Shown in pieces: positions 1 to 64,000 of a stretch of DNA of 64,000 nt. The notes beneath the pieces were generated by a model. It made no database searches. It was not told where the DNA came from and saw only the letters and a program-made list of their open reading frames with translations. Origin of the DNA: Patescibacteria group bacterium (GTDB taxonomy: Bacteria > Patescibacteriota > JABMPQ01 > JAHIRA01); NCBI GenBank assembly GCA_018818205.1, contig JAHISJ010000023.1:173428-237427 (forward strand), written 5' to 3'. Position numbers and translations under genes: made by a program. Position 1 is the stretch's first letter. The number at the start of each line of letters is the position of its first letter.

Positions 1-247
1 TGGATCAAGTACGATTTCGGAGCTAACTGAGCTTAGAGAACTGGCCGGAGAAGATTTTGTTATCTATACACCTGGAGTAAAACTTGCTGCCGGCGGTGAT
101 GATTTAGGACAAAAATATTCTACGCCACAAGACGTCGTAGCAGCAGGAAGTGACGTGATTATTGTTGGAAGAGGTATCTATCAAGCTGAAGATCCCTTGG
201 TTGAGGCAGAAAAATATCGTGAGGCTGGCTGGGATGCAATAGAGTAG
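1..247 (+). CDS. pyrF: Orotidine-5'-phosphate decarboxylase, C-terminal fragment (5' end lies outside the window)
   Basis: Frame 2 reads ...[61 protein letters not shown]. It aligns block-for-block with the C-terminus of URA3-type OMP decarboxylases (GSDIIIVGRGLF ... ERYRKAGWEAY). Stop TAG at 245-247. Confidence 0.8.
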
Positions 248-358
248 TTGCATATTTCTACGAGATCGTATATACTACTGGTGTAAGCTAATATACACCA
301 AAACAAGACACACCGTAGAAAAAAACGATGTCGGTATAAAAAACTTCACTCGTACGTG

Positions 359-385
359 AAAGGCCCTAACTCTAGGGGCCTTTTT
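359..385 (+). terminator. Rho-independent terminator downstream of pyrF
   Basis: An 8-bp stem aaaggccc / gggccttt with a 9-nt loop, followed by a T-run. It explains the spurious 356..550 ORF in the track. Confidence 0.5.
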
Positions 386-599
386 AAGTTGCAAAGGGTG
401 GTGAGCACCCTGTGCGATGCAACGGCGTTAGCCCTACTATTACTGCTTATTTTTGGGATATTTGAGCAGAATGTACATATCTTTGAGTTTTCTATACTAC
501 TTTCTGAATTTACAAAAAGAGTTAGCTTTTTTCTAATAAAACGACTATAATGGTTAGTAATATAATCAAATAGGATATGTTTTTAAGCATCACAAAAAG

Positions 600-1328
600 A
601 TGAACTCAATTTCAACACTGTACAAAAAAGCATTTAGCCTCTTTACAGAAGGCCTTGCCACGTTCTTTATTATCAGCCTTATAATGATGGCTGTACTGTT
701 TGCGGTCATTTTTGTTGGCATATTTATTGTAGTTTTTGCAGCAGTCCTTGTACCAATTCTTGCAGAGCTCACAAAAGAGGTAAGTTCTTCATTGTTTACC
801 ATTGTTCTTATTCTTGGAATTACTGTTGCGGTGCTGCTTGGTCTAGTTGTTATCGCTGTTAGCCTCATGGTTGGTGCACTTGGCCAAGGAGCCATGGTAC
901 TTGCAGCAGACGATGTACATAAAAAGAAAGAATTAAAAAAGGCATCAGAGTATTATAAACGTGTCTCTCTAAGAAAATGGGAACTATTTGGATTGACGGT
1001 GCTTCAAGGAATATGTGTGTCCGTTGGACTTCTTTTCTTCATCATCCCAGGACTTCTTCTTGCCGTGTTCTTCTTGTTTACGTACTACTCAATGCTTCTT
1101 AAAAAGATGTCGATACGTAATTCTATGGCAGATAGCTTTAGTATAGTACGAGACAATTTTTGGGGAGTCCTTGGACGATTTTTGCTGCTTATGCTTGCTC
1201 TCCAGTTCTTTGGTGCAGCAGTCGGCTGGATTCCTTTGGCCAATATTGCAGTATCAATTCTTGGATCAGCATTTGCGGTATCTTATTATTACATCATGTT
1301 TATTAGTGTCAGCAAAAAAACTACATAA
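600..1328 (+). CDS. Hypothetical polytopic membrane protein
   Basis: A 242-aa ORF with several long hydrophobic segments. No recognisable catalytic motif. Confidence 0.45.
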   Translation: MNSISTLYKKAFSLFTEGLATFFIISLIMMAVLFAVIFVGIFIVVFAAVLVPILAELTKEVSSSLFTIVLILGITVAVLLGLVVIAVSLMVGALGQGAMVLAADDVHKKKELKKASEYYKRVSLRKWELFGLTVLQGICVSVGLLFFIIPGLLLAVFFLFTYYSMLLKKMSIRNSMADSFSIVRDNFWGVLGRFLLLMLALQFFGAAVGWIPLANIAVSILGSAFAVSYYYIMFISVSKKTT

Positions 1329-1346
1329 GCAGCTAACTTTTAGCGT

Positions 1347-1916
1347 ATGATTTTTTCAGATAGAGACATAAAAAAGTATTTAAAATCAGGGAGAATAACG
1401 GTTGATCCCTTAGTGAAAGAAGCTATTCAGCCAGCGTCGGTTGACTTAAGGCTTGATAGTGAGTTTATGATATTTAAGCATACTTCGCATGCATATATTG
1501 ATGTCGCAGAACCTGTTGATGAACTCATGAAGAAAATTAGTATTTCAGGTAGAGAGCCATTTGTACTTCACCCGGGAGAGTTTGCACTTGGTCTAACCTT
1601 TGAAACAGTTGGTGTTGATGATGAGACTGTAGCGAGGCTCGAGGGGAAGAGTTCTCTTGGAAGACTTGGAGTAATTGTTCACGCCACTGCGGGATTTATT
1701 GATCCGGGCAACTGTCTTAAAATTACTCTTGAACTTCATAACGTTGGAAACTTACCGGTAATTTTAAGATATAAGATGCCCATTGCTCAAGTCGCATTTC
1801 AGCCACTAAGCTCAAAAGCAGAGAGACCTTACGGATCCAAGAAGCTAAAGTCAAAGTACTATAAGTCAAAAGGTATCGTAATGAGCCAGATGCATAAGAA
1901 TTTCAAGAAGAAGTAA
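1347..1916 (+). CDS. dcd: dCTP deaminase (dUTPase-fold)
   Basis: N-terminus MIFSDRDIKKYL...PASVDLRL matches the canonical dCTP deaminase start (MxLSDRDI..., PASVDLRLG). Length 189 aa is typical. Confidence 0.85.
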   Translation: MIFSDRDIKKYLKSGRITVDPLVKEAIQPASVDLRLDSEFMIFKHTSHAYIDVAEPVDELMKKISISGREPFVLHPGEFALGLTFETVGVDDETVARLEGKSSLGRLGVIVHATAGFIDPGNCLKITLELHNVGNLPVILRYKMPIAQVAFQPLSSKAERPYGSKKLKSKYYKSKGIVMSQMHKNFKKK

Positions 1917-1953
1917 CGTAAAACAAAAACAAAAAATGTATTGAGTAAAAGAC

Positions 1954-3114
1954 TTGTTCAAACCAGTTGATTTTTTATGTTTCGCAAGTATAATACAGGT
2001 AATGAATTATCACGAATGTACGACAAAGCAGGTACTCGAGGAGTATCCTCATATTGATGGCGGGTGGACGTGGGCTAAATATGCTGCTAAGCCATATATA
2101 GGTTGTGAACTTGCCTGTAATTATTGTTATGAATGGAAATGGTTAAAGTCAAAAGATAGTGAGGAGAAAAAACCTGAACCAGTTAAGATTCTTATAAATG
2201 CTCCTCAAGTGCTTACAAAGGAGTTGAAAGATAAGGAAAAGGACATAGTAGATATTGGAAGCTGGCAACCGGCCGAGAAAAAATACAGACTTTCTAGAGA
2301 GCTTTTGAAGGTTTGTGCGTCTAATCAGTTCCCTGTGTTTGTTCAGGAGAAGTCTGAGTTTGTACTCCAAGACCTTGATGTAATCGCTCACATTCAAAAA
2401 GAAACCGCAGCCACTGTTGCTTTCAGCATGGTTACCTCGTCTCTGTTTTCTGGATTTCGCCAGATAGGATTTTTTGAAGGTAATACTATGAACGTAGAAA
2501 AGAGACTCAGGGCGATGGAAATCTTCGCGTCAAAAGGAATAACCACTGGGACAATGCTTTTACCAATTATTCCATTTATTTTTGATAATGAAGAAAACAT
2601 TGAGGCAGTGTGTAGGGCAACACGAAACGCTGGAGGAAGTTTTATTGTTGCAAGCTTCTTAACGTTAGAGCATGAGCAAAAAGACCGTTTTTATAACATT
2701 CTAAGAAAAAACTTTCCTGACGTGCTCGATAATTACATCCATCTCTACGGAGACAAGATCAGTCCTAAGATTTCTTACATGGAAGAAACGTATAGCATGG
2801 TAAATGGGTATGCAAGTAAATATGGTCTTGCAACTCATATGCCCAGATATATTACTCCTGATAGTTTTGAATCAAATAAACGGGTTTCCGAGTATTTGTA
2901 TAACAGATCAGTCAGTCGTGCATATAAAAAACGAGGGAGGCAGCTTGCGATGGGATATAGGAAAGCAGCTCAAACTGTTGATGCACTGAGCTACGATATT
3001 TGTGATGTATTTGATACCATGGGAACCAAAGGGCTTCTTAAAATTCCAGGAATAAATGCAAAAATAGCAGAAAAGATACAAAAGATTTTAGTGAGTATAG
3101 AAAAACAGCAATGA
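1954..3114 (+). CDS. Radical SAM protein, SplB/DNA-repair-photolyase-like (COG1533-type)
   Basis: CxxxCxxC cluster in PYIGCELACNYCYEW near the N-terminus. The ~340-390 aa size is typical of this family. The track start is TTG at 1954; an alternative ATG lies at 2002. Confidence 0.65.
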   Translation: MFKPVDFLCFASIIQVMNYHECTTKQVLEEYPHIDGGWTWAKYAAKPYIGCELACNYCYEWKWLKSKDSEEKKPEPVKILINAPQVLTKELKDKEKDIVDIGSWQPAEKKYRLSRELLKVCASNQFPVFVQEKSEFVLQDLDVIAHIQKETAATVAFSMVTSSLFSGFRQIGFFEGNTMNVEKRLRAMEIFASKGITTGTMLLPIIPFIFDNEENIEAVCRATRNAGGSFIVASFLTLEHEQKDRFYNILRKNFPDVLDNYIHLYGDKISPKISYMEETYSMVNGYASKYGLATHMPRYITPDSFESNKRVSEYLYNRSVSRAYKKRGRQLAMGYRKAAQTVDALSYDICDVFDTMGTKGLLKIPGINAKIAEKIQKILVSIEKQQ

Positions 3115-4310
3115 TACTGGCACATGGGCCGGGAAGTTTTATCACCACCTATCTTACCCGAGGTTGGTGGGGGAAAAAGCTTTCACAAAAGAAAAAGTAT
3201 GTATTTTATTTGATAGGCGGCCTAATAGGAGTCGCAGTTGACCTTGATTTTTTGTACACGCAATTTTTAAGTGCAAAACTTTCACATCATGACTATATTA
3301 CCCATACTCCGCTTTTCTTTTTGATACTTTTTTTATTGATGACGCTTATAGGGTATGCGACAAAAAAAGAGGAAATCAGTGCGTTTGCTAAGGTTTTTTT
3401 GGTAAGTACGTTTACCCATCTTGTCCTTGACTCAGTGAATGGCGGAATCATGTGGCTGTATCCACTTTCAAAACAGCTCATTGGAATTCCATCTATTCCT
3501 TTTATTACTGATAGCTTTTTTACCAGAGATGCACTATTTATTCGCATATCTATTGAGATTGTCATTATTTGGTTTGCTTTTGTGCTTCTACTCACACTTT
3601 TTAAAGAGAAAACAAAGAAAAAATATTTACTGCCTCTTGCCATTCTATCTGCATTACTATGTTTGTTGTGTATAGGTGGACTGTATCTTCATACGCAAAA
3701 AACCTATAGAATCGGCGGAAATCAAGCACTCAACGATGATGATTTGGATAGCATTGCAAATAGAACTGATTTTGATATGGATGGAGATGGTATTGATAAT
3801 CTATTTGACGCTGATGCAAACAATAATGGAAATCTAAACAAAGATGACATGGTGTTTGCGTTGCCTTTTATGAAAGGTGTTCGGTATGACTTCACCAATG
3901 GACAGTATTATGAGATCACTAAGCGTGCTGGATACTTTAATAAAAAGGATGTCGTTGATAGAGCCCTTGGACATGCAGGTATTTTCTTAAGACATGAGAT
4001 GGTGAGAGATTTTGAAGATAATCCTAGCGGGTACATTGGAGATGCGAGTGATCCAGGGTTTACTGCGAATATACAAAATATTTACGTCTTTTTTGAGCAT
4101 GCGGGACTTCTGGTTGATGATGCGTATAAACCGGGTGACATTCTGTTCTTTGGTGAAGGGTTTACAAGCACTGGTGTGGTTTATTCTGCGGAGGGGAGCT
4201 CAGTTATTGTGATGTATCTAGATGATAAACGTGACGGTGGATTCTATGAGCTAAGTGATATTCTTGAGTGGAATGGAAACGTATCTGGGCATGCGCGGGT
4301 ACCTATGTAA
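3111..4310 (+). CDS. Hypothetical membrane protein with Asp-rich calcium-binding-like repeat
   Basis: The N-terminal half is hydrophobic (multiple TM segments). The central part DDDLDSIANRTDFDMDGDGIDNLFDADANNNGNLNKDD resembles thrombospondin-type-3/EF-like Ca-binding repeats. It overlaps the preceding gene by 4 nt. Confidence 0.45.
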   Translation: MILAHGPGSFITTYLTRGWWGKKLSQKKKYVFYLIGGLIGVAVDLDFLYTQFLSAKLSHHDYITHTPLFFLILFLLMTLIGYATKKEEISAFAKVFLVSTFTHLVLDSVNGGIMWLYPLSKQLIGIPSIPFITDSFFTRDALFIRISIEIVIIWFAFVLLLTLFKEKTKKKYLLPLAILSALLCLLCIGGLYLHTQKTYRIGGNQALNDDDLDSIANRTDFDMDGDGIDNLFDADANNNGNLNKDDMVFALPFMKGVRYDFTNGQYYEITKRAGYFNKKDVVDRALGHAGIFLRHEMVRDFEDNPSGYIGDASDPGFTANIQNIYVFFEHAGLLVDDAYKPGDILFFGEGFTSTGVVYSAEGSSVIVMYLDDKRDGGFYELSDILEWNGNVSGHARVPM

Positions 4311-4463
4311 GCTCATGGATCTGTCATCCCGGATCCCTTGCTTACACGATGAGCCACGAGATCTCGGATATCCACCAAAGAAGCGTATTCTGGAATGACA
4401 TTTGTCCTAAGTATACAAATCTCCATTTTCTTGCTATACTACTTGTAGTAACATGTGTATATT

Positions 4464-5538
4464 ATGAAAGAAAAGCTTACAGCGTTAGAACAAGATATCA
4501 AAACTGTAACGCACTATCTTTGACCTCAGTAAAAAGAAAGAGGAGATTTTGGCGTTAGACGAAAAATCATTCAAAGAGACGTTTTGGGATGATCCAAATA
4601 GTGCAAAAGAAATACTAAGAAAGGCAGAAGAGCTAAAGCAGATCGTGGCGTTTTGGGATAACTTACAAAGAGAAGTACATGATTTAGTTGAGCTTGAAAG
4701 TTCCGATGATGCAAAGGAACTGCAAAGTGAAATAGAAGAGCACTATACCGTTCTCAAAAAAAGTTTCTCAAAAAATCGTATTCAAGCTCTCATGCAAGGC
4801 ACATATGATGATAGAGATGCATTGCTCTCTATACAAGCAGGAACAGGAGGTGTGGATGCTCAGGATTTTGCCGAAATGCTCGAGAGAATGTATCTGAGGT
4901 TTTTTGAAAAAAGGGGGTTTAAAGTTCAGATTATCGAGAGAAATGTAGGGTCAGAGGCAGGTATTAAAAAAGTGGTTATGAGTGTGAAAGGGCTTTATGC
5001 GTATGGCTATTTAAAGGTTGAAGGCGGGGTACACAGGCTTGTTAGACAGTCTCCGTTTAATGCGGACCATCTCAGACAAACGTCCTTTGCACTAGTGGAA
5101 GTTATTCCAGAAATTGCAGAAACTAAAGAGATAGAAGTAACTGATGATGAGCTTAGAATAGACACATTTAGAGCGCAGGGTCATGGCGGTCAAGGCGTAA
5201 ATACAACCGATTCTGCGGTACGGATTACACATATTCCAACCAACATCGTAGTGACGTGTCAAAACGAGCGTTCGCAACTCCAAAACAAGCAAACGGCCAT
5301 GAATGTCATGAAATCACGCATACTCGAACACAAGAGAAGAGAAGAGAAGAAAAGAAGAGAGCAGATAAAAGGAGAGTCAAAGGATGTCACTTTTGGGAAT
5401 CAGATACGATCCTACGTGTTGCATCCCTATAAACTCGTCAAGGATCATCGGACTAAGTATGAAGAAAAGAACGTAGTAGCAGTTCTGGATGGTGGAATAG
5501 ATGGATTTATTAAATCAAACTTGGAAGCAAAAAAATAG
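4464..5538 (+). CDS. prfB: Peptide chain release factor 2, with programmed +1 ribosomal frameshift at 4518-4524
   Basis: ORF0 MKEKLTALEQDIKTVTHYL stops at TGA 4521-4523 within the motif TAT CTT TGA C. Reading +1 from GAC (4522) gives DLSKKKEEILALDEKSFKETFWDDPN... and continues as the track ORF 4549..5538. GGQ motif (RAQGHGGQGVNTTDSAVRITHIPT) and the SPF tripeptide (SPFNADH) are present. Confidence 0.9.
4516..4524 (+). promoter_or_regulatory. RF2 autoregulatory +1 frameshift site (UAU CUU UGA C)
   Basis: The slippery CUU followed by in-frame UGA and C is identical to the E. coli prfB site. No strong AGGGGG Shine-Dalgarno-like element is visible immediately upstream (the sequence is aacgcac). 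Confidence 0.8.
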
Positions 5539-6231
5539 ATGCCAGAGTCAATAATTAGGCTTAGAGACATTTCTAAAGTATACGAAGAAGACATCGCAGC
5601 ACTCTGCGATGTGAGTTTAGATGTGATGGAAAAAGACTTTGTGTCTATTGTGGGCAGAAGCGGATCAGGAAAAACAACGCTCATTAAGCTTTTAATCGGT
5701 GAAGAAAAGCCAACTGCAGGTGAAATCGTGATAAACGGTTGGGATTTATGTAACATTAAGTCACGAAAAATTCCTTACTTTAGGCGAGAAATCGGTGTTG
5801 TATTCCAAGATTTTAAACTACTCCAACAGAAAACCGTTGCAGAGAATATTGCTTTTGCGCTTATTGTACTTGGAACTCCAAGACAAGAAATTCATAAACG
5901 AGTGCCCGGAGTGCTTAGTCTTGTAGGCCTTTCAGGGAAGGGAACTCGGTTCCCAAATGAACTCTCCGGTGGTGAGCAGCAACGTGTTGCTATCGCACGA
6001 GCGTTTGTACACGAGCCAAAACTGTTATTAGCCGATGAGCTTACAGGGGACTTAGACGCCATTTACGCGTGGGAAATTATGGAGATACTTCTTAAAATTA
6101 ATAAGATGGGAACGACGGTACTTATTGCAACACACGACAAATCGATTGTTAATAGACTACAAAAACGAGTGGTTACTCTAGAAGACGGCACAATTATTAG
6201 AGACCATAAAAAGGGAAGGTACGTAATATAA
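5539..6231 (+). CDS. ftsE: Cell-division ABC transporter ATP-binding protein FtsE
   Basis: Walker [18 protein letters not shown] signature [14 protein letters not shown], Walker B LLLADE. The start abuts the prfB stop. Confidence 0.9.
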
Positions 6232-7145
6232 TGCTGTGGCTTTCAGCAATTCGTGTGCTTAAAATGGGCCTAAAGAATTTCTGGCGAAACTTTTGGATTT
6301 CTTTTGCAACTACAGGAATTATGGCCTTAACTATTTTTTCTGTCGTAGTGCTTATTATTTTAAATTTTATTGGCGACTCAGCACTGAGGTCTCTTGAGCA
6401 AAAAATTGATGTAAGTGTTTATTTTAAATCTGATGTAAGCAATGAGCAAGTACAGCCAATAAGAGAACATTTAGACACAATTCCTGAAGTAAAAGAAACA
6501 AGGTACGTTACCAAGAAAGAAGCGCTTGAGGAGTTCCAGCGTAAACATAGTGATAATCCACTGATTATTGCGTCACTTTCTGAGCTTGAAGAAAATCCGC
6601 TGCAACCAACGCTCGTTATTAAGGCACGGAGTCCAGAGGATTTCTCGGCAATTTCTTCAGTACTTAAAGACGATCAGTATGAGGGGATCATCGAGAAGTT
6701 CAATTATGAAGACAATCAGATAATTATTGAAAAACTCAATCAAACTATTGCGTTAATTGAAAAAATTGGCATAGGTGTCAGTATTACGTTTGCGATTATT
6801 TCAGTGCTTGTTATGTTTAATACTATCCGACTAACCATATACACTCAAAAGGACGAGATTGGTGTCATGAGACTGGTAGGAGCAAGTAATACCTTTATTA
6901 CTGCACCATATATTATTGAGGGTGTTTTGTACGGATTTTTTGCAACAATATTTAGTACGGTTACTCTCTATATTCTTGTTAAGTACTTGGCGCCGGCGAT
7001 TAATACTTTCCTAGAGCACCAAGTCGATGTGTATGCATTTTTTATGGATCACTTGTTTCTTATAGTAATTGGCGAACTTGTTTTTGGTGCAGCACTTGGC
7101 ATTGCGAGTTCGATGATTGCGATAAGGAAGTATTTGAAGATTTAG
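6231..7145 (+). CDS. ftsX: Cell-division permease FtsX
   Basis: It overlaps the ftsE stop by 1 nt. An N-terminal TM helix, then a large extracytoplasmic domain, then three C-terminal TM helices. The ftsEX gene order is conserved. Confidence 0.85.
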   Translation: MLWLSAIRVLKMGLKNFWRNFWISFATTGIMALTIFSVVVLIILNFIGDSALRSLEQKIDVSVYFKSDVSNEQVQPIREHLDTIPEVKETRYVTKKEALEEFQRKHSDNPLIIASLSELEENPLQPTLVIKARSPEDFSAISSVLKDDQYEGIIEKFNYEDNQIIIEKLNQTIALIEKIGIGVSITFAIISVLVMFNTIRLTIYTQKDEIGVMRLVGASNTFITAPYIIEGVLYGFFATIFSTVTLYILVKYLAPAINTFLEHQVDVYAFFMDHLFLIVIGELVFGAALGIASSMIAIRKYLKI

Positions 7146-7189
7146 AATTGACTTATAGATAGAACAATGATAGTCTCAAAGGCTGTTTT

Positions 7190-7744
7190 TTGTTCTCTTT
7201 TTTCTCTAGTTTGCAGGAGGAAATGATGCAAACATGGCGTGATGCCGAAGAACTTATTGTTGTCCATGCGGACATTATCCCTATTAGTGAAGAATTAGAA
7301 AAGCTTGTTGAGCTTATGAGTGGAGATGATTTTCATGACCGCATGTGCGGACTTGAAGGACATCCACTTAATTATAGTGGCTATTTGCAAATTGCTAATA
7401 ACGAATTTTTTGTTTCTGTGTGGAATCCGCATATTCACCCTAGAGATCGTGCATCACTTAAACTTCACCCCAAAGGAGCTTCGTTAAATGACCTTATGCG
7501 ACCCGATCTTGAAAAGAATGGCTATACACTGTCATTCTTCACTTTTGTCTTTGTTGACAGGGTTATGTGTATTGTTGGATATTGCAAAGAGGGTCCCTGG
7601 GAACACATTCCCACAGGTCAAGTTGAATTTGACCCACGGATTTCAGTTGGTATGTCAAAGCAAGAACACTTGCAGAAAACATTTGAAATCCTTTCGTTTC
7701 AGGGGAAAACATTTCCTTGGAGCCTTACTTACTCTCGTAGGTAA
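7190..7744 (+). CDS. Hypothetical protein
   Basis: A 184-aa ORF with no recognisable motif. Coding potential is assessed only from ORF length and context. Confidence 0.35.
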   Translation: MFSFFSSLQEEMMQTWRDAEELIVVHADIIPISEELEKLVELMSGDDFHDRMCGLEGHPLNYSGYLQIANNEFFVSVWNPHIHPRDRASLKLHPKGASLNDLMRPDLEKNGYTLSFFTFVFVDRVMCIVGYCKEGPWEHIPTGQVEFDPRISVGMSKQEHLQKTFEILSFQGKTFPWSLTYSRR

Positions 7745-7853
7745 ACAGATTTTTTTATGAAAATTATTACAGCCCAATAAGCACGTTGCTTGTGGGCTTT
7801 TTTGTTTGTATTGAAAATAATTTTGAATATGATATTATAATCACCACTACTGT

Positions 7854-7927
7854 TCGGGACTCGTCTAACGGTAGGACGCAAGATTCTGGCTCTTGTAATC
7901 GGGGTTCGATTCCCTGGTCCCGAACCA
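7854..7927 (+). tRNA. tRNA-Gln (anticodon CUG)
   Basis: Cloverleaf: acceptor tcgggac / gtcccga with U1:A72, a D-arm with GG, anticodon stem caaga / tcttg with loop ttCTGgc, T-arm cgggg-ttcgatt-ccctg, discriminator A, and an encoded CCA. Confidence 0.8.
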
Positions 7928-7956
7928 TGCTATTCTATTCAAAAAATAAGTCGATA

Positions 7957-7981
7957 AACAGGCATTGTGCTTGTTTTTTTC
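7957..7981 (+). terminator. Putative Rho-independent terminator after tRNA-Gln
   Basis: Stem acaggca / tgcttgt (one G:U pair) followed by a T7 run. Confidence 0.4.
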
Positions 7982-8136
7982 TACAAAAAAATACAGAATG
8001 TCGTAGACGTCTGGAATGAATAGAGTGATTGCTCAAACTGAATGTACAAAAAAAGATCGAGGCGTAGTATCAATTTATTTTTGCATTTATTGTTGATTTA
8101 ACTCACAATACATATATAAATAATAACTATATACAG

Positions 8137-8955
8137 ATGTACGTTATTCAAAACGGTAAACTCATCCAAAAAGAAGAAGCGTCAATCCCACTATATTCCA
8201 AGGCAAATTTCTTTGATTTTGCAGTGTATGACTCAATAAAGGTGGTGCAAGGAAAACCTTTTTTCCCTGAATTTCATGTAGATAGGCTTTTGGAATCTGC
8301 ACGTATTATTGATCTTGAACATCCATTCACAAAAAAAGAAATTGCAATATGGATACAGTTACTGATTGATAAAAATAAACTCAAGGATTCACTCATTCGG
8401 TTTTTGTTAATTGGAGCAGGGGATGAGCAAGAAGAGCCCACTCTTTTTATGTTTCCCGTTGGACTAACGTTTTATGATAGAAAATGGTATAAAAAAGGTG
8501 TAAAAGTCATTACGTATCATGGGGAAAGAATCGTACCGGACTCAAAAGCAAAGGATCTTCTTCTAAACTTTATTGCTTTAAGAGAAGCAAAGAAAAATGA
8601 TGCTATAGAAGCGTTACTTATAGATACGGATGGAAACATACGAGAGGGGACCAGGTCAAACTTTTTTGCAGTAAAGGGTAGCGTTCTTTATACCCCGCCG
8701 CTCACCGATGTACTAGAGGGGGTTACCCGAAAAATAGTAGTAGATAGTGCCAAAAAAGAAACTATTGAAGTGAAAGAAGAAAAAATACCATACGAGAAAC
8801 TAGATGAATTTGATGAATTTTTTGTCACGAGTACCAGTATGAACATTATGCCTATTGTAGAGATTGATGATAGAATCGTTGCCAGTGAGGTAGGACCAAT
8901 AACAAAAAGTCTTATTAAGTCGTTCAAGGAGTTCTGTAAATCTGAAGGAGGGTAG
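8137..8955 (+). CDS. Class IV (branched-chain / D-amino-acid) aminotransferase family protein
   Basis: 272 aa. The N-terminal pattern NGKLIQKEEASIPLYSKANFFDFAVYDSIKV and the overall length fit the fold-type IV PLP aminotransferases (IlvE/Dat/PabC). Confidence 0.7.
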   Translation: MYVIQNGKLIQKEEASIPLYSKANFFDFAVYDSIKVVQGKPFFPEFHVDRLLESARIIDLEHPFTKKEIAIWIQLLIDKNKLKDSLIRFLLIGAGDEQEEPTLFMFPVGLTFYDRKWYKKGVKVITYHGERIVPDSKAKDLLLNFIALREAKKNDAIEALLIDTDGNIREGTRSNFFAVKGSVLYTPPLTDVLEGVTRKIVVDSAKKETIEVKEEKIPYEKLDEFDEFFVTSTSMNIMPIVEIDDRIVASEVGPITKSLIKSFKEFCKSEGG

Positions 8956-9005
8956 TCCTTTTTCTATCAAAGTTCATATGGTATACTTTAGGTACAAATA
9001 TACAT

Positions 9006-9392
9006 ATGAACTCAGAAATACAGAAAGAATCAAGAAAAATCGAGTGGCGACAAATGATGATAGCGCAGTATGGAACTTTTGGTACTGTCGCTGGTGTTAT
9101 GATTGCCGCGCTGACGATTTATGCAAGCCTTGAAACAAAAAAAGACAAAGTATTAATTGGTAGTTTTTACCTCGAAGACTTACTTTTTATTGTATCGCTT
9201 GGATGTCTTGTAGTTTCGATTATTTTGATCCTTATGCTGATCAATCGTGAACGAGATTTGGCTTGGGGAACAAAGGATGCCAAACTCGAGGAGTTCAAAA
9301 AGAAGGAACCAAGATATCGTACATGGCTTATAGGTCTTATGTCTTTTGGGTTAATTACAATCTTTTTTCTGCTTACTGTTCATGTTTTATAA
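9006..9392 (+). CDS. Small membrane protein (3 predicted TM)
   Basis: Hydrophobic helices at residues ~25-45, 55-80 and 105-125. Confidence 0.4.
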   Translation: MNSEIQKESRKIEWRQMMIAQYGTFGTVAGVMIAALTIYASLETKKDKVLIGSFYLEDLLFIVSLGCLVVSIILILMLINRERDLAWGTKDAKLEEFKKKEPRYRTWLIGLMSFGLITIFFLLTVHVL

Positions 9393-9519
9393 TGTATGAA
9401 ACTAGTCTTTTCTACGCTAGGTTTGTAACCAGAAAGTACAGCACTTGATGTGAATGAGGCTGTGAAAAAACATATTATTGTGAAGCTCAATACATAGATA
9501 CTTATACAAGGGAATAGGC

Positions 9520-10551
9520 ATGCAGAGTCCAGGCACAAAAAATATTTCAAAGAAACCAAAAAGTGGCTTCTTAAGACTGTTCTTTTTAGATCAAAAACAC
9601 TTCTCAAAGACAAAGGAACTTATTTTAGACAATGCAAAGGCAGACTTTGATTATATTATTCGCATAGTATTTGCTGTAATAGTGATAAGCCTGGGCATGC
9701 TTATTGATTCCACTGCAGTGGTCATTGGCGGCATGCTCATTGCACCACTGTTTTGGCCAATCTTTGGATTTGCTATTGGAATTGTTGAAGGAAAATCAAA
9801 AGTTGTAACAAAATCTTTTTTTACCTTGCTTAAAAGTTTGCTGATTGTTGTAGGCATAGCAATTGTCATAGGGCTTATTGCTCCTGCACATATTTTAGAA
9901 AGCCAAGAATTTGTTTCTCAAACGACACCAACACTCTTTGATTTACTGATTGGGCTTGCTTCAGGCTTTCTTGGTGCTTTTATTGTGTCTCATCCAAAAA
10001 TATCATCGAGCTTCGCGGGAGTTGTGATTGCCGCTGCCATTGTTCCTCCTTTGGCAGCTGTAGGGATTGCACTTGCTAAAGGTGATATAGATTCTTTTGG
10101 TAAAGCACTCCTTCTTTCTTTAGCAAGTCTCATAGCTATAACTTTTTCTGCTTCTGTGCTCTTTTACATTTCTCACGTAAAAACAAAAGGGTTTAAGCAG
10201 ATCTTTAAAACATACAAAGCAAGCATTGTATGGTTTGCAGTACTACTTATTATTGTCATTATTCCACTTATTCTCTTTACGAATCAGATTATTAAACATA
10301 CACGACAAGAAAGAGTAATTACAGAGGTTGTCACGAGCAAATTAGTGGACACTACTCTTGATACTGTCGTTCTCACAGAGCGGAATGACATCTTAACGGT
10401 CAAGGTAACAGTGCATAGTAAAGATGAAATAACGGACAGTGAGATTCAGGATATTGCACACGCATTATCAAAAGAATTGGAAGAATCTATTGTTTTGCAT
10501 GTAAACACTATTCCAGTAATCCAAAAAACGGAAGTGGTTAATTATGAGTAG
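9520..10551 (+). CDS. Polytopic membrane protein (DUF389-like)
   Basis: The first ~230 aa are glycine-rich TM segments. A soluble C-terminal domain follows. Confidence 0.5.
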   Translation: MQSPGTKNISKKPKSGFLRLFFLDQKHFSKTKELILDNAKADFDYIIRIVFAVIVISLGMLIDSTAVVIGGMLIAPLFWPIFGFAIGIVEGKSKVVTKSFFTLLKSLLIVVGIAIVIGLIAPAHILESQEFVSQTTPTLFDLLIGLASGFLGAFIVSHPKISSSFAGVVIAAAIVPPLAAVGIALAKGDIDSFGKALLLSLASLIAITFSASVLFYISHVKTKGFKQIFKTYKASIVWFAVLLIIVIIPLILFTNQIIKHTRQERVITEVVTSKLVDTTLDTVVLTERNDILTVKVTVHSKDEITDSEIQDIAHALSKELEESIVLHVNTIPVIQKTEVVNYE

Positions 10552-10634
10552 TCCACAAATCTTTCATTGTTTTACTGAAAGAACTTCGCTAATATGAAAT
10601 GATACCATTTATTTATAACGATTAAGCGAAGAAT

Positions 10635-11828
10635 ATGGCAACATGTCCTCATTGCAATAGCGAACAGTCATCCGATACCGATTTTTGTACTAACTGTGGA
10701 ACGCGGCTTACAGGAGAAGGCGCGCAAAACAGCTCATCAAAAGATGAATCAAATGTAGAGTCAAAAGAGGAAGGTCAAGACGAGTCATTAAAAGAAGATG
10801 ACACTCATGAAAAAGAAGAAGCGCATAAAGATCCTGCTTCAGACAAAGAGAATGAAAAGGAAGAGATAGAATCAAAGAATGATTCAGAAAGCGGAGAGGA
10901 TAACAAAGAAGTGTCAGAGGGAAAAGAGGAAATCAGTTCAGAGTCGACAGAAAAGGAGAAAGACTCAAAAAAGGAAGAAAATACAGACGGCACAGATAAT
11001 ACCGAGGAAGATCCATTTGCATATTCTTTCGATGACGAAGACAAGCCAAAACGTTCAACCGATGGAATCTGGTTTGCAATTATTGCTATTATTGTCGTAG
11101 TAGTCATTATCGTTATTGGTACCCAAAAGAAACGTTCAGAGTTTGAAGAGGATACCGCAGAAGATGTTGTTCTCGAAGAGATGCAAGACACTGATGAAGA
11201 AGAAGTGGTAGATGACGCAAAACAAGATGAGGAAGAAAAAGTTGACGAGTCGGAAGAAAGTGAAGAAGCTGCAGAAGAGCAAAAGGAGCCAGAAGTAAAA
11301 GAAGAAGTTGTCGTTTCTGAACCTGGGTATTCTGTCTCAGCCTCAACCACACTTGTTGACACCTCAGCTTATAACTTTGACTACTCAGCAAAAAAAGTAA
11401 CAGACAAAGACTTTTCAACCGCATGGATAGAAGATGAGCGAGATGCGGGAATTGGCGAGTGGGTTCTCATTGATTTTGGAGCAGAGAAAGAAGTATCAAA
11501 TGTAGGTATTGTCCCAGGCTATGGACGTGATGAGCAAATCTATAATGAAAACAACAGAGTAAAAAAACTGACTCTAGAATTCTCAGACGGCACAAAGGTA
11601 ACAAAAGACCTTGAGGACAAGTATGGTATGCATATTCTAACGTTTGATCCTGCAAAAACCACTTCCCTAAAACTTACTATCGACGAGGTGTATAGTGGAA
11701 CAAAATACAATGACACTACCATTTCAGAAATAGATGTTGATAGTGACTATGTATTAAACAATGATCCTGAAGCGGCACTTAACTACTACAAAGAGAACAA
11801 GGCAAACTCAGCAAAAAAAGCAAACTAG
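10635..11828 (+). CDS. Surface/membrane protein: N-terminal zinc-ribbon, long acidic disordered region, single TM, C-terminal beta-sandwich (discoidin/galactose-binding-like) domain
   Basis: N-terminus CPHCNSEQSSDTDFCTNCG (CxxC...CxxC). Residues ~30-140 are E/D/K/S-rich low complexity. A TM helix WFAIIAIIVVVVIIVIG. The C-terminal ~150 aa are not low-complexity. Confidence 0.55.
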   Translation: MATCPHCNSEQSSDTDFCTNCGTRLTGEGAQNSSSKDESNVESKEEGQDESLKEDDTHEKEEAHKDPASDKENEKEEIESKNDSESGEDNKEVSEGKEEISSESTEKEKDSKKEENTDGTDNTEEDPFAYSFDDEDKPKRSTDGIWFAIIAIIVVVVIIVIGTQKKRSEFEEDTAEDVVLEEMQDTDEEEVVDDAKQDEEEKVDESEESEEAAEEQKEPEVKEEVVVSEPGYSVSASTTLVDTSAYNFDYSAKKVTDKDFSTAWIEDERDAGIGEWVLIDFGAEKEVSNVGIVPGYGRDEQIYNENNRVKKLTLEFSDGTKVTKDLEDKYGMHILTFDPAKTTSLKLTIDEVYSGTKYNDTTISEIDVDSDYVLNNDPEAALNYYKENKANSAKKAN

Positions 11829-11857
11829 TTTTTGTAGCTCCCTTAAAACAAAAGTAA

Positions 11858-13150
11858 ATGAAAAAAACAAAAAAACATCTTTTTGGCATTCTCTTAAGTA
11901 TTGCGTTTCTTATTCTTCCAGGGGTAACAGTACAAGCACAGTATAGTTCTGTTCGTACGTTTATTGATGCTGATACTATTGTTCGTGGATATACTGTAAA
12001 AGGCTATGGAGATACAGTCTTTGTGGGGATACGACCAAATGTTTTTAGGAATGAATCGACAGTAAAAATAGAACAAGTATCTAGTGACGATACGCCTGAG
12101 ATCCCGAGTGGACTGGAAAAGGCAAGCGATGTATATACCTACAACATTGCTATGTCCGTGCCACATGTTCTCGACAAGCCGATCATGGTTGCACTGAGTT
12201 ATGCCGGAAATGATTCATATGGTAAGTCGATATACTTTTTCGACCGGAATGATAATAAATGGAAACCTATTCCCACCACGTTTGATACAAACAAAAAACA
12301 CGCGCGTGCTTTGATTCACTTCCCCTATACCACAATTGCTGTACTAAAAGATACGCAGGCACAGAGTGGTGAGCCGTATAAAAAGGGAAGCCAAGCGCTT
12401 GGCATAGAAGCATATGCTGGAGCAGTTATTGATGCAAGCTCGGGCACGGTGCTTTACGAGAAGAATGGATCAGTTCCTATAACCATGGCAAGTCTTACAA
12501 AGCTGATGACTGCAAAGATTGCTTTGGAGAGTGGAATCAATTTAGACGGAGAGACATATATTTCTTCCGGACACATGGCTGAAGGTGCAAGAATGTCTAT
12601 TAATCCTGGAGATAAGGTGAGGAACAGAGATCTCTTTTTTGGAACATTGGTGCCATCAGGGAATAATGCTGCAAAAGCGCTTGCATCAGCTACCGGGTTG
12701 TCACATAGTGATTTTGTCGAAAGAATGAATAATAAAGCTGACTCTCTTGGACTTTCAACCATGCATTTTGATGGTGTGACTGGGCTTGAGCCGGGGAATA
12801 AGACGTCTGCCATTGACTACGCGCTCTTGAGCAGAGACGTGTTAAAAAACAAAACGATGCTCGAGGGGACAACAACAAAAAATTACTGTTTCTCCCCTGT
12901 GAACAGAAGCAATTTGCATTGTTTTAAGAATACCAATAAACTGTTAGATAGCGAGCTCTATGTTACCGGAGGAAAAACTGGCTATCTTCCTGGATACGCA
13001 GGAGGAGCCGGTGCTTCACTTATGGTAAAAGCAAAAAACAAAGATGGACATGAAGTTATCGCTGTAGTATTAGCTCATCCGTCCTATTCTCGTCAATTTG
13101 GTGATGTACACAAGATGATTAATTGGGCCTTTGTAAACTATAGTTTTTAA
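11858..13150 (+). CDS. Serine-type D-Ala-D-Ala carboxypeptidase (PBP5/DacA family, peptidase S11) with signal peptide
   Basis: Signal peptide MKKTKKHLFGILLSIAFLILPGVTVQA. SxxK motif ASLTKLM, SGN motif VPSGNNAAKALA, KTG motif GGKTGY. Confidence 0.85.
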   Translation: MKKTKKHLFGILLSIAFLILPGVTVQAQYSSVRTFIDADTIVRGYTVKGYGDTVFVGIRPNVFRNESTVKIEQVSSDDTPEIPSGLEKASDVYTYNIAMSVPHVLDKPIMVALSYAGNDSYGKSIYFFDRNDNKWKPIPTTFDTNKKHARALIHFPYTTIAVLKDTQAQSGEPYKKGSQALGIEAYAGAVIDASSGTVLYEKNGSVPITMASLTKLMTAKIALESGINLDGETYISSGHMAEGARMSINPGDKVRNRDLFFGTLVPSGNNAAKALASATGLSHSDFVERMNNKADSLGLSTMHFDGVTGLEPGNKTSAIDYALLSRDVLKNKTMLEGTTTKNYCFSPVNRSNLHCFKNTNKLLDSELYVTGGKTGYLPGYAGGAGASLMVKAKNKDGHEVIAVVLAHPSYSRQFGDVHKMINWAFVNYSF

Positions 13151-13153
13151 GTA

Positions 13154-13540
13154 ATGGTCTACACTCTCATTTTTGACTACTACCGGTATTGGTATACAAC
13201 CGGATTTGTTCGTCTTTTAAAATACATGAAGGCGTATATTTTGATTTTGGCTGATGCTTTTTCTGTCAAAATATCATTCTTTACGCTTCTTTCCCCGTGG
13301 AAGAGAGATGTTAGTTCACTTAAAGGATTACCGCTTGATGAAAAGGTAAAGGTTATTATTTTTAATGTTATATCGAGAATATTTGGTGCAGTTTTAAAAC
13401 TTATTATTCTCAGTTTATTTTTAGTATTTCTTGTGTTACTTCTTGCAGCAGAATTGGTCATTATTGTTGTTTGGCTTTTTCTCCCGGTTGTCATTATCGA
13501 GCTTATAGTGATCGGCATTTTATTTATTCTTGGAAGATAA
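13154..13540 (+). CDS. Small hydrophobic membrane protein
   Basis: 128 aa. The C-terminal half is almost entirely hydrophobic (LIILSLFLVFLVLLLAAELVIIVVWLFLPVVII). It overlaps the downstream Clp gene. Confidence 0.35.
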   Translation: MVYTLIFDYYRYWYTTGFVRLLKYMKAYILILADAFSVKISFFTLLSPWKRDVSSLKGLPLDEKVKVIIFNVISRIFGAVLKLIILSLFLVFLVLLLAAELVIIVVWLFLPVVIIELIVIGILFILGR

Positions 13541-16136
13541 GCATTATATGAAAGAGCAGATCTATTTTAATCACAAAAAGGCTCAATTTTGGCCTCATGC
13601 CAGGCTGGTAAGGCTCGTTAGAACCCGCGTTTTTAGCATTCCACTCGTTGTATTTGTATACGGCTACGGAACACTTTCTATACTCTACTTCTTGATCTAT
13701 TTTATCAGGCTTATTCCTGACATTCCTATACTCTCAGACATTCCTTTCTCAAATACCATGACAGGATATGCAAGTATTGGAATAGCACTTTCATTCTTGC
13801 TTGCATCGCTGCACATATACTACAAAGCATATGTAGAGCAGCCTGCTCCCAAATTTACCGCCGAGCAGGTAACAGAAATAATACAAAAGGGAGGAAGAGT
13901 CAATCTCGCTGATTTTGCTTCAGTTCCAGTGCTCCTTACAATAGACTTAGCGTTTAAAAGGAGTCATGCAACGCAAAAAGGTTTTATTGAGGCACGTGAA
14001 ATATATGTTGCCATGACTAAGGAAGATCGGGGAAGATTCATTATTAATAGGCTTGGCTTTTTTAGAGATGATTTTATCAAGGAGATGGATGCCTATTACA
14101 AGAGCCAAGGTAAAAACTATGTTTCGGAAATTGATGTCACTTATTTATTTGCAAAAGCATTGGAAGTAGCAGCTATAGAAAAGCATCCCAAAATTTTAGT
14201 AAGTGATATTTTAGCCGCTTTGTCTGAGATAGAGCCGTTTATGCAAGAGCTTCTCTTTTCCAGAAATATTAAAGTTGAGGATGTGCTCAATATTGTCTAT
14301 TGGCAAACCACCAATGAAATCTATGATCAAGAAAAGAAATTTGATCCGGATAATCCCAAACTGACCGGTGGTATAGGCAAGGATTGGTCAATGGGATACG
14401 CACTGGCATTAAACCAGTTTGCCTATGATATGACCGAGATTGTTGCTAGGCAGCAAACACCCATTCATTTGATTGGAAGGTCGCGCGAGACGCAAGAAAT
14501 GGAGAAGATTCTTGTGCGGGCATCTAAGCATAACGTTCTTTTGGTTGGACCATCAGGGGTGGGGAAGTCATCTATCGCGCTCAATTTTGCGCGTAGAGTA
14601 CTCTATGGACAAACATATCCTGCCCTCGCAAACAGAAAGATCATGCAGCTTAACATTGATTACATTCTTGCTGGCGCAGAAACTCCTGGAGCAATTATTG
14701 AACGGCTCAGCGCAGTGCTTAACGATGCGGTGCGGGCTGGAAATATTGTCCTCTACATGAACAACATCCAATCACTTTTTGCAGGTGGTGGCTCTAAAGT
14801 TGGTGCGGTTGATGCCTCTGATGTTCTTATCCCGTATCTTGAAAACCCGGAACTTTATTTTGTTGCGACAACAACAACCAGTGCCTACCATCAATATATT
14901 GAATCAAAAACAGGAGTTGCCGATAAATTTGAGCGGATTGATGTAGAAGAACCAGATTACTCGGCTACGATTAGAATTCTGGAGGATATTCTTCATTGGC
15001 TAGAACCTGCTTACAAGGTGACAGTGACCTATAATGCACTTCAAAAAATCGTAGAACTTTCTGATAGGTTTATTTACAACAAATATTTTCCTGAAAAGGC
15101 AATCGATTTGCTGAATGAACTTGTTGTTTTTGTAAAATCACAAGGACGGGATATTATCTTCCCTGAGGATGTAGAGCAGACGATTCAGATGAAGACAAAA
15201 GTACCTATTGGTGAGGGAGAAACAGTAGAAAAAGAACGATTACTCAATTTGGAAGATTATTTGCATAAACGAGTTATTGGGCAAAATACAGCAATTAATG
15301 CAGTCGCAAACGCACTAAGACGTGCAAGGGCGGGAATCAGAAGTGGGCACAAGCCAATCGGTAGCTTTCTCTTTTTAGGACCAACCGGTGTTGGTAAGAC
15401 GGAAACATCTAAAGCTCTTGCCGATTCATACTTTGGGTCAGAAGACAAAATGATTCGGTTTGATATGAGTGAGTACCAGGACATCTCTGGACTTCACAGG
15501 CTACTTGGTGCGCCTCCAGGCACTCCACAGGCTGAATCGGGGGGTCAACTCACCAATGCGGTTAGAGACAATCCTTTTTCGCTTATTCTGTTTGATGAGA
15601 TAGAAAAGGCCGAACCAAATATCTTAAACATTTTTCTTCAACTCCTTGATGAAGGGTGGGTTACCGATTCGCTGGGAAGAAAAGTCAAGTTTAATAATTC
15701 CATTATTATTGCGACATCAAATGCGGGTGCGGAATATTTACGACAGCTTATACAAGAGGGGACACCCGAAGATGAGATTAGAGATAAACTACTAAACTAT
15801 CTTCAAGAGCAACATCTTTTTAGGCCAGAATTTTTAAATCGTTTTACCGCTGTTGTTAACTTTAATCCGCTCACAACCGACCAAATAGTTACCATTACTC
15901 ACATGATGGTAGAAAAGCTTATCTCGAGGCTCGATGAAGAAAAAGGAATATTCCTTACTGTCACAGAACCTGCCGTTCAGAAACTTGCAGAACTGGGATA
16001 TGATCCTCAACTTGGTGCTCGTCCAATTCAGAGAGTCTTGCAAGAAAAAGTAGAGAACTTCCTTGCTAAGAAAATGCTTTCAGAAGAGATTAAACGGGGG
16101 AGTTCACTGACGTTTGATGTAGATGATATTGAGTAA
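13530..16136 (+). CDS. Membrane-anchored Clp/Hsp100-type AAA+ ATPase (ClpC/ClpA-like, two ATPase domains)
   Basis: N-terminal TM helices. D1 Walker A LVGPSGVGKSSIA. D2 Walker A FLFLGPTGVGKTETSKALA, Walker B LILFDEIEKA, sensor IIIATSNAG, and the C-terminal D2-small domain. Confidence 0.85.
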   Translation: MEDKHYMKEQIYFNHKKAQFWPHARLVRLVRTRVFSIPLVVFVYGYGTLSILYFLIYFIRLIPDIPILSDIPFSNTMTGYASIGIALSFLLASLHIYYKAYVEQPAPKFTAEQVTEIIQKGGRVNLADFASVPVLLTIDLAFKRSHATQKGFIEAREIYVAMTKEDRGRFIINRLGFFRDDFIKEMDAYYKSQGKNYVSEIDVTYLFAKALEVAAIEKHPKILVSDILAALSEIEPFMQELLFSRNIKVEDVLNIVYWQTTNEIYDQEKKFDPDNPKLTGGIGKDWSMGYALALNQFAYDMTEIVARQQTPIHLIGRSRETQEMEKILVRASKHNVLLVGPSGVGKSSIALNFARRVLYGQTYPALANRKIMQLNIDYILAGAETPGAIIERLSAVLNDAVRAGNIVLYMNNIQSLFAGGGSKVGAVDASDVLIPYLENPELYFVATTTTSAYHQYIESKTGVADKFERIDVEEPDYSATIRILEDILHWLEPAYKVTVTYNALQKIVELSDRFIYNKYFPEKAIDLLNELVVFVKSQGRDIIFPEDVEQTIQMKTKVPIGEGETVEKERLLNLEDYLHKRVIGQNTAINAVANALRRARAGIRSGHKPIGSFLFLGPTGVGKTETSKALADSYFGSEDKMIRFDMSEYQDISGLHRLLGAPPGTPQAESGGQLTNAVRDNPFSLILFDEIEKAEPNILNIFLQLLDEGWVTDSLGRKVKFNNSIIIATSNAGAEYLRQLIQEGTPEDEIRDKLLNYLQEQHLFRPEFLNRFTAVVNFNPLTTDQIVTITHMMVEKLISRLDEEKGIFLTVTEPAVQKLAELGYDPQLGARPIQRVLQEKVENFLAKKMLSEEIKRGSSLTFDVDDIE

Positions 16137-16182
16137 TAAAGGTTATTTTAATAAATTTCTTATTTTCGTCACAATTTAATAT

Positions 16183-18162
16183 ATGAACGAAGGTTCTCAC
16201 TTCCTCGATCAAAAATATCGTGGATTACGTACCTCACAGCCCGTTGAGCATGAAAAAGCCAGAAAAAAAAGAAGCGGCGAAAAGGTTTCAGAAAAACCGG
16301 TAGAAAAGATTGCCGACTTTCTCTCCGTCCTTGAGCGTACCCACCTGGGACACAATGATAACCCCCTGGTCTTTGATCGCATCAAGAACTACTATCACAA
16401 AGAGCACGTCATTAAACCGGAGGACATCCCTCAGCACTACTGGAACCAGCAAGCCGGAATCATGATCAGAGAAGGTCGTGGGGCAGACATGGCGCAAGCG
16501 GGAGTAGAAAAAGAAACGTTTGTCGACAAAGATGGCAAGGAACACACTAATTATCATTTTCCCGAAGACTTAAGAGAACAAAAAATTGAAATCCTGCGAA
16601 ACAACCAAGAAAGAAGTCTTGATTTGTGGGTAAACTACTTAACCTCCGATGACGCGCTCTACCCGATGTGGGCTAAATACTGGGCTTTCCAATCCGTTTT
16701 GGGTATGGGCAAATTTGAAAAAATTCAGATTGAAGGAGAAGAAGATGAACAAAGGCTGGGGAAAGCCAGATTCCAAAAAAGAACCAAAGACACTGTCTCT
16801 TCCTTTCCCTATCTAAACCCGAGAGCTCTCGCCCAAACTATTGGGATCATGTCAGAAAGAATTGCGGAAAAACAAAAGCCCAAAAAAGAACGACAGCCTA
16901 TAAAAAATGTCAGTGCGCAGCTTGCAGACCCCGAGTTTCAAAAGCTTCTATCAACTGAGAGCTTCTCAAAACTTTACGCGCAGTTTCTTTTTGAGATGCC
17001 GGAATATTCTACGGAGGGACTCGAAGAAACGAGAGGAGAATGGAAAAAATATCCTCAAGGCTCTGATCCTAAAAAGCTTGTTGAATCTCTTGAAAGCTAT
17101 CCACTCGAATGGTGTACGGTGAATCTCGGTACCGCCGAAGAGCAGCTTAAGGGTGGTGATTTTTATGTCTACTACTCATATGATGAAGGCGGTAATTCAA
17201 AAATTCCGAGGATTGCTATTAGAATGCTTGGACAAAAGATAGCTGAACCTCCCAGAGGCATTGCTCCTGACCAAAGCATTGATCCCTATATTGGTCCCGT
17301 GCTAGAAAAGAAGATGGGAGCATTTGGACAAGAAGGAGAACTGTATAAGAAGAGAGCTGGAGACATGGAAATACTCACCCAGATAGAAGAGAAGACCAAA
17401 GCGGGTATTTTCAACCAGCAAGAAGACCAAAATTTTATAAACCATCTCAAGGTTCTCTACGAGATTGACCGGTCTATGCAAGGCTTTGGTTTTCGAAAAG
17501 ACCCAAGGATCAGGGAACTAAGAGAGCAAAGAAATCCCGAAGAAGATATGCTAATCATTTTTAACTGTACCCCAGAGGAAATTGCGAGAGCTTTCGAGCA
17601 AATCACCCCCGATACAAAAGCCTACATCGGGCCACTGACTAAAAATATCTTCCACAAACTGCCACAAGATCTCGAACATATCTACATTGAGTTTCCTGAA
17701 CAAAAAATTCGTAAAACAGAGATTGAAATTGGCGAAAAATCCAAGGAAGAGCTCATAAAGGAACTGCTGGAAGCGGACATTAAGACTCCGAAAGAAGCGC
17801 TAGATATGATTAAATGCTCAGACTTTAAAACCCTCAAAATCCGAAAAAACGTAACTCTGGTCAGATTGAGTGTCAAAAATTTGGGATTTGAAAAGAATAC
17901 TGCCATCGATGATATTTATCAAAGAGCACAAGAACTGGGCCTTACGCTAAGCCCAGCTGAAGTTGGACCGCATTATCGGCTTGAATACCGTGATCAGCCG
18001 ATAGGTGAGTGGGTAACTGTTGGCATGAAACAAATAGGTGGCTTGAGTGTTTTTAGTGTGGGGCGTTCCAGTGGCAGGGAGTGTTTGTATAACCAAGTTA
18101 CCAATAGTACGTGGCATCCGATTCGTGAGTTTGTGTTTTGCCTTTGCAAGAATGAATCTTAG
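16183..18162 (+). CDS. Large hypothetical protein (659 aa), compositionally distinct
   Basis: A long uninterrupted ORF with noticeably higher GC and C-ending codons (ccc, ccg, ggc, acc) than its neighbours. No recognisable catalytic motif. Confidence 0.5.
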   Translation: MNEGSHFLDQKYRGLRTSQPVEHEKARKKRSGEKVSEKPVEKIADFLSVLERTHLGHNDNPLVFDRIKNYYHKEHVIKPEDIPQHYWNQQAGIMIREGRGADMAQAGVEKETFVDKDGKEHTNYHFPEDLREQKIEILRNNQERSLDLWVNYLTSDDALYPMWAKYWAFQSVLGMGKFEKIQIEGEEDEQRLGKARFQKRTKDTVSSFPYLNPRALAQTIGIMSERIAEKQKPKKERQPIKNVSAQLADPEFQKLLSTESFSKLYAQFLFEMPEYSTEGLEETRGEWKKYPQGSDPKKLVESLESYPLEWCTVNLGTAEEQLKGGDFYVYYSYDEGGNSKIPRIAIRMLGQKIAEPPRGIAPDQSIDPYIGPVLEKKMGAFGQEGELYKKRAGDMEILTQIEEKTKAGIFNQQEDQNFINHLKVLYEIDRSMQGFGFRKDPRIRELREQRNPEEDMLIIFNCTPEEIARAFEQITPDTKAYIGPLTKNIFHKLPQDLEHIYIEFPEQKIRKTEIEIGEKSKEELIKELLEADIKTPKEALDMIKCSDFKTLKIRKNVTLVRLSVKNLGFEKNTAIDDIYQRAQELGLTLSPAEVGPHYRLEYRDQPIGEWVTVGMKQIGGLSVFSVGRSSGRECLYNQVTNSTWHPIREFVFCLCKNES

Positions 18163-18175
18163 GCCCACATTGCCT

Positions 18176-18895
18176 TTAAATGTTCTTGCGAAGTTCTATT
18201 ACCTTCTTAAACGCTTCAAACGCTATTTGTTTTGAAAATTTTGATTTCCCCGATCTTCTTTCAATAAACGTAATAGGAATCTCCGCAATGCGGAGATTTT
18301 TTTGGTGAAAAAGATGCACGAGTTCGATTTGAAACCCGTAGCCTTCTGTTTGTATGGATGCTAAGTCGATTGTCCTAAGCTTTGATGCTCTAATACATCT
18401 AAATCCTGTCGTAAGATCAGTGAAGGGAATATCTAGAACCTTCCTGGCATAATAAATTCCAGCACGCGAAATACATTGTCTTACCGTATTCCAGTTTTTT
18501 ACTGATGCATGAGGAATATATCTAGAGCCTAAAACAAGGTCGTTCTCTTGCATAGCTCTTAGAAATCTAGGAATAGATCTGGGATTGTGTGAAAGGTCAG
18601 CGTCTATCTCAAATATAAAGGCAGCATTTTCTTGAAGTGCCTTAGAAAATCCAAATCGATATGCTGACCCAAGCCCTTTTTTGCTTTTCCGATTATATGT
18701 ATAAATCGATGCATATTTTTTTTGAAGTGCACGTGCAATTTCACCGGTGCCATCAGGTGAATTATCATCAATAATAAGGATTTTTTCATTGATCCTTGCT
18801 TTTTTGCATACAGAAAGGATCTCTTCTATAAGGAGCGGAAGAGATTCTTTTTCATTGTATGTGGGGATGATGATGTAGACTAGTTCGTTTGGCAC
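18176..18895 (-). CDS. Family-2 glycosyltransferase, dolichol/polyprenol-phosphate mannosyltransferase (DPM1)-like
   Basis: IIIPTYNEKESLPLL ... IIDDNSPDGTGEIA ... EIDADLSHNP ... and a C-terminus IAEIPITFIERRSGKSKFS, matching Dpm1/GtrB-type GT2 enzymes. Confidence 0.85.
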   Translation of the reverse strand: MPNELVYIIIPTYNEKESLPLLIEEILSVCKKARINEKILIIDDNSPDGTGEIARALQKKYASIYTYNRKSKKGLGSAYRFGFSKALQENAAFIFEIDADLSHNPRSIPRFLRAMQENDLVLGSRYIPHASVKNWNTVRQCISRAGIYYARKVLDIPFTDLTTGFRCIRASKLRTIDLASIQTEGYGFQIELVHLFHQKNLRIAEIPITFIERRSGKSKFSKQIAFEAFKKVIELRKNI

Positions 18896-19066
18896 TGCAC
18901 AATATTTAAGGTATGAATAAGAAATTATATCAAATAGAGAGTAAATAAGTACAGAGATTATTAACTACTGAATTTCTTCCCTTGAATAAAGGCTTAAATC
19001 TTGCTATCCTGAGCTGGTAGATAAGGAATCCCTACAGACTGGAAGGATATCGGGAAGTAGAAAAAA

Positions 19067-19290
19067 GGGGCCCCCGAATAATTCCGATTGTTTGGGAAGG
19101 TGGAACACTATGGAAGTCGGAGCGAATCCCGAAGGTTTTACGTAGGGGTTCAGCTAGACTGGAATAGTAAGAATTGGGGCCCCCGAAAAGTTCCTACTTT
19201 TTGGGGAAGAGGAGGAACAATATGTAAGCTGGAGTGGGTTCCGAAGGCTTTGCGAAGGGACACACGTAAGCTGGAATATTGTTCCGACGT
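19067..19290 (+). repeat. Two tandem, degenerate ~110-bp direct repeats (plus an upstream partial copy from ~18990) abutting tRNA-Ser
   Basis: Copy A 19067-19176 and copy B 19177-19290 both begin GGGGCCCCCGAA and are ~70% identical. Both contain a tRNA T-arm-like block (GGAGCGAATCCCGAAGG / GGAGTGGGTTCCGAAGG) and end in GCTGGAATA. Confidence 0.6.
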
Positions 19291-19379
19291 GGAGAGATGG
19301 CAGAGTGGACTAATGCGCTGCTCTCGAAAAGCAGTTCTCGCTTTGTTGCGAGACGTGGGTTCGAATCCCACTCTCTCCG
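19291..19379 (+). tRNA. tRNA-Ser (anticodon CGA)
   Basis: Acceptor ggagaga / tctctcc, D-arm with GG, anticodon stem ctgct / agcag with loop ctCGAaa, a long variable arm ttctcgctttgttgcgagac, T-arm gtggg-ttcgaat-cccac, discriminator G. CCA is not encoded. Confidence 0.85.
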
Positions 19380-19456
19380 GATTTTTGTATGAGTTTTTTG
19401 GAAAACTTTATATGTGAGGTGGGCATGGTTCCCATATTCTAATAAAATGAACGATT

Positions 19457-20908
19457 ATGTTCGAACAATCATTCAAAAATATCGACGATATTCTACATAC
19501 CGATTCCGGATGCGGGACCGAGCTTGATTATGTTGAGCAAACTTCTTGGATTCTCTTTTTAAAATACCTCGATGATTTGGAAGAAACAAAGAAAACCGAG
19601 GCGGAACTTTCGGGGAAAAAATATGAATATATTTTATCGCCAAAATATCGATGGAACACTTGGGCTTGCCCAAAAAAAGATGATGGAAAGATTGACCATA
19701 ACAAAGCTCTTGGTGGGGATGATTTACGTGATTTTGTAAATAACAATCTTTTTCCTTATCTTAAAAAATTAAAAGCCGAGGATTCTGACACGATTGAATA
19801 CAAGATCGGTGAGATTTTTAGTGAACTAAAAAACAAAATTACAAGCGGTCACAAGTTGCGAGAAATTTTAACTATTGTTGATGGAATGCACTTTAGACTG
19901 TATGAAGAAAAGCACGAACTTTCTCATCTCTATGAAGCGAAAATTGCTAAAATGGGTAACGCTGGTCGAAACGGCGGTGAATACTATACACCTCGTCCGC
20001 TGATTAAGACTATCGTGAAGGTGGTTGACCCAAAAATCGGGGAAACCATTTATGATGGTGCCTGTGGAAGCGCCGGGTTTTTAGTTGAAGCATATAACTA
20101 TCTAACACAAAATCCGGAGAAACTGTCTTCGGGTCAAATGGAGACCTTGCAAAACAAAACCTTTTACGGAAAAGAAATCAAATCACTAGCTTACATCATC
20201 GGCATTATGAACATGATTTTGCATGGCATTGAAGCTCCAAACATCAGACACACAAACACGCTGGCCGAAAATATCAACGATATTCAAGAAAAAGATCGAT
20301 ATGATATTGTTTTGGCTAATCCGCCTTTTGGCGCCGGTATCGGCCGTGAAATACAACAAAATTTCCCCATCAAAACCGGAGAAACCGCTTTTCTTTTTCT
20401 CCAACATTTCATTAAGATTCTAAAAGCCGGTGGTAGAGCGGGAATAGTTATAAAAAATACTTTTTTATCCAATACCGACAACGCCTCCGTATCTTTACGC
20501 AAACTTCTTCTGGAAAATTGCAACCTCCACACCGTCCTTGATTTACCCGGGGGTGCTTTTCAGGGCGCAGGTGTAAAAACCGTCGTTCTCTTTTTTGAAA
20601 AAGGCGCGCCGACCAAGAAAGTTTGGTTTTATCAACTGAACCTTGATCGTAATCTTGGTAAAGGAAATCCTTTAAACGAAGCTGATTTGACGGAGTTTGT
20701 GAAATTGCAAAAAAGCAAAGCGGAAAGTGAGAATTCTTGGAGTGTGAGTGTGAAGGATATTGATCAAGAGACATTTGATTTGTCTGTGAAGAATCCTAAT
20801 AAGAAGAATGAGGAGGTGTTGCGGGAGCCGGAGGAGATTTTGAAGGAGATGAGGGATTTGGATGAAGAGAGTAAAAAAATACTAGATTCTATGCAAGAAA
20901 AATTATGA
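19457..20908 (+). CDS. hsdM: Type I restriction-modification system, DNA methyltransferase subunit M
   Basis: HsdM N-terminal domain, AdoMet motif I DGACGSAGFLV, catalytic motif IV IVLANPPFG. Length 483 aa. Confidence 0.9.
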   Translation: MFEQSFKNIDDILHTDSGCGTELDYVEQTSWILFLKYLDDLEETKKTEAELSGKKYEYILSPKYRWNTWACPKKDDGKIDHNKALGGDDLRDFVNNNLFPYLKKLKAEDSDTIEYKIGEIFSELKNKITSGHKLREILTIVDGMHFRLYEEKHELSHLYEAKIAKMGNAGRNGGEYYTPRPLIKTIVKVVDPKIGETIYDGACGSAGFLVEAYNYLTQNPEKLSSGQMETLQNKTFYGKEIKSLAYIIGIMNMILHGIEAPNIRHTNTLAENINDIQEKDRYDIVLANPPFGAGIGREIQQNFPIKTGETAFLFLQHFIKILKAGGRAGIVIKNTFLSNTDNASVSLRKLLLENCNLHTVLDLPGGAFQGAGVKTVVLFFEKGAPTKKVWFYQLNLDRNLGKGNPLNEADLTEFVKLQKSKAESENSWSVSVKDIDQETFDLSVKNPNKKNEEVLREPEEILKEMRDLDEESKKILDSMQEKL

Positions 20909-21786
20909 TATCTGAAGAGCAAATACAGAATTGGTCACGAGCACTAAGTGAAATAGAGAACGAAAAATGTATTTCTACAGTGGCTACAATCAAAAATATT
21001 TTGCAAGAAAAGTTTGGAGATTCAGTAGATATTTTTCTTCAGGGCTCATATAGGAATAGTACAAATGTGAGACAAGATAGCGACGTAGATATCATTGTTT
21101 GTTACAATAAGGCATATTTTCCTGATCTGTCTGGACTTTCAGATCAAGAAATAGAACGTCATAATTCAATACTAATACCTTCTGAATACTCATTTTCACA
21201 ATTTAAGAGTGATGTTGAAGATTTAATGAGAAAAAAATTCCCACTTCAAACAGAAAGAAAAAATAAGTGTGTATTTGTAAAAGGAGATGTACATAGAGTA
21301 AATGCAGATATTGTACCTTGTTTTATTTTAAAGCGTTTTCGCCCTCCTTATTATGTTGAAGCCGAGGGAATTCAATTTTTTTCTGACAAAGAAGAAGAAA
21401 TAAAAAGTTTTCCAAGACAACACTACGAAAACGGAGCGGACAAAAACGAAGCAACTGATGCGTCGTTTAAATCGGTAGTTAGAATTTTAAAAAATTCTAG
21501 AAATATGCTTATTGATAAGAATGAAATTGACGAAAAACTTATGCCATCTTTTTTCTTAGAATGCTTAATATGGAATGTTCCAAATATCCAATTTAACACT
21601 TTTTCAGAAAAGAGATGTGTAAATAGCATTTTGAAAGTTTTGTGGGCAGACATGGATAGGATAGAGGTTGTGGAATCTTACACCGAAATCAGTAATTTAA
21701 TGCTTTTATTTCAAAAGCAAAAGGCACAAACCCCTGAAAGTGTTAAACTTTTTTTAAGTGAAGCTTATAACTTAATGAATTCATGA
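20905..21786 (+). CDS. Polymerase-beta-superfamily nucleotidyltransferase, cGAS/DncV-like (CD-NTase / SMODS-like) candidate
   Basis: Start ATG overlaps the hsdM stop (ATGA). Core GSYRNSTNVRQDSDVDIIV (GS ... DxD), a third acidic residue in GDVHRVNADIVPCF ~75 aa later, and a ~150-aa helical C-terminal half. Total 293 aa. This layout resembles CD-NTases rather than 100-aa MNT antitoxins. Confidence 0.55.
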   Translation: MISEEQIQNWSRALSEIENEKCISTVATIKNILQEKFGDSVDIFLQGSYRNSTNVRQDSDVDIIVCYNKAYFPDLSGLSDQEIERHNSILIPSEYSFSQFKSDVEDLMRKKFPLQTERKNKCVFVKGDVHRVNADIVPCFILKRFRPPYYVEAEGIQFFSDKEEEIKSFPRQHYENGADKNEATDASFKSVVRILKNSRNMLIDKNEIDEKLMPSFFLECLIWNVPNIQFNTFSEKRCVNSILKVLWADMDRIEVVESYTEISNLMLLFQKQKAQTPESVKLFLSEAYNLMNS

Positions 21787-21795
21787 AAAATTTCA

Positions 21796-22251
21796 ATGCA
21801 AAATGATATTTTATTAAAGGCTCTTGATGAGCGATACAAATCTATCCACATAATCCGTGAAAGGATTCAGACTGTTGTGCTATGGATTTTGGGGCTTTTA
21901 ATTACTGGGTCAGCATGGGTTTACCAGTCAGATGTTTATTTTGATTTACTTGGTATGTTGTCATTGTTTCTTGTGATTATTTGTATCTGGATATCTATTT
22001 GGAAATTTTATTTTTATGATCTAGAAAAGGGTTTTAATAGTCAAAGAAAAATTGCTGCTAAAATTGAAGAAGCCCTTGGTTTTTATAAGAAAAAACATTT
22101 TTCAGAGAGTGAAGAATCGATGTATCCAATTGAATGGAAAAATTCTGGGAAAAAAAATTGCGAGGGAAAATTTATGAGAAATACTTACTACTTGATTGCA
22201 CTGGGTTTCATTCTATCAATGCTTGCAATTTTTTCCCACACATGTATTTAG
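21796..22251 (+). CDS. Small membrane protein with N-terminal TM hairpin (SLATT-like candidate effector)
   Basis: 151 aa. Adjacent helices VVLWILGLLITGSAWVY and LLGMLSLFLVIICIWISIW, then a charged helical segment and a C-terminal hydrophobic helix YYLIALGFILSMLAIF. It starts 10 nt after the NTase stop and ends 5 nt before hsdS. Confidence 0.45.
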   Translation: MQNDILLKALDERYKSIHIIRERIQTVVLWILGLLITGSAWVYQSDVYFDLLGMLSLFLVIICIWISIWKFYFYDLEKGFNSQRKIAAKIEEALGFYKKKHFSESEESMYPIEWKNSGKKNCEGKFMRNTYYLIALGFILSMLAIFSHTCI

Positions 22252-22256
22252 ATATT

Positions 22257-23324
22257 ATGACTAAAAGAATTCAAAAAAATAACTGGCAAACAAAAAAACT
22301 TGGCGATATTTTAAAATTAGAATATGGTAAACCTTTGCCAAAAACTGAAAGATCTTCCGATGGGAAATATCCTGTTTATGGTGCAAATGGGATTAAGGAT
22401 TTTTCCAACAAGTTTTATTTTGATAAGCCAAGCATTGTTGTTGGCCGAAAAGGATCAGCAGGAAAGCTTCATTTAGTAGAGAAAAATTTTTGGCCATTGG
22501 ACGTGACTTATTTTGTAACTTTTGATGATAAAAAATATGATCTCAATTTTCTTTTTCATCTTTTGAGTGATCTTGAACTATCGAAATTAGCAAAAGGTGT
22601 AAAACCCGGAATAAATCGTAATGATGTTTACTCGAGAGAGGTCAATATTCCACCTCTCCCCGAACAACGCCGCATCGTAAAAATTCTAGATGAAATTTTT
22701 GAGAAAACAGCGAAAGCAAAAGAAAATTCTGAAAAAAATCTGCAAAATGCCAAAGAACTTTTTGAATCGTATTTGCAGAGTGTTTTTGAGAATCCAGGGG
22801 AAGATTGGAAAAAGAAAAGATTTGATAAAATTTGTGTTCTTCAAAGAGGTTTCGATTTGCCAACTCGTTTAAGAAATATAGGAAAATTTCCGCTTGTTAG
22901 CTCTAATGGAATTACTGACCAAATTGACCTCTGGAAAGTAAAAGCCCCTGGTGTTGTTACTGGAAGAAGTGGAACAATTGGCAATGTTCACTATATTGAA
23001 AAAGATTTTTGGCCTCTAAATACAGCACTTTACATCAAAGAGTTTTATGGGAATAATGAAAGGTTTATTTATTATTTATTGAAGCAATTTGATTTAAGTA
23101 AATACAGTTCAGGGGCAGGTGTCCCAACTTTAAATCGAAATAATGTTCATGATGAAATGGTTTTATATCCCAGATCGTTAAACGAGCAAAAATACATAGT
23201 CAAAAAACTTGATGGTCTTTCAGCCAAAACTAAAAAACTAGAAACAATTTACCAAAAAAAGTTATCAGACTTAGAAGAACTGAAAAAATCAGTTCTAAAA
23301 CGTGCCTTCAGTGGCAAGTTATAA
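22257..23324 (+). CDS. hsdS: Type I restriction-modification system, specificity subunit S
   Basis: Two target-recognition-domain repeats (…VYGANGIKDFSNKFYFDKPSIVVGRKGSAGK… and …LVSSNGITDQIDLWKVKAPGVVTGRSGTIGN…). Each is followed by a conserved coiled-coil spacer (LPEQRRIVKILDEIF / LNEQKYIVKKLDGL). ATG at 22257 chosen; the longer track ORF from 22134 would overlap the upstream gene. Confidence 0.8.
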   Translation: MTKRIQKNNWQTKKLGDILKLEYGKPLPKTERSSDGKYPVYGANGIKDFSNKFYFDKPSIVVGRKGSAGKLHLVEKNFWPLDVTYFVTFDDKKYDLNFLFHLLSDLELSKLAKGVKPGINRNDVYSREVNIPPLPEQRRIVKILDEIFEKTAKAKENSEKNLQNAKELFESYLQSVFENPGEDWKKKRFDKICVLQRGFDLPTRLRNIGKFPLVSSNGITDQIDLWKVKAPGVVTGRSGTIGNVHYIEKDFWPLNTALYIKEFYGNNERFIYYLLKQFDLSKYSSGAGVPTLNRNNVHDEMVLYPRSLNEQKYIVKKLDGLSAKTKKLETIYQKKLSDLEELKKSVLKRAFSGKL

Positions 23325-23336
23325 CAAACTAAATTT

Positions 23337-25664
23337 ATGAACGAATCAGAAACAAGAGCCGAATATATTGACCCAAAGCTTAAACAAGCTGGTTGGGGTG
23401 AGGTTGAGGGGTCGAAAATAATGCGGGAATATCGGATTACCGAAGGAAGAATTCAAGCCGGCGGTACAAGGTCCAAACCGGAGATTGCGGATTATGTTTT
23501 GGTTTATAAGAATCGTAAAATTGGAATAATTGAAGCAAAAGCTGTAGATCTGGAAGTTGGTGAGGGGGTAGCGCAAGCCAAGGCATACGCCGAGAAAATG
23601 GATATAGATTATTCTTATGCGACAAACGGCAAAGAGATTTATCAGATTTCCATGAAAACAGGTAAGGAAAAAAACGTGAGTAGCTTTCCCACTCCAGATG
23701 AACTATGGAATAAAACTTACGCCGACTGGAATGAATGGAAGGAAAAATTTGATGGAGTTTTGTTTGAAGATGGAGGAACGGGGAAAAGACCCAGGTATTA
23801 TCAGGAAATCGCGACAAATAATGTTTTGGAATCGATTACTGAAGAAAAAAAGAGAATCTTATTAACATTAGCAACCGGAACCGGAAAAACGTTTATTGCT
23901 TTTCAAATTGTTTGGAAACTTTTTCAAACCCGTTGGAATCTGAATCGTGATGGGGCCAGGAGGCCAAGAGTTTTGTTTTTAGCTGACAGGAATATTTTAG
24001 CTGATCAAGCTATGAATAATTTTGCGGCTTTTAAAGAAGATGAAAAAGTGAGAATCAACCCGCTTGATATCAGAAAAAAGGGTGGAGTACCTATGACCGG
24101 CAGTATCTTTTTTACCATCTTTCAAACTTTCATGAGCGGGCAAAACGGCATGCCATATTTTGGTGATTATCCACCTGATTTCTTTGATTTGATTATCATT
24201 GATGAATGTCACAGAGGAGGGGCAAATGATGAAAGTAATTGGCGTGGAATTTTAGAATATTTTTCTCCGGCGGTACAACTTGGACTTACCGCAACACCAA
24301 AGCGAAAAAATAATGTCGACACGTATAGATACTTTGGAGAACCGGTTTACATTTATTCACTCAAGGAAGGAATCAACGACGGGTTTTTAACACCTTTTAA
24401 AATCAAAAGAATCAAAACAACGTTAGATGATTATGTTTACACTTCCGATGATCAGATTATTGAAGGAGAAGTTGAAGAAGGAAAAATTTACGAAGAGCCG
24501 GATTTTAATAGAATTATTGAAATTAAGGAACGTGAAGCAAAGAGAGCGCGGGTATTAATGAATGAAATAAATCAAAATGAAAAAACTATTATCTTTTGCG
24601 CGACACAAGATCATGCCTTGGCGGTTCGTGACTTGGTAAGTCAAATGAAAAATAGTAAGGACCCATTTTATTGCGTTCGGGTGACGGCAAATGATGGGGC
24701 AAGAGGAGATCAGTCCTTACGTGATTTTCAAGATAATGAAAAAATAATTCCAACAATTCTCACAACTTCTCAAAAACTTTCCACAGGTGTAGACGCGCGC
24801 AATATTAGAAATATCGTTTTAATGCGTCCAATCAATTCGATCATAGAGTTTAAACAGATTATTGGACGTGGGACGAGACTTTTTGACGGTAAAGAATATT
24901 TTACGATCTATGATTTTGTTGATGCATACAAACATTTTTCTGACCCCGAATGGGATGGTGAGCCGATAGACGAGACAACCGAAAAGGAACCGCGTGAGAT
25001 GAAAGAACAGAAGGAAATAAAAGAGTCAAACGCTTCACTCGAAAAGCCGGAGGAACCGAAGAAGAAACTGAAAATTAAGTTAAGCGATGGCAAAGTGAGA
25101 GAGATAAAACACATGATTTCCACTTCTTTCTGGGGTGCTGATGGCAAACCGATTTCCATTCAAGAGTTCATGGATAATATGTTTGGTACCATGCCCGAGT
25201 TTTTTAAAAGTGAAGAAGAGCTCAGAAAAATTTGGTCAAATCCTAAAACGCGTAAAGCTTTTTTAGAGAAAATTGCCGAAAAAGGTTTTGGCAAAGATGA
25301 GCTAGAAACTCTGCAAAAAATGATTGATGCTGAGCAAAGTGACTTGTTTGATGTATTGTTGTATATCTCGTTCTTAACCAAGCCAATTTCAAGGACTCAA
25401 AGAGTAAACCAATCAAAAAATAAGATGTTTAAAGGTCTAGATGATAAACAAAAAGAGTTTCTGGATTTTGTTTTATTAAAATATGAAGAAAAAGGAGTTG
25501 AAGAACTTGATGAAGATAAATTACCGGTTTTGTTGAATTTGAAATATCACGCTATAGCAAATGCAGAAGAATCTCTTGGCGATGTAGCGCGAATTCGGTC
25601 TATGTTTTTTTCCTCTCAGAAAAATTTGTACTCTGAGGTAGAAAAGGAATATACATATAAATAA
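23337..25664 (+). CDS. hsdR: Type I restriction enzyme, endonuclease/translocase subunit R (compact, 775 aa)
   Basis: N-terminal Mrr/PD-(D/E)xK-like nuclease region (ADYVLVY...IGIIEAKA). SF2 helicase motif I LATGTGKTF and motif II LIIIDECHRG, with later helicase motifs (TATPKR, ILTTSQKLSTGVDA, QIIGRGTR). Confidence 0.85.
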   Translation: MNESETRAEYIDPKLKQAGWGEVEGSKIMREYRITEGRIQAGGTRSKPEIADYVLVYKNRKIGIIEAKAVDLEVGEGVAQAKAYAEKMDIDYSYATNGKEIYQISMKTGKEKNVSSFPTPDELWNKTYADWNEWKEKFDGVLFEDGGTGKRPRYYQEIATNNVLESITEEKKRILLTLATGTGKTFIAFQIVWKLFQTRWNLNRDGARRPRVLFLADRNILADQAMNNFAAFKEDEKVRINPLDIRKKGGVPMTGSIFFTIFQTFMSGQNGMPYFGDYPPDFFDLIIIDECHRGGANDESNWRGILEYFSPAVQLGLTATPKRKNNVDTYRYFGEPVYIYSLKEGINDGFLTPFKIKRIKTTLDDYVYTSDDQIIEGEVEEGKIYEEPDFNRIIEIKEREAKRARVLMNEINQNEKTIIFCATQDHALAVRDLVSQMKNSKDPFYCVRVTANDGARGDQSLRDFQDNEKIIPTILTTSQKLSTGVDARNIRNIVLMRPINSIIEFKQIIGRGTRLFDGKEYFTIYDFVDAYKHFSDPEWDGEPIDETTEKEPREMKEQKEIKESNASLEKPEEPKKKLKIKLSDGKVREIKHMISTSFWGADGKPISIQEFMDNMFGTMPEFFKSEEELRKIWSNPKTRKAFLEKIAEKGFGKDELETLQKMIDAEQSDLFDVLLYISFLTKPISRTQRVNQSKNKMFKGLDDKQKEFLDFVLLKYEEKGVEELDEDKLPVLLNLKYHAIANAEESLGDVARIRSMFFSSQKNLYSEVEKEYTYK

Positions 25665-25715
25665 AACGATGATTGAGATTTTTATTAAGAAAATTGAGGA
25701 GAGGGTGGAGAAAGC

Positions 25716-27245
25716 ATGGAAGTGAAACTGGATTTATTAAAAAAAATCAAAAATGCATATGACCCGTTTAAGGAATGTGTAACTATGGTTGATTGTGTTG
25801 ATTCTCTTTATGCTATTTGGGCTTATTACTCATTCCTTTTGCAGAAAAAAGAGGTTCCAGATATAGAATACATTAGGGAAATTGAACTAAATAAATCTAA
25901 TGAGTATAACTTTAGGTATGTTTCTCCTTGGGAGCTTGAGCTACTTGCAAGAGAGATACTAGTTAGCTCAATAGAAAGTAAACATTTCGATATACCATCA
26001 TTCAGGAGCGCAAAATATTTTGTCAACGCCTTGAATAATCTGAAAAGCATTGGAGGTGTATTTGAAATAGAAAAAGTAAGGCGTTTAACGTATGTACAAT
26101 TTCCTTGGCAGGGTGAAAATCATGTAATTGATGGGGTAAATATTCTTGTTCGATACTATAACTTGTTTAATCATGTAACTTTCGAGAAAAAAATTAGAGA
26201 GGAGTATGGTCTTTCGCTGAAAAAGCTATTTTTTGTTGGGTTTACATTGCTTTCTCATTTTCAGAATAATTTTGAACTTCGGTTACCCTATAAAAATAAA
26301 GATATCCCTGATTTAAAAGATCAAGAAATTGATGCTTTCCTTAACAAATTTTCACTTGCATTGCCTGAAATTAGAAAAAGAGTTGAAAAAGAACAAGCTG
26401 TTGATGAAAATTTCTTATGTCGATCTATATGTTTAAAAGCATTGCCTCTCATTAAACTAGAAAGAAGTATTGTTTGTCCAATCCCTGATTTTCTCCTTTG
26501 GTCTTTTACAAAAAATCTTTATTATACGATTTACGATCAAAACAAAGATAGCAAAATAATTGGCGAAAATTTTGAAAAATACATAAAAAAAGTCATTAAA
26601 GCCGAGATTGATATAGTAGACTTATTTCCTAAGAAAAAATATGGCATAGAACAAAAAGAAACTTCGGACTACATTATTAAATATAGTAAAAGCCTTCTTT
26701 TTATTGAAGCAAAATTAAAAAGAATTCCATTTGAGGCTAAAACTTGTTTATTAGATGAAACAGCTTTTAACGAAGAACTTGTAAAATTTTCTGAATCAAT
26801 CGTTCAGACATACAAGGTAATTAATGATTTTATAAACAATGAATTTTCATTCTCAAACAAAAAACAAATAGTTAGGTATGAAGATGATTTTTTAATTTAC
26901 CCAATTATTGTAACATTAGAAGACTCATATATTTGGGGCAGTGATTCAAAATTGCTTGAAGCAGAAGTCTGTAAAAGATTAGAAGAGAATCAAATTCAAT
27001 TGAATTTTGTAAGCCGTTTCCCATATTTGTTGTGTTCGGCTAGAGAGTTTGAAAAATTTATACAGTTAATTAAGAATATTGACCCAGATAGTTTTTTTAA
27101 AGTAAGAAATAGAAATGAAGACACAAAAAGGAGCACTGTTAATAACCTAATGTATAATTTTTTTAATAAAGATATGGAAAAAAATAAAAAGGTTTTATTG
27201 AAAGAAGAGTTCGTTAAAATTTTCCCCAAAGGTCTAATAATATAA
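25716..27245 (+). CDS. Hypothetical protein (509 aa), very AT-rich, possible C-terminal PD-(D/E)xK nuclease-like motif
   Basis: An uninterrupted ORF despite ~28% GC. Possible D...ExK arrangement SDYIIKYSKSLLFIEAKLKR. It sits immediately downstream of hsdR in the same orientation. Confidence 0.45.
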   Translation: MEVKLDLLKKIKNAYDPFKECVTMVDCVDSLYAIWAYYSFLLQKKEVPDIEYIREIELNKSNEYNFRYVSPWELELLAREILVSSIESKHFDIPSFRSAKYFVNALNNLKSIGGVFEIEKVRRLTYVQFPWQGENHVIDGVNILVRYYNLFNHVTFEKKIREEYGLSLKKLFFVGFTLLSHFQNNFELRLPYKNKDIPDLKDQEIDAFLNKFSLALPEIRKRVEKEQAVDENFLCRSICLKALPLIKLERSIVCPIPDFLLWSFTKNLYYTIYDQNKDSKIIGENFEKYIKKVIKAEIDIVDLFPKKKYGIEQKETSDYIIKYSKSLLFIEAKLKRIPFEAKTCLLDETAFNEELVKFSESIVQTYKVINDFINNEFSFSNKKQIVRYEDDFLIYPIIVTLEDSYIWGSDSKLLEAEVCKRLEENQIQLNFVSRFPYLLCSAREFEKFIQLIKNIDPDSFFKVRNRNEDTKRSTVNNLMYNFFNKDMEKNKKVLLKEEFVKIFPKGLII

Positions 27246-27570
27246 TTTTAGAACAATCTCTGATTCTCACTATCACTTGATGAAAAAAAAATGTCTAGAG
27301 AGTGATAAAATCTCAAAGTCAGATAATGAATGTGATTACTATATGTAGTGGAATGCACGTGATGAGTATGAGAAGTTAGAAGTGGAAATATCCAACTAAC
27401 AGAGAAAAATACACAAAAGAAAAATCAGACTATATCAATTCAATAACAAAGAAAGCCAAAAGTGGAAACGAGTAATGATCTTTCACAATATAAAATATAT
27501 AGCCAAAAATGAATTTGTATGCTATAATAAGTATGCTTAATTAAGTGTTTCTAAAAAACTAACAAAAAAA

Positions 27571-28122
27571 ATGGAAACAAAAACATCAACAGTTAGAGCA
27601 TTGCTCATAATCCGAGCACTAGTGCTTGTGGCCTTTGGCCTTATTGCGCTCTTTTATCCGGGTATTACCGTTTTGGGCCTTGTATACTTCTTTGGTATCA
27701 TGGCCATAATTAGTGGAATCCTTGCCTTTGTTCATCTCATTGCTGAGAAAAACTGGCTCTATCTGCTACTCGGTATCTTTGAAATTTTTATAGGAATTTT
27801 GGTCATGGCATATCCGGGAATCACTGCTGCAATAGTTATCTGGCTGTTTATTATCTGGCTTCTTGCTATGGGCCTTGTATTGTTTATTAATGGTATTACA
27901 TTGCTAAAAGGAATTGCGCGAGTGTTAATGATTATTTCTGGGTTACTTGTTGCACTTCTAGCCATGCTTCTTCTCCTACAACCTATCTGGATGACCGGAG
28001 TAGATATCCTTTGGTTCATTGGTATCTTTAGCGCAATCTCAGGCGTTGTTCTCTTCTTTACTGGTATTTTTGCAAAAAAAGAAACAATTCGTGAGGTAGC
28101 TCGTGAAGAGTCAGAAGTGTAA
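27571..28122 (+). CDS. HdeD/DUF308-like small multi-pass membrane protein
   Basis: 183 aa composed of repeated short TM hairpins (GLIALFYPGITVLGLVYFFGIMAIISGI ... IFIGILVMAYPGITAAIVIWLFIIW ...). Confidence 0.5.
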   Translation: METKTSTVRALLIIRALVLVAFGLIALFYPGITVLGLVYFFGIMAIISGILAFVHLIAEKNWLYLLLGIFEIFIGILVMAYPGITAAIVIWLFIIWLLAMGLVLFINGITLLKGIARVLMIISGLLVALLAMLLLLQPIWMTGVDILWFIGIFSAISGVVLFFTGIFAKKETIREVAREESEV

Positions 28123-29295
28123 ATGCACAAGACACCTCTCTCCTTTCACCTCATGGCTAAACCAACTGGAGCTGACTGCAACTTACGTTGCGATTATTGT
28201 TATTTTCTTCCAAAGAAAAAACTGTCTCCAAAGACAGAACGAATGTCAGACAAGATCTTGGAAGAGTACGTTAAGCAGTTAATAGAATCACATAACGTAC
28301 CTTCTGTTACTGTTGCATGGCAAGGAGGAGAACCAACGTTAATGGGTCTTGAGTTCTACAAGCGTGCAACAAAGCTTGTAGAAAAATACAAAAAGTCTGG
28401 AACGCATATAGAGCACACCATTCAAACCAACGGAACACTCCTTGATGATGAATGGTGTGCTTTTTTTAGAGAAAATAACTATTTGGTGGGTATAAGCCTT
28501 GATGGCCCACCTGAATTTCATGATACGTTTCGTAAAAACAAGGTTGGCGATTCAGTGTATGATCAAGTCATGAAGGGGATAGCGCTTCTACAAAAACATA
28601 CTGTCGAGTTTAACGTACTTACTACGGTTAATGCAGCTAATGTTAAACATCCTCTAAAACTATACTCTTTTCTCAGAGATGACTTAAAAATAAAATTCAT
28701 CCATTTTATTCCTGTAGTCGAGACGGGAAAGGACCGTCAAAATGTCAAAGAGTTTTCGCTAAAACCAGGTGAGTATGGAGATTTTCTGAATAGTATTTTT
28801 GACGAATGGATACAGAAAGACGTAGGGGAGGTCTTTGTCCAAATGTTTGACACTGCTTTAGCCTCATGGGCAGGAGCACCACAAACTGCATGCGTTTTTG
28901 CACCAACATGCGGTACTGCGCTCATTATGATGCCAGATGGTGCAGTTTATTCATGTGATCATTTTGCTGATTCCAACCACTGTCTTGGCACTATTTCAAA
29001 AACACACCTATCAGAATTGGTCAGCTCAGAAAAACAAAGACTCTTTGGAGAGTCAAAGCAAACGACGTTGCCGGAAGAATGCAAAGAATGTGCCTATCTT
29101 TTTGCCTGTCAGGGCGGGTGTCCAAAGAATAGATTTGTACATACGAAGAATAACTCAGAGAGTAAAAACTATTTGTGCAGCGACTATAAAGCTTTTTTTG
29201 AGCATATTGACACACCTATGCAAAAAATGACGTCACTTCTCAGACAAGGACGCGCACCAGCAGAAATAATGGAAAATATACATACTAATAAATGA
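28123..29295 (+). CDS. Anaerobic sulfatase-maturating enzyme (radical SAM/SPASM, anSME)
   Basis: Radical SAM CxxxCxxC in GADCNLRCDYCYF at the N-terminus. A C-terminal Cys-rich SPASM region (CVFAPTCGTA...CDHF...CKECAYLFACQGGCPKN). Directly upstream of a sulfatase gene. Confidence 0.8.
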   Translation: MHKTPLSFHLMAKPTGADCNLRCDYCYFLPKKKLSPKTERMSDKILEEYVKQLIESHNVPSVTVAWQGGEPTLMGLEFYKRATKLVEKYKKSGTHIEHTIQTNGTLLDDEWCAFFRENNYLVGISLDGPPEFHDTFRKNKVGDSVYDQVMKGIALLQKHTVEFNVLTTVNAANVKHPLKLYSFLRDDLKIKFIHFIPVVETGKDRQNVKEFSLKPGEYGDFLNSIFDEWIQKDVGEVFVQMFDTALASWAGAPQTACVFAPTCGTALIMMPDGAVYSCDHFADSNHCLGTISKTHLSELVSSEKQRLFGESKQTTLPEECKECAYLFACQGGCPKNRFVHTKNNSESKNYLCSDYKAFFEHIDTPMQKMTSLLRQGRAPAEIMENIHTNK

Positions 29296-29373
29296 ATATT
29301 TGCTATATTTATATATAACATCATTAACTACTCTATGCATATCTGAGGATTATAAACACTAAATAAAAAACGC

Positions 29374-31728
29374 ATGCCAAAAAAGAAATTCAAAGGAACT
29401 ATCAATGTTGATGTTAGAGATTCTGTGCCAGATTGGGGTCCGTATGAACAACCAAGTTCAAAAAAAGGCTCTCCAAATATCTTGTACATCGTCTTGGATG
29501 ATGTAGGCTTTTCTGCTTTGTCTTGCTACGGAGGGCTTATTGATACACCGAATATAGACAAGCTGGCAAAGAACGGATTGCAGTATACACAGTGGCATAC
29601 GACAGCACTGTGCTCACCAACACGCTCAAGTTTACTCACTGGAAGGAATCATACCACCAACGGTATGGCATGTATTGCTGAGGCTACTACGGGGTTTCCT
29701 GGCTCAAATGGTCACATCCCTTTTGAATCAGCTCTTATTCCAGAGGTGCTGGTTGAAAAAGGATACAACACCTATATGCTTGGTAAATGGCATCTATGTC
29801 CATCGGATGAAATGAACCTTGCTTCCACAAAGCGTAATTGGCCACTGGGAAGAGGATTTGAGAGATATTATGGCTTTTTAGGAGGAGAAACCAATCAATA
29901 TTATCCTGATCTTATTTATGATAATCACCCAGTAGCACAACCCAAGCTCCCTAAAGATGGGTATCATTTTACGGAGGATATTACCAACAAGGCAATGGAG
30001 TTTATTGGTGATTCTAAGGTTATAGCTCCTGATAAGCCCTTTTTTATGTATTTTTGTCCAGGTGCTGCACATGCACCACACCAGGTCCCAAAAAAATGGA
30101 TAGAAAAATACAAAGGTGCATTTGATATGGGATATGAAAAATATCGAGAAGTTATTTTAGCACGTCAAAAGAAAATGGGGGTTTTGCCTAAAAATACAAA
30201 ACTACCTCCAATCAACCCAATCGGCACTCCCGGGAAAACTAAGAATGAAGAAGGTAAACCATTTCCAGAGCTCGACTACACAAGACCGTGGAAATCACTT
30301 TCTAATGGTGAGAAGAAACTTTTTGCTCGCATGGCTGAAGTCTATGCTGGCTTTTTATCTCACACAGATCACCATATTGGACGTTTGATGGAATTCTTAA
30401 AGAAAACGAAGCAGTTTGACAATACCATTACTGTGCTCGTTTCAGATAATGGTGCTAGTGGTGAGGGCGGCCCCAATGGTTCAGTCAATGAGAACAAATT
30501 CTTTAATGGTATCCCTGATGACCTTGAGGAAAACCTTGAAAAACTTGATGACCTAGGAAGTCCAAAGACCTACAATCACTACACAAATGGGTGGGCTATG
30601 GCTTTTAACACCCCATTTAAAATGTTCAAACGATACGCTTGGAACGGAGGAATCAGTGATGCGTGTATCTTCCATTGGCCAAAAGGAATTAAGAAAAAAG
30701 GAAAGAGAGATCAATACCACCATGCAATTGATGTTGTCCCAACTATATACGAATGTTTGGGTATTGAAATGCCCGATGAAGTTAAGGGCTATACGCAAGT
30801 TCCTATTGAGGGGACTAGCATGAAGTATTCTTTTGATGCTCCAAAAGAGGAAACACATAGAGAAACACAGTTTTACTCCATGCTTGGCAGCAGAGGGATC
30901 TACCATAAAGGGCTAAAGGCAGTAACAACTCACCCATGCATAGCAGGGTGGGGACATTTTGAAAATGACATATGGGAACTTTACAATCTTGAAAAAGATA
31001 GGTCTGAAGTAAATAACCTTGCAAATAAGCATCCAAAGGAGCTCGAGAAACTTAAAATGCTCTGGTATTCTGAAGCAGGAAAATACAACGCTTTACCACT
31101 TGATGATCGTACTGCATTGGAAATCATGCTTACACCTAGGCCAGAGATGGTAAAATCGAGAAATCGATACATTTATTACCCCAACATGGCTGAAGTAGTT
31201 GAATTTGCTTCAGTGAATATAAGAAATCGTTCTTATGTTATTGGTTCAGAAATAATGGTTGATTCAAAAAACCCTTCTGGCATAATCTTCTCTATGGGAA
31301 GCAAATTTGGCGGTCACACACTCTATGTAAAAAATAGAAGATTAAAATACGTCTATAATTTTGTTGGCTCATTAGAGCAAGTAGTTGAGTCTAATCTAGA
31401 TATCCCAGAAGGAAATGTTATTTTAGGTGCATCATTTAGAAAAAAATCAGAAAAGCCCAAAGGCACAGCACATGGCACACTTTCTCTCTATATAAATAAA
31501 AAGAAGGTTGGTGAAGGTGATATAAAAACCCAACCGGGTTCTTTTGGTCTTTCCGGAGGCGGGGTAATAGTAGGAAGATGTGACAAAGAATCTGTCACCG
31601 ATGACTACGAAGGCGAGAGACCATGGACATTTACTGGAGGCACCATCAGATACGTCGCATTTGATGTAAGTGGAAAGCCCTTTGTAGATCTTCAAAAAGA
31701 AGCTGAGCTGCTTATGAAAAGACAGTAG
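29374..31728 (+). CDS. Arylsulfatase-family (formylglycine-dependent) sulfatase with C-terminal extension
   Basis: Sulfatase signature CSPTRSSLLTGR (C-x-P-x-R), a metal-binding LYIVLDDVGFS block, and the downstream GKWHLC motif. 784 aa. Confidence 0.85.
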   Translation: MPKKKFKGTINVDVRDSVPDWGPYEQPSSKKGSPNILYIVLDDVGFSALSCYGGLIDTPNIDKLAKNGLQYTQWHTTALCSPTRSSLLTGRNHTTNGMACIAEATTGFPGSNGHIPFESALIPEVLVEKGYNTYMLGKWHLCPSDEMNLASTKRNWPLGRGFERYYGFLGGETNQYYPDLIYDNHPVAQPKLPKDGYHFTEDITNKAMEFIGDSKVIAPDKPFFMYFCPGAAHAPHQVPKKWIEKYKGAFDMGYEKYREVILARQKKMGVLPKNTKLPPINPIGTPGKTKNEEGKPFPELDYTRPWKSLSNGEKKLFARMAEVYAGFLSHTDHHIGRLMEFLKKTKQFDNTITVLVSDNGASGEGGPNGSVNENKFFNGIPDDLEENLEKLDDLGSPKTYNHYTNGWAMAFNTPFKMFKRYAWNGGISDACIFHWPKGIKKKGKRDQYHHAIDVVPTIYECLGIEMPDEVKGYTQVPIEGTSMKYSFDAPKEETHRETQFYSMLGSRGIYHKGLKAVTTHPCIAGWGHFENDIWELYNLEKDRSEVNNLANKHPKELEKLKMLWYSEAGKYNALPLDDRTALEIMLTPRPEMVKSRNRYIYYPNMAEVVEFASVNIRNRSYVIGSEIMVDSKNPSGIIFSMGSKFGGHTLYVKNRRLKYVYNFVGSLEQVVESNLDIPEGNVILGASFRKKSEKPKGTAHGTLSLYINKKKVGEGDIKTQPGSFGLSGGGVIVGRCDKESVTDDYEGERPWTFTGGTIRYVAFDVSGKPFVDLQKEAELLMKRQ

Positions 31729-31740
31729 AAAAAAACAAAA

Positions 31741-32418
31741 ATGATCTCTACAGTAAGTGGAATCTTACCAATGGCAATTGGTGTAGCGATAAGTCCCGTG
31801 CCGATTATTGCGGTAATTTTGATGCTTTTCTCAAAAAAAGCCAAAAGTAATAGTTTGTTGTTTTTATTGGGATGGATCGTTGGTCTAATGCTATCTGGGG
31901 GGATTATTTTGATCCTAGGCAACTCACTTGATATTGCAACAAACAAAGAAACATCAACTGGCGCGTTGCTTGTAAAACTTCTCCTTGGTGTATTGCTTCT
32001 CTTTTTGGCGATCAAACAGTGGAAGAGTAGACCAAAAGAAGGCAAGGATCTCGCCATGCCTAAATGGATGAAATCGATTGATTCTTTTTCATCTACTAAA
32101 GCTTTTGGACTCGCATTTTTACTTTCTGCAGTAAACCCAAAGAATCTTGCGCTTACGCTTGCCGCTGCTTTCGCAATTGCTCAATCAGGACTGACAACTT
32201 CAAGTCAAACAATCGTTCTTGCCATATTCATAGTACTCGCGAGCATCACTGTTGGAATCCCTGTGTTGATAAATTTAGTTGCAGGGAGTAGAGTAGAGAA
32301 TATGTTAACCACCTGGAAAGCATGGCTTACGCACAATAACGCCACGGTCATGTTTATTTTACTTCTTATTTTTGGAATAAGTTTGGTAAGTCAAAGTGTA
32401 CAAGCATTAACACGATAA
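31741..32418 (+). CDS. Cysteine-less polytopic membrane protein (possibly DsbD-superfamily Gap/Sap-like or an exporter)
   Basis: 225 aa with 6-7 hydrophobic helices. An N-terminal AISPVPIIAVILML motif is reminiscent of the DsbD/CcdA fold without the cysteines. It lies immediately after the sulfatase. Confidence 0.4.
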   Translation: MISTVSGILPMAIGVAISPVPIIAVILMLFSKKAKSNSLLFLLGWIVGLMLSGGIILILGNSLDIATNKETSTGALLVKLLLGVLLLFLAIKQWKSRPKEGKDLAMPKWMKSIDSFSSTKAFGLAFLLSAVNPKNLALTLAAAFAIAQSGLTTSSQTIVLAIFIVLASITVGIPVLINLVAGSRVENMLTTWKAWLTHNNATVMFILLLIFGISLVSQSVQALTR

Positions 32419-32680
32419 CAAGCAAAAGAATGAAACAAAAAAACATAAAAAAGATAGCAGTCTGGACCGGTCTTGCAGGATTGATTAAGCATAAAGAGTC
32501 TAAAATGGAGTAAAGCACCAAACATAATAAAATCCTTTGAAGATAAGGCTAATTTGGGGTACAATTGAAACGTTGCACGTAGATCATTATGAATAATAAT
32601 TAAATCGGTGTTGGCATTGGTGTGTGTATCGGTATAGAATGAATCTGCCGAAGAAAATTTGATCCATATCGTTAGCAAAT

Positions 32681-33082
32681 ATGCTCTATATAAAAAAAAC
32701 AGGTACACTCATTAGGCATACGTTATCAGCTCCACTAATATTTTCTGTGTTTATTCCTTTAGTGATTTTTGATGTATGGGTAGAGTTGTATCATCGCATT
32801 TGTTTTCCATTGTATAGAATTCCGACTATAAAAAGAGGAAACTACATTAAAATTGATAGGCAAAAACTTGCATATCTCACGCCACTTCAAAAAGTATATT
32901 GTGTGTATTGCGGATACGCAAATGGTGCAGTGCATTATTGGTCAAAAATAGCTGCGGAAACTGAACATTACTGGTGTGGCATTCAACATAAAAAAAGCAA
33001 GGGATATGTTCAGCAGAAACATCAAAAAGATTTTGCAAAGTATGGTGATGAGAAGAAATTTAGAAAAAAATATTATGATTGA
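32681..33082 (+). CDS. Hypothetical protein with N-terminal TM and Cys/His-containing C-terminal region
   Basis: 133-aa ORF with YCVYCGYANGAVHYW...HYWCGIQH. No family assignment possible. Confidence 0.3.
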   Translation: MLYIKKTGTLIRHTLSAPLIFSVFIPLVIFDVWVELYHRICFPLYRIPTIKRGNYIKIDRQKLAYLTPLQKVYCVYCGYANGAVHYWSKIAAETEHYWCGIQHKKSKGYVQQKHQKDFAKYGDEKKFRKKYYD

Positions 33083-33147
33083 ACCTGTGTAGCAAATCAT
33101 TTTTAGAATGTATCATGCACTGCGTCGTTCTAGATTAACCACGATTT

Positions 33148-33825
33148 ATGGAAATAACAATCCTTAACAAAAAAATTTCACTCGAAGTAATCATTGGTAA
33201 TATTTTCCGATTGTTTTTTGTTGGCATTGTTATTGGAAGCATTATTAACCAGAATTGGTTTAACTTGTTTACCGCCATACTTGCACTAGCTCTTACATAT
33301 CTTCCTTTCTTTATTGCACAAAAAAAGAGAATATATATTCCAGCCTCTTTTCAGGTTGTTATTCTCGCCTTTATCTTTGCTGCAATGTATCTTGGCGAGC
33401 TTTATCAATACTACGACAAGTTTTGGTGGTGGGATCTTATGCTGCACTCACTTTCTGGAGTAATACTGGGATTTGTTGGCTTTATCTTAGTGTATGTTTT
33501 AAACAGAGAAAAAAGGGTTAAGGTCATTTTAAGCCCCCTTTTTGTAGCCTTTTTTTCCATTTCATTTGCAGTCACCGTCGGCGTGCTCTGGGAAATATTT
33601 GAGTTTTCTGCAGATGAAATTTTTGGATTAAATTCACAGCGGTGGACTAGAACAGGGGTGGTTGATACTATGTGGGACCTCATTGTTGACTTTTTTGGAG
33701 GACTGCTCATTGGTATTTTGGGTTATTTCTACCTCACAAAAAATCAACCCTCATTTTTTAAAAGAGCAGTGAAAGTTTTTATTGATACAAATAAAGAGCT
33801 TTTCTCAAAGAGAAGAAAAAAATAA
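33148..33825 (+). CDS. Polytopic membrane protein
   Basis: 225 aa with 5-6 hydrophobic helices. Basic C-terminal tail. Confidence 0.4.
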   Translation: MEITILNKKISLEVIIGNIFRLFFVGIVIGSIINQNWFNLFTAILALALTYLPFFIAQKKRIYIPASFQVVILAFIFAAMYLGELYQYYDKFWWWDLMLHSLSGVILGFVGFILVYVLNREKRVKVILSPLFVAFFSISFAVTVGVLWEIFEFSADEIFGLNSQRWTRTGVVDTMWDLIVDFFGGLLIGILGYFYLTKNQPSFFKRAVKVFIDTNKELFSKRRKK

Positions 33826-33841
33826 CTAACACTAAAAAGCA

Positions 33842-34444
33842 ATGACTAAAAAAAGTCTCATAGCACTTATCATCGTGATTGTACTTATCGTACTTGCCGG
33901 AGTTGCAGGCAGTATCGTGTACTTTTTCACGAAAGGTCCAGATCTTGCACAATTTGAACATTTAAAGGCCCCGCAAATCACTAATAGACCAGATGAGCAA
34001 GTTATTGCAGTTAAGCTAGAGGGTGTTCCCGGCGATGTAGCTGGACAGGCAATTAGTGATCTCTATAAAATTTACTATCAACTTGATGTAGACAAAAACA
34101 CGCCAGTGGCACCAAAAGCAAGGTGGAAGAACTTCAAAGAGGGAGAAGAAACACTTGCAGGTGAATTTGCGTTAACGGTACCTACATCTGTTTCATCTAT
34201 CCCAGAAAATGCAAACGGAGAGCTGGTGATGTGGGATTATGGAGATACTGCCGAAATACTGCATGTTGGCTCGTACGACGCTGAAGATGAGACAATAGAA
34301 AAACTGAAGCAGTACATAAACAATGAAGGATATGAAATAGTAGGTGATCACGAAGAGGAATACATTAAAGGCCCCGGGATGTTCTTTGAAGGAAATCCAG
34401 ATAAATACTACACAATAATCCGCTATCAAGTGAAGAAAAAGTAA
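33842..34444 (+). CDS. Signal-anchored hypothetical protein
   Basis: N-terminal TM/signal LIALIIVIVLIVLAGVAGSIV followed by an acidic soluble domain. Confidence 0.4.
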   Translation: MTKKSLIALIIVIVLIVLAGVAGSIVYFFTKGPDLAQFEHLKAPQITNRPDEQVIAVKLEGVPGDVAGQAISDLYKIYYQLDVDKNTPVAPKARWKNFKEGEETLAGEFALTVPTSVSSIPENANGELVMWDYGDTAEILHVGSYDAEDETIEKLKQYINNEGYEIVGDHEEEYIKGPGMFFEGNPDKYYTIIRYQVKKK

Positions 34445-34510
34445 TTCGGACTTATCCACTCTAAATTATTGTTATGAGTTTAGATATAAAAAATAGTAAT
34501 CGAGAAACAT

Positions 34511-34912
34511 ATGCCACGCGTAACACACTTTGAAATTTTAGCCGATGATCCGGATCGTGCAGTAAAATTTTATCAGGAAGTTTTTGATTGGAAATTTGAA
34601 AAATGGGATGGACCCATGGATTACTGGATGGTTATGACCGGTGAAGGCCCAGGAATCGACGGTGGTCTTTCTAAAAGACAAGCACCAATCGAATGTAAAG
34701 GAATTAGAGCTTTTGTCTGCACTGTTGACGTAGATGATATTGATAATTACATAGAAAAGGCAAAAAATGCTGGTGGAAGCATTGCTTCAGAAAAACAAGC
34801 CATTCCTAGTGTTGGTTATATGGCGCAGGTTGAAGACTCAGAAGGCAACGTATTTGGGCTTATGCAAGAAGACAAATCAATTCCAATGCCTGAAGGAGCT
34901 ATGCCGGAGTAA
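34511..34912 (+). CDS. VOC-family (glyoxalase/bleomycin-resistance fold) protein
   Basis: 133 aa. N-terminus VTHFEILADDPDRAVKFYQEVFDWKF is typical of the VOC beta-alpha-beta-beta-beta module. Confidence 0.7.
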   Translation: MPRVTHFEILADDPDRAVKFYQEVFDWKFEKWDGPMDYWMVMTGEGPGIDGGLSKRQAPIECKGIRAFVCTVDVDDIDNYIEKAKNAGGSIASEKQAIPSVGYMAQVEDSEGNVFGLMQEDKSIPMPEGAMPE

Positions 34913-34928
34913 AATAGTACAAAGAAAA

Positions 34929-34961
34929 AAAGCCCGCTCTTTCTCAAGATGCGGGCTTTTG
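34929..34961. terminator. Bidirectional Rho-independent terminator between convergent genes
   Basis: aaaaaaagcccgc-tctttctcaagat-gcgggctttt: a 7-bp GC-rich stem flanked by an A-run and a T-run. Confidence 0.6.
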
Positions 34962-34986
34962 GTTCAACTGTTAATAAGTACAAAGC

Positions 34987-35697
34987 TTAATATGTCCAGA
35001 CATGGTAACCAGTCTCATGTTCAACAATACGTGGGCGAATAGCAAATTCAAGAATCTGTGCAACTTTTTGGACAAGCCGTTGCAACTTCTGTAAATCTTT
35101 GTCACGGATAAATTCAAGGTTAGGAAGGCTTTCAAAAAGATTTGCAAGTGCTCGAACCTTTTTCCCTGGCTTCCCTTCAAGTCTTGATTCAATGGCGCTA
35201 CAACCATACCCAATTCCGTGGCTTTCAGCAATAAACACCGCGAGTGCAACAATACCAGTTTGTTCAAAAGGAATACCTTGCATAATTCTCGGAAACACTG
35301 CTTTTGCAAACGCATCAACATCTTCTAGCATCATGCCTGGATAATGCTCTTCTCTAAGTCTGTTAATCCAGATATCAATCCCTGCTTGCGCAATTTCAAC
35401 TTCTTTAAATCTCATAGAATGATCGACTTGAGACTCATGCGCCGGGTTAAACATAACACCAGAGAATAACGGGTCAATCCTCTCTGCAAATAATGCATGT
35501 ACAATTTCATGGGCAACGTCAAATAAATTTTGTCCAAGCATGGGACGTGTGTTAATCAAAATTTCATGCAATGGGCTTCTGCCTGCAAAACTTACAATCT
35601 GACATCCTCTAATTCCCGGATGTACTTTAACAGTAACATCCCACTTAATTCCAAATGTTTTTATAAATTCTTCTACAATTTTTTGCAATTCTTTCAC
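34987..35697 (-). CDS. Putative zinc metallopeptidase (HExxH)
   Basis: 236 aa with VAHEIVHALFAE (HExxH) and a downstream acidic residue. Confidence 0.45.
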   Translation of the reverse strand: MKELQKIVEEFIKTFGIKWDVTVKVHPGIRGCQIVSFAGRSPLHEILINTRPMLGQNLFDVAHEIVHALFAERIDPLFSGVMFNPAHESQVDHSMRFKEVEIAQAGIDIWINRLREEHYPGMMLEDVDAFAKAVFPRIMQGIPFEQTGIVALAVFIAESHGIGYGCSAIESRLEGKPGKKVRALANLFESLPNLEFIRDKDLQKLQRLVQKVAQILEFAIRPRIVEHETGYHVWTY

Positions 35698-35844
35698 AAT
35701 TTCCTCCTAAAATAAAAATCAAAAATAAAGCTTAGAATTATACATTAACTCAATCAGTATGTCAACACTCTATGCATAAATATTGTTGTCTATTGAGTGT
35801 GACTTTGCTACTATTCGTTTAATAGAAATAATCTAGCGTAAAGA

Positions 35845-36870
35845 ATGCCTCTCACATCAAAGGAAAATAAAATTTGGAGCTCAATCGTTGTTGCTTCGGA
35901 TAACGATCCTGATAAGCCAGAATTTCCGCCGAGCAATCCTCACTGGCCTTCAACCCCAGTGAGAAAAATTGATGTTCCGGGATTTAAAAACGTTTATTTA
36001 AAGGATGAAAGTGTAAACCCAACGGGGACTCACAAAGACAGGATGGCATGGGAAATGGTTGTAACATACAAACAGCTTCTGGAAGCCAAAAAACAAGGTC
36101 GCATTTTAGAGCTTCCGCAAATGTCTATAATAAGCTCAGGTTCTGCAGCAAATGCCATACAGCATATGCTTGCACGGTACAAATTACCGAACTTAAAAGT
36201 CCTTGTTGACTTCAGGATGAATCCCAAGATCAAAAAGGGGTTGGAAGCAATCGGTGCTGAAATATATGAAACTGACCTTTCAAAAAGAATACTCTCTAAA
36301 GATGACATTCTAACGCTTACCGACAATAAAGGTGGTATAGATATTACTTCTGACGACTCGCTTGGACCGTTTGATGTGTTTTATGACTGGATGAGTTATG
36401 ATATTGTCAATCAAAATGCAGATTATGTCTTTGTTCCGTATGGTACCGGTCATTTGTATGAAAATCTAGTCAATGTAGCCGTCAAAGAGGCAAAAAGTTT
36501 CTTTTTCCATGACAAACGCCTCAGTGTTGATCCAAACGATATTAAGCAATGTAACTTTCTTGGCGCTACAACTAACAATCCGGAGACGAAGGCAGATAAA
36601 CTTTACTCACCGCATTTACCCTTTATTCACTTTGATACCAGATGGATTACAGTCGCGATAAGTAGGGGATATATTGGTGAGAAATCAAACGTATTAACCG
36701 TTCAAGAACGATACCTTGATGAAGCATATGCTATTGCAAAAGAAAACAATGTCACTTGTGAACATTCAGGCATTGCGGGGCTTGCGCTTATGCTTCAGCT
36801 TAAAAATAAACTTCCTAAGGAAAAAAAGATGCTCATTGTAAATACAGGCAAAGCAAACTATTCTAATTAA
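35845..36870 (+). CDS. PLP-dependent enzyme of the tryptophan-synthase-beta superfamily (fold type II)
   Basis: Lys-containing motif NPTGTHKDRMA corresponds to the NPTGSFKDR Schiff-base lysine block of threonine/cysteine-synthase-like enzymes. A Gly-rich PLP-phosphate loop lies later (GTGHL). Confidence 0.6.
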   Translation: MPLTSKENKIWSSIVVASDNDPDKPEFPPSNPHWPSTPVRKIDVPGFKNVYLKDESVNPTGTHKDRMAWEMVVTYKQLLEAKKQGRILELPQMSIISSGSAANAIQHMLARYKLPNLKVLVDFRMNPKIKKGLEAIGAEIYETDLSKRILSKDDILTLTDNKGGIDITSDDSLGPFDVFYDWMSYDIVNQNADYVFVPYGTGHLYENLVNVAVKEAKSFFFHDKRLSVDPNDIKQCNFLGATTNNPETKADKLYSPHLPFIHFDTRWITVAISRGYIGEKSNVLTVQERYLDEAYAIAKENNVTCEHSGIAGLALMLQLKNKLPKEKKMLIVNTGKANYSN

Positions 36871-36932
36871 CAATTGCCAAACAATATATAAAACCGTTAC
36901 AATAGAGACAAGAAAAACTAACGTAAAATTTA

Positions 36933-37277
36933 ATGAACCAAGGACTAAAAAAAACAATTGTCTCCTTTCACATTAGTGCGATTCTTTATTTTATGGTCGC
37001 GGTGTTATTTCTCATTCTATTCATAGTATTTCTTGGACAAGGGGATGAAAGCACCGCTATTGCCTTTCCGATGCTCCTTGGTGTTGTTCTTTCTATTGCC
37101 GTTGGCATTTTTTTAGAGTTTGTTATTAGCGCTTTAAAAAAACAAAAATATTGGGCATGGATAGCCGGGATTGTCATCTCGATTATCTTTATTCCCTCAG
37201 CATTCATTATCCTCGGAATTGTTGCGCTTATTGGTCTTCTTGATGAAAACACTAGAAAAGCCTTTGAAAAAAAATAA
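36933..37277 (+). CDS. Small membrane protein
   Basis: 114 aa with three hydrophobic helices. Confidence 0.35.
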   Translation: MNQGLKKTIVSFHISAILYFMVAVLFLILFIVFLGQGDESTAIAFPMLLGVVLSIAVGIFLEFVISALKKQKYWAWIAGIVISIIFIPSAFIILGIVALIGLLDENTRKAFEKK

Positions 37278-37306
37278 TCCTTTATTGATAACAGTAACAT
37301 AAAGAT

Positions 37307-37669
37307 ATGATTACATTCAGCACTCTCTTTCCACTACTTATAAAAATCCCAACAGTCATTGCATGGATAGTAGGCATTATCCTTGCAGTGAAATACAAAA
37401 AAGAATTAAAAACTGCGTCAAGGCTTACTTTTATTGCTCTAACTATTGCTCTTGCAGCATATGCTACTGAAGTAATTTTGCATGTCACAACACTGCAAAG
37501 CTACTACAATGGAGATGTTGATGCAACGTATCTTTCCAATATCAATCTTACTCTCCAACTCATTGGATCAGTCACCTCTGTTGCCGTATTTACCATACTT
37601 ATCATTGCCGTTTTTTCATGTGGGAAGGCTAAGCTAAGCAAAAGAACCCCTGATGAAAAAGAAGACTAA
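37307..37669 (+). CDS. Small membrane protein
   Basis: 120 aa with three hydrophobic helices. Confidence 0.35.
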   Translation: MITFSTLFPLLIKIPTVIAWIVGIILAVKYKKELKTASRLTFIALTIALAAYATEVILHVTTLQSYYNGDVDATYLSNINLTLQLIGSVTSVAVFTILIIAVFSCGKAKLSKRTPDEKED

Positions 37670-37684
37670 TCAAAAGAGGATACT

Positions 37685-38344
37685 ATGAATATGCGAACAA
37701 AAAACGCACTGTACTTTGAGAATATTGATTGGACGGTAAATAAAGTTGGAGAGGAGGTTAGAACAGGGCTCGAGCTGTTAAATTCTATTGATTCAAAAAT
37801 CATTACCTTTTTTGGGTCGCATAAAATGAAGCCCGGAAATACATACTATGAGGATGCAAAGACATTTGCAAGAAAGCTTGGTGAAAAAGGGGATGCAATA
37901 ATGACCGGAGGAGGACCGGGACTTATGGAAGCGGCAAATGCCGGTGCAAAAGAAGCCGGCGCGGAATCTATTGGTATCCAAGCATCACTACTTACTGAAG
38001 AACAAGTTGCAGATGAAAATTTTACACAGAAACTTCCCATTCATTTTCTTTTTGTCAGACGATTTTTACTCGCAATAAAAAGTGATGCGCTTGTTTTTTA
38101 TCCAGGAGGTTATGGAACACTAAACGAGCTCTTTGAGTACGCAACACTCATACAAACTGAGATGGTTGATGAAGTCCCAATTATTTGTGTCAATAAGGAC
38201 TACTATCAAGGGCTCTTTGATTGGCTAAAAAACAACCCCCTCAAAGAAGGATATCTCAAGCATTATATGACTGATCTAAAACTCATTCGGTATGTAGAAG
38301 ATCACATGGAAGCTCTTGAAATACTCGATAAGGAACTAAAGTAG
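37685..38344 (+). CDS. LOG-family (TIGR00730, lysine-decarboxylase-like / cytokinin riboside 5'-monophosphate phosphoribohydrolase) protein
   Basis: IITFFGSHK ... MTGGGPGLMEAANAGA ... PGGYGTLNELFE motifs are characteristic of the LOG/SLOG Rossmann fold. Confidence 0.75.
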   Translation: MNMRTKNALYFENIDWTVNKVGEEVRTGLELLNSIDSKIITFFGSHKMKPGNTYYEDAKTFARKLGEKGDAIMTGGGPGLMEAANAGAKEAGAESIGIQASLLTEEQVADENFTQKLPIHFLFVRRFLLAIKSDALVFYPGGYGTLNELFEYATLIQTEMVDEVPIICVNKDYYQGLFDWLKNNPLKEGYLKHYMTDLKLIRYVEDHMEALEILDKELK

Positions 38345-38367
38345 TCTCAATAAAAAATATACATAAA

Positions 38368-38392
38368 AAAAGCCCCGCAAGGGGCTTTTTAT
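38368..38392. terminator. Bidirectional Rho-independent terminator
   Basis: aaaaaaagccccgcaaggggcttttt: a 6-bp GC stem with a 4-nt loop, flanked by A- and T-runs, between convergent genes. Confidence 0.6.
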
Positions 38393-38405
38393 GAAAGATT
38401 AAGTG

Positions 38406-39503
38406 CTACTTTTGGTGCAACTCATGCCATCTTAAAGCAAGGAATGGATCCCACATCATTCCTGTAGCAGACATAGCAACATCCGCTCCACTTTCCAAAA
38501 AGAGATCAAAATGTTCTGGAAGGGTAATACCACCAACGCCAACAAGTTCTAGACCAAGTTTTTGGGTATCATTTATCTCACGTGCGGCATGAACATACGC
38601 AAGGGCAAGCTTTTGGATAGGCTCACCACAGACACCGCTTGTTTCTCTGCCTTCACCAAGCGCAGGTTTATCTCCGTCCATTACCTTCATGCCAATAGTA
38701 TTTATACCTGATACACCTCTAGCTCCTGCTTTTGCAGCTTCAACAAAAGTCTCTCTCATCTCCTCTTGATCTTTAAAATACCCAACTTTAATAAGAAGAG
38801 GAATATCACCAATTTCACGTACAATTCGTGAACATAATTCATGTACCGTCTTTGGGTTTGTGTAAATGCTGCCTTCACCCGTTGCCACGTTTGGACATGA
38901 AAAATTGGCTTCAATAGCTTTTGCTCCCGACTCTTTTGCAAGAGCAGCAGCTCTTGCAAAATCAGCAACAAAATCCTCGCCATCACGAGGGGTCCCCACC
39001 ACGGAAGCTACAAGAAGTTGCCCCTCTTGAATCTCACCAATAGCTCGTGAAAGATCCTCAAGTACATACTGTTCACTTTGCGAAGGCATACCAAATGAAT
39101 TGGTTACTGCAAGCATAGCCATATTTTCCGGCTGATTCATCTTCTGAGGTATTTCTTCATTAATCTGACGCTCCTCAATAGGCCCTATTGTGTCGACATA
39201 AACCATGTTTGGGGCAGGTTGTGAAGGATGCTCTCCAGTTCTGATTGTTTTATATGTCACAATATCAAAGCCAAGTTTACTCGCTAGCGTGGTCCATTTT
39301 GAATTCAAAAGTGGACCTGCAGGAACACCAAGTGGACTAGCAACGTTTATTCCCAGAAAATCGATCCAATCCTCTTTTGGTGGCATTTCTCGTTTTGGAA
39401 TTTCTGCATCAAAGAATGGCCCTTCGGCAAAGTTTTCGTCATACGTTTTATGTATGTCATATATCGGTTTCCTATCCGGAAACCATTTTGGCACAGTATC
39501 CAT
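38406..39503 (-). CDS. Dihydroorotate dehydrogenase-family (PyrD/dihydropyrimidine dehydrogenase-like) TIM-barrel flavoenzyme
   Basis: Family motif ANFSCPNV (N-x-SCPN), LGVPAGPL...VTYKTIR early in the barrel, and a GGI block near the C-terminus. 365 aa with an N-terminal extension. Confidence 0.6.
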   Translation of the reverse strand: MDTVPKWFPDRKPIYDIHKTYDENFAEGPFFDAEIPKREMPPKEDWIDFLGINVASPLGVPAGPLLNSKWTTLASKLGFDIVTYKTIRTGEHPSQPAPNMVYVDTIGPIEERQINEEIPQKMNQPENMAMLAVTNSFGMPSQSEQYVLEDLSRAIGEIQEGQLLVASVVGTPRDGEDFVADFARAAALAKESGAKAIEANFSCPNVATGEGSIYTNPKTVHELCSRIVREIGDIPLLIKVGYFKDQEEMRETFVEAAKAGARGVSGINTIGMKVMDGDKPALGEGRETSGVCGEPIQKLALAYVHAAREINDTQKLGLELVGVGGITLPEHFDLFLESGADVAMSATGMMWDPFLALRWHELHQK

Positions 39504-39506
39504 ATG

Positions 39507-40844
39507 TTATGGTTTTAGTTGAGTTAGATATTTATTTGAAACAAGCTTTTTATACTCTTGTTTACTCATAATGCCTCTTTTCTCAAGCACCTCTGCGAGC
39601 GGTACTTCTGTTTTTTGTACCTCTTTTAATACATCAACTGCAGAATCATATCCTATTTTTGGAGTCAGAGCAGTAATAAGGGTAAAGCTATTTTCAACTA
39701 AAAATTCACACCTCTTCCTATCTACTCTAAGTTTTTTTAGGCCTCTTTCTGTAAATTTATTTACCCCTTTGATCATAAGATCCAATGATTCAAAAAGCGT
39801 TTTTGCGACAACCGGGAGCATAACGTTAAGTTCCAGCTGACCGGACTGAACCGCCATGAATATTGTCGTGTTGTTACCAATGACCTGAAACGCAACCTGA
39901 TTTAAAAGCTCAGACATGACGGGGTTTACTTTACCGGGCATAATAGAAGATCCTGCCTGAAGCTTAGAAAAACTAATTTCACCAAATCCCGCCTTAGGGC
40001 CTGATGAAAGAAGACGTAAATCGTTCATGCACTTGCAGATATTAATACTTGCAATTGCTAGCATGGCGCTTACCTCAGCAAAACAATCATGATACTGCGT
40101 TGCATACACTAAATTATCTGCACGCTTAAGCGGGTAACCAGTTTCATGAGCAAGTTTAGCAATAATACTGTTTGCAAAAGTTGCAGTTGCATTAAGTCCA
40201 GTACCAATTGCAGTACCGCCAAGATTTACTGAGTATAACGTCTTTTTTACGGCTTTAAACCGTCTTATATCCTCATTTATTGCTCGTGCATGCGCACCAA
40301 ACTCTTGCCCTAACGTAATGGGAATAGCGTCTTGTAAATGCGTTCTTCCAACCTTGAGAATGTCTTTGTATTCTTTTGATTTAGCATCAAACTCTTTATA
40401 ATATTCCTCGTATGTTTCAATAAGCGCATCAAGATAGTAGAGCGCTGTAATCTTCATTGCAGAAGGCACAACATCATTGGTTGACTGAGCTTTATTCACA
40501 TCATCAATTGCATGCACTTCTTCTTTGTCTTTTAGAATCTGACTGGCGCGCGTTGCGATAATCTCATTAACATTCATATTCATTGACGTACCTGCACCGC
40601 CTTGAAGCTCATCAACAACAATGTCTTCATCATGATCGCCTTTAAGAACTTCATCTGCAGCTTTTGCTATGGCACGACCTTTGACAGGACGTAGTGTCCT
40701 TTGCTCAGTATGCGTTTTTGCAGCACATTTCTTTATACGTGCAATATTCTTTGCAAGCTCAATAGAAAATGGTCTCCCAGTAAACTGAAAATTATTCAAA
40801 GCCTTCTTTGTTTCTTTTTGGTAGAGCATTAGGATAATAATCAA
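39507..40844 (-). CDS. Aspartate ammonia-lyase / class II fumarate hydratase family protein
   Basis: Signature GSSIMPGKVNPVMSE (GSSxMPxKxNP) and the N-terminal RIERD-type region (RPFSIELAKNIARIKKCAA). 445 aa. Confidence 0.85.
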   Translation of the reverse strand: MIIILMLYQKETKKALNNFQFTGRPFSIELAKNIARIKKCAAKTHTEQRTLRPVKGRAIAKAADEVLKGDHDEDIVVDELQGGAGTSMNMNVNEIIATRASQILKDKEEVHAIDDVNKAQSTNDVVPSAMKITALYYLDALIETYEEYYKEFDAKSKEYKDILKVGRTHLQDAIPITLGQEFGAHARAINEDIRRFKAVKKTLYSVNLGGTAIGTGLNATATFANSIIAKLAHETGYPLKRADNLVYATQYHDCFAEVSAMLAIASINICKCMNDLRLLSSGPKAGFGEISFSKLQAGSSIMPGKVNPVMSELLNQVAFQVIGNNTTIFMAVQSGQLELNVMLPVVAKTLFESLDLMIKGVNKFTERGLKKLRVDRKRCEFLVENSFTLITALTPKIGYDSAVDVLKEVQKTEVPLAEVLEKRGIMSKQEYKKLVSNKYLTQLKP

Positions 40845-40966
40845 ATAATTATATAATCAGTGTATAAAATATACATCTCTTTTGCAAGGAAGAAAAACAT
40901 GCCTTTTTGTTTTATAAATACTCTCAATTATGCTACGATTACAATAAGAAAATATAAAAACCATTT

Positions 40967-41407
40967 ATGACTATTGCAATCTGTGGTAGCCTCGATTTTA
41001 CTAAAGAGATTAAAAAACTTGCGGATGAATTAAAGAGCAAAGGATTTACCGTCAAAATACCCTTAACGTCAGAAAAAATACTCAAAGGGCAACTCACCGT
41101 TCAAGATATCAAAAAAGAAAAAAAGGAAGGACAGTTTGCAAAACGGGCAATAAAATATGACTCAATAAGAAAATATTGGAACATTATTGTAAAATCCGAT
41201 GTCATTTTGGTAGCAAACTATGACAAAAATGACATTAAAAATTACATTGGCGGTAACTCATTTTTAGAAATGGGTTTTGCACATGTATTAGAAAAGCCAA
41301 TATATTTGCTAAACGGCATCCCAAAAATCATGTACCGCGATGAGATTGAAGCAATGCAGCCAATCAGCTTAAAAGGCACATTAGAAAACCTTCATCTAAA
41401 TCCATGA
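40967..41407 (+). CDS. Nucleoside 2-deoxyribosyltransferase-like protein
   Basis: 146 aa. N-terminal IAICGS Rossmann start and C-terminal GGNSFLEMGFAHVLEKPIYLL, resembling the D..GTxxExGxAxALGKPV motif of the PF05014 family. Confidence 0.45.
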   Translation: MTIAICGSLDFTKEIKKLADELKSKGFTVKIPLTSEKILKGQLTVQDIKKEKKEGQFAKRAIKYDSIRKYWNIIVKSDVILVANYDKNDIKNYIGGNSFLEMGFAHVLEKPIYLLNGIPKIMYRDEIEAMQPISLKGTLENLHLNP

Positions 41408-42396
41408 ATGTAGTCACCGGCGCGGCAGGCCACATTGGAAACGTATTATGCAGAGAACTTCTTAAAAAAGGTGAGAAGGTTCGTGCTGTTGTGCTTCCTG
41501 GAGAAGACACTCGTTCACTTGATGGCTTAGACGTCGAAAAGGTAGAGGGAGATATACTCGACAAGAACTTTCTAAAAACACTCTGTAAAGACGTAAATCA
41601 TGTATACCACCTTGCGGCTATTGTCTCCATAACAAGGAAAATGAAATCGATGATGGAGAAAGTTAACGTCGAGGGAACTAGAAATATTATTGAAGTATGC
41701 AAGGAATGTAATGTACAAAGACTTATCTACACGAGCAGTATTCATGCATTTATTGAACCACCAAAAGGTACGCTTATTGATGAAGCTGGCGAGATAAATC
41801 CACAGAAAACAGTAGGCGACTACGCTAAGACAAAAGCGCAAGCTACACTTGAGGTTTTAAAAGCTGCAAAAAACGGATTAGATGCTGTTATTGTCTGTCC
41901 ATCCGGTGTAATGGGCCCTTTTGATTATAGACCTTCAGAGATGGGTCAACTCTTTATTGATTTTGCTGAAAGAAGACTTAAGGCGTACGTAGAAGGAGCC
42001 TATGACTTTGTAGATGTAAGAGACATTGCCCATGGACATATCTTAGCGGCAGAAAAAGGCAACAGTGGAGAAATCTATATTATGTCCGGAGAACTAATCT
42101 CAATCACGGATATCCTTCATTACTTGGAGGAAATAACCGGTGTAAAAGCACCATGGTTTAAACTTCAATACTGGTTTGCCTGGTGGACTGAGCCACTTGC
42201 ACAAATATATTATACACTTGCAAAACAACGACCACTCTTTACTCGATATTCATTATATACACTTACCAGTAACGCAAACGTCAATGATAGAAAAGCTAGA
42301 GAAGAACTTGGTTATACTTCTAGGCCACTTGAGCAGTCTATCAAAGATACCGTTATGTGGCTAACGGATCAGGGAATGCTGATTATACATACATAG
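41404..42396 (+). CDS. NAD(P)-dependent epimerase/dehydratase (extended SDR) family protein
   Basis: N-terminal VTGAAGHIGNVLCREL (GxxGxxG) and catalytic YxxxK (YAKTK). 330 aa. It overlaps the upstream gene by 4 nt. Confidence 0.75.
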   Translation: MNVVTGAAGHIGNVLCRELLKKGEKVRAVVLPGEDTRSLDGLDVEKVEGDILDKNFLKTLCKDVNHVYHLAAIVSITRKMKSMMEKVNVEGTRNIIEVCKECNVQRLIYTSSIHAFIEPPKGTLIDEAGEINPQKTVGDYAKTKAQATLEVLKAAKNGLDAVIVCPSGVMGPFDYRPSEMGQLFIDFAERRLKAYVEGAYDFVDVRDIAHGHILAAEKGNSGEIYIMSGELISITDILHYLEEITGVKAPWFKLQYWFAWWTEPLAQIYYTLAKQRPLFTRYSLYTLTSNANVNDRKAREELGYTSRPLEQSIKDTVMWLTDQGMLIIHT

Positions 42397-42512
42397 AAAT
42401 CGATCACTAATAATCTGTCTTTACAAAAGTAATCAAAATTGTACACATAAATATGGCTTTCCCGTCAAAGGCTCGCGTTCTATGATGGAGTGTTATCACT
42501 AATAAAAAACAC

Positions 42513-43847
42513 GTGGATCATGAAATTTTCAACAAGATAAAGGAGGATAATGTTCGGTTTATTCAACTGCAATTTTCAGACATTTTAGGATTGGTTAAAA
42601 ATGTAACGATTCCACTACGTGAGCTTGCCAGTGCGTTTGAACATGGAATATGGTTTGATGGGTCATCGATTGAAGGTTTTGCTCGCATTGCAGAAAGTGA
42701 CATGTACTTAAAACCGGATCAAAATACCTACGCAGTTATTCCGTGGCTCAACTCAAAAGATGGAAATACTGCACGTTTTATCTGTGACATCTTTAATCCT
42801 GACAGTACCCCTTTTGAAGGATGTCCAAGGCGCATTCTCAAAAAAGCGATAGAAGAAGCCGCATCTCTGGGATATACATACAACACCGGTCCAGAACTTG
42901 AATTCCATCTTTTTAAGAAGAACGAACAAGGCGAGATTAAACCACTTCCCTATGACCGCGCAGGGTATTTTGACTTAACAACAGACCAGGCCTATGAGAT
43001 TAGAAGAGAAATGACCATCACCCTAGAGAAATTTGGCATCTATGTGGAAACAACACACCATGAAGTTGCCGTAGGGCAACATGAAATTAATTTCAAGTTT
43101 GATAACGCACTTACTACCGCCGACAATGCTATTACTCTTAGATTTGTACTCAAAGCCATCGCCCAAAAATATGATCTTCATGCTACGTTCATGCCAAAAC
43201 CAATTGCAGGCATTGCTGGAAACGCCATGCACGTACACCAAAGTCTCTTTAATGTAGCAAGTTCTACAAACGCATTTTATCACGATGACGACAAATACAA
43301 TCTTTCAAAAACGGCATATAATTTTATTGGGGGGCAACTTGAGCACATTAAAGGTATGGCTGCAATACTATCCCCAACGGTAAACTCGTACAAAAGACTT
43401 GTTCCAGGATACGAAGCTCCAGTATATATTAGTTGGGCACGTACAAACAGATCATCACTTATTCGTATTCCCTGTGCTGGTACAAAGTCTAGAAACGCAA
43501 CACGTGTAGAACTCAGATGCCCAGACCCAACGTGTAATATTTATCTTGCTTTTGCAGTCATGTTAAAAACCGGGCTTGATGGAATAAAAAGAAATATCTT
43601 ACCGCCAATGCCAAGAGAAGAAAATCTTTACGAGATAGCAAAAAATGATACAGTCGGCGGTGGGGTTGAGAGTCTTCCGGAATCTCTTGGAGAAGCGCTT
43701 GAGGAGCTAAAGAATAACCGCGTAGTACAGAGTGCGCTTGGTGATCACATTGTTGAACGATATATAGAGGCAAAGGCAAAAGAGTGGGAAAAATACTGTA
43801 CATATGTCTCTCCATGGGAAATTGATAGATACCTTGAACAGTATTAA
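42513..43847 (+). CDS. glnA: Glutamine synthetase (type I-like, 444 aa)
   Basis: GS beta-grasp N-domain (IRFIQLQFSDILG) and catalytic-domain motifs (KPIAGIAGNAMHVHQSLF, NSYKRLVPGYEAP, SIRIP). GTG start at 42513. Confidence 0.85.
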   Translation: MDHEIFNKIKEDNVRFIQLQFSDILGLVKNVTIPLRELASAFEHGIWFDGSSIEGFARIAESDMYLKPDQNTYAVIPWLNSKDGNTARFICDIFNPDSTPFEGCPRRILKKAIEEAASLGYTYNTGPELEFHLFKKNEQGEIKPLPYDRAGYFDLTTDQAYEIRREMTITLEKFGIYVETTHHEVAVGQHEINFKFDNALTTADNAITLRFVLKAIAQKYDLHATFMPKPIAGIAGNAMHVHQSLFNVASSTNAFYHDDDKYNLSKTAYNFIGGQLEHIKGMAAILSPTVNSYKRLVPGYEAPVYISWARTNRSSLIRIPCAGTKSRNATRVELRCPDPTCNIYLAFAVMLKTGLDGIKRNILPPMPREENLYEIAKNDTVGGGVESLPESLGEALEELKNNRVVQSALGDHIVERYIEAKAKEWEKYCTYVSPWEIDRYLEQY

Positions 43848-43888
43848 TCAAAGCTATCTCAAAAAAAGAAAAGTAATATAATACACAC

Positions 43889-44962
43889 GTGCGATACAAA
43901 AAAATTGTTATAAAAATTGGCACAAGCGTCATAACAGATGAAAATGGTTATCTTGATTTACCACGAATCAAGAATATTGTTGAGCAAATAGCACAGATTA
44001 GAAAAGAGGGAGTTGATGTAATTGTCGTCCTTTCTGGAGCGGTAACCGCTGGTAAAACATTATTTCAAGAGGCAAAGCCAGTCACGTCACCAAAAGAAAA
44101 GCAGCTATACGCATCAGTTGGTCAGATATCACTCATGAACTATTTTTCTAAGCAATTTTTTGACAAAAAAATAACCATTGGTCAAATTTTGGCAACTAAG
44201 GAAGATTTTAGGGATAGAAAACACTACTTAAACATGAGAAGTTGTTTTGAAGCACTTTTGGGAAAAGAGGTAATTCCTGTCGTCAACGAAAACGATGCAA
44301 TTTCATTCCACGGAGCCACATTTACGGATAATGATGAGCTTGCGGGGCTTATTGCCTCTATGCTTAACTGTGACGCATTGATTGTACTAACCGATGTAGA
44401 TGGTGTGTGCGACAAGCATCCAAAGCATAAAGATGCTAAATGTCTCACTAAAGTCGACCCCAAAGAAACAAACGTTTTTGACTTTATTACGAGTGAAAAA
44501 TCAAGTTGTGGCACCGGAGGCATGTTTTCGAAGTGTAAAATTGCAACGCGACTTTCCGCAATAGGCATAGGCACACACATTGTAAATGGCACAAAAGAAA
44601 ATATTATTTCAAGCGTCATGGAAGGGAAGCTGGTTGGCACTGAATTTGTTGCACAAAAAAATATTTCGAGTATGAAGCGGTGGCTTGCCAATTCTCAAGG
44701 ACATGAAGTTGGTTCAGTATTTATTAACGAAGGCGCAAAAGAAAAACTCCTCACTAATGGATCGGTAAGCTTATTGCCTGTTGGTATAATCAGTGTTGAG
44801 GGTGAATTTGAAAAAGGTGATATCATTGCAATTAAGACCGAGTACAACCAGGTTCTTGGTAGAGGTGTTGCGCAATACAACAGTTCAAAAGCAGGAGCAC
44901 TTATGGGTAAAAAAGGTGAAAAACCGTTAGTGCGCTGCGACTATTTATTCATAATAGAATGA
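43889..44962 (+). CDS. proB: Glutamate 5-kinase with C-terminal PUA domain
   Basis: N-terminal IVIKIGTSVITDENG, amino-acid kinase fold motifs, and a C-terminal PUA segment (GSVFINEGAKEKL...GDIIAI). GTG start. Confidence 0.85.
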   Translation: MRYKKIVIKIGTSVITDENGYLDLPRIKNIVEQIAQIRKEGVDVIVVLSGAVTAGKTLFQEAKPVTSPKEKQLYASVGQISLMNYFSKQFFDKKITIGQILATKEDFRDRKHYLNMRSCFEALLGKEVIPVVNENDAISFHGATFTDNDELAGLIASMLNCDALIVLTDVDGVCDKHPKHKDAKCLTKVDPKETNVFDFITSEKSSCGTGGMFSKCKIATRLSAIGIGTHIVNGTKENIISSVMEGKLVGTEFVAQKNISSMKRWLANSQGHEVGSVFINEGAKEKLLTNGSVSLLPVGIISVEGEFEKGDIIAIKTEYNQVLGRGVAQYNSSKAGALMGKKGEKPLVRCDYLFIIE

Positions 44963-47040
44963 GAAAAATAACAGTAGGAATTATTGGTGCAGGTAATATG
45001 GGAACCGCTTTTTATAATGGCATCAAAAAATCATATCCAAGCATGTCACTGTATGTTTTTGACACCAACCAAAAAAAGCTCGACCATTTCTTAAAAAAAG
45101 AACAAACAAGCTCAATTCCATCGTTGATAGAAAAATCAAGTTATGTCATTATTGCGGTCAAGCCTCAACTATTTGACGAAGTCGCAAAGGCGATTCCAAA
45201 AGATACGCTAGATACTGTATTTATCTCAATAATGGCTGGAGTCTCGCTCAAGACACTAAAAAAATCACTCAAAACAAGTAAGGTTGTTAGATCTATGCCT
45301 AATTTAGCCATTAGTATTCAAGAAGGCTTAACTGGGTGGCTAGCAACAAAAAGCGTTTCTAGCAAAGAAAAGAAAGAAGTCTCTGAAATTCTTTCTTCAC
45401 TCGGTACAGAGATTGAGGTAAAAGACGAGGAAGGCATTGATAAAATTACTGCACTCTCTGGATCAGGTCCTGCATATTTCTTCCACCTTACCGAGTGTAT
45501 TCAAAAGCAGGCTGAGAAATGGGGATTTACTACAAAAGAGGCACAAAAAATGGCCGTTCAAACGTTATCCGGAAGCGCTCACATTCTTAAAGAAAGCAAA
45601 GAAACTCCCGGAGTGTGGAAGGACCGAGTTACTTCAAAGGGTGGTACGACTGAAGCTGCTCTTAAGTATCTCATAAAAAAGAAGTGGGATACTATTTTTA
45701 AAGATGCGCTAAAAGAAGCGTATAATCACTCAAAAAAACTTAAAGACGCAAGATTTTGTAGAGACGCAGAATTGTGTAGAGACGCAAGATTTTGCGTCTC
45801 TACACAATTTTCAAAGGTAAAACAAGCAAGCAAAGCCCTTGCTACACTAAGTAATGATGCAAAAAATACTCTCCTAAGCGAACTTGCTTCTTATGTTGTC
45901 GAAAAAGAAAAGAGTATCCTTGATGCAAATAAAAAAGATTTGAGCAAGATGGACAAAGATGATCCTAGTTATGACAGACTCCTTCTTACCAGTGAACGAA
46001 TAGCTGGTATTGCTGGAGATATCAAAAACGTTATAGCTCTTGATTCACCGCTTCATCTCACGCTTGATTCTTACACCCATCCAAACGGTCTCAAGATAAA
46101 CAAAATTTCAGTCCCTTTCGGAGTAATCGGTGTGATTTATGAAGCACGGCCAAACGTAACCCTCGATGTTTTTGCACTTTGTTTTAAATCCGGGAACGCC
46201 TGCATTCTTAAAGGAGGCGAGGAAGCACATGAATCAAACAAAGCAATAACCGCGCTGATTCATGATATTTTGCTAAAAAATGATATCAATACCGACTCTA
46301 TCCTTCTTCTTCCTCCCGACAAGGAATCTGTTAAACCTTTGCTGGAAGCTGAAGGAGAAGTCGACCTCATTATTCCGCGAGGAGGGCAAGGCTTAATTCA
46401 ATTCGTAAGAGAAAACGCAAAAGTACCTGTTATTGAAACAGGTGCAGGAATAGTACATACCTATTTTGACAAAGAAGGTGACGTAGAAAAGGGAAGAAAT
46501 ATTATTGAAAATGCTAAATGCAGAAGGCCAAGCGTTTGTAATGCATTAGACACACTTATAATTCATACAGACAGACTGGATGACCTATACTTTCTCATTG
46601 AGCCGCTCGAAGACCACTCCGTTGAAATATATGCTGATGAACAGTCATTTGAAGTGCTCGCTAAAAAATACAATCCTTCGTTACTAAAAAAAACAAAACC
46701 AGAAGATTTTGGCACAGAGTTTCTCTCCCTTAAAATGTCTATAAAGACAGTGCATTCTATAGATGAAGCACTAACACATATTGAAACGCATACTTCAAAG
46801 CATAGTGAAGCGATCATCACTGAAAACAAAGAAACGTCACAACTATTTCTCAACTCAGTTGATGCGGCAGCAGTCTACTCAAACGCCTCCACAGCATTCA
46901 CCGATGGCGCTCAGTTTGGTTTGGGCGCTGAAATTGGTATTAGCACCCAGAAGCTGCACGCGCGTGGTCCTATGGGGCTTAGAGAACTTACCACGTACAA
47001 ATGGGTAATTGAGGGTAATGGGCAGATCAGACCGGCATAA
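44959..47040 (+). CDS. Fused pyrroline-5-carboxylate reductase (ProC, residues ~1-255) and gamma-glutamyl-phosphate reductase (ProA, residues ~285-693)
   Basis: N-terminal ProC Rossmann GIIGAGNMGTAF... and dimerisation domain (GSGPAYFF...TSKGGTTEAAL). The C-terminal part has ProA/ALDH motifs (GNACILKGGEEAHESN, catalytic Cys in RRPSVCNALDTLI). The two parts are joined without a stop by the linker DARFCRDAELCRDARFCVSTQFS. Confidence 0.8.
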   Translation: MRKITVGIIGAGNMGTAFYNGIKKSYPSMSLYVFDTNQKKLDHFLKKEQTSSIPSLIEKSSYVIIAVKPQLFDEVAKAIPKDTLDTVFISIMAGVSLKTLKKSLKTSKVVRSMPNLAISIQEGLTGWLATKSVSSKEKKEVSEILSSLGTEIEVKDEEGIDKITALSGSGPAYFFHLTECIQKQAEKWGFTTKEAQKMAVQTLSGSAHILKESKETPGVWKDRVTSKGGTTEAALKYLIKKKWDTIFKDALKEAYNHSKKLKDARFCRDAELCRDARFCVSTQFSKVKQASKALATLSNDAKNTLLSELASYVVEKEKSILDANKKDLSKMDKDDPSYDRLLLTSERIAGIAGDIKNVIALDSPLHLTLDSYTHPNGLKINKISVPFGVIGVIYEARPNVTLDVFALCFKSGNACILKGGEEAHESNKAITALIHDILLKNDINTDSILLLPPDKESVKPLLEAEGEVDLIIPRGGQGLIQFVRENAKVPVIETGAGIVHTYFDKEGDVEKGRNIIENAKCRRPSVCNALDTLIIHTDRLDDLYFLIEPLEDHSVEIYADEQSFEVLAKKYNPSLLKKTKPEDFGTEFLSLKMSIKTVHSIDEALTHIETHTSKHSEAIITENKETSQLFLNSVDAAAVYSNASTAFTDGAQFGLGAEIGISTQKLHARGPMGLRELTTYKWVIEGNGQIRPA
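45770..45809. repeat. Perfect 18-bp inverted repeat (hairpin) with adjacent direct repeats inside the proC-proA linker
   Basis: aattgtgtagagacgcaa-gatt-ttgcgtctctacacaatt. The unit agacgcaagattttg also occurs at 45745-45759 and 45779-45793. Confidence 0.75.
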
Positions 47041-47101
47041 AAAGCCTCATCTGACAGTATAACCAATTCACTCTTAACATTTTTTTTGATATCATAAATC
47101 T

Positions 47102-48076
47102 ATGAACCCAGAACACCCCTCCTTCATTCCACTCCAAGAACAAGAAACTTCTTCTAACCTAGAAAAGTGGCTCTCTTCTGAACTCCCCAAGCAATACGAA
47201 GAAAAAGCCAAAGCGCTAAACGAACTGGGTCTTTTGGAAGTTCTTCCTGAGTGCGGAGAGATTGGCATTGTTGGCATTGATGGTAAAGAGTATCCGTTTC
47301 CATCAGAAGAACAGATCAAAGAAGAGATGCTTAAAAACAGAGAAGTCTTTGAAACAAAGATGAGACAAGGCTTCACTGAGCTTGAGATCACTCCATTTGG
47401 CCTGCCGCTTGAGAGACTCATGCACACTGCCAGACAAAGTATTTTTAAACACCACAAAGAAGGAAAGCTCTTTGGCACAAAGAAGAATCAAGATGATGAG
47501 TCGGAATCATTAGAACCCTTTGAGATTAATGAATACGAACCACTCTTTGTCTGGGAAGACCTAAAAGACGCAGACACACAAGGAACACTCATCTACTACC
47601 CTAAGAAGTTCTCAAAGAATCACCAAGGACTAACCAAACAAGAACTTCTTGACGCTTCGAAAGATTCTCCTTTCTCAGGTTTCACCGTCTATCTCAGAGA
47701 AAAAGACATCAACATCCCGGGAGAAGGACACGGTCAAACCCAAGAAGGCAGAACACAACTTGAAGCAGGGAAATCTTTAAAAGAATACTTTACCTTACTT
47801 CAAACTCAAGCAGAATATCAACACGAATCAGGTCAAACCCCTGAAGACTGGCTCACTCTTTTTTCAACCCACCTCAAAAAAACCAATCAAGTCATTGATG
47901 ACTATCAGTGGAATGGAAGGTATAGCTATCTTTTCGGGTCATACTATCCCGTTTCCGACGACATGCCGCGCGCGAGCTGGATTCGCGATGCTGGGCAGGC
48001 TGGCTTGGGCGGGTACGGTCCCGGGGACCTTTCTTTGGGTGCGGGGGTTCGCTCTGTGGTGAGGATAGGGACTTAG
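47102..48076 (+). CDS. Hypothetical protein (324 aa) with GC-rich 3' end
   Basis: A long ORF with higher GC and C-ending codons than its neighbours. The last ~40 codons (47950-48076) are ~65% GC, encoding ...PRASWIRDAGQAGLGGYGPGDLSLGAGVRSVVRIGT. Confidence 0.4.
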   Translation: MNPEHPSFIPLQEQETSSNLEKWLSSELPKQYEEKAKALNELGLLEVLPECGEIGIVGIDGKEYPFPSEEQIKEEMLKNREVFETKMRQGFTELEITPFGLPLERLMHTARQSIFKHHKEGKLFGTKKNQDDESESLEPFEINEYEPLFVWEDLKDADTQGTLIYYPKKFSKNHQGLTKQELLDASKDSPFSGFTVYLREKDINIPGEGHGQTQEGRTQLEAGKSLKEYFTLLQTQAEYQHESGQTPEDWLTLFSTHLKKTNQVIDDYQWNGRYSYLFGSYYPVSDDMPRASWIRDAGQAGLGGYGPGDLSLGAGVRSVVRIGT

Positions 48077-48232
48077 GACTTGAGTTTTGCTTTTTCTTTG
48101 ATTTATTACTTCATTTTTCCGGCTTGCGAGTCACAACTTTCTCATTTGATTTATCTCTCTTGTTTGCGTTTGTCCTCTATTTCACTTAAAATATAAATTG
48201 ATTCACACTACTTATTAACTAATAAAATCCAT

Positions 48233-48700
48233 ATGAACGTAGAAATTGGAATCGAAGAATCAGACAGAGTCATTATTGTTGAAGGTCTTGCCAAATTGCA
48301 AGGCGACACCTACCTACTTAGCATGAAAGCTCAAAATTATCATTGGAATGTAAAAGGACCTCTTTTTAGTTCGCTCACACACCTTTTCATGGAACATCAC
48401 AATGAACTTACTGAAGGAATTGAGAATATCGCCCTAAGGGTTAGAATGCTTGGGCATGTTGCTCCAGGAACGCTCACTGAGTACAAAAGATTAAGCTCAC
48501 TTGCTGAAGGTGATTCTGCTCAAGACGCTGAATCAATGATTAAAGAGCTCATAGAAAACCATGAATCAATTTTGCAAGATGTGCGCCCATTTATAAAATT
48601 GGTTGAAAAAACTAACGATTATGCTACCGTAGACCTGCTCGTTAGGCACCTGACTGTGCACGCAGAAATGGCATGGGAGCTAAGAAGCATCATTGAATAG
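48233..48700 (+). CDS. dps: Dps-family DNA-binding ferritin-like protein
   Basis: NYHWNVKGPLFSSLHLFMEHHNELTEGIENIALRVRMLG contains the Dps ferroxidase-site residues (HW, H...E). 155 aa. Confidence 0.8.
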   Translation: MNVEIGIEESDRVIIVEGLAKLQGDTYLLSMKAQNYHWNVKGPLFSSLTHLFMEHHNELTEGIENIALRVRMLGHVAPGTLTEYKRLSSLAEGDSAQDAESMIKELIENHESILQDVRPFIKLVEKTNDYATVDLLVRHLTVHAEMAWELRSIIE

Positions 48701-49547
48701 CATGAGTATCCAAGAGAGAATCCAAAATATAGTAACTGGCTACGTAACCCAGTTTTTTGAGATTCTCCCACAAATTATTGTGGGAATCATTATTTTGGTC
48801 ATTTTTATTCTTCTTGCAAGAGGTCTTGCTAGATTTGTTCAAAAAAAAATTGTATGCCGCATTAAAGATAAACTTCTCTCTAACCTTCTTATTAAAATCG
48901 CGCAATGGACAATAATAGTCATTGGCATTGCATTTGCTCTTCAGGTAGTTGGACTTGGAAGAATTGCAACGAGCATTCTTGCAGGCGCGGGAGTCTCCGC
49001 GTTTATCATCGGCTTTGCTTTTAAAGATATTGCAGAAAATTTCTTGTCCGGCATAATACTTGCATACAATAGACCATTCACTATTGGCGACACAGTGAAG
49101 TCTGAAAATAGTATTGGTACAGTGATATCGATTGATCTTAGGAACACGCAGTTAAAAACCTTTGACGGTAAAGATGTCTTCATACCTAATGCAACAATTC
49201 TAAAAAACCCACTGTACAATCATACACGAGATGGATTTCTACGCTATGATTTTAGTATCGGTATTGATTATCAGGAAGATATCCAAAACGTGTCAGATAT
49301 CATTATTGGTACTCTCAAAAATGTAATTGGTATTGTGGCGGATAAAAAACCATCGGTACTTGTTGAAGAATTTGGTGAATCTACAGTAAAATTAAAGGTT
49401 CAATTTTGGGCTGATCCTGATAATAAGGATCTATCTGCACTTAAAATAAAAAACAACGCAGCTATTATGGTTAAAAAAACGCTTTCTGAAAAGGGAATAA
49501 AGCTTCCAAACCATATTACTGAAGTTGAGATTTTGAATCAAAAATAA
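48693..49547 (+). CDS. Small-conductance mechanosensitive channel (MscS family)
   Basis: Three N-terminal TM helices, then the MscS beta-domain FTIGDTVKSENSIGTVISIDLRNTQLKTFDGKDVFIPNATIL. Confidence 0.8.
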   Translation: MNSMSIQERIQNIVTGYVTQFFEILPQIIVGIIILVIFILLARGLARFVQKKIVCRIKDKLLSNLLIKIAQWTIIVIGIAFALQVVGLGRIATSILAGAGVSAFIIGFAFKDIAENFLSGIILAYNRPFTIGDTVKSENSIGTVISIDLRNTQLKTFDGKDVFIPNATILKNPLYNHTRDGFLRYDFSIGIDYQEDIQNVSDIIIGTLKNVIGIVADKKPSVLVEEFGESTVKLKVQFWADPDNKDLSALKIKNNAAIMVKKTLSEKGIKLPNHITEVEILNQK

Positions 49548-49555
49548 AAAAAATC

Positions 49556-49580
49556 AGCATAGCTCAATGTGAACTATGCT
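49556..49580. terminator. Hairpin terminator, functional mainly for the minus-strand gene
   Basis: agcatag-ctcaatgtgaa-ctatgct with an A-run on the + side, which is a T-run for the minus strand. Confidence 0.4.
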
Positions 49581-49587
49581 TTGTGCA

Positions 49588-50046
49588 TCAATTTATAGCT
49601 AAGAAAAGTGTACAGCCATCAATAAAACTTTCATTGCACGGTACACATGTGACGGTATGCTCGTCTCCAAAAGTGGCCTCATACAAATCATTATTCGTGT
49701 TACTTTCAAGGGCCTTGATCTGAATGCTGTTGAGTGTTTTGCAAACCACCCTCCATACATGAGCACAAAATGCTCTGTGCTGAGCATTACAACTTTCTAA
49801 CGTATAGCTAGAAGAACCTCTTTGACACTTAATGGTCATTTCTCTTTTGCTCGTACGTGATGTAATTCTCAGAAAATGTACTACTATTGAAGTAGACTGA
49901 AAAAAAGCAAAGACATGAAACTTGAACCGTGTGACACAAAGATGTCCCTTTAGCTCCTCTGTAACACATACGTAAAATTCTGCTACACACTGTTGGGACT
50001 TTTTGTAGTAACTCGCCCAGGTGGGCTCTATCATCATTACTTGCAT
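49588..50046 (-). CDS. Hypothetical cysteine-rich protein (152 aa)
   Basis: The only sizeable ORF in the 670-bp gap between mscS and the PfkB gene. It has 12 Cys including CVPCNESFIDGC. A terminator hairpin follows it on the minus strand. An overlapping 93-aa ORF (49829..50110) in another frame makes the exact gene model uncertain. Confidence 0.3.
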   Translation of the reverse strand: MQVMMIEPTWASYYKKSQQCVAEFYVCVTEELKGHLCVTRFKFHVFAFFQSTSIVVHFLRITSRTSKREMTIKCQRGSSSYTLESCNAQHRAFCAHVWRVVCKTLNSIQIKALESNTNNDLYEATFGDEHTVTCVPCNESFIDGCTLFLAIN

Positions 50047-50219
50047 TTTTCCTCCAGAAATACCGACAAATGTTCTTGCAATTAGCGTACAAGAATATTC
50101 TCATACACACAAGCCAAGAAAGATGTTATAGTAAAGTATGTATTGTTACATAGAAGAAAAACTAATCTTGCTCTCTTTGAAGAATTTTTTGATTATATAG
50201 AATTTATCCCTAAAAACCA

Positions 50220-51173
50220 ATGAAAAAGAAAATATTAGTGACAGGCTCGCTTGCGCATGATTACATTATGAATTTTCCAGACTCGTTCAAAAATCATATC
50301 ATGCCAGAGAAAATCCACATATTAAGCGTCAGCTTTGTTGCAGATACGTTAAACAAGCAACAGGGAGGAACAGCAGGAAACATTGCATATACACTCAAGC
50401 TTCTTGGAGAAGAGCCACTAATTTTTTCGACGGTAGGAAACGATTTTGATCAGTACGAATCGTGGCTTAAAAAAAAGAAGATAGACACAACACACATTAA
50501 ACACTACGAGAAGGAACTCACTGCTTCATGCCATATTGTAACCGACAAAGATGATAATCAAATCAGTGCGTTCCATGGTGGTGCCATGTTCAAAAATGAC
50601 ATCTCGTTAAAGCCAATATTAGACACAGAGGATATTGGTATGGCGATAGTATCACCAAACGGGAAAGACGGTATGCTCAGATATGTGTATGAACTTTCTG
50701 AAACAACTATACCCTTTATATTTGACCCCGGACAAAATATTCCACTTTTTTCTAAAGATGAGCTTAAAGAGTGCATTGCACGCTCAACTATGCTTATTGT
50801 TAACGACTATGAATTGGCGCTCATAGAGAAGGGTTCCGGTTATACACTTGAAACACTTAAAAATATGCTGGAATATGTAATAGTGACTCTAGGTAAAAAA
50901 GGGTCGATTATTCATGACAAAAACAACTCTATTCGAATACCTCCTGCAAAACCGGAAAATACAAGCGATCCTACTGGAGCTGGAGATGCATTTAGAGCAG
51001 GACTCATTAAAGGACTCATAAACAACACAGGGCTTGAAACTGCCGGAAAAATAGGCTCGGTTTCGTCAGTATATACTGTAGAGAAGTATGGAACGCAGAC
51101 ACATGCGTTTACTATGAAGGAATTTAATAAGCGATTCAAAGATAATTTTGGAAAGCAGCTTAAGATATCATAA
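50220..51173 (+). CDS. PfkB-family carbohydrate/nucleoside kinase (adenosine-kinase-like)
   Basis: PfkB signature 2 DPTGAGDAFRAGLIKGL and an N-terminal GG motif (QQGGTAGNIAYTL). 317 aa. Confidence 0.8.
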   Translation: MKKKILVTGSLAHDYIMNFPDSFKNHIMPEKIHILSVSFVADTLNKQQGGTAGNIAYTLKLLGEEPLIFSTVGNDFDQYESWLKKKKIDTTHIKHYEKELTASCHIVTDKDDNQISAFHGGAMFKNDISLKPILDTEDIGMAIVSPNGKDGMLRYVYELSETTIPFIFDPGQNIPLFSKDELKECIARSTMLIVNDYELALIEKGSGYTLETLKNMLEYVIVTLGKKGSIIHDKNNSIRIPPAKPENTSDPTGAGDAFRAGLIKGLINNTGLETAGKIGSVSSVYTVEKYGTQTHAFTMKEFNKRFKDNFGKQLKIS

Positions 51174-51181
51174 ATCAATAA

Positions 51182-52447
<1,266 letters not shown>

Positions 52448-52534
52448 AAAACAAATAATCACAGTGTACTCATATTGGGTAATTTGATACGATATACCTA
52501 AGCGGAGATATTTTACAAAGATAAGAAGAAAACA

Positions 52535-52843
52535 ATGTCTCCAAATGATAAGAAGGAAATATACGGGATAATACTTGAGGCTTTTGATGTGGTCTTAATC
52601 CCGGCAATGGATACCATGATTGATGAAAAGCTCGACGAAAAACTAGATGAGAAGCTTGATGAAAAACTCAAAGACTATCCTACACGCAAAGAAAATATTG
52701 AGCTAATAGAACCCATAATGACTGAGCTTAAAGCTATTCGTCAAGAAAACGCCATGTTTCTTGCATGGGCAAAAAGACATGAAGACAAAATTGAAAACCA
52801 TGAGCATAGAATCAGCAACGTAGAAACAGTTCTCGAAGTATAA
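52535..52843 (+). CDS. Small hypothetical protein with (LDEK)x4 tandem repeat
   Basis: 102 aa. MIDEKLDEKLDEKLDEKLKDY is encoded by four 12-nt tandem repeats (gaaaagctcgac-like). The C-terminal half is predicted helical. Confidence 0.4.
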   Translation: MSPNDKKEIYGIILEAFDVVLIPAMDTMIDEKLDEKLDEKLDEKLKDYPTRKENIELIEPIMTELKAIRQENAMFLAWAKRHEDKIENHEHRISNVETVLEV

Positions 52844-52860
52844 TAAAACACTGTACTATA

Positions 52861-52888
52861 AAAAGAGCTTCCTGAAGCTCTTTTTAAA
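52861..52888. terminator. Bidirectional Rho-independent terminator
   Basis: aaaaagagcttc-ct-gaagctcttttt: a perfect 9-bp stem flanked by A- and T-runs, between convergent genes. Confidence 0.6.
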
Positions 52889-52899
52889 TTTGAAATGTA

Positions 52900-53715
52900 T
52901 TATTTTTGAAGTCTCTCCTCAAGCACCCACTCATCAAAACCTCCAACGAGCGTTTTAACTTGCGTGTAACGATCTGTAATGAGCTCCTGAGCCGCAATAT
53001 CGGCTTTTGTACTATCAGCATCATACAATACAATAAAACGATTGTGCGGGATGCTATCACGATTATTTGCAAACTCAAAAAAAGGAATATTTTCTGCACC
53101 TGGAATATGTTTCTTTGCATACTCCTCAGCGTCTCTTAAATCGAAAATAACAATATCTTCATTATCCTTAATCTTCTGTTCAAGCGTATCACCACTAATC
53201 TTGGGGACGTTAATCTCATCTTGCGTTACCGTTGGATAGCCCAATTTCTCCCATCCAATCCACCCATCTGTATGATCTCTTACATCAGGATATCCTTCAG
53301 ACATAAGTAAGCGAGAAATTTTACTCGAAAGATTACATCCAGACTCGTCACCAGAGCTTGAAACAATAACAATTTGATCCATGGGAAGTTCTGCAATGTT
53401 AGCAACTATTTCATCGTGAGGAAATGATTGAGAACCCGGAATATGTTTTTTATGATAATTCTCCCTACTTTCAGGGTTCAAAATAACAAACTCTTTATCG
53501 CTTTCTATAAGATCTCTGAGTGCATGAGAAGAAATTTCAGGTGCATCATCCGCCTGGGCCTCCTCATCAAAATCTTCAAATACTTTGTCGGAGAGTTCTT
53601 CGTCAGTTTTTTTATCACCATTAAATCCACGTATAAACAAAAACAAAGATACCGCAACAGCGACTATCAGAAAAATTGCTAGAATAATATCCTTTTTTGA
53701 CGGTTTTTTACTCAT
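52900..53715 (-). CDS. Membrane-anchored tandem rhodanese-domain sulfurtransferase-like protein
   Basis: N-terminal TM helix. Two rhodanese modules, each with a KKHIPG(S/A) block. The candidate active-site loop is SSSGDESGCNLSS. Confidence 0.65.
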   Translation of the reverse strand: MSKKPSKKDIILAIFLIVAVAVSLFLFIRGFNGDKKTDEELSDKVFEDFDEEAQADDAPEISSHALRDLIESDKEFVILNPESRENYHKKHIPGSQSFPHDEIVANIAELPMDQIVIVSSSGDESGCNLSSKISRLLMSEGYPDVRDHTDGWIGWEKLGYPTVTQDEINVPKISGDTLEQKIKDNEDIVIFDLRDAEEYAKKHIPGAENIPFFEFANNRDSIPHNRFIVLYDADSTKADIAAQELITDRYTQVKTLVGGFDEWVLEERLQK

Positions 53716-54665
53716 GAAAGTAACGACTTATACCCTAAAACAAATTCATTATTTGAAAGTTCCCTTTTTCCTTCAATTTGGAGTGCTTTTGGAACAATGT
53801 ATCCCGTAGAGCACAGTATAGCACACTCACCTGAGTTCGTAATAAAAAATGTTCCCTGAGAATGTGCATACTTCTTTGAACTATATCCTTTTGGAAGTGT
53901 GATTTTAATCCGTTTCTTTCCTAAAAATGTGTATAACCCCGGCCAAGGATAAAAAGCACGCCCTTGATTTTCTATGTGAGTAGCGCTTTTTGAGAAATCA
54001 ATCACGCCATCGGCTCGATTGATGAGCTTAGAATAGGTAGCGAGAGAATCATTCTGCTTCTTGGGCCTTACATTTTGGTTTAAGATATCCGGGAGCTTAT
54101 TTACAAGAAGTTTTGAACCCTCTTTTGCAATTTTATCATGTAGTGTCTTGGCATTATCGTTTGTTGAAATAATCAGTTTTTTTTGAAATAAAATAGCACC
54201 AGTATCCATACCGGAATCGAGCTGCATTATTGTAATACCTGTTTTTTTATCACCATTTTGAAGCGCCCACTGAATAGGGGAGGGGCCACGATATTTTGGT
54301 AAAAGTGAAGGATGAATATTAATAAAACCATATGTTGGAACAGAAAGAATATTTGCGGGAATTATTTTTCCATACGCAACAACTACCACAATATCAGGCT
54401 TAAACTCATTAAGTTTTTGAGAAAATTTTGTGTTCTTTTTTAGGCTTTTTGGCTCTAACACAGGAATATTGTTTTTCAAAGCGGTTTCTTTTACCGGTGA
54501 AGAAATCATTTTTTGCTTTCGCCCCATTTTTTTATCAGGCTGCGTTACTACAGCAGCTACAGTGAATCTCTCTTTAATTAAGGTAGATAAAAAAGGAACA
54601 GCAAATTCAGGTGTTCCAAAAAACACTATTCGTTTACTGCTTAGATTTTTTGTATTACTTGTCAC
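53712..54665 (-). CDS. fmt: Methionyl-tRNA formyltransferase
   Basis: N-terminus RIVFFGTPEFAVPFL, formyltransferase core (HPSLLPKYRGPSPIQWAL), and a C-terminal domain. It overlaps def in the conserved def-fmt order. Confidence 0.85.
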   Translation of the reverse strand: MTSNTKNLSSKRIVFFGTPEFAVPFLSTLIKERFTVAAVVTQPDKKMGRKQKMISSPVKETALKNNIPVLEPKSLKKNTKFSQKLNEFKPDIVVVVAYGKIIPANILSVPTYGFINIHPSLLPKYRGPSPIQWALQNGDKKTGITIMQLDSGMDTGAILFQKKLIISTNDNAKTLHDKIAKEGSKLLVNKLPDILNQNVRPKKQNDSLATYSKLINRADGVIDFSKSATHIENQGRAFYPWPGLYTFLGKKRIKITLPKGYSSKKYAHSQGTFFITNSGECAILCSTGYIVPKALQIEGKRELSNNEFVLGYKSLLS

Positions 54666-55095
54666 AAATTAACACTCCATTTAGATGATCTATCTCATGC
54701 TGCATAATACGTGAATGAAGTCCTTTTGCTTTATCTTTTATTTTATTTCCTTCAAGATCAATGTATTTAATCCTAATCTTTTTGCTTCTCTCAACTAAAT
54801 ACTCATCACCGGGAAGTGAGAGACAGCCCTCAGTATCTACATGTTTTTCTTTAGAAAAAAAAGTGATTTCTGGATTTATCATAATAATGGGTTCACCACC
54901 AAAATCCACCACAACCATACGAACTGGTTTATCTACCTGAGGAGCAGCGAGGCCTGCACCTTTTTCTTCACGCATTGTTTCTATCATTTCTTCTGAAAAC
55001 TTTTGCAGATCAAAAGAAAGGTTCTCAAGGTCAATTTCTTCTGTCCTTGTCCGTAGAATCTTATTTCCCTCGCCAGTTTGTAGAGGAGTAGACAT
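54655..55095 (-). CDS. def: Peptide deformylase
   Basis: Motif 1 GAGLAAPQV, motif 2 EGCLSLPG, motif 3 HEIDHLNG. Confidence 0.85.
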   Translation of the reverse strand: MSTPLQTGEGNKILRTRTEEIDLENLSFDLQKFSEEMIETMREEKGAGLAAPQVDKPVRMVVVDFGGEPIIMINPEITFFSKEKHVDTEGCLSLPGDEYLVERSKKIRIKYIDLEGNKIKDKAKGLHSRIMQHEIDHLNGVLICDK

Positions 55096-55217
55096 AGTAT
55101 TTATACGATAGCCTTCGTTACTATTTTAGCTTATTTCATGGAAAAAGTCAAGTAAATCTACGCTCACACAATAAGGAAAATATGTTATACTAAAGAAGAT
55201 TTATAACAAAAATACAT

Positions 55218-56621
55218 ATGAAAAAAATATCCATACTGCTTTTCCTTTTTTTCGCATCATTCTTTTTACTAACAAGTAACGCTCTTGCAGAACAATCTCA
55301 CGATCCACTCGTAAAAGTATTTAACGCAAATTCACACCGAGAAGACACCCACTTCAAAGCATATACTGAAAGCTTTAAAGGCGGGGTTAACGTTGCTATA
55401 GGAGACGTTAATGGTAACGGCAAAAACGAAATTATAACCGGAGCAGGACCAACAGGCTCACCAGAAGTACGAATATACGATTCTTCCGGCAATTTTACCG
55501 GAAAAAGCTTTATTGCGTTTCACCCGGATTTTAGAGGTGGCGTAAAGGTTGCAGCTGGAGATACCGACAATGACGGGCGAGATGAGATCATAGTCTCGCA
55601 AGAATCAAAAGGAGAGCCGTGGGTTAAAGTGTATGATTGTGACAAGCAATGCAGTGTTAAAAGTACCTTTCTTGCTTTTGGCAGGAACTTCAAAGGAGGA
55701 GTATCAGTAGCAGCAGGCGACACAGATGCAAATGGAAAGGCGGAAATCATCGTCGGTGCCGGCATGGGCGGTGGCCCACAAGTAAGACTGCTTGATGAAT
55801 TTGGTAATTTTGTTGGGTTTAGCACCTTTGCTTTTTCTGAACAGTTTAGAGGAGGCGTTAATGTTGCGTCAGGAGATTTAACCGGAGATGGCAAGGAAGA
55901 CATTATTGTTTCACAAGGGAATATGGGACAAGCATGGATTAAAGCCTACGACGGTACAGACAAGCGCGTGATAGGTAACTTTATGGCCTTTATTCCTCAG
56001 CATAAAGGCGGTGCATATGTTGCCAGTTCAGATATAGATAATGATGGCAAAGAAGAAATTATTGCAAGTGTGGGGGACCAGGGTGGACCACAAATCATGG
56101 TTTATAGACATGATGGGCACATAGAAGATTACGGATTTTTTGCTTACGACAAAAGTTTTAGAGGAGGCGTTACTGTTGCGGCAGGTGGGCTCGACAATAC
56201 TCAAAAAATTGTCACCGGGCCAGGGCACTCAGTGGTTGAGGGAAGAACGGATCTTCATAAATATATTGAAATTAATCTTTCCACCGCACATATCTACGCA
56301 TATGAAGATGGAATTAAAGTTGTAGAAAGCCTTATTTCTGCTGGAAGACCAGGCATGCGCACGCCAACAGGTACATTTAGAGTAAGAAGAAAAGAGGTTA
56401 ACCACTGGTCAGGTTCGTATGGCTTATGGATGCCATACAGTCTAAACTTTACTGGGTCATACTATATTCACAAGCTTCCAGTGTGGCCATCGGGTTATGT
56501 AGAGGGGGAAAGTCACCTTGGTTTGAATGTTTCACATGGCTGTGTACGCGTTTCCAATGAAGCGGCACCAAAATTGTTTGAGTTTGCTGATATCGGGACA
56601 CCGATTTTTATTCATTACTAA
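55218..56621 (+). CDS. Secreted FG-GAP-repeat protein with C-terminal L,D-transpeptidase (YkuD) domain
   Basis: Signal peptide MKKISILLFLFFASFFLLTSNALA. Six or more repeats of FRGGVNVAxGDxxGDGKxEIIxG (FG-GAP/VCBS-like). C-terminal LDT catalytic motif SHGCVRVSN with upstream HK. Confidence 0.75.
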   Translation: MKKISILLFLFFASFFLLTSNALAEQSHDPLVKVFNANSHREDTHFKAYTESFKGGVNVAIGDVNGNGKNEIITGAGPTGSPEVRIYDSSGNFTGKSFIAFHPDFRGGVKVAAGDTDNDGRDEIIVSQESKGEPWVKVYDCDKQCSVKSTFLAFGRNFKGGVSVAAGDTDANGKAEIIVGAGMGGGPQVRLLDEFGNFVGFSTFAFSEQFRGGVNVASGDLTGDGKEDIIVSQGNMGQAWIKAYDGTDKRVIGNFMAFIPQHKGGAYVASSDIDNDGKEEIIASVGDQGGPQIMVYRHDGHIEDYGFFAYDKSFRGGVTVAAGGLDNTQKIVTGPGHSVVEGRTDLHKYIEINLSTAHIYAYEDGIKVVESLISAGRPGMRTPTGTFRVRRKEVNHWSGSYGLWMPYSLNFTGSYYIHKLPVWPSGYVEGESHLGLNVSHGCVRVSNEAAPKLFEFADIGTPIFIHY

Positions 56622-56650
56622 AAAAGCTCTCCTATACAAAGTATTAGGAT

Positions 56651-56686
56651 TCGAGTCCCGCCTCGTTTCCTTTTTTGTTTTCTAAA
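56651..56686. terminator. Weak putative terminator between convergent genes
   Basis: cgag-tcccgc-ctcg hairpin followed by a tttccttttttgtttt T-rich run. Confidence 0.3.
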
Positions 56687-56688
56687 AT

Positions 56689-58698
56689 TTAAAGTAAGTT
56701 CACCGGATCAACATCAATCTTCCAGTTTTGATCAAGCGTATTTGAAAGTACCTCTTTTATTTTATTTTGAGAGGATTTTGAAAATTTAAGAATAATGTGC
56801 ACTCTATTTTTCCCTCTGACTTTTGGTATAAATGCTGGCGCTGGACCTAGAATATCACATTTGAGTGATTCTTTAGCAAAGCTCTTCTCTAACAAATCAA
56901 TCAACTGAGTTCCTTTGTGCAGAGCTGTCTCTTGTGAAACATGTTCAAAAATAAGTTTAATAAGCTTAGAAAATGGGGGATAGCCAAGATCTTTTCTCTC
57001 TTTAATCTCTGTTTTATAAAATGACTGAAAGTTATGATGTGCAACACTGCCAAATACAGTATTCTCGGGATAATACGTTTGAAGAACTACGGTTCCTCTT
57101 GAGTCTTTCCTTCCAGTCCTCCCAGCAACCTGGGTAAGCAACTGAAACGTTTGCTCTGTTGCTCTGAAGTCAGGGAAATTAAGTCCAATGTCAGCAGAGA
57201 CAACACCAACAAGATCAACTTTGGGGATATCCCACCCTTTTGTTATCATCTGCGTTCCAATCAAGAAGTCAATTCTATGATTACAAAAATCATCATAGAT
57301 TTTTTTATGCGCATGCTTTACTGCTGTTGTGTCTTTGTCCATTCTCCCAATACGCGCTTTTGGAAATAAGGTTTTAAGCTCACGTTCCACTTTTTCAGTG
57401 CCGCCACCAACATACTTTATTGCAGTGCTATTGCACTCAGGGCACGCTGTAGGTGCAGCCTCCCTCTTACCACAATGATGACATACCAGCCCCTTAAAAT
57501 CAGAGTACAAATGATACGTAAACGGAATATCACAGGAGCCACAGGTCGCAACATAACCACACTCTCTACAGCTGACAAACGTTGCCGTACCACGTCTATT
57601 AATAAAGAGTAGGGCTTGTCTCTTATTTGTAAGAATCGCAGAAAGTTTTTCCTGTAATACCTCAGAGAATACAGAAAAGTTCTTCTTTTTAAACTCTTCC
57701 TTCATATTCACTAACAAAACTTCCGGCATTTCTTTTTGATGTATCCGCTCAGAAAGTTCAAGGAGCGTATATTCTTTCTTTTCTGCTTTATTGTATGTTT
57801 CAACGTTAGGCGTGGCACTTCCAAGTACAAGAGGAGCATTAAATAGGTCAGACATTTTCTCAGCAACGGTGATTGCATTGTACCGAGGATTTTGATCATA
57901 CTGCTTAAAACTGACATCGTGTTCCTCATCAATAATAATCAGTCTAATATTTTCTGCGGGAGCAAACAGTGCAGACCGAGGACCAATAACTATCTGTGCA
58001 TCACCATTTTTTATCCGATCCCATTCAAAATATCTTTCACCAGCAGTCAGGCGGCTATGCAAAACCGCGATGGCGTCTTTAGAAAATCTCTTTTGAAATC
58101 GCTCAATGTTTTGTGGAACTAATGAAATCTCAGGTACCAGCAAAAGCACTTGTCCATTGTCTCCAAGCGCTTCCTTGATTGCTCGCATGTATACCTCCGT
58201 TTTTCCTGAGGCAGTTGGGCCGAGTAAGAGAAACCGATCATTCTTATGTGACTGAGTAGCATGGATAATTTTATCCGCGGCCTTTTTTTGATCACCTGTT
58301 AACTTGTGTGCTTCCTCGCGCACTTCAGCATCTAGACTTTTTTCATTCGAACGTTTTTTGACCTTTCTAGGTAGCATGAGCTTTAAAACCAAACCCAGAT
58401 TTGTCAGGTAGTAATTACTCACAAACTCAGCAAGTGAAAACTGTTTTTTAGAAATACGCGGCGCATCCGATACTACACCTAGAATGCCTTTAATTCTTTT
58501 AAATGAGGGATTTTTAACCTCTCTATACACAATGCCGGTACATTGTATCCTTCCAAACACTATTACTACTTCTTGACCAAACAGCAATTTTTCTTGCGAA
58601 GAATACGTAAAACCATAGACTATTCTTTTTTCAGCTAAAGATGTCCCTCGCTTTAGAGGGACATTGGTAAGAGGAATAATGTCAAAGTAATACGTCAT
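56689..58698 (-). CDS. priA: Primosomal protein N' (replication restart helicase PriA)
   Basis: Walker A LLLGPTASGKTEVY, DEEHD box, Cys4 zinc-binding insert (CRECGYVATCGSCD...CHHCG...CPECNS), and C-terminal helicase motifs. 669 aa. Confidence 0.9.
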   Translation of the reverse strand: MTYYFDIIPLTNVPLKRGTSLAEKRIVYGFTYSSQEKLLFGQEVVIVFGRIQCTGIVYREVKNPSFKRIKGILGVVSDAPRISKKQFSLAEFVSNYYLTNLGLVLKLMLPRKVKKRSNEKSLDAEVREEAHKLTGDQKKAADKIIHATQSHKNDRFLLLGPTASGKTEVYMRAIKEALGDNGQVLLLVPEISLVPQNIERFQKRFSKDAIAVLHSRLTAGERYFEWDRIKNGDAQIVIGPRSALFAPAENIRLIIIDEEHDVSFKQYDQNPRYNAITVAEKMSDLFNAPLVLGSATPNVETYNKAEKKEYTLLELSERIHQKEMPEVLLVNMKEEFKKKNFSVFSEVLQEKLSAILTNKRQALLFINRRGTATFVSCRECGYVATCGSCDIPFTYHLYSDFKGLVCHHCGKREAAPTACPECNSTAIKYVGGGTEKVERELKTLFPKARIGRMDKDTTAVKHAHKKIYDDFCNHRIDFLIGTQMITKGWDIPKVDLVGVVSADIGLNFPDFRATEQTFQLLTQVAGRTGRKDSRGTVVLQTYYPENTVFGSVAHHNFQSFYKTEIKERKDLGYPPFSKLIKLIFEHVSQETALHKGTQLIDLLEKSFAKESLKCDILGPAPAFIPKVRGKNRVHIILKFSKSSQNKIKEVLSNTLDQNWKIDVDPVNLL

Positions 58699-58700
58699 GG

Positions 58701-59729
58701 TTAGTAGAGAAAAGTATTAATGAGTTTCTTTTGAACACGTTTGCTCCGTGCTGCCCAGTAGGTAAGTGGATTGCCAACTGCACGTACAAATCGTTTATGC
58801 TTCATGTAAAACCACAAAGGTTTCTCTGCTTTGTATTTATGTGCAATGATTTTTTGTAAATTATCGAGTGCATAGTCAGGATTTAAAATCTTTCTTACTG
58901 CTTCTTCACCGGAAACCATTGCAGGAAACATGCCTTCGCCAGTAAACGCATCAGTAAGTCCTGCTGCGTCTCCAACAAGAAAAATGTTGTCAAACTGAAA
59001 CCCACGGTAATCACAGTTAATTGCAGCACTTCTGAGCATACCCTTAGAGATATCAAAACCCCTTTCTTTAATCCAACCCTCAAAAAAAGTCCTCATAGTA
59101 GAAATAGGAACAACACTCTTAAACGCTCCTGTGCCGACTTCTGTAAACGTATCATGAGGAAAAATCCAAATATAAAAAGGGCCGAACCTCTTCAGATCGT
59201 AATAAATTTCAATATCACCCTCATAGACCTCTGGCATTTGATACTGAAGTGTTGGACCAATTTTTTCTGTGGGAACCTTTAGATACTTTCTAACCAAAGA
59301 GTTACTGCCATCAGCACCAATCAGATACTTAAAGGCATACTCTCTCCCCATTGAATCAGTAACATGATCTTTATCAATAGTTACTACTTCAGTTTCTTTA
59401 AGTATTGGACAGCCACTTTCTTCAGTCTGACTTGCCATATACTCACCAAGTCGTGTACGTGGTATGGTACCTACAGAATCTTTGGGAACAGAAACAATAA
59501 TTTTTTTACCTGCAACGTTAACAATTCCTCTGTCAAAAACTCTCCCTAAAAGCTTTTTAGGAACTCGTTTACCTATTTCCTTTCCAGTAAGTCCTCCCGC
59601 ACAGACTTTATCACCGATCACTGAATCTTTTTCCAAAATAACAACTCTCTTGCCGGCTTCAGCAAGTTTTTTCCCGGCACAAAGGCCACCGGGACCCGCA
59701 CCTACAATGACTACATCATACTGCTCCAT
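58701..59729 (-). CDS. FAD-dependent oxidoreductase, geranylgeranyl-reductase-like
   Basis: N-terminal dinucleotide-binding YDVVIVGAGPGGLCAGKKLAEAGKRVVILEK, and the central and C-terminal blocks (GDAAGLTDAFTGEG) typical of the GGR/FixC family. 342 aa. Confidence 0.7.
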   Translation of the reverse strand: MEQYDVVIVGAGPGGLCAGKKLAEAGKRVVILEKDSVIGDKVCAGGLTGKEIGKRVPKKLLGRVFDRGIVNVAGKKIIVSVPKDSVGTIPRTRLGEYMASQTEESGCPILKETEVVTIDKDHVTDSMGREYAFKYLIGADGSNSLVRKYLKVPTEKIGPTLQYQMPEVYEGDIEIYYDLKRFGPFYIWIFPHDTFTEVGTGAFKSVVPISTMRTFFEGWIKERGFDISKGMLRSAAINCDYRGFQFDNIFLVGDAAGLTDAFTGEGMFPAMVSGEEAVRKILNPDYALDNLQKIIAHKYKAEKPLWFYMKHKRFVRAVGNPLTYWAARSKRVQKKLINTFLY

Positions 59730-59897
59730 AAAATATAATAAAAAGTAACATACTTAGATTGTATCAAAAAAGAGTTATTTTGAAAGTGCAATAAAGAATA
59801 CGGCTTGAATACAGCAAGAAATGCCTGTGAAAAAAATAGCATTGTAAAAAGTCCTAAGATTATATTTAATTATAATAATGTGTAAACTAATCCAACT

Positions 59898-61070
59898 ATG
59901 CTAAAACTTTCAAAAAGAGTCACAACAATCAAGGAAAGTAAAACGCTTGCAATCAATACAAAAGCGAAGGGAATAGCAGCAACAGGAGAAAAAGTCTACA
60001 ATTTTGCTGTAGGCGAGCCTGACATAAATCCTCCAGCCATTCTCATAAAAGAAATTGAGAAAGCATTTAACAAAGGGTTTACTAAATACACCCCGCCTTC
60101 TGGTCTTCCTGAGGCTAAAGAAAAGATAGCAAAGCATCTTGGAACCCAAATGGCGTTTAGTTTTACTAAGGATAACATCGCATTATCTTGTGGAGGAAAG
60201 CATTCACTATACAATGTTTTCCAAGCAATTATCGGCACAAACGACGAAGTTATTATTCCAAGACCATACTGGGTGAGCTACCCAGAGCAAATTACCCTTT
60301 CTGGAGGAAAGCCTATCTTTGTAAATTCTACTAAAGACTTGCAGCTTGATGTTAAAGCTATAGCTAATAGCATTACTCGTAGAACCAAAGCAATTGTTCT
60401 TAATTCTCCAAACAACCCCACGGGGGTTGTTTTTAAAAAAGAAGTGCTCACTCAGCTTGCCAAACTTCTTGAAAAAAAAGATATCTTTATTATCTCCGAC
60501 GACGTATACCAAACGCTTGTTTATACAAAAAAACCATATCATATAGCGCACTACAGCAAGAACATTCGTGAAAAAACAATCATTGTTGACTCGTACTCAA
60601 AATCCCTTGCTATGACCGGACTGAGACTGGGCATTGTTGCCGCATCAAAAGAAATAGTAAGCGCAATAGACAAGCTCCAAGGACAAACGTGCGGCAATCC
60701 AACCAGCATTATTCAGATGGGTGTGGCAAATACGCTTGGCCGCGTAAAAACGTATCAAAAAGAATATTTAGCACTTTTTACTAAACGAAGAAAAATAGTG
60801 CTAGCCCTGCTTGAAAAAAACTCACTTATTTCATACCCAACACCAGATGGCGGATTTTACGTATTTATCAACATAAAAAAAATATCGAATGACTCATTTG
60901 ATTTTTGTGAAAAACTTCTAAAAAAACATCACGTCGCATTAGTCCCAGGAAAGGCATTTGGTCAAGAAGGATTTGTTCGTATCTCATTTGCAAGCAACGT
61001 CACAGATCTTAAAGAAGGAATAAAACGATTTAATACATTTTGTAAGGAAGAAAGCAAAATCATTTACTAA
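59898..61070 (+). CDS. Class I/II PLP-dependent aminotransferase (aspartate-aminotransferase-like)
   Basis: NSPNNPTGVVF, the PLP-lysine block SYSKSLAMTGLRLG, and a conserved Arg near the C-terminus. 390 aa. Confidence 0.8.
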   Translation: MLKLSKRVTTIKESKTLAINTKAKGIAATGEKVYNFAVGEPDINPPAILIKEIEKAFNKGFTKYTPPSGLPEAKEKIAKHLGTQMAFSFTKDNIALSCGGKHSLYNVFQAIIGTNDEVIIPRPYWVSYPEQITLSGGKPIFVNSTKDLQLDVKAIANSITRRTKAIVLNSPNNPTGVVFKKEVLTQLAKLLEKKDIFIISDDVYQTLVYTKKPYHIAHYSKNIREKTIIVDSYSKSLAMTGLRLGIVAASKEIVSAIDKLQGQTCGNPTSIIQMGVANTLGRVKTYQKEYLALFTKRRKIVLALLEKNSLISYPTPDGGFYVFINIKKISNDSFDFCEKLLKKHHVALVPGKAFGQEGFVRISFASNVTDLKEGIKRFNTFCKEESKIIY

Positions 61071-61083
61071 TTCATAAAAACAC

Positions 61084-62595
61084 ATGCAACTTTTTAAAGA
61101 CATTGAAAAAAAATTATCTACCCACGAGCCATCATATTGGATGCCGGGTTCGTTTGATCTGAGGATTTGGAGTCAAAAGTATGTCATTCCAAATAGAGAT
61201 AACATTTCTGTATTTCACACAAAGGTCCGTTCACGCATGGCGGATAAAACAATAACTGACGTAAACGAACTCTCACCAAAAGAAAAAAAACGTGTTGAAA
61301 AAATTATTGAGCAAGCGTACAACAACATAAAAAAGCGAGAGATGCTTATTATTCAGCGCTCAATCGGAACCCACACGAAACAGGGGATAAAGTTTAGAAT
61401 ATACTTGCCAAAAGACTTTCCGCAACTTGGTTTTATGGCACACAGAAACTTCTTTGATTGTGCTTCAGACAAAGAGGTTGAGGTCACAACAATCAACATT
61501 CCCGATTTTCCAAAACAAATGGTGCTCGTTGATCCAAAAACTAATATTACTTTTGTGCTTGGCTCAGACTACTACGGCGAACTTAAAATGAGTCTACTGA
61601 GAATGGCAATGAACATTGCCAGAGAAAAGAATAACTCCCTCGGTCTTCATGCAGGAAGCAAAGTGTACTGGGTAAAAAACACGAAAAAAAAGATGATCAA
61701 AAGGGGAGTACTTATTTTTGGTCTCTCGGGAACGGGAAAAACGACCATTACTACCATAAATCACGGACTGAAGTATCCAGAGAGAATACGTATTCGCCAA
61801 GATGACATAAACATCATGGATAAAAAGACATTCTGTGCTGGAACCGAGAGAAACTTCTACATAAAAACTGACAACGTCTTAGAGCAAAGAAGCTTGCTTC
61901 CAGCTGCAACATCAAAAACAACTATTATTGAGAATGTTCCGGTAAAATACGGGGGTTATGCCTTTGATGATATAGAGTTTTGTCCCAATGGACGAGCAAT
62001 AGTGTCTAGATATGCAATTCCTCACACCGATGCAAAAGTTGACTTGGATAAAGTAGATATCATCTTCTTTAACACCAGAAGATTCGATATTCCGATTGTC
62101 GGAAGACTTATCTCACCTGAACAAGCTGCGACCTTCTTTATGCTTGGTGAGTCAACCCAAACATCAGCAGGGACAGAAGATAAAAGTCAAATAGGTAAGC
62201 CAATGCGAGTGGTTGGATTTGATCCGTTTATTATCAAGCCTCTTTACAAAAATGGACAACGGTTCTATGAGATCTTAAAAAAGAATCCTCATGTTAAAGT
62301 CTACGTAGTCAATACAGGAAAAGTTGGTGGAATAGACAAGGGAACCGATATCAAGCCTGACGATACCGCAAAATCAATCCTTGAAATTATCAGAGGTGGT
62401 GTTGAATGGAAATACGATCCAACAATTGGCTATGATATTCCTACAAAAATCCCAGGACTCGATCTTAAAAAGTTTGATCCGTATGAAAAGTACCCTAAAG
62501 ACGAATACAAAAAGATTATGAAAAACTTAAGAAAAGATCGCATGAAGTACATGGAGCAATTTCCTGAACTTACGTTTGTGAAGTTTACCAAATAG
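61084..62595 (+). CDS. pckA: Phosphoenolpyruvate carboxykinase (ATP)
   Basis: Kinase-1a P-loop IFGLSGTGKTTIT and upstream PEP/oxaloacetate-binding blocks (YGGEMKKG-like SDYYGELKMSLLR). 503 aa. Confidence 0.8.
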   Translation: MQLFKDIEKKLSTHEPSYWMPGSFDLRIWSQKYVIPNRDNISVFHTKVRSRMADKTITDVNELSPKEKKRVEKIIEQAYNNIKKREMLIIQRSIGTHTKQGIKFRIYLPKDFPQLGFMAHRNFFDCASDKEVEVTTINIPDFPKQMVLVDPKTNITFVLGSDYYGELKMSLLRMAMNIAREKNNSLGLHAGSKVYWVKNTKKKMIKRGVLIFGLSGTGKTTITTINHGLKYPERIRIRQDDINIMDKKTFCAGTERNFYIKTDNVLEQRSLLPAATSKTTIIENVPVKYGGYAFDDIEFCPNGRAIVSRYAIPHTDAKVDLDKVDIIFFNTRRFDIPIVGRLISPEQAATFFMLGESTQTSAGTEDKSQIGKPMRVVGFDPFIIKPLYKNGQRFYEILKKNPHVKVYVVNTGKVGGIDKGTDIKPDDTAKSILEIIRGGVEWKYDPTIGYDIPTKIPGLDLKKFDPYEKYPKDEYKKIMKNLRKDRMKYMEQFPELTFVKFTK

Positions 62596-62612
62596 TTGCG
62601 AGAAAAGAAAAG

Positions 62613-62643
62613 CCGTGTCATTTAGCTTGATACGGTTTTTTTT
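62613..62643 (+). terminator. Rho-independent terminator after pckA
   Basis: Stem ccgtgtca / tgatacgg (one G:U pair), loop tttagct, then a T8 run. Confidence 0.6.
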
Positions 62644-62689
62644 GTATAGCATTGTTTGTTACGTGTGAAAAATAAGATATACTACACTT

Positions 62690-63241
62690 ATGAAGAAAAG
62701 ACTTTTTATAGCTATATTCCCTCCAGAAAACGTTCTTAAAAAGATTCAATCTTTCCAAGAGGATATTCATTCTGAGAATGTCAAACTAACACAGAAACAG
62801 AATCTACATGCAACTCTGGCTTTTTTTGGAAGCGTGTCATCAAAGAAACAGCAAAGAATTGAAAATTGTATTAGTAGCTGTGCTCAGAAAATAAAAAAAC
62901 ACGTAGCTACTGTTTCACTTAACCCACTCTTCTTGCCCTCCAAAAAACACGCCACCGTCATAGCGTTGCCCATAAATAAAAATAATACACTTAGCAATAT
63001 ATACTCATGTATTACTAAAGGTCTAGGCAAAGAAGAAAAGAAAGAATTCCTTCCTCACGTGACTATTGGTCGGAGTAAAAAAATTATTACAAAAGAAGCT
63101 ATGCAAAGGATAAACAACGATCAAAAGGAAACGACTATTACTTTTGCAGTTGAAAAAATTGTTCTTGTAGAAAGTCAGTTGCAAAAAGAGGGGAGTCAGT
63201 ATACCATACTTAGAAAGTGGAAATTACATGAGAAAAGTTGA
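62690..63241 (+). CDS. 2'-5' RNA ligase / 2H phosphoesterase family protein (LigT-like)
   Basis: Two H-x-T/S-x motifs: LHATLAFFG and PHVTIGRS. 183 aa. Confidence 0.7.
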   Translation: MKKRLFIAIFPPENVLKKIQSFQEDIHSENVKLTQKQNLHATLAFFGSVSSKKQQRIENCISSCAQKIKKHVATVSLNPLFLPSKKHATVIALPINKNNTLSNIYSCITKGLGKEEKKEFLPHVTIGRSKKIITKEAMQRINNDQKETTITFAVEKIVLVESQLQKEGSQYTILRKWKLHEKS

Positions 63242-64000
63242 TATTTTAGGAGTCAGCGTTAACACTGTTTCAAAGAAGAAAGCTCTAGAAAAATTTAAGA
63301 GTTTTCTTTCTAATGAACAAAAAAATTATATTGTCACTCCTAACCCAGAGATAGTACTCAAAGCGCAGAAAAATTTTTCTTTCAAAGAAGTGCTCAATAA
63401 ATCGTCGCTTGCTATCCCTGATGGTACTGGTCTCAAATGGGCAGCATCATTTCTTGCAGACACTTACCCTAAAAGAAATAGAAAATACCTGAATATACTA
63501 TTTGTTTTCCTTGACTGGGTTCTCTCAGCTTTTAGGTTTGTGCTCTCAAAAAAATACAGGAATCGTGTGATAAAAGAACGCGTCACTGGTGCAGATATGT
63601 TTTGGGATAGTGTGAAAATTTGTGAACAAAAAAAGTGTTCATTATATCTACTTGGAGCACGAGATGGAATCGCACAAAAGGTTGCCAAAAAAATTAAGAA
63701 AAAATACCCGAATTTTAGAATTGCCGGAACATACAGTGGATCACCTCACCATTCTTCTGATGAAAAAATGAGATATCTAATAAACGACTCAAAGGCTGAT
63801 GTATTACTTGTTGCCTATGGTGCACCGCTCCAAGAGTTTTGGATACAGAGAAATGTAGAGCATTTGCATACAATAAAATGTGCTATGGCAGTTGGTGGCA
63901 CATTTGATTTCATTGCTGGTAAAACCACTCGTGCTCCAAAAAAATATCAACAAAGAAATATCGAGTGGCTCTGGCGACTTAGAAATGAACCACAAAGAGC
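63228..64000 (+). CDS. WecB/TagA/CpsF-family glycosyltransferase (3' end outside the window)
   Basis: The ATG at 63228 overlaps the ligT stop. ORF open to the window end. Family blocks ILGVSVNTVSKKKALEKF, YIVTPNPEIVLKAQKN, LAIPDGTGLKWAA, CSLYLLGARDGIAQK, ADVLLVAYGAPLQEFWI. Confidence 0.65.
   Translation, partial: MRKVDILGVSVNTVSKKKALEKFKSFLSNEQKNYIVTPNPEIVLKAQKNFSFKEVLNKSSLAIPDGTGLKWAASFLADTYPKRNRKYLNILFVFLDWVLSAFRFVLSKKYRNRVIKERVTGADMFWDSVKICEQKKCSLYLLGARDGIAQKVAKKIKKKYPNFRIAGTYSGSPHHSSDEKMRYLINDSKADVLLVAYGAPLQEFWIQRNVEHLHTIKCAMAVGGTFDFIAGKTTRAPKKYQQRNIEWLWRLRNEPQR

What the first reader, a model, noticed from the sequence alone, without database searches (positions are those of the whole stretch)
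47940..48076. Approximately 130-bp GC-rich patch (~65% GC) closing the 3' end of an orphan ORF in an otherwise AT-rich region
From about 47950 the sequence switches abruptly to gccgcgcgcgagctggattcgcgatgctgggcaggctggcttgggcgggtacggtcccggggacc...gggtgcgggggttcgctctgtggtgagg and then reverts to AT-rich intergenic DNA. It is currently read as the C-terminal 40 codons (Gly/Ala/Arg-rich) of ORF 47102-48076. The composition jump is more typical of a structured RNA, a captured foreign fragment or a recombination scar. Blocks such as GCGGGGGTTCGCTC resemble, but do not match, a tRNA/tmRNA T-arm.
Basis: seen in the sequence. Interest (0 to 1): 0.5.

Follow-up and report, generated by a model that had tools for sequence, protein, structure and literature searches.

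The report
DGR hypervariable region in Patescibacteria gene
The GC-rich patch is real coding sequence: it is the hypervariable tip of a protein that related bacteria demonstrably rewrite with a diversity-generating retroelement, a known mechanism, although the template and reverse transcriptase for this copy were not found.

Summary
Window 47940-48076 is 63-67% GC with only 10-12% A, and it is the only 120-bp stretch at or above 60% GC in the 64-kb window.

The patch matches no Rfam family or tRNA and folds no better than shuffles. The ORF is not an orphan: it has 67 close homologues and 734 representatives at 50% identity. All named hits are Patescibacteria, and five or six paralogues sit in the same genome.

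The patch is the variable region (VR, about 47948-48064) of a target gene of a diversity-generating retroelement (DGR).
- Near-identical homologues differ almost only in this stretch.
- In 10 related loci, a template repeat (TR) next to an Avd gene and a reverse transcriptase (RT) matches 17 VRs. Of 295 mismatches, 277 (94%) fall at TR adenines, mostly A>G.
- The window VR aligns codon-for-codon with 10 such TRs. It keeps 35 of 40 scaffold bases and carries G13/A6/C3/T3 at the 25 TR-adenine columns.
- Its composition (A9 G42) matches VRs that have a local TR.
- The predicted structure resembles the C-type-lectin/FGE fold of the DGR variable proteins TvpA, Mtd and TaqVP.

The cognate TR and RT are absent from the 81 kb I could read. 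Whether this copy is still being rewritten is therefore unresolved. It is a new member of a known kind.

The parts
47102..48076 (+). Protein-coding gene (324 aa) of a Patescibacteria family that serves as a DGR target. It has no Pfam or NCBIfam match, no predicted membrane segment, and a C-terminal C-type-lectin/FGE-like fold.
47948..48064 (+). Predicted DGR variable region (VR), residues 283-321 (PVSDDMPRASWIRDAGQAGLGGYGPGDLSLGAGVRSVVR). This is the GC-rich, adenine-poor patch.
   Evidence: 47950-48049 aligns without gaps, codon for codon, to 10 template repeats from related loci. It is identical at 35 of 40 strict scaffold columns. At the 25 columns that are A in at least 70% of TRs it carries G13/A6/C3/T3, and all those columns are codon positions 1 or 2. 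Its composition, A9 G42 C26 T23, lies inside the range of the 17 TR-matched VRs, A 3-18 and G 27-46. The boundaries are inferred from where TR/VR homology starts and ends in relatives.
48050..48064 (+). Conserved 3' end of the TR/VR homology block (CGCTCTGTGGTGAGG). It lies where the initiation-of-mutagenic-homing end of a VR would be expected.
   Evidence: In 8 TR/VR pairs the homology continues 12-16 nt past the variable core, through CGYTCCGCGGTGAGG, and then diverges. The window differs from that consensus at 2 of 15 bases. The function is inferred, not tested.

Best explanation
The patch is the variable region (VR) at the 3' end of a diversity-generating-retroelement (DGR) target gene.

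Mechanism, shown in relatives and inferred for this copy. A reverse transcriptase, working with the accessory protein Avd, copies an RNA of a non-coding template repeat (TR). It misincorporates opposite template adenines. The resulting cDNA replaces the VR. Adenines of the TR sit at codon positions 1 and 2, mostly in AAY Asn codons. In the VR they become any base, mostly G and then T. All other positions, the adenine-free and GC-rich scaffold codons, are copied faithfully. The result is a short adenine-poor, G-rich stretch. It encodes a fixed C-type-lectin-like scaffold with about 20 randomised surface residues.

Shown here: the family is a DGR target in many relatives, and the window copy has the VR anatomy and composition.

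Inferred: this particular copy was written by such a cassette located elsewhere in the genome. No TR, RT or Avd lies in the 81 kb around it. I put the chance that it is still being rewritten at about one in two.
For: (1) Variation confined to this stretch. In three 90%-identity clusters of homologues, 20, 17 and 22 of 40 VR columns vary. Upstream, only 17 of 281, 3 of 276 and 5 of 275 columns vary.
(2) A full cassette in a relative. L013 holds TR 253-361, Avd 371-715 (Pfam bAvd, 43.9 bits; NCBIfam DGR Avd, E 6e-17, below that model's cutoff), RT 693-1712 (RVT_1, E 1.6e-15, with IGNLTSQ and YGDD motifs) and a family member whose VR is at 5335-5227. All 15 TR/VR mismatches are at TR adenines, as are all 12 against the VR of L011.
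(3) Breadth. Of 36 GTDB-genome loci with a family member, 11 carry this RT and/or Avd within 10 kb. There are 17 TR/VR pairs in 10 loci. Of 295 mismatches, 277 (94%) fall at TR adenines: A>G 163, A>T 92, A>C 22.
(4) The window VR aligns in register to 10 TRs. It matches 35 of 40 scaffold columns and carries G13/A6/C3/T3 at the TR-adenine columns.
(5) Composition separates serviced from unserviced copies. TR-matched VRs have A 3-18% and G 27-46%. Unmatched paralogues in the same locus (L028) have A 29-39%. The window has A 9% and G 42%.
(6) Among same-genome paralogues, differences at codon positions 1 and 2 rise from 0.16 and 0.13 in the body to 0.49 and 0.42 in the tail. Position 3 stays at 0.37 versus 0.42.
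(7) The fold matches that of known DGR variable proteins.
(8) The literature describes a DGR clade restricted to Patescibacteria whose targets lack recognisable domains (PMC8144416).
Against: No cognate TR, RT or Avd was found for this copy. None lies in the window. None lies in the flanks reaching about 56 kb to the left and 24.6 kb to the right, where the contig ends. None lies near the paralogues on L001 and L004. A search for a degenerate 'VR base or A' pattern found nothing in GTDB genomes, JGI metagenomes or IMG/VR. The first two did not return the window's own sequence either, so this genome is simply not held there. The top 120 RT homologues include none attributable to this MAG. The two assemblies that contain the gene carry the same VR, so no variation of this copy has been seen. 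The same-genome paralogues differ at synonymous scaffold positions too. They therefore cannot all be serviced by one TR.
Confidence: 0.85

Rival explanations
1. Relic VR. The stretch was written by a DGR in an ancestor or an earlier state of this genome. The cassette has since been lost or no longer recognises this copy, so the patch is now an ordinary, slowly decaying coding tail. This rival is nested inside the best explanation and differs only on present activity.
For: No TR, RT or Avd lies in 81 kb around the gene or near four paralogues. Two assemblies show the same VR. The other paralogues in this genome look partly decayed: A is 17-28% and their scaffold match to the TR consensus is 16-37 of 49. 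Unserviced paralogues exist beside serviced ones in L028.
Against: The window copy has the best scaffold match of the six paralogues, 39 of 49. Its adenine content is as low as in VRs with a local TR, 9% against 3-18%. In a genome with 38% GC and a coding strand with 36% A, such a patch should drift back over time. Most of the genome could not be searched, and DGR cassettes are known to break assemblies (L010 is such a chimera). Remote targets are an acknowledged blind spot of DGR surveys (PMC8144416).
Confidence: 0.35
2. An ordinary fast-evolving C-terminal tail under diversifying selection, with no retroelement ever involved. On this view the composition is a by-product of amino-acid preference for Gly, Ala and Arg.
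For: Nonsynonymous differences are about three times higher in the tail than in the body among paralogues, which selection alone could produce.
Against: Selection does not explain three things. Relatives have a non-coding repeat of this stretch next to an RT and Avd. 94% of the differences fall at adenines of that repeat. The window's departures from the TR consensus sit at exactly those columns, with the same G-biased spectrum.
Confidence: 0.04
3. A structured RNA (tRNA-, tmRNA- or riboswitch-like) embedded in or overlapping the end of the ORF.
Against: No Rfam match overlaps the patch at E up to 10. ARAGORN finds only two tRNAs, far away. The minimum free energy is no better than that of dinucleotide shuffles on either strand, z = 0.19 and 0.10. 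The stretch is conserved as protein scaffold, not as base pairs.
Confidence: 0.01
4. A horizontally acquired fragment from a GC-rich donor, or an assembly chimera fused onto the gene's 3' end.
For: An abrupt composition change, with boundaries about 130 bp apart.
Against: The tail is homologous, in register and in frame, across hundreds of family members, and it always lies at the C-terminus. Paralogues in the same genome have it. An independent assembly gives the identical sequence.
Confidence: 0.02

Closest known systems
Patescibacteria (CPR) DGRs: 'DGR clade 2' of Roux et al. 2021 (PMC8144416). First surveyed by Paul et al. 2017, Nat Microbiol 2:17045, cited from reference lists and not read here.
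   Same: The host phylum is the same. The RT and Avd found beside family members belong to a large Patescibacteria RT group, with 4364 homologues at E<=1e-10. The targets have no recognisable Pfam or transmembrane domain, as the paper states for CPR targets. The VR lies at the C-terminus.
   Different: This copy has no cassette within 56 kb on the left or 24.6 kb on the right. It would be a remote target or a relic, a class that the paper says its method could not detect. I could not check whether this protein family is among that paper's target clusters.
Bordetella phage BPP-1 DGR (Mtd target, Brt RT, Avd, TR/VR), the prototype.
   Different: This system is cellular, not phage-borne. The protein has no tail-fibre architecture. 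No downstream hairpin is conserved after the VR in these loci. Multiple paralogous targets occur per genome. The substitution spectrum is strongly G-biased (A>G 59% of adenine changes).
FGE-sulfatase-type DGR variable proteins: Treponema denticola TvpA (2y3c) and Thermus aquaticus TaqVP (5vf4).
   Different: Sequence identity is only 11-12%. No FGE-sulfatase Pfam match was found. Foldseek found nothing significant in the PDB. This is therefore a divergent, unclassified variant of the fold, with an unrelated N-terminal domain.

Membership tests
DGR variable region / DGR target gene | A cognate template repeat in the same genome that differs from the VR only, or almost only, at TR adenines | tested here: inconclusive
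   None was found in the window, its flanks (81 kb in all) or the paralogue loci. None was found in three public collections, but the two prokaryotic ones (GTDB genomes, JGI metagenomes) do not hold this genome at all.
DGR variable region / DGR target gene | A DGR-type reverse transcriptase (IGxxxSQ motif) with the Avd accessory gene in the same genome | tested here: inconclusive
   Absent from the 81 kb searched by tblastn. No RT attributable to this MAG appears among the top 120 RT homologues. Present next to family members in 11 of 36 related genome loci and in L013.
DGR variable region / DGR target gene | Homologous family members are demonstrable DGR targets, with TR/VR pairs showing adenine-specific mismatches | tested here: met
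   17 TR/VR pairs in 10 loci. 277 of 295 mismatches fall at TR adenines. L013 gives 15 of 15 and L011 gives 12 of 12.
DGR variable region / DGR target gene | The VR lies at the 3' end of the ORF, and the variable sites fall on codon positions 1 and 2 of AAY-type template codons | tested here: met
   The VR at 47948-48064 ends 12 nt before the stop codon. All 25 TR-adenine columns are codon positions 1 or 2, and the window carries G13/A6/C3/T3 there.
DGR variable region / DGR target gene | The VR is displayed on a C-type-lectin (including FGE-type) fold | tested here: met
DGR variable region / DGR target gene | Population-level variation confined to the VR of otherwise identical genes | tested here: inconclusive
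   Met for three homologue clusters. Not seen for the window gene itself: its 90% cluster has a single member, and the two assemblies are identical. No reads were available.
Structured non-coding RNA (tRNA, tmRNA or an Rfam family) | A covariance-model or tRNA-scanner match, or folding energy beyond that expected from composition | tested here: not met
   No Rfam hit overlaps the patch. ARAGORN is negative there. z = 0.19 and 0.10.

The most novel reading that the evidence does not exclude
This gene may be a remote target, serviced in trans by a DGR cassette tens of kilobases away or on another replicon. It would be one of six paralogues in a genome of roughly 1 Mb, of which only a subset (this copy, and perhaps P0005) is currently diversified. 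The paralogues are repeatedly found next to a conserved, unannotated protein of about 1030-1060 aa. Together these would form a small 'receptor repertoire' system in an episymbiotic bacterium. The hypervariable soluble C-lectin proteins would work with the large partner protein.
Probability: 0.3. Interest if true: 0.55.

Novelty: new member of a known kind. Interest (0 to 1): 0.35.

Why it matters
The finding turns an odd composition patch in a 'hypothetical protein' into a specific annotation with a testable mechanism.

It also gives a practical rule. In this family, an adenine-poor (3-18% A), G-rich stretch of about 110 nt at the gene's end marks copies matched by a template repeat. Unserviced paralogues have 29-39% A. 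That rule can flag remote or orphan DGR targets. Cassette-centred surveys say they miss these (PMC8144416).

The biology itself is already known: adenine-directed mutagenic retrohoming, common in Patescibacteria. The value therefore lies in annotation and in defining a large unannotated target family (734 representatives at 50% identity) together with its conserved large neighbour protein. It does not lie in a new principle.

Tried and rejected
- **Structured RNA.** I ran Rfam at a permissive threshold, ARAGORN, and folding of both strands against shuffles. All were negative, so I rejected structured RNA.
- **A second copy in the window.** I used word-7 blastn and then an ungapped 'match or A' scan. 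Neither found anything above background.
- **RT near the paralogues.** I expected an RT between the paralogues on L001 or beside P0002 and P0005. There is none.
- **Degenerate TR pattern.** I built a 45-nt pattern from the window VR, allowing each base or A and fixing four scaffold codons. It found nothing in GTDB genomes, JGI metagenomes, IMG/VR or the fetched loci, apart from the VR itself in L052. The first two scans did not return the window itself, so those negatives say nothing about this genome.
- **RT homologue list.** I searched with the L013 RT hoping to spot this MAG's RT by name. It is not in the top 120 of 4364 hits. One candidate without a 'MAG:' prefix, P0149, belongs to another assembly and has no matching TR.
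- **Contig extension.** I extended the contig in both directions. There is no cassette up to the contig end.
- **Downstream hairpin.** I looked for a conserved hairpin after the VR, as in phage BPP-1. None is conserved.

Full report
**1. The observation**

Window 47940-48076 departs sharply from its surroundings.
- GC is 0.658 in 47960-48079, against 0.30-0.45 on either side.
- For 47940-48076 the bases are A 12.4%, C 24.8%, G 38.7%, T 24.1%. The first 838 nt of the same ORF have A 35.7%, C 23.3%, G 18.7%, T 22.3%.
- Across all 120-bp windows of the 64-kb window, mean GC is 0.382 with sd 0.055. The maximum, 0.667, lies here, and 47905-48093 is the only stretch reaching 0.60.

On the coding strand the change is a loss of A and a gain of G. 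The patch forms the last 40-45 codons of ORF 47102-48076. An independent assembly (Logan, run SRR6514274, locus L052) is identical over 4253 nt including the patch. The patch is therefore not an assembly artefact.

**2. What it is not**

- Rfam at E up to 10 gives six chance-level hits in 47000-48600, and none overlaps the patch.
- ARAGORN finds only tRNA-Gln at 7854 and tRNA-Ser at 19290.
- The minimum free energy of 47940-48090 equals that of dinucleotide shuffles on both strands, z = 0.19 and 0.10.

The structured-RNA reading is rejected.

**3. The ORF is not an orphan, and the tail is coding**

The product is identical to NCBI 'hypothetical protein KKH43_04915 [Patescibacteria group bacterium]', on a 318,406-bp contig. 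It has 67 homologues at E<=0.001 in the word-indexed search. An exhaustive search of the 50%-identity library finds 734 representatives, 567 of them at E<=1e-10. Most of these matches run to about query residue 320 and to the C-terminal end of the subject.

Five further paralogues belong to the same MAG. P0003 and P0004 are on the same contig, and P0002, P0005 and P0044 are on another. There is no Pfam or NCBIfam match and no hydrophobic segment.

In a 32-sequence alignment the tail has near-constant length and a conserved scaffold: G-S-Y-x-P, W-x-R, R-Q-A-x-L, P, G-x-R-S-x-V-R. The residues between the scaffold positions vary freely.

**4. Variation is confined to this stretch**

Among the five full-length paralogues of this genome:

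| Region | Codon position 1 | Codon position 2 | Codon position 3 |
|---|---|---|---|
| Gene body | 0.164 | 0.127 | 0.372 |
| Last 50 codons | 0.487 | 0.423 | 0.415 |

These are differences per codon position.

The pattern is more telling inside 90%-identity clusters of homologues from different samples:

| Cluster alignment | Variable columns in the 40 tail columns | Variable columns upstream |
|---|---|---|
| A2 | 20 of 40 | 17 of 281 |
| A3 | 17 of 40 | 3 of 276 |
| A4 | 22 of 40 | 5 of 275 |

One member, P0071, carries Asn at every variable position and then a different C-terminus.

**5. The template repeat and the cassette**

At the DNA level the P0071 contig (L010) equals the normal gene (L011) up to the tail. 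In the tail, all 12 differences inside the shared block are at adenines of L010. After GGTTTTCGTTCCG the two sequences diverge completely.

An exact search for that adenine-rich version in JGI metagenomes returned L013. L013 holds:
- the repeat at 253-361;
- a 114-aa gene on the opposite strand at 371-715, which matches Pfam bAvd (43.9 bits, above the cutoff) and NCBIfam 'DGR protein Avd' (E 5.7e-17, below that model's cutoff);
- a 339-aa reverse transcriptase at 693-1712 (RVT_1, E 1.6e-15), with IGNLTSQ and YGDD motifs;
- a 1059-aa protein of unknown function;
- a family member on the minus strand whose tail lies at 5335-5227.

Repeat versus tail gives 15 mismatches in 109 nt, all at adenines of the repeat. 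Against the L011 tail it gives 12 of 12. L010 is thus an assembly chimera that crossed from the variable region (VR) into the template repeat (TR); its last 96 nt encode the Avd C-terminus. This is a complete diversity-generating retroelement (DGR).

**6. Breadth**

A scan of one genome per GTDB species returned 36 loci with a family member.
- Nearly all are MAGs named as Patescibacteria lineages (Magasanikbacteria, Azambacteria, Moranbacteria, Berkelbacteria, Buchananbacteria, Nealsonbacteria). A few are labelled only 'bacterium', Gammaproteobacteria or Flavobacterium.
- RT and/or Avd of the L013 type lie within 10 kb in 11 of the 36 loci.
- An ungapped 'match or A' scan found 17 TR/VR pairs in 10 loci, counting L013.
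- Over 100-nt cores there are 295 mismatches, and 277 (94%) fall at TR adenines: A>G 163, A>T 92, A>C 22.
- TR-matched VRs contain 3-18% A and 27-46% G. Their TRs contain 18-32% A.
- In L028, two paralogues match the local TR and have 6-9% A. Three neighbouring paralogues do not match it and have 29-39% A.

It marks the copies that are matched by a template.

**7. The window copy against those templates**

47950-48049 aligns without gaps, codon for codon, to the 10 TRs.
- At the 40 columns where at least 8 of 10 TRs share the same non-A base, the window is identical at 35.
- At the 25 columns that are A in at least 70% of TRs, the window has G 13, A 6, C 3, T 3. All 25 columns are codon positions 1 or 2.
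- This is the same G-biased spectrum measured in the real TR/VR pairs.
- The window core is A 9, G 42, C 26, T 23, inside the range of TR-matched VRs.

In relatives, TR/VR homology runs 12-16 nt beyond the core, through CGYTCCGCGGTGAGG, and then stops. The window has CGCTCTGTGGTGAGG at 48050-48064. I therefore place the VR at about 47948-48064, residues 283-321.

**8. Fold**

An AlphaFold2 model built on the 32-sequence alignment has mean pLDDT 92 and pTM 0.90. Foldseek against the PDB found nothing significant.

**9. What could not be shown**

The window corresponds to contig positions 245,714-309,713. I found no RT, Avd or matching repeat in any of the following:
- the window itself;
- the 8.7 kb to the contig end, or the 8.0 kb to the left;
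- the paralogue loci L001 and L004.

The nearest cassette is therefore more than about 56 kb to the left, or beyond the contig end 24.6 kb to the right.

The degenerate TR pattern found nothing in GTDB genomes, JGI metagenomes or IMG/VR. The first two did not return the window's own sequence, so this genome is not in them. The RT homologue list did not reveal an RT from this MAG, and the one candidate I followed belongs to another assembly. No variant of this copy's VR has been seen.

The six paralogues differ at synonymous scaffold positions. Their match to the TR consensus falls from 39 of 49 (window) and 37 (P0005) to 33, 29, 27 and 16. At most a subset can be serviced by one TR. The window copy is the most VR-like of the six.

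**10. Mechanism**

The general DGR mechanism below is established knowledge from the Bordetella phage BPP-1 system, recalled from memory and not tested here. The RT-Avd complex reverse-transcribes TR RNA and misincorporates opposite adenines. The cDNA then replaces the VR, directed by the shared 3' end.

- Shown here for relatives: the TR, Avd and RT, the adenine-specific differences, and VR-limited population variation.
- Shown for the window copy: homology, register, scaffold identity, substitution pattern, composition and fold.
- Inferred: that this copy was written in this way by a cassette elsewhere in the genome. I put the chance that it is still being rewritten at about one in two.

The GC richness has two sources. 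First, the scaffold codons of the TRs avoid adenine and are GC-rich; for example, 51 of the 71 non-A positions in the L013 TR core are G or C. Second, adenines are mostly replaced by G.

**11. Comparison with what is known, and novelty**

Roux et al. 2021 describe a DGR clade restricted to Patescibacteria. They state that its targets usually lack recognisable domains, predict novel C-lectin variants in CPR, and say their method cannot detect remote targets (PMC8144416). A 2024 survey again finds that Patescibacteria DGR RTs cluster together (PMC11661182).

The finding is a new member of a known kind. The mildly unusual points are:
- the distance from any cassette;
- the expansion to six paralogues, with only some looking serviced;
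- the recurrent neighbouring protein of about 1030-1060 aa with no annotation.

Noticed in passing
L013 1770-4949; L004 11125-14208; L007 13067-16186; L002 1752-3890; also L016, L020, L028, L037, L046, L047: A protein of about 1030-1060 aa with no Pfam or NCBIfam match lies next to members of this DGR-target family in many genomes. It is 47-58% identical between lineages. In L013, L016 and L037 it sits between the RT and a target gene. It may be a functional partner of the variable protein.
   Followed up: partly
window 44959-47040, with a repeat at 45744-45794: A single 693-aa ORF fuses pyrroline-5-carboxylate reductase (ProC) to a ProA-like aldehyde dehydrogenase, and a ProB-like ORF lies just upstream. 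The linker holds an 18-bp tandem repeat with 2.8 copies, encoding DARFCRDAELCRDARFC.
   Followed up: partly
L010 (JGI Ga0103680_10093380), 1-1668: This is an assembly chimera. The target gene body is joined through the VR/TR repeat to the Avd-side flank of the template repeat. The result is a false protein (P0071) with Asn at every variable site. DGR repeats evidently break or mis-join metagenome contigs.
   Followed up: yes
L028 9093-15863: Six paralogues of the family are clustered beside one DGR cassette. Only two match the TR and are adenine-poor (6-9% A). Three others have 29-39% A and no TR match. Serviced and unserviced copies therefore coexist in one locus.
   Followed up: partly
L022, L037, L048 (MAGs labelled Gammaproteobacteria); L038 (labelled Flavobacterium): Contigs carrying this otherwise Patescibacteria-only family, and in L037 its DGR cassette, sit in MAGs assigned to unrelated phyla. 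The likely cause is mis-binning.
   Followed up: no
L007 10001-17117: Three 303-aa paralogues lie within 7 kb, separated by an AbiEii-domain gene and the large unannotated protein. All three VRs have 8-9% A and share a scaffold, but no TR lies in the 21 kb fetched.
   Followed up: partly
window 47448 (start of L052): The Logan assembly of SRR6514274 breaks inside the conserved body of the target gene, not at the VR. The likely cause is the near-identical paralogues.
   Followed up: no
window 48233-48700: A Dps/ferritin-like gene (Pfam Ferritin, E 9e-23) lies immediately downstream of the target gene, followed by a mechanosensitive-channel gene. The neighbourhood is ordinary housekeeping genes with no mobile-element genes nearby.
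   Followed up: no
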